A stretch of 11,533 nucleotides of DNA, taken from contig DAOVET010000083.1 in NCBI GenBank assembly GCA_030668825.1, positions 1 through 11,533 on the forward strand, written 5' to 3'. This DNA is from Candidatus Heimdallarchaeota archaeon. Its GTDB lineage: Archaea > Asgardarchaeota > Heimdallarchaeia > Heimdallarchaeales > Heimdallarchaeaceae. The notes below the pieces were generated by a model. That model was not told the DNA's origin and made no database searches. It worked only from the letters and a program-made list of their open reading frames with translations. This document shows positions 1-11,533 of the stretch, piece by piece. Position 1 is the stretch's first letter, and the number at the start of each line of letters is the position of its first letter. Both the position numbers and the translations under genes were made by a program.

Positions 1-271
1 ATCCTCCAAAATGAATTGAAGTCAGATAAACTACATTATCAGTTTGAATCATCTTCTTTGCTACTTCTCTCCCATAATCATCTATAACACAAATTCCTGG
101 AGTTTGCACCCAACACTTAAAGCAACCTAAACAAGGTTTTATTGCTTTTTCATGTAGTAGGATAGATTCTCCTTGAAGACCTTTATTATGAAGATCTCCA
201 GAAATTCGATTGTTAATATTTTGCAGAAAGGAATCGTTTTCATGCATTCCATTTAAAATCAAATAATTCAT
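1..271 (-). CDS. Iron-sulfur flavoprotein / NADPH-dependent FMN reductase (flavodoxin-like) family protein, 5' part only (runs off the left edge)
   Basis: Not in the ORF track. Hand translation from ATG at 271: MNYLILNGMHENDSFLQNINNRISGDLHNKGLQGESILLHEKAIKPCLGCFKCWVQTPGICVIDDYGREVAKKMIQTDNVVYLTSIHFGG, open to base 1. It has the N-terminal 'LILNG' strand, the compact Cx2Cx2Cx7C motif (IKPCLGCFKCW...PGICVIDD) and the 'D.VV..T.I.FG' segment typical of the Isf/FMN_red family. Confidence 0.88.
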   Translation of the reverse strand, partial: MNYLILNGMHENDSFLQNINNRISGDLHNKGLQGESILLHEKAIKPCLGCFKCWVQTPGICVIDDYGREVAKKMIQTDNVVYLTSIHFGG

Positions 272-293
272 GAATTACAAAATCAATGATTCA

Positions 294-301
294 TATTTAT
301 A
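294..301 (-). promoter_or_regulatory. Putative archaeal TATA box for the flavoprotein gene (leaderless-type spacing)
   Basis: The minus strand reads TATAAATA, ending 22 nt before the ATG at 271. This fits archaeal TATA-to-TSS spacing with transcription starting at or near the ATG. The AT-rich background lowers specificity. Confidence 0.5.
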
Positions 302-342
302 GGTATGTTAATCCAATGAGTGAAACTCTTTCACTAATAGCT

Positions 343-1062
343 TTATAGCTCATCATTTAATGATTTCATTTTCCCAATTGGACATACACTAACACATATT
401 CCACAAATAGTTTCTCCGACACTCTTCTCTTGTATGTCTAGATATTCTTTGCACTTATTAGCGTCGAGTAACTCCTTTCGCTTCATTCCAAAAATCCAAT
501 TTTTTCCCTTTATTGCTCCTACAGGACATGCTTGAACACAAGCATCGCAATCTTCACATTCACTGGTTCTTTGAGGTTCATCTACGTCAAGAGGAGCATT
601 TGTAAGAACTGTAGCGAATCTAACCCTCGATCCATACTCAGGTGAAATCAATAAAGCACTTCTTCCAATCCAACCTAAGCCACTCAGAATAGCAGCAGTT
701 TTATGAGGGAATATCGCAGCAAGTTTCTTCTGGTCATATCTCTTAGAAGCAGGAATGGGTAGGGCAACAAAACCCTTCTCTCTAATTCTTTCAGATAGAA
801 ATTCGGCTAAATAATCAAGTTCAGAATTTTTATCTCTGTAATGCTGAGCATACTCCTTTGTTGGACCTTCTGATATACTGTCGATTATTTCATCAGAAAG
901 CTGAACTCCTATGGATACAGCTCTGGGATACTTTTTCAGCTCTTTTCGAGACAATCCAAAAGTTTTCTTTAGATAGCTAGTATCTGCTATACCTGCAATA
1001 GCTGCTCCTCTGGTTTGCAAACATTGTTTTATTTCCTCAGATGTAATGAGCTCAGTAATCAT
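343..1062 (-). CDS. Epoxyqueuosine reductase (QueG)/reductive dehalogenase-like protein with two 4Fe-4S clusters (probable cobalamin-binding fold)
   Basis: HKTAAILSGLGWIGRSALLISPEYGSRVRFATVLTNAPL is the QueG/RdhA core signature. It is followed by CEDCDACVQACPVGAI (Cx2Cx2Cx3CP) and C...CGICVSVCP for the second cluster. Confidence 0.85.
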   Translation of the reverse strand: MITELITSEEIKQCLQTRGAAIAGIADTSYLKKTFGLSRKELKKYPRAVSIGVQLSDEIIDSISEGPTKEYAQHYRDKNSELDYLAEFLSERIREKGFVALPIPASKRYDQKKLAAIFPHKTAAILSGLGWIGRSALLISPEYGSRVRFATVLTNAPLDVDEPQRTSECEDCDACVQACPVGAIKGKNWIFGMKRKELLDANKCKEYLDIQEKSVGETICGICVSVCPIGKMKSLNDEL

Positions 1063-1202
1063 TCTGCTAAACCTAATCTTTAATTTTCAAACAATTTTGA
1101 TTTAACTGTTTTAAAAGCTATTTGTGAATTGAACTAAAATCTGAAAGCAGTAATCTTTGCCAATATATTCTCAATCTAAATGATCAAAGATATAGTGAAA
1201 AA

Positions 1203-2003
1203 TTAAGGGAAAAGGTATTTTTTTAATAACCTTTTTAGTTCTCCTCTGAAAGTATATGGTTCAGGATATGCAAGAAATGATTCTGGTATATCTTTTGCTA
1301 AATCCTCTGCAAACCATCTTCGAATGGACAGAGATAGTATGTTTTTTGGCAGAAACCTTCTAGTAAACATATCCCATATACCCATTATAGCGTCAGGTTC
1401 TTCTTTTTCCATAAGTAAAGGATAACTGAGTATTGACATACATCCAGAACCAGCAGGAGCTCTAAACACGTTGGGTATATGTCTAGAATAATTTGCAATA
1501 GTACTAAACTGAGCCATATTCTTAGGTTCAATGAAGAATAGAACATACTCTATTTTCTGTTCATCAGATATTTCTTTCAAACGCTTAAAAACTATGTATT
1601 TAGTATTCAGAGTAAGTTTTACTGGACCTGGATCTTTAAACAGTCGTGAAGCAACTTTTGTATCTTTTTTAAACCTTTCACCTCTACCACCAAAAATACC
1701 TTCTCTTCCTTTTGATAAAAAGAATGTTAATCCTTTAGGAGCTCTAGGGGAAAATCCCGACCACCACTGACCACCTACACAACCAAACCCTTTTTGCACT
1801 ATACTTGTTTTACCGAATTTCGCAGCTTTAAAAGCATGTTTTGTAATGCACATATTAATAATGCGACCTTGAATTCTAACTTTATTTTTTGGTTTTGTTT
1901 CTGAAAAATAAACACCAAGAGGGTGATATTTCAATTTCATATACTTCTTAAAAGTTTGAGCAATCTCGAAATTTGAAAGTATCTCATAATTATTCTTATT
2001 CAA
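1203..2003 (-). CDS. DUF169 (COG2043-like) family protein
   Basis: 266 aa with N-terminal 'LKYHPLGVYFS', spaced Cys motifs (MCITK, GCVGG, GSGC), 'VLFF..P', 'A.MG.WD...R' and a C-terminal 'SFL', as I recall for DUF169. The TTG start is preceded by GAGGAG 6 nt upstream. Confidence 0.75.
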   Translation of the reverse strand: MNKNNYEILSNFEIAQTFKKYMKLKYHPLGVYFSETKPKNKVRIQGRIINMCITKHAFKAAKFGKTSIVQKGFGCVGGQWWSGFSPRAPKGLTFFLSKGREGIFGGRGERFKKDTKVASRLFKDPGPVKLTLNTKYIVFKRLKEISDEQKIEYVLFFIEPKNMAQFSTIANYSRHIPNVFRAPAGSGCMSILSYPLLMEKEEPDAIMGIWDMFTRRFLPKNILSLSIRRWFAEDLAKDIPESFLAYPEPYTFRGELKRLLKKYLFP

Positions 2004-2159
2004 TAATAACTCCTCTTCGAATCTTTGTCATGTAATCATCAATAACATAATTAAGTTTCTTAATAAATAATATTATTTAAATTATGATTAGATTTTGTCA
2101 TACTGTCACATTTAACCATATGGGGAGAAAAAGTAAAAACAAAGAACAAAAGGTAAGAA

Positions 2160-3974
2160 TTATATTTTTAGAACAAAGAGTTTCTTGAGTGATGCAGGAT
2201 CAGTTCTACTATCTTCGAATAAATGAGAAGTAATTTGCTTCTTCATAGAGTTAATCGTTTTTTCTATATTTACATCTTTTATTCTGTATTGCACAGGAGC
2301 ATCTCTTCTTATTAATTCTCTCCATGCATCTAAATGGTTTTTAAGCAATTCTTGTTCTTCTAAAATCTGGGGAATTTGCTCACTCAATTCTTGTTCTTCT
2401 GCCAATTTCTGTGCCTTTATTAATAATTCATGAGCTTCTTCTGTTGCCATTTTTATTGAAGCTATCTTCGATTGTAAGATGTAAATTTCTATTAAGAGAT
2501 AAGAGAGTTTTTTTTCTTCAGCAATATCTAAGAGTCGATTCAAGTACTTGTTCAATTGATCTATTATCTTTATATCTCCAGATAATTGAAACTCCGTTAA
2601 TAATAAAACACATAAATTAAACAAACTAAATACTCTTATATGGAATTCAATTCCCTTGTCGTCTACTAGCTGTTCAAAAAGAACTTCTGCTTTTCCTCTT
2701 TCTCTTGGATCCGAGCTTTTCATAAGAAATGAAGCTTCAGAAAAGTGAAATCTGGGCTTAATGTCAGCGGTTGCTTGATGTTCTTCGTACAACTTTTTGA
2801 AAATTTTAAGATAAGATTCAGCTTGTAGGATATCATTTTTATCTAAGTATATCATAATAACAGAAGAAAGTATCCTAGCCTTGCTAAAAGGGCTTTTGTA
2901 AACTTCACTCAAGTCCAGACTTTTCTTGATATTTTCTAATGCTTTATCAATTTCGCCTAATCTGTAATATACATTTGCACTCATCATATAGGCAAGGCAT
3001 TGTAATGTTTTATTTCCTAATTTTTTCGCTATTTGTAAACCTTCCAGTATATGATCCAAAGCTTTTGCTGTTTTTCCAGTTTGAAAATATATATTACTTA
3101 AGAAAAGATTACCAAAAAAAGACCACCAATCACTCCCCTTTTCCTTCACATATGCCAAACCTTCAGAAGCTAATTTTTCTGCCTTTTCCCAATTGCCTAA
3201 TAAACAATGAATCCATGATTCATTGATTTTGTTTTCTCCCAAATATATGAACTCGAAATTCAGTTCTTTTGCTAAAGTAGAAGTTTTACAACTGTATTCT
3301 AGTGCAATACTATAATCTCCTTTTGTTATATACAATAATGACATCGATTCAAAAATGTCCATCTTTACAGGAAGGATTTTGATGTCTGCAAGTATTTTCA
3401 ATGCATAATTTCCATATTCTATACCTTTGTCAGCTTGACCTAACCAAAAGCAATTAATACATAGTTCTCTAAGAGCTTTACACACTTCTTCTTTTTCTTC
3501 AATGCTTTCAAATAATTTCAAACTCTGTTCAAGGTAGTTTAATGATTTTTCATACTCTTCATTTTTCCACAAAAATTCACTTTCCAAGTAAAATAAATAG
3601 CCAGTTAATTTTTTATAATCATAAGAATCAGTTTCTATTTCTTCATCAATTATTTTTTTAGCAATCTCAATTGTCTTATGATATTTATCAAAATCCTCAA
3701 GTTCAAGTAAAATTTCAGATTTTATCAATAAGATTTCTGCAATTTGACTTTTATTTTCAGACTTTTCAATTCGTTCTAGAAGGTTCTTGCACAATTCTAG
3801 TGATTCATTAAGTTGTTCTGTAATTGCTAAAATAACTATTTTAAGTTTTTCAGCTTCAAACCTCAAGTTATCATCTAATAATTCTTGTTTCAGAAATAGC
3901 CTTATTGAATCCAAAGCTTCTTTATACTTTCCAAGATTTTTCTTCTTTTTAATTTCCTCGAGGCTGATAGTCAT
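2160..3974 (-). CDS. Tetratricopeptide repeat (TPR) protein, all-helical, 604 aa
   Basis: Repeated ~40-aa helical units with TPR spacing: YEKSLNYLEQSLKL, GQADKGIEYGNYAL, GDYSIALEY, GNWEKAEKLASEGL, GKTAKALDHILEGL, YYRLGEIDKALENIKKSL. No catalytic domain recognised. Confidence 0.85.
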   Translation of the reverse strand: MTISLEEIKKKKNLGKYKEALDSIRLFLKQELLDDNLRFEAEKLKIVILAITEQLNESLELCKNLLERIEKSENKSQIAEILLIKSEILLELEDFDKYHKTIEIAKKIIDEEIETDSYDYKKLTGYLFYLESEFLWKNEEYEKSLNYLEQSLKLFESIEEKEEVCKALRELCINCFWLGQADKGIEYGNYALKILADIKILPVKMDIFESMSLLYITKGDYSIALEYSCKTSTLAKELNFEFIYLGENKINESWIHCLLGNWEKAEKLASEGLAYVKEKGSDWWSFFGNLFLSNIYFQTGKTAKALDHILEGLQIAKKLGNKTLQCLAYMMSANVYYRLGEIDKALENIKKSLDLSEVYKSPFSKARILSSVIMIYLDKNDILQAESYLKIFKKLYEEHQATADIKPRFHFSEASFLMKSSDPRERGKAEVLFEQLVDDKGIEFHIRVFSLFNLCVLLLTEFQLSGDIKIIDQLNKYLNRLLDIAEEKKLSYLLIEIYILQSKIASIKMATEEAHELLIKAQKLAEEQELSEQIPQILEEQELLKNHLDAWRELIRRDAPVQYRIKDVNIEKTINSMKKQITSHLFEDSRTDPASLKKLFVLKI

Positions 3975-4018
3975 AAATTAGTCACTAACTTTCAAACAAA
4001 TAACGTTTCACTTTACTA

Positions 4019-4032
4019 ATATTAAACTTTCG
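4019..4032 (-). promoter_or_regulatory. Putative BRE-TATA promoter for the TPR gene
   Basis: The minus strand reads CGAAAG-TTTAATAT, a purine-rich BRE directly followed by a TATA-like box, about 45 nt upstream of ATG 3974. Confidence 0.5.
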
Positions 4033-4137
4033 TAAAAACTGCTTTTTTAACTGCTTACTAACAGATCTATCAGTTTAACTTAACTACAATCCTTCAAAGT
4101 ATAATCTACTTGACCCTCTATAAACGCTAAAAATGTT

Positions 4138-4155
4138 CAAAAAGCTTATTATAAA
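4138..4155 (+). promoter_or_regulatory. Putative BRE-TATA promoter for the HD-domain gene
   Basis: CAAAAAG-CTTATTATAAA lies about 22 nt before the in-frame ATG at 4177. This favours ATG 4177 or 4204 over TTG 4168 as the start. Confidence 0.45.
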
Positions 4156-4176
4156 GATAAGAGAGAGTTGTTACTA

Positions 4177-5727
4177 ATGACCTTAATCAATGAGAAAGTT
4201 GTAATGGGTTTCTATCTGAAACTAATTGATAAGGATGAAATTAAATTCTTAGTTGGAAAGGAAAAAGAAAAAGAAGAAGTCAAAGAGAAAATCACTCTTT
4301 TAAAGAAGAGCGAAGAAATTCATGATAAAATACAAAGTGCAAAAGAGTTATGGAAAGTGCTATTCGAGGTTTCAATGGAATATATTGATCCCGATAAACA
4401 AGGATATGATGACCTTTTCAAATACTTTGATGAGTTTGTTAAATTTGAAGAACTCATTTTTGCTTCAGATTCCTTCTATAGAGATCATACTCTCCACTCT
4501 CTATGGGTTTATTTTCTAGGTGAATATCTACATAAGAAACCTGAATTCAGTTTTCTTTTCCAAAATCTTAACAGACATTTAAAAGTTTCAGCATTCATAA
4601 ATGAATATTATAAGGATTTAGAGGTACCAAACATCTTTGGAGAACTTAATTTTCTCCTTTCAAGAGTTGCTGAAGTTTTAGAGTATGAAGACTCTGTAAG
4701 ATGTGTAACAGCTTTAACTCATGACTTAGGTTATCCCCTGAAGAAAATTTCCAAAATAAATAAATCAATTAGAAATGTTCTTCCTTTTTTCTCAATCTCG
4801 AAATTTGGAGAATTTGATTTTCAATTTGAGAATGTTCAACAATTTTATATCGAAAATCTTCTAGAGATTCTTTCACTAAATATTAGCTTTGTTATTGAAA
4901 TCAGTGATTTTACTTTTGAAGAAAGACAAATTGTTCAGGAAATGATAGATAAGATAAATAAAATTTCAACCTATTTGTTCAATCTTCAAGAGCCTAGCGA
5001 AGAAGAGTTTCTGGAACTGAGATTGCTTCTGAGCCAAGCTACTGATAAGCAAGCAGATATTTTAAGAAGAATCTATACAATAAAAGGAGCTATGCAAAAG
5101 GATATGTCAGCAATTCTAAGATACTCTGATGATTTTGAGCATTATACTCATGGGATTATGAGTGCATATCTTTTGATGAAGACACTTAAAGCTTTTTCAA
5201 ATCTCCCAATTATTTATAGTAATCCTGATAATATCGAACTAGATGGTTTGAATATAGCGGCTGTTAATTCGAAAATGATTATCCTCAAAGCAATGACTGA
5301 CCATACTAGTCAAGGTTTTCAGATAAGAGACTTTACAAAAAATTCTGAGGTTTTAATTTTATTTGATGAAATAGAGGAATTTTCCAGAATATCTAGAGCT
5401 AATCAATATAGACAATATGTTAATGAATTCTGCAAAACTGATCTGAGCGTTGAAGATGGTGTCTTAAACATTGATTTCATTTTTGATGATGAAAACGTAG
5501 CAGATTTAGATCCTGAAATAACCTTCAGAGATAAATGCAAGAGGTTTACTACAGTTTTTGACATTAGAAATCTTGCTGACCATATAAAAATACGATTTAG
5601 AAGCATAGGTAAATTACCTCAAAATAAAAACACATACGAATTATTTATAGAAAGAGATAATGTAAAAATTTCAATAAATGGTGAAGAAAAAGAACTGACA
5701 GAATACTTGAAAACAAAAGAGATTTAA
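4177..5727 (+). CDS. HD-superfamily metal-dependent phosphohydrolase-like protein (start uncertain: 4168 TTG, 4177 ATG or 4204 ATG)
   Basis: Ordered HD-fold motifs: YRDHTLHSLWV (first His), ALTHDLGYP (HD doublet), HGIMSA, AMTDH and LILFDEIEEFSR (distal Asp). There is a long acidic helical insert between the HD and HG motifs and a beta-rich C-terminal region. Confidence 0.7.
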   Translation: MTLINEKVVMGFYLKLIDKDEIKFLVGKEKEKEEVKEKITLLKKSEEIHDKIQSAKELWKVLFEVSMEYIDPDKQGYDDLFKYFDEFVKFEELIFASDSFYRDHTLHSLWVYFLGEYLHKKPEFSFLFQNLNRHLKVSAFINEYYKDLEVPNIFGELNFLLSRVAEVLEYEDSVRCVTALTHDLGYPLKKISKINKSIRNVLPFFSISKFGEFDFQFENVQQFYIENLLEILSLNISFVIEISDFTFEERQIVQEMIDKINKISTYLFNLQEPSEEEFLELRLLLSQATDKQADILRRIYTIKGAMQKDMSAILRYSDDFEHYTHGIMSAYLLMKTLKAFSNLPIIYSNPDNIELDGLNIAAVNSKMIILKAMTDHTSQGFQIRDFTKNSEVLILFDEIEEFSRISRANQYRQYVNEFCKTDLSVEDGVLNIDFIFDDENVADLDPEITFRDKCKRFTTVFDIRNLADHIKIRFRSIGKLPQNKNTYELFIERDNVKISINGEEKELTEYLKTKEI

Positions 5728-5807
5728 AGTAATATAATGAATATCATAGGGAAAATACAATATTTTTCATCTAAGCTCAAGAAAAAAAGAGTAGAGAGGT
5801 TGAAACT

Positions 5808-6929
5808 ATGGAGAAACAAACAAGTTTTGATAATATCGAGGATATATATCGAATTATTTTCGAGAAGTTAAACGATAGTATAGTTGTATTTCTATTAGAT
5901 GAAAATAATGAGATGTTGAATTTTGTTTATTCGAATCCAGCATCAACAAAATGGACTGGATTTACAAAAGAAGAAATTCTAAACAGTAATCCTAAGCATC
6001 TTTTTGCTCCTCACTGTTTAGATGATGTAAGAAAGAACATTGATACTATAGTTAAGGAAGGATTTCTTACCCATGAAATGGAAATAACTCTCAGTGATGG
6101 TACATTCTTGCCCGTTGAACTTAGCTCCAGTCTTATAACAGTAGGAGATGAAAGGTTTATACTAACTAGTGGGAGAGAAATTGCTGGAAGAGTTGAAGCA
6201 CGTGAAGAGAAAGAAGAAAGAATGAAAGAAAAAACTCTACTTTTGGATATTCTTACTCACGACCTTCGTAATTATATTTCTGTTTTGTGGGGTTGTATTT
6301 CACAAACTCTTGATGAAGAAGATGTAACAATTGAAGAGATCAAAGCTTCTGTTTTAAGAGCAAAAGCTTCTCTAGCAAAAACAGATGCACTTCTAGATGA
6401 TATCTCAGTTCTGATGAAAAAAGATATTGAATTTACTTATGAGCTAAGACCAGTTAATATACTCAACAATATCCAAAAATGTCAATCAAATCTAGATGAT
6501 ATGTATCCATTAAAGGATATAAAAATCGATACAAATAAGGTTAATCCTAAGCAAAATGTTCTAGCTGATATGTTGTTTGAACAACTCATTTTCAATATCC
6601 TTTCAAATTCTGTAAAAAACACTCCAAGTCCAGCTGTTAGAATTGATATAAGTACAGAAGAAAAACAAGATGGAATGATCATCATTTCCATTGCTGATTT
6701 TGGAAAAGGCATTACTCAAGATAAAAGAAGAAAAATCTTTGAAAGATATGGTGAATTCCGCAAAAAAGATTCAGGTTCAGGTCTAGGTTTGTTCATTATC
6801 CAAACTTTAATTGAGAGATACAAAGGACAAGTATGGATTGAAAATACAATCAAAGGAGATTACACTAAGGGAACAACTTTCAAAATTGAACTAAGGAAAA
6901 CTGAAACTGAAATGTTTGAATTTGCCTGA
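5808..6929 (+). CDS. Soluble PAS-domain sensor histidine kinase
   Basis: PAS domain (VYSNPASTKWTGFTKEEILN...DGTFLPVELSSS...GREI), H-box THDLRN, N-box NILSNSVKN, G1 DFGKGI, F-box IFERY, G2 GSGLGL and GTTF. No TM segment. GAGAGG lies upstream of the ATG. Confidence 0.93.
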   Translation: MEKQTSFDNIEDIYRIIFEKLNDSIVVFLLDENNEMLNFVYSNPASTKWTGFTKEEILNSNPKHLFAPHCLDDVRKNIDTIVKEGFLTHEMEITLSDGTFLPVELSSSLITVGDERFILTSGREIAGRVEAREEKEERMKEKTLLLDILTHDLRNYISVLWGCISQTLDEEDVTIEEIKASVLRAKASLAKTDALLDDISVLMKKDIEFTYELRPVNILNNIQKCQSNLDDMYPLKDIKIDTNKVNPKQNVLADMLFEQLIFNILSNSVKNTPSPAVRIDISTEEKQDGMIIISIADFGKGITQDKRRKIFERYGEFRKKDSGSGLGLFIIQTLIERYKGQVWIENTIKGDYTKGTTFKIELRKTETEMFEFA

Positions 6930-6939
6930 TTTCAGTTTC
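6903..6939. terminator. Inverted repeat at the convergent kinase/MFS 3' junction (possible terminator or RNA hairpin)
   Basis: GAAACTGAAAT (6903-6913) and ATTTCAGTTTC (6929-6939) form a perfect 11-bp stem with a 15-nt loop, followed on + by T-rich TTAGTTTTT. The two genes converge with only a 17-nt gap. Confidence 0.4.
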
Positions 6940-6946
6940 TTAGTTT

Positions 6947-8473
6947 TTATTTCGTAGACTCAGGTTCATCTTTGTAGAGTTTCTGATAAGTAGCAGAGAT
7001 TTTTCCTTCTTTTCGCAATTGAGCAATATATTCTTGTTCTTTTTGTAAATGAATAGCATTTAGTTTCTTTTTCTTCTCAAACCAATTAGGACCATCTAGC
7101 CTATACCACTTTAGAGCTAAAGCACTAAGAATTAAAGAGATAGCTGGAATCAAAGTGAATCCTAGAACTATACCAAATTGAGTCTGAGAGGTTTGAGTTG
7201 CAATTTCATTATCAAATCCAAATGCGCTAATGATTGCAAGAAAGACAGCGTTAGCGATCGAAATTGCAGGTTTAGTTACTAAAGCATTCATTCCAGCGTA
7301 AGTAGTTTCTCTTCTCTTTCCTGTAAGAAGCTCGTCATTATCAATAACATCTCCCATCAATGGTCCATTAATAAGGGCAACAGGAGCAAAGCCCATTCCT
7401 AGAACAGCTAGTACTATCAAAGAAGGGATAGTGAATTTTCCAACAGCTAACAATAAAAGAAATACAACACTTGAAGAAATTAATCCAACAATATACACTT
7501 TCTTTAACCCATATTTCTTCACATAATGGTTTGCTAAAACTGAAAAACCAAAGACCATTACAAATACCAACACAAGGGGTAGAGAAGCCATTAATCCCGA
7601 AAAACCAAGAACATAAGGAACGAAATAATAGATTGCTCCAGTTAAGGTTGTGTAAGCTAGTATGTAAAAGAAGTTACTAACCTCAAAAACAAGAAACTCC
7701 CTATTCTTAACTGTTTCAACTATTGATTTAATGAAACCTAAAGGTTCTTCAGTTCTTGCATATTCATTCTCTACTAAAAAGAAACTAGCTACAAACATTA
7801 TTGTTCCAGCGACTATCCCCACTATTATCATCGCAGGTCTGAAGAAAGGATGAATTACACCTGGTTCACTGTCAAGTAAGATAAGTGGTATAACCATTGC
7901 TACAATCAAACCTAAAGCTCCAAGATATATTGAATAAACAGACAAATTCGATCTGCCTTGTTGAGTTAAAGTCATTTCTGCTGGGAGAGTGTATGTGATT
8001 AAACCAATCATAGTATAGAGAGAATCGACTAAAAACAAAACAAAGAGCATATTCCAAAATAATACCATTTGAGGAGCATTAGAAATAGAAGACCAGTCAG
8101 GAATGTTCCAGAATATAGCAGCATGTGAAGTACCAGAGAAAGGATACCAACAGAAAATGAACGTTAGAACATATATTGGTGCTCCATATCGTAAATAGGG
8201 GATTCTTCGACCGATTTTAGTATTTGTGCGTTCTTGGAGAATACCAAATAATGGATCATTTATTGCATTCCAAATAGCAAATACTAACCAAACTATTGCA
8301 ACAAGTTCTGCACTAAGACCTAATTTCACGTTATAGAAGAGAGTTAGAGCGCCACTTATTGCTAATCCACTTAACATTCCATTTGCAGAATTAGTAAATC
8401 CATAAGCAAATTTTGATTTTAGGGGTAATCGTTCATCAATAAATTTTGTTTCAGATTTATCATTCGGTTCCAT
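6947..8473 (-). CDS. MFS transporter, glycoside-pentoside-hexuronide (GPH / MelB / MFS_2) family
   Basis: About 12 hydrophobic helices with GPH signatures: K.AYG, 'IWNAINDPLFG...ERT.TKIGRR.PY', 'LPAEMT....R' and 'DVIDNDELLTGKRRETTY'. AAGGAG lies upstream of the start. Confidence 0.92.
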   Translation of the reverse strand: MEPNDKSETKFIDERLPLKSKFAYGFTNSANGMLSGLAISGALTLFYNVKLGLSAELVAIVWLVFAIWNAINDPLFGILQERTNTKIGRRIPYLRYGAPIYVLTFIFCWYPFSGTSHAAIFWNIPDWSSISNAPQMVLFWNMLFVLFLVDSLYTMIGLITYTLPAEMTLTQQGRSNLSVYSIYLGALGLIVAMVIPLILLDSEPGVIHPFFRPAMIIVGIVAGTIMFVASFFLVENEYARTEEPLGFIKSIVETVKNREFLVFEVSNFFYILAYTTLTGAIYYFVPYVLGFSGLMASLPLVLVFVMVFGFSVLANHYVKKYGLKKVYIVGLISSSVVFLLLLAVGKFTIPSLIVLAVLGMGFAPVALINGPLMGDVIDNDELLTGKRRETTYAGMNALVTKPAISIANAVFLAIISAFGFDNEIATQTSQTQFGIVLGFTLIPAISLILSALALKWYRLDGPNWFEKKKKLNAIHLQKEQEYIAQLRKEGKISATYQKLYKDEPESTK

Positions 8474-8563
8474 TAGAAAAAATGACTCCTTATTCTAAGT
8501 AAGTCGGTTAATAACTCTCAAAGAAATAAGTTAATCTTAAGCCTTTTTCCACTTTTGAAGAAT

Positions 8564-10102
8564 CTAACTGTTTCTAAGAGTAAGTTCCTTTGATTTCTTC
8601 TTCATAAAATATCTCTTAACAAGCAGAACAGCTGCTATAGCAAGTAAGTAACTAACAACCCAAACTGAAACATATGTTTTCTCTGAAATTAAGAGTAATG
8701 GATTATCAATTTCCTGATAAACTATAGGTTCGTCAGTTGTAACTGAAGTTACACCTAATGCCCAGAGTTGCTGAAATCTCGAAGCCATATTCACTGTCCA
8801 GACATTTATGGACACATTATTGTTATAATAATCTCTTAAGACACTATTAGGTTTCTCATGAGCAGAATTAATCATGTCATATCCTGTAGCTTGAAACTCT
8901 TCAGCATTAATATTGTCTGAAAAATCCAGAGAAAGTGCAGTAATTATATCTGGTGCTTGAGCTAATACTAAATCTAACCAATCTCTCTCATATGATGTGA
9001 CCCATATGTGAGAATCATAATCAGCTGCAATTAAAACAGCAAGAGAGATATTAAAGTATTGATCGTAAAAGGGATGTGATTCAGGAGGAGATTTAAAGTC
9101 TACATCTACTAGAAGATTAGCAGATTTGGAATAAATCAAAGCTTCTTCTAAAGTTGGTATTGATGCATTCTGATAGATGGTAAATAGATTTGTTGGAACT
9201 TTATCTTTTGAAATCAAACCATATGGATCTTCTTCCAAAAACCATTCACCCGCATTGAGCTTTTTCAAATCAGTTATATTGAATGAACTAGAAGAATCCT
9301 CTGCTCTTAAAGGAAAAGTTTCTGAAACATTAGTAGTTCTCTGTAATGTCCCATCATGCATTAGGAAAGGTATTCCATCATTACTGATCTGAACATCGAT
9401 TTCCCAGCCATCAGCACCAATCTGGTTGACATACATAGCTGCTGCAATTGTGTTTTCAGGAGCATATCTTGCCCCACCTCGGTGTGCAATTAAAAGAGGT
9501 TTAGGAGGCAATTCCGCCCTTATTACATATACAGGTTGAAATACTAAAGGCATTATCAGTAACCACGAAAAAAATAGAAATGTTCCCACAAGTGGAAGGA
9601 TTCTTTTTGTTTGCGAAATAAATGACTTCTTTGCTGGTTTCTTAAATAAAGCTAGAACTTCATCTGTGAAAGCATATAATAACAAAAGCGAAGCAATGAT
9701 GAGAACAATTGAAATGAAAGGTAAATAGTATTCCAGTACATAGAAAAGAATCACTGCATTTTCTTCAAGAACTACGATTAACCCTACTAATAACCCTATT
9801 ATAAAAATAAGCAAGAAAATACTTAGTATTTTGTTAACAAGTGATGGTCTAATTTCGTATTCTCTTCTAATTTGAATTACATATTTGACAATAAAGAATC
9901 CAGCATAGACCAAGGGGATTAGAAAGATAAGCATCAAGAGAAGAACATAGTTTGTATATACACCAAACAAATCCCCGATAAAATCGTTGAATTCCACATG
10001 CATTGGTCTTAAAAACATGAAGAGTGCTTCTAGAAAAAGAGCACTTATAAAAAGTAAAGAGAAGAATAAAATCCATTTCTTACCATGTAAATGATCTTCC
10101 AT
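8564..10102 (-). CDS. Multi-pass membrane glycerophosphodiester phosphodiesterase (GDPD), six-TM GDE2/GDE3-like architecture (start ATG 10102 or TTG 10111)
   Basis: GDPD catalytic motifs IAHRGG (His at 9482-9484), APENT, GWEIDV, FLMHD.TL.RTT, IPTLEE, DFK, WTVN and GVTSVTTD. Five N-terminal hydrophobic helices and one C-terminal helix followed by a basic tail. Confidence 0.92.
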   Translation of the reverse strand: MEDHLHGKKWILFFSLLFISALFLEALFMFLRPMHVEFNDFIGDLFGVYTNYVLLLMLIFLIPLVYAGFFIVKYVIQIRREYEIRPSLVNKILSIFLLIFIIGLLVGLIVVLEENAVILFYVLEYYLPFISIVLIIASLLLLYAFTDEVLALFKKPAKKSFISQTKRILPLVGTFLFFSWLLIMPLVFQPVYVIRAELPPKPLLIAHRGGARYAPENTIAAAMYVNQIGADGWEIDVQISNDGIPFLMHDGTLQRTTNVSETFPLRAEDSSSSFNITDLKKLNAGEWFLEEDPYGLISKDKVPTNLFTIYQNASIPTLEEALIYSKSANLLVDVDFKSPPESHPFYDQYFNISLAVLIAADYDSHIWVTSYERDWLDLVLAQAPDIITALSLDFSDNINAEEFQATGYDMINSAHEKPNSVLRDYYNNNVSINVWTVNMASRFQQLWALGVTSVTTDEPIVYQEIDNPLLLISEKTYVSVWVVSYLLAIAAVLLVKRYFMKKKSKELTLRNS

Positions 10103-10130
10103 TATTAACAAATATTCCTTCTATCAAACA

Positions 10131-10140
10131 TATATAAAAG
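10131..10140 (-). promoter_or_regulatory. Putative TATA box for the GDPD gene
   Basis: The minus strand reads CTTTTATATA, about 20-29 nt upstream of the candidate starts 10111 and 10102. Confidence 0.45.
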
Positions 10141-10313
10141 TGACTGAATCCCCTATTTGCTCATCAAAATAGCCGATTTTCCTATAACTGCATAAAATCT
10201 ATCAATCTTGAGTTATGTGCAATTTTCTTTTATTATTTCTCGTTCAAACTAAAACTTAAATGTAACTCTTTTTTACTAAAGTCATACCTTATAAAGGGAT
10301 GTTTTTTTAGTTT

Positions 10314-10344
10314 AGTTCTAGGAAACTTTCTTAAATGCTCTTGC
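10314..10344 (+). repeat. Upstream element copy 1 (BRE/TATA-like), shared by the two paralogous membrane genes
   Basis: AGTTCTAGGAA-ACTTTC-TTAAAT-GCTCTTGC here versus AGTTCTAGGAA-TATAT-TTAAAT-TCTTTTGC at 10990-11019. The first 11 nt are identical. Confidence 0.6.
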
Positions 10345-10384
10345 TTGTTATTAATTGAAATCTAAACTGAAGGTATTTACATTT

Positions 10385-10867
10385 ATGAATGAAGAAAAAC
10401 TAAATGAAGTAGGAGCATTAACAGAAGTAGATTCCAAAGATTTAACAAAGAAAAAGATTAGAAATAAAATTACTCTTGTTTATTATTATTTGATACAGTT
10501 TGCTTTCTTAGTATTTTCAAGCCTAGTAGGAGTAGCATTTGGTTTGTACAGTAGATCAACTGCTACCTATCCCTATAGTGTTTTTCCAGAGAGATATATC
10601 TATGGACCAATAATATTGGCAATAACTCATGGAGGAAATTTGGGTTTATCTTTCCAACTAAGTAGAAAAAAAAGGTTGATATTGAAAAAGAGTGAACCTA
10701 AGGAATTAGCACTTCCTTATATATATCCGGCGATTTTTCTAAATATAATCCTGTCAACGATAAGTCTGTTTGCAACACATAATTTAGTACTCAATGGAAG
10801 CATATTCACTATTAGTACATTGTATGGAGTTTATGATAAAAAGGACTTGAATATTAAGAAAATCTAG
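10385..10867 (+). CDS. Hypothetical membrane protein (about 3-4 TM), paralog A
   Basis: The ORF track starts at TTG 10355, but ATG 10385 (MNEEKLNEVG) aligns with the start of the downstream paralog. Hydrophobic segments are flanked by Lys-rich patches. Full-length similarity to paralog B supports coding status. Confidence 0.8.
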   Translation: MNEEKLNEVGALTEVDSKDLTKKKIRNKITLVYYYLIQFAFLVFSSLVGVAFGLYSRSTATYPYSVFPERYIYGPIILAITHGGNLGLSFQLSRKKRLILKKSEPKELALPYIYPAIFLNIILSTISLFATHNLVLNGSIFTISTLYGVYDKKDLNIKKI

Positions 10868-10879
10868 GTATGAATAAGA

Positions 10880-11023
10880 ATGCATAAACATGAATAACTT
10901 GTTTGGGAAATAACATTAGACTCGAATCAAGGACTAAAATACTACTCTAAAGGTGATTTAACTAATGCAAGAAAATGCTTTGTTACACAAGTTCTAGGAA
11001 TATATTTAAATTCTTTTGCGTAA
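10880..11023 (+). pseudogene. Possible decayed gene fragment containing one TPR-like helix pair
   Basis: The frame from ATG 10880 reads MHKHE*LVWEITLDSNQGLKYYSKGDLTNARKCFVTQVLGIYLNSFA*, with an in-frame TAA at 10895-10897. 'QGLKYYSKGDLTNARKCF' fits the TPR pattern G..Y...G....A...F. It is short and could be chance. Confidence 0.2.
10990..11019 (+). repeat. Upstream element copy 2 (BRE/TATA-like)
   Basis: AGTTCTAGGAATATATTTAAATTCTTTTGC matches 10314-10344 with one indel and contains TATTTAAA after a purine-rich AGGAA. Confidence 0.6.
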
Positions 11024-11091
11024 TAAATAAGTGAATCATAAATATTTGATAATTGATGATTAAGTAAAACTCGATGTAAATCAAGGAGTTG

Positions 11092-11533
11092 ATGAAGATA
11101 AACGAAAACCAATTAGAGGAAGTTGGAGGTTTAGTAGATGTTAATCCAAATGACATAAAGAAGAAAAAAGGAAAGAAACTTCATGGATATCTAATTCATT
11201 ATCTTGTTCAAGTTTTTGTGCTTCTCCTATCCTCTCTGATGGGTTATCTTTTTGTATTATGGGAGCACTCAGATAGGAGTGGTTATCCATACACATCATT
11301 CAATCCTTTTCTTAGACATACACATCTAGGCCCAATCAGTCTTCTAACTTTGCATGGAGGAAATGCAGCTCACAGCTATTTTCATAAAAAGAGATATAAT
11401 CTCAGTTTTGTTGAAGTTTATCCTGCAATATTTGTCAATCTTATAATCTCTTTCATCAGTTTTTTTATGATTTTTAACGCATTATATCAAGAACCAATAT
11501 TCTATGGTATACCTTTGTATGGTGTATTCAATA
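11092..11533 (+). CDS. Hypothetical membrane protein, paralog B (cut by the right window edge)
   Basis: Not in the ORF track. AAGGAG SD, then ATG 11092: MKINENQLEEVGGLVDVNPNDIKKKKGKKLHGYLIHYLVQVFVLLLSSLMGYLFVLWEHSDRSGYPYTSFNPFLRHTHLGPISLLTLHGGNAAHSYFHKKRYNLSFVEVYPAIFVNLIISFISFFMIFNALYQEPIFYGIPLYGVFN, open to the end and collinear with paralog A. Confidence 0.85.
   Translation, partial: MKINENQLEEVGGLVDVNPNDIKKKKGKKLHGYLIHYLVQVFVLLLSSLMGYLFVLWEHSDRSGYPYTSFNPFLRHTHLGPISLLTLHGGNAAHSYFHKKRYNLSFVEVYPAIFVNLIISFISFFMIFNALYQEPIFYGIPLYGVFN

What the first reader, a model, noticed from the sequence alone, without database searches (positions are those of the whole stretch)
8564..10111. Prokaryotic (likely archaeal) counterpart of the animal six-TM GDE2/GDE3/GDE6 GPI-anchor-cleaving phosphodiesterases
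Seen: five N-terminal TM helices, a GDPD domain, a sixth TM and a basic tail. Established: this 5+1 topology defines vertebrate GDE2/GDPD5, GDE3/GDPD2 and GDE6/GDPD4, and GDE2/GDE3 release GPI-anchored surface proteins; typical GlpQ/UgpQ enzymes are soluble. Against my recollection of human GDPD5 (from memory, not an alignment), similarity goes beyond generic GDPD motifs: LPPKPLLIAHRG vs LGPKPALIGHRG; PFLMHDGTLQRTTNVSETFP vs PFLMHDTTLRRTTNVEEEFP; LKKLNAGEWFLEEDP vs LQRLNAGQWFLKTDP; PPESHPF vs PPREHPY; LWALGVTSVTTD...P.L.I....Y...W vs LWCAGVPSVTSD...P.W.M....Y...W. The membrane part also shares EFN, KI and PF in the same order. Inference: this is a candidate eukaryotic-signature-like protein, an ecto-phosphodiesterase that may cleave inositol/glycolipid headgroups or shed lipid-anchored surface proteins in an archaeon.
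Basis: partly seen in the sequence, partly recalled or inferred. Interest (0 to 1): 0.85.

Follow-up and report, generated by a model that had tools for sequence, protein, structure and literature searches.

The report
Archaeal cousin of animal GDE phosphodiesterases
A gene of a Heimdall-type Asgard archaeon encodes a membrane enzyme built like the animal GDE2/GDE3/GDE6 enzymes that cut lipid anchors at the cell surface, but look-alikes in a few bacteria sit closer to the animal enzymes, so an archaeal origin is not shown.

Summary
A minus-strand ORF at 8564..10111 encodes a 515-aa protein (probably 512 aa, from the ATG at 10102). It has five N-terminal TM helices, a complete GDPD catalytic domain, a sixth TM helix and a basic tail.

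It aligns end to end with frog GDPD2 (29% identity, E 2e-64). The TM module alone matches the eukaryotic TM module by profile comparison (97.8% probability; reversed controls 17% or less).

The contig is Asgard, of Heimdallarchaeota type. Full-length homologues occur in 64 of 400 Asgard genomes. No paper in the searched library mentions them.

The archaeal-ancestry reading is weakened. The same six-TM family occurs in a narrow set of Anaerolineae (Chloroflexota). In three outgroup-rooted trees these bacteria, not the Asgards, are sister to eukaryotes. That split had UFBoot 99 in the careful tree and SH-aLRT 93, 96 and 99 across the three trees. An Asgard-plus-eukaryote grouping is borderline (AU p 0.095 and 0.043).

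The likely function is a surface phosphodiesterase acting on lipid or lysolipid head groups. It is probably co-transcribed with an MFSD2A-like transporter. GPI-anchor shedding is untested, and core GPI-pathway families were not found in this genome. This is a new member of a known kind, of moderately high interest.

The parts
8564..10111 (-). ORF of the six-TM GDPD protein: 515 aa from the TTG at 10111, probably 512 aa from the ATG at 10102. The stop codon is TAG at 8566..8564.
   Evidence: relative P0002 is 512 aa; sequence read
10131..10138 (-). TTTATATA, an archaeal TATA-box-like element 28 nt upstream of the ATG at 10102. It implies the gene has its own promoter and a leaderless or near-leaderless mRNA (inference).
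   Evidence: read directly; no promoter tool for archaea was available
9542..10081 (-). N-terminal membrane module, residues 11-190. It holds five TM helices plus a short helix at 35-49 in the first outer loop.
   Evidence: hydropathy; AF2 helices; profile-profile match to eukaryotic and Chloroflexota TM modules
8708..9505 (-). GDPD TIM-barrel catalytic ectodomain, residues 203-468. It carries H210, R211, E219, E237, D239, H252, D253, R258 and D338, and five N-X-S/T sequons.
   Evidence: Pfam; PDB sequence and fold matches to soluble GDPDs; column counts; sequons
8603..8683 (-). Sixth TM helix (residues 477-503).
8567..8602 (-). Basic cytoplasmic tail (residues 504-515; 6 K+R within 500-515).
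6947..8473 (-). Downstream MFS_2 (GPH-family) transporter, 90 nt after the GDPD stop. A GGAG lies at 8489..8486. It is probably co-transcribed. Its best solved relatives are MFSD2A lysophosphatidylcholine symporters.
   Evidence: Pfam MFS_2, 219 bits; PDB hits 7oix E 3.6e-19, 7mjs 1.4e-16, 7n98 5e-15 against MelB 6.7e-8; the adjacency is kept in 10 Heimdall-type loci; sequence read

Best explanation
The ORF encodes a genuine, probably active, prokaryotic member of the six-transmembrane GDE2/GDE3/GDE6 type of glycerophosphodiester phosphodiesterase, in a Heimdallarchaeota-type Asgard archaeon.

Shown. The architecture is five TM helices, a GDPD TIM barrel with the full catalytic and metal-binding set, a sixth TM helix and a basic tail. 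Homology to the animal enzymes runs over the whole length, including the TM module.

Inferred. The N- and C-termini are cytoplasmic and the barrel sits on the outer face of the membrane, held rigidly on the helix bundle. There it hydrolyses the phosphodiester of membrane-proximal substrates: head groups of inositol- or glycerol-phosphate lipids, lysolipids or glycolipid anchors. This would be the same mode of action as GDE2/GDE3 at the animal cell surface. The gene has its own TATA-like promoter. It is probably co-transcribed with an MFSD2A-like MFS_2 symporter that could take up the amphipathic or polar product.

Evolution. The six-TM family has three deep clades: Asgard, a narrow Anaerolineae group, and eukaryotes. 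Rooted with soluble GDPDs, the Asgard clade is sister to (Anaerolineae + eukaryotes). This protein is therefore a relative of the animal enzymes, not a demonstrated ancestor.
For: Architecture: (pLDDT 93.9, pTM 0.91).

Full-length homology:
- Named animal GDPD2, GDPD5 and GDPD4 follow directly after the archaeal hits (P0051 E 1e-54; P0052 covers 96% of the query).
- In the reciprocal search, frog GDPD2 hits this ORF at E 1.1e-58 over residues 43-522. The genome's only other GDPD hits at 2.8e-10 over 61 residues.
- TM positions are in register across 238 fetched proteins.

Catalytic residues (21 Asgard, 13 Chloroflexota, 17 eukaryote and 12 outgroup rows):
- E237, D239, H252, D253 and R258 are invariant in all four groups.
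- H210 is present in 21/21, 12/13, 17/17 and 12/12 rows. It is the counterpart of GDE3 H229 / GDE2 H233, whose mutation abolishes activity (PMC5576486, passages read).
- Family-specific states are shared by all three clades: D338 where 11 of 12 outgroup rows have E; H346-P347; and W450.

The six-TM clade separates from soluble GDPDs with support of 100/100.

Taxonomy: named relatives are Candidatus Heimdallarchaeota MAGs. 64 of 400 genomes of the window's phylum have a match at E<=1e-20, in 9 family codes.

Operon partner.

Tree position: the (eukaryote+Chloroflexota) split has UFBoot 99 / SH-aLRT 93, SH-aLRT 96 with 20 outgroups, and 99 with named rows only. Shared derived residues also support it: W444 in 13/13 Chloroflexota and 17/17 eukaryote rows and 0/21 Asgard rows, with no W among the commonest outgroup residues at that column.
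Against: No biochemical or expression evidence exists. No RNA holder was found for this stretch.

The orientation rests on the positive-inside rule and on analogy with GDE2, not on data.

The substrate is unknown. Archaeal lipids are ether-linked sn-glycerol-1-phosphate lipids (general knowledge, recalled), so animal substrates cannot simply be transferred.

The GDPD-MFS_2 adjacency holds only in close relatives (10 loci whose GDPD is at least 72% identical). It is absent from more distant Heimdall-type loci, so the functional link may be local.

The neighbourhoods of the Chloroflexota homologues hold PfkB kinase, a SulP transporter and malic enzyme. None points to lipid metabolism.

The tree root depends on distant soluble outgroups that align only over the catalytic domain. 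The protist rows are long branches. One column (C451: Asgard 15/21, eukaryotes 15/17, Chloroflexota 0/13) favours Asgard+eukaryotes.
Confidence: 0.7

Rival explanations
1. The six-TM GDE family arose in Asgard archaea and passed vertically to eukaryotes as a eukaryotic signature protein. In the archaeon the enzyme sheds lipid- (GPI-like-) anchored surface proteins or trims inositol glycolipids. Anaerolineae acquired the gene secondarily from the eukaryotic stem or from an unsampled Asgard lineage.
For: The family is broad in Asgards (64 of 400 genomes, 9 family codes) and narrow in bacteria (3 of 401, 1 of 301 and 9 of 151).

Eukaryotic members span animals, an ichthyosporean (Chromosphaera), Archamoebae (Mastigamoeba, Pelomyxa) and coccidia (Toxoplasma, Hammondia). 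That spread is compatible with an old eukaryotic gene.

The TM module of Asgards matches the eukaryotic one better (E 7e-13) than the Chloroflexota module does (E 1e-8).

Eukaryote+Asgard is not rejected in the first data set (AU p 0.095).

A 2026 Nature paper states that GPI-anchor synthesis and the transamidase are 'unambiguously Asgard-derived' (PMC12872458, passages read). A preprint counts 4 Asgard donations to GPI-anchor biosynthesis (10.64898/2026.05.08.723234, passages read).
Against: All three rooted trees put Chloroflexota, not Asgards, next to eukaryotes.

With named rows only, eukaryote+Asgard is rejected at 5% (AU p 0.043, fast searches).

Eukaryotes are not nested inside Asgards. 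Asgard monophyly has support of 94/86, 96 and 85.

Several derived residues are shared by eukaryotes and Chloroflexota only.

In this genome (90.6% complete) the Pfam models GPI2, Gaa1, PIG-U and PIG-M found nothing. Only the broad PIG-L family (4 hits) and a partial Peptidase_C13 match (40.6 bits) were found.
Confidence: 0.25
2. The eukaryotic GDE2/3/6 family came from, or went to, Anaerolineae-like bacteria by horizontal transfer. On this reading the Asgard clade is a separate old branch, or another transfer among organisms that share anoxic sediments. It would not be in the direct line to the animal enzymes.
For: The (eukaryote+Chloroflexota) clade appears in three trees. AU disfavours the alternatives.

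Animal proteins reach 36-41% identity over about 300 residues with Chloroflexota loci, against about 28% over about 490 residues with Asgard loci (the locus set was enriched for Chloroflexota).

Shared derived residues include W444, L445 and a hydrophobic residue at position 336.

Against: The bacterial distribution is very narrow and patchy. That pattern is what a recipient lineage would show.

Chloroflexota and eukaryotes are reciprocally monophyletic, so no direction of transfer can be read from the tree.

Asgard+Chloroflexota is also not rejected (AU p 0.112).

The root rests on distant outgroups.
Confidence: 0.35
3. A rival on function. The protein is simply a membrane-tethered GlpQ-like scavenging enzyme. 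It would hydrolyse soluble glycerophosphodiesters from decaying biomass in the sediment to glycerol phosphate plus an alcohol, for carbon or phosphorus. The neighbouring transporter would import a product. The TM module would be only an anchor.
For: The catalytic domain superposes on soluble GlpQ/UgpQ-type enzymes (TM-score normalised to target 0.80-0.87 for 2otd, 2pz0 and 5t9b). It scores on NCBIfam glycerophosphodiester phosphodiesterase models, below their cut-offs.

The neighbour belongs to the glycoside-pentoside-hexuronide symporter family (TIGR00792, 145 bits, below the cut-off of 231).

The DNA is found in cold-seep and marine-sediment metagenomes.
Against: A plain anchor needs one helix. 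Here six helices carry conserved polar positions (N, G, Y, KI, P in the consensus). They are conserved from archaea to animals and packed rigidly with the barrel (pTM 0.91).

In animals this architecture acts on membrane-embedded substrates (PMC7033719 and PMC5576486, passages read).

The transporter's closest solved relatives are lysolipid symporters rather than sugar symporters.
Confidence: 0.3

Closest known systems
Vertebrate GDE3/GDPD2, GDE2/GDPD5 and GDE6/GDPD4 (six-TM ecto-glycerophosphodiesterases; GDE2 and GDE3 cleave GPI anchors)
   Same: The order of parts is the same: five TM helices, a GDPD ectodomain, a sixth TM helix and a cytoplasmic tail. Alignment is colinear over the full length (28-29% identity). 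The TM module is homologous. The catalytic His of the HRG motif and the metal ligands are kept, as are the family-specific D338, H346-P347 and W450.
   Different: The N- and C-terminal tails are shorter (515 aa against 539-734 aa in the animal rows). There are no cysteines at all. The protein sits in a separate clade from all eukaryotic members. It lacks derived residues that eukaryotes share with Chloroflexota (W444, L445). The host has archaeal lipids. Its substrate and any role in anchor shedding are unknown.
Unnamed six-TM GDPD proteins of Anaerolineae (Chloroflexota), e.g. loci L014-L054
   Same: They have the same 5+1 TM architecture and the same family-specific residues. Their TM module matches the Asgard one at probability 98.5%, E 2.8e-15.
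   Different: They are bacterial and form their own clade, sister to eukaryotes. They are about 27-29% identical to the window's protein overall. Their neighbours differ: PfkB kinase in 21 of 45 loci, plus a SulP transporter and malic enzyme.
Soluble or lipoprotein GlpQ/UgpQ-type GDPDs (e.g. PDB 5t91, 2pz0, 2otd)
   Same: They share the TIM-barrel fold and the catalytic His/Arg/Glu/Asp set.
   Different: They have no six-helix membrane module. The third metal ligand is E rather than D. They lack the HP insertion and W450. In the trees they fall outside the six-TM clade (support 100/100).
MFSD2A (sodium-dependent lysophosphatidylcholine symporter), as the closest solved relative of the downstream gene
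   Same: The downstream gene matches MFSD2A chains over nearly the full length of the MFS_2 fold (7n98: residues 15-475 vs 39-514, E 5e-15).
   Different: The similarity is distant and no substrate is known. The protein belongs to a well-conserved Asgard-wide group (50-59% identity in MAGs named Odin-, Thor-, Hermod-, Sif- and Hod-archaea). No tree was built for it.

Membership tests
Six-TM GDE2/GDE3/GDE6 subfamily of GDPD enzymes | GDPD catalytic domain with the catalytic His of the HRG motif (GDE2 H233 / GDE3 H229) and the metal-binding acidic residues | tested here: met
   Pfam PF03009 at 94.5 bits. H210, R211, E237, D239, H252 and D253 align with the animal residues and are conserved in 21 of 21 Asgard rows.
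Six-TM GDE2/GDE3/GDE6 subfamily of GDPD enzymes | Five TM helices before and one after the catalytic domain | tested here: met
   Hydropathy. AF2 helices. TM positions are in register with the animal proteins.
Six-TM GDE2/GDE3/GDE6 subfamily of GDPD enzymes | Homology of the membrane module itself, not only of the GDPD domain | tested here: met
   hhalign of N-terminal regions only: probability 97.8%, E 7e-13, 184 columns. Reversed controls gave probability of 17% or less. BLASTP alignments start at residues 5-14.
Six-TM GDE2/GDE3/GDE6 subfamily of GDPD enzymes | Groups with GDE2/3/6 to the exclusion of other GDPDs | tested here: met
   The six-TM clade separates from 10-20 soluble GDPDs with support of 100/100, 98 and 100. 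The reciprocal search supports it. The two-TM eukaryotic GDE1/GDE4/GDE7 and the cytosolic GDE5 were not in the trees.
Six-TM GDE2/GDE3/GDE6 subfamily of GDPD enzymes | Catalytic domain outside the cell, both tails inside | tested here: inconclusive
   The positive-inside count is 18 K+R in the four predicted inner segments against 1 in the two short outer loops. All 5 N-X-S/T sequons lie in the ectodomain. This is a prediction only.
Six-TM GDE2/GDE3/GDE6 subfamily of GDPD enzymes | Cleavage of GPI anchors, glycerophosphoinositol or lysolipids at the cell surface | not testable with these tools
   Needs enzyme assays. Genomic context gives no direct support.
Eukaryotic signature protein of Asgard origin | Eukaryotic clade sister to, or nested in, Asgard sequences, with no closer bacterial relatives | tested here: not met
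   Chloroflexota are sister to eukaryotes in three trees. AU for eukaryote+Asgard gives p 0.095 and 0.043: borderline, not a firm rejection.
GlpQ/UgpQ-type soluble glycerophosphodiesterases | Soluble or lipoprotein enzyme that reaches the curated family score | tested here: not met
   NCBIfam PRK09454 scores 95.7 bits against a cut-off of 264. PRK11143 scores 47.2 against 254. The protein has six TM helices.

The most novel reading that the evidence does not exclude
Asgard archaea already had the 'release' half of a lipid-anchor system. On this reading, a six-TM ecto-phosphodiesterase that cuts inositol-glycolipid (GPI-like) anchors or head groups at the cell surface was inherited by the first eukaryotes and became GDE2/GDE3/GDE6. 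The Anaerolineae copies would be a side transfer from the eukaryotic stem. Others have reported an Asgard origin for GPI-anchor synthesis. Together these would put regulated shedding of lipid-anchored surface proteins before the origin of eukaryotes.
Probability: 0.13. Interest if true: 0.85.

Novelty: new member of a known kind. Interest (0 to 1): 0.6.

Why it matters
GDE2, GDE3 and GDE6 are treated in the papers I read as an animal family of surface enzymes that shed GPI-anchored proteins and steer neuronal and bone-cell differentiation (passages of PMC7033719 and PMC5576486). No structure with the membrane module is in the PDB copy searched.

This work shows that the whole architecture exists in prokaryotes: in many Asgard archaea and in a narrow group of Anaerolineae. 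That offers small, cysteine-free, intron-free orthologues for structural and mechanistic work on the membrane module.

It also turns the origin of the family into a testable three-way question (Asgard, Chloroflexota, eukaryote). It adds a candidate 'anchor-cutting' enzyme to the current discussion of an Asgard origin of GPI-anchor synthesis.

The pairing with an MFSD2A-like transporter suggests a prokaryotic system for processing and taking up lysolipids or lipid head groups.

Tried and rejected
1. + strand reading of 8564-10111: full of stops. The gene is on the minus strand.

2. treekit's own AU test with the full C20 mixture did not finish in three calls. I ran iqtree2 directly on treekit's two trees, using the site-frequency file it had written.

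I used --fast searches for all three constraints instead, so those AU values rest on short searches.

4. I searched for more non-animal eukaryotic members with a four-protist alignment. Of 8000 candidates, 48 proteins had E<=1e-10. No further named protist appeared, and three of the four query sequences were not recovered. The eukaryotic range is therefore a lower bound. I cannot say the family is missing from plants or fungi.

5. GPI-pathway Pfam models in the window's own genome:
- GPI2, Gaa1, PIG-U and PIG-M: no match. The 14 control genomes were silent too, so this is a weak negative.
- PIG-L: 4 matches, but it is a broad family.
- Peptidase_C13: one partial match of 40.6 bits.
- Inositol-phosphate synthase NAD_binding_5: 25.5 bits, at the cut-off.

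6. Expression: no RNA holder is listed. Two runs labelled RNA-Seq but flagged 'probably DNA' hold short contigs over parts of both genes. I draw nothing from this on expression or co-transcription.

7. Neighbourhood clustering over 92 loci found no recurrent lipid-metabolism neighbour.

8. Literature:
- 0 papers with Asgard + 'glycerophosphodiester phosphodiesterase'.
- 0 with GDE2+GDE3+GDE6+archaea.
- 0 with GDE2+six-transmembrane+bacteria+phylogenetic.
- None of the 25 listed contains the term 'Asgard'.
- None of the 40 listed contains 'glycerophosphodiester'.
- A search on archaeal GPI-like lipids gave nothing useful.
- PMC12872458 and PMC13734099 have 0 occurrences of phosphodiesterase or GDPD in their main text.

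Full report
THE GENE

The window is a whole 11,533-base contig (C112) of a genome of 2.76 Mb in 138 contigs, estimated 90.6% complete and 4.67% contaminated. G+C is 28-36% along the contig.

It is 515 aa from a TTG. The plus-strand reading is full of stops.

The true start is probably the ATG at 10102. The closest relative on record is 512 aa. A TTTATATA box lies 28 nt upstream of that ATG.

ARCHITECTURE

Pfam finds one GDPD domain at residues 210-462, E 1.4e-26.

Hydropathy gives five N-terminal hydrophobic segments and one C-terminal segment.

An AlphaFold2 model built on a 54-sequence family alignment is very confident (pLDDT 93.9, pTM 0.91). It shows long helices at 11-33, 55-84, 91-128, 130-157, 164-190 and 477-514 around a beta/alpha barrel.

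Foldseek against the PDB returns only soluble GDPD barrels (2otd, 2pz0, 5t9b; TM-score 0.80-0.87 on the target, at most 0.44 on the query). No solved structure covers the membrane module. The PDB sequence search agrees: 29 distinct sequences, all matching within residues 201-468.

The four predicted cytoplasmic segments hold 18 K+R. The two short outer loops hold 1. The ectodomain is acidic (17 K+R, 40 D+E) and carries all five N-X-S/T sequons. The protein has no cysteine. The topology 'N-in, barrel out, C-in' is thus predicted, not shown.

IS THE LIKENESS TO GDE2/3/6 REAL?

Yes.

- In the word-indexed search, 91 proteins had E<=0.001. After about 50 archaeal or unnamed hits come named animal proteins: GDPD2 of Lynx (E 1e-54, 29% identity, 88% of the query) and of Pelobates (96% of the query); GDPD5 of Gastrophryne (E 3e-46, 96%); and GDPD4. 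Ordinary soluble GDPDs follow only at E>1e-20 and cover 18-50% of the query.
- BLASTP is colinear from residue 14 to 508 with frog GDPD2 (E 2e-64) and from 5 to 496 with frog GDPD5 (E 1e-48).
- The reverse search with frog GDPD2 hits this ORF at E 1.1e-58. The genome's only other GDPD hits at 2.8e-10.
- Cutting every sequence just before the HRG motif leaves the membrane module alone. The Asgard profile then matches the eukaryotic profile at 97.8% probability (E 7e-13, 184 columns) and the Chloroflexota profile at 98.5%. Four reversed controls reach at most 17%.
- Predicted TM positions are in register across the family.
- The catalytic and metal-binding residues are all present. H210 corresponds to GDE3 H229 / GDE2 H233, whose mutation kills activity (PMC5576486, passages read).
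- All three clades share family-specific states that the soluble outgroup lacks: D338 instead of E, H346-P347 and W450.

WHO HAS IT?

Asgard archaea. The nearest named relatives of the window's protein are MAGs titled Candidatus Heimdallarchaeota. The same gene order recurs in ten such loci, so the contig is not a contaminant. Within the window's phylum, 64 of 400 genomes have a match at E<=1e-20, in 9 family codes and 21 of 85 genera. This includes 14 of the 24 other genomes of the window's genus. Titles include Heimdall-, Hel-, Thor-, Hermod- and Prometh-archaeota and Sigynarchaeota.

Bacteria. A metagenome clade that the first quick tree placed next to the animals turned out to be Anaerolineae. 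With its alignment as query, 45 of the best 80 loci in the species-representative genomes are titled Chloroflexota, Anaerolineae, Anaerolineaceae or Brevefilum. The matches are full length, on contigs of up to 3.2 Mb. Of the other 35 loci, 26 carry Asgard names, 6 are 'uncultured archaeon' and 3 carry other names.

The bacterial range is narrow:
- 7 of 401 genomes of an even Chloroflexota sample match at E<=1e-30, and only 3 of those are full length.
- 1 of 301 in the class sample, which is the query genome itself.
- 9 of 151 in its family.

Eukaryotes. Besides many animals (vertebrates, tunicates, annelids, a nemertean, a priapulid, echinoderms), named members come from Chromosphaera perkinsii, Mastigamoeba balamuthi, Pelomyxa schiedti and Toxoplasma/Hammondia. 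A further search found no more protists, but it was clearly insensitive.

The ESM Atlas look-up gives the same three-way picture.

The exhaustive representative search counts 124 clusters at E<=1e-30.

PHYLOGENY

Tree 1 (69 rows, 501 columns, LG+C20+F+G4 PMSF, full search) recovers four groups:
- Asgard: 94/86
- eukaryotes: 100/99
- Chloroflexota: 100/99
- soluble outgroup: 100/100

The split joining eukaryotes with Chloroflexota against Asgards plus outgroup has UFBoot 99 / SH-aLRT 93.

The outgroup of tree 1 had been picked by similarity to the Asgard query, which could bias the root. I therefore added ten soluble GDPDs picked by similarity to protist members. The result was the same (SH-aLRT 96).

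A third tree used only rows with public names: 21 Asgard, 13 Chloroflexota, 17 eukaryote and 12 outgroup. It gives 99 for eukaryotes+Chloroflexota and 85 for Asgard monophyly.

AU tests:
- Eukaryote+Asgard costs 8.7 log-likelihood units, p 0.095, on data set 1.
- It costs 17.6 units, p 0.043, on data set 3.
- Asgard+Chloroflexota costs 17.1 units, p 0.112, on data set 3 (fast searches).

Single columns agree in the main:
- W444, L445, a hydrophobic residue at 336 and loss of W236 are shared by eukaryotes and Chloroflexota. At 236, 336 and 439 the Asgards keep the outgroup state.
- One column, C451, unites Asgards and eukaryotes instead.

Caveats: the root rests on distant sequences that align only over the barrel, and the four protist rows are long branches.

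My reading is as follows. There are three old clades. The Asgard clade is sister to the other two. The direction of any transfer cannot be read from the tree. The narrow bacterial range would suit a recipient. The topology would equally suit a bacterial source of the eukaryotic gene.

WHAT IT PROBABLY DOES

The enzyme has every catalytic residue, so it is most likely active.

The six-helix module is conserved from archaea to animals, with conserved polar positions. The model packs it rigidly against the barrel. It is therefore more than an anchor.

In animals this architecture works on substrates held in the outer leaflet. GDE2 and GDE3 cleave GPI anchors, and GDE3 acts in a phospholipase-C manner (PMC7033719 and PMC5576486, passages read).

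By analogy I infer hydrolysis of a lipid, lysolipid or glycolipid head-group phosphodiester at the outer face.

Ninety nucleotides downstream on the same strand, preceded by a GGAG, lies an MFS_2 transporter. Its best solved relatives are MFSD2A lysophosphatidylcholine symporters (E 3.6e-19 to 2.4e-10), ahead of MelB (6.7e-8). The pair is kept in the ten closest loci but not in more distant ones. Eight of the 45 Chloroflexota loci also have an MFS_2 gene 4-6 kb away.

This suggests, but does not show, a cut-and-import system for lysolipids or head groups.

Two recent papers attribute GPI-anchor synthesis to Asgard ancestry. In this genome the core GPI Pfam models found nothing, a weak negative.

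NOVELTY

I found no paper in the searched library that links Asgard archaea, or any prokaryote, with the six-TM GDE family.

Database names are generic. One JGI entry is labelled 'glycerophosphoinositol inositolphosphodiesterase', so automatic pipelines have noticed the likeness.

The protein has the same build as a known family, in new hosts. I rate it a new member of a known kind with interest 0.6. It is still notable for the origin of an animal signalling enzyme family and for structural work.

Noticed in passing
window 6947..8473 (-): The MFS_2 transporter's best solved relatives are eukaryotic MFSD2A lysophosphatidylcholine symporters, ahead of bacterial MelB. Homologues of 50-59% identity occur in MAGs named Odin-, Thor-, Hermod-, Sif-, Hod- and Prometh-archaeota. 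It may be a second eukaryote-like lipid-handling membrane protein. No tree was built.
   Followed up: partly
window 10355..10867 (+) and 11089..11532 (+, runs off the contig): Two tandem paralogous small membrane proteins, 39% identical (E 3e-23). The 170-aa one has no Pfam or NCBIfam match; the second copy was not scanned. The pair is kept next to the GDPD gene in two related loci, L005 and L074.
   Followed up: partly
window 4168..5727 (+): A 519-aa protein with no Pfam or NCBIfam match. It is conserved at 75-95% identity in two Heimdall-type loci, L073 and L074. It sits next to a PAS/HATPase_c histidine-kinase-like gene at 5808..6929.
   Followed up: no
loci L055, L066, L085: Three MAGs of one naming series, titled Deferrimicrobium, Bathyarchaeia and Nanopelagicaceae, carry six-TM GDPD genes. 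The closest of these resemble Hel- or Loki-type Asgard sequences: proteins P0028-P0030 and P0033 (P0033 is named Helarchaeota) are 62% identical to L055, and P0037 is 100% identical to it. Mis-binning or mislabelling seems likelier than real presence in those taxa. Not checked.
   Followed up: no
G000:C77:13516-13749 (-), in a 556-aa open frame: A partial match to Pfam Peptidase_C13, the legumain / GPI8 transamidase family (40.6 bits, profile positions 111-188). This family matched in only 1 of the 14 control genomes.
   Followed up: no
one search match table (G018, G032, G020, G021 and others): Several close homologues show one in-frame stop 'inside' a full-length match. This probably arises because the query's first three residues lie upstream of the real ATG start. 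That fits the start at 10102 in the window. Not verified locus by locus.
   Followed up: no
metagenome clade P0167/P0180/P0225: An unnamed clade of six-TM GDPDs from metagenome contigs (up to 39.6 kb) falls among the animal sequences, next to tunicates, in the quick tree. Its organism is unknown.
   Followed up: partly
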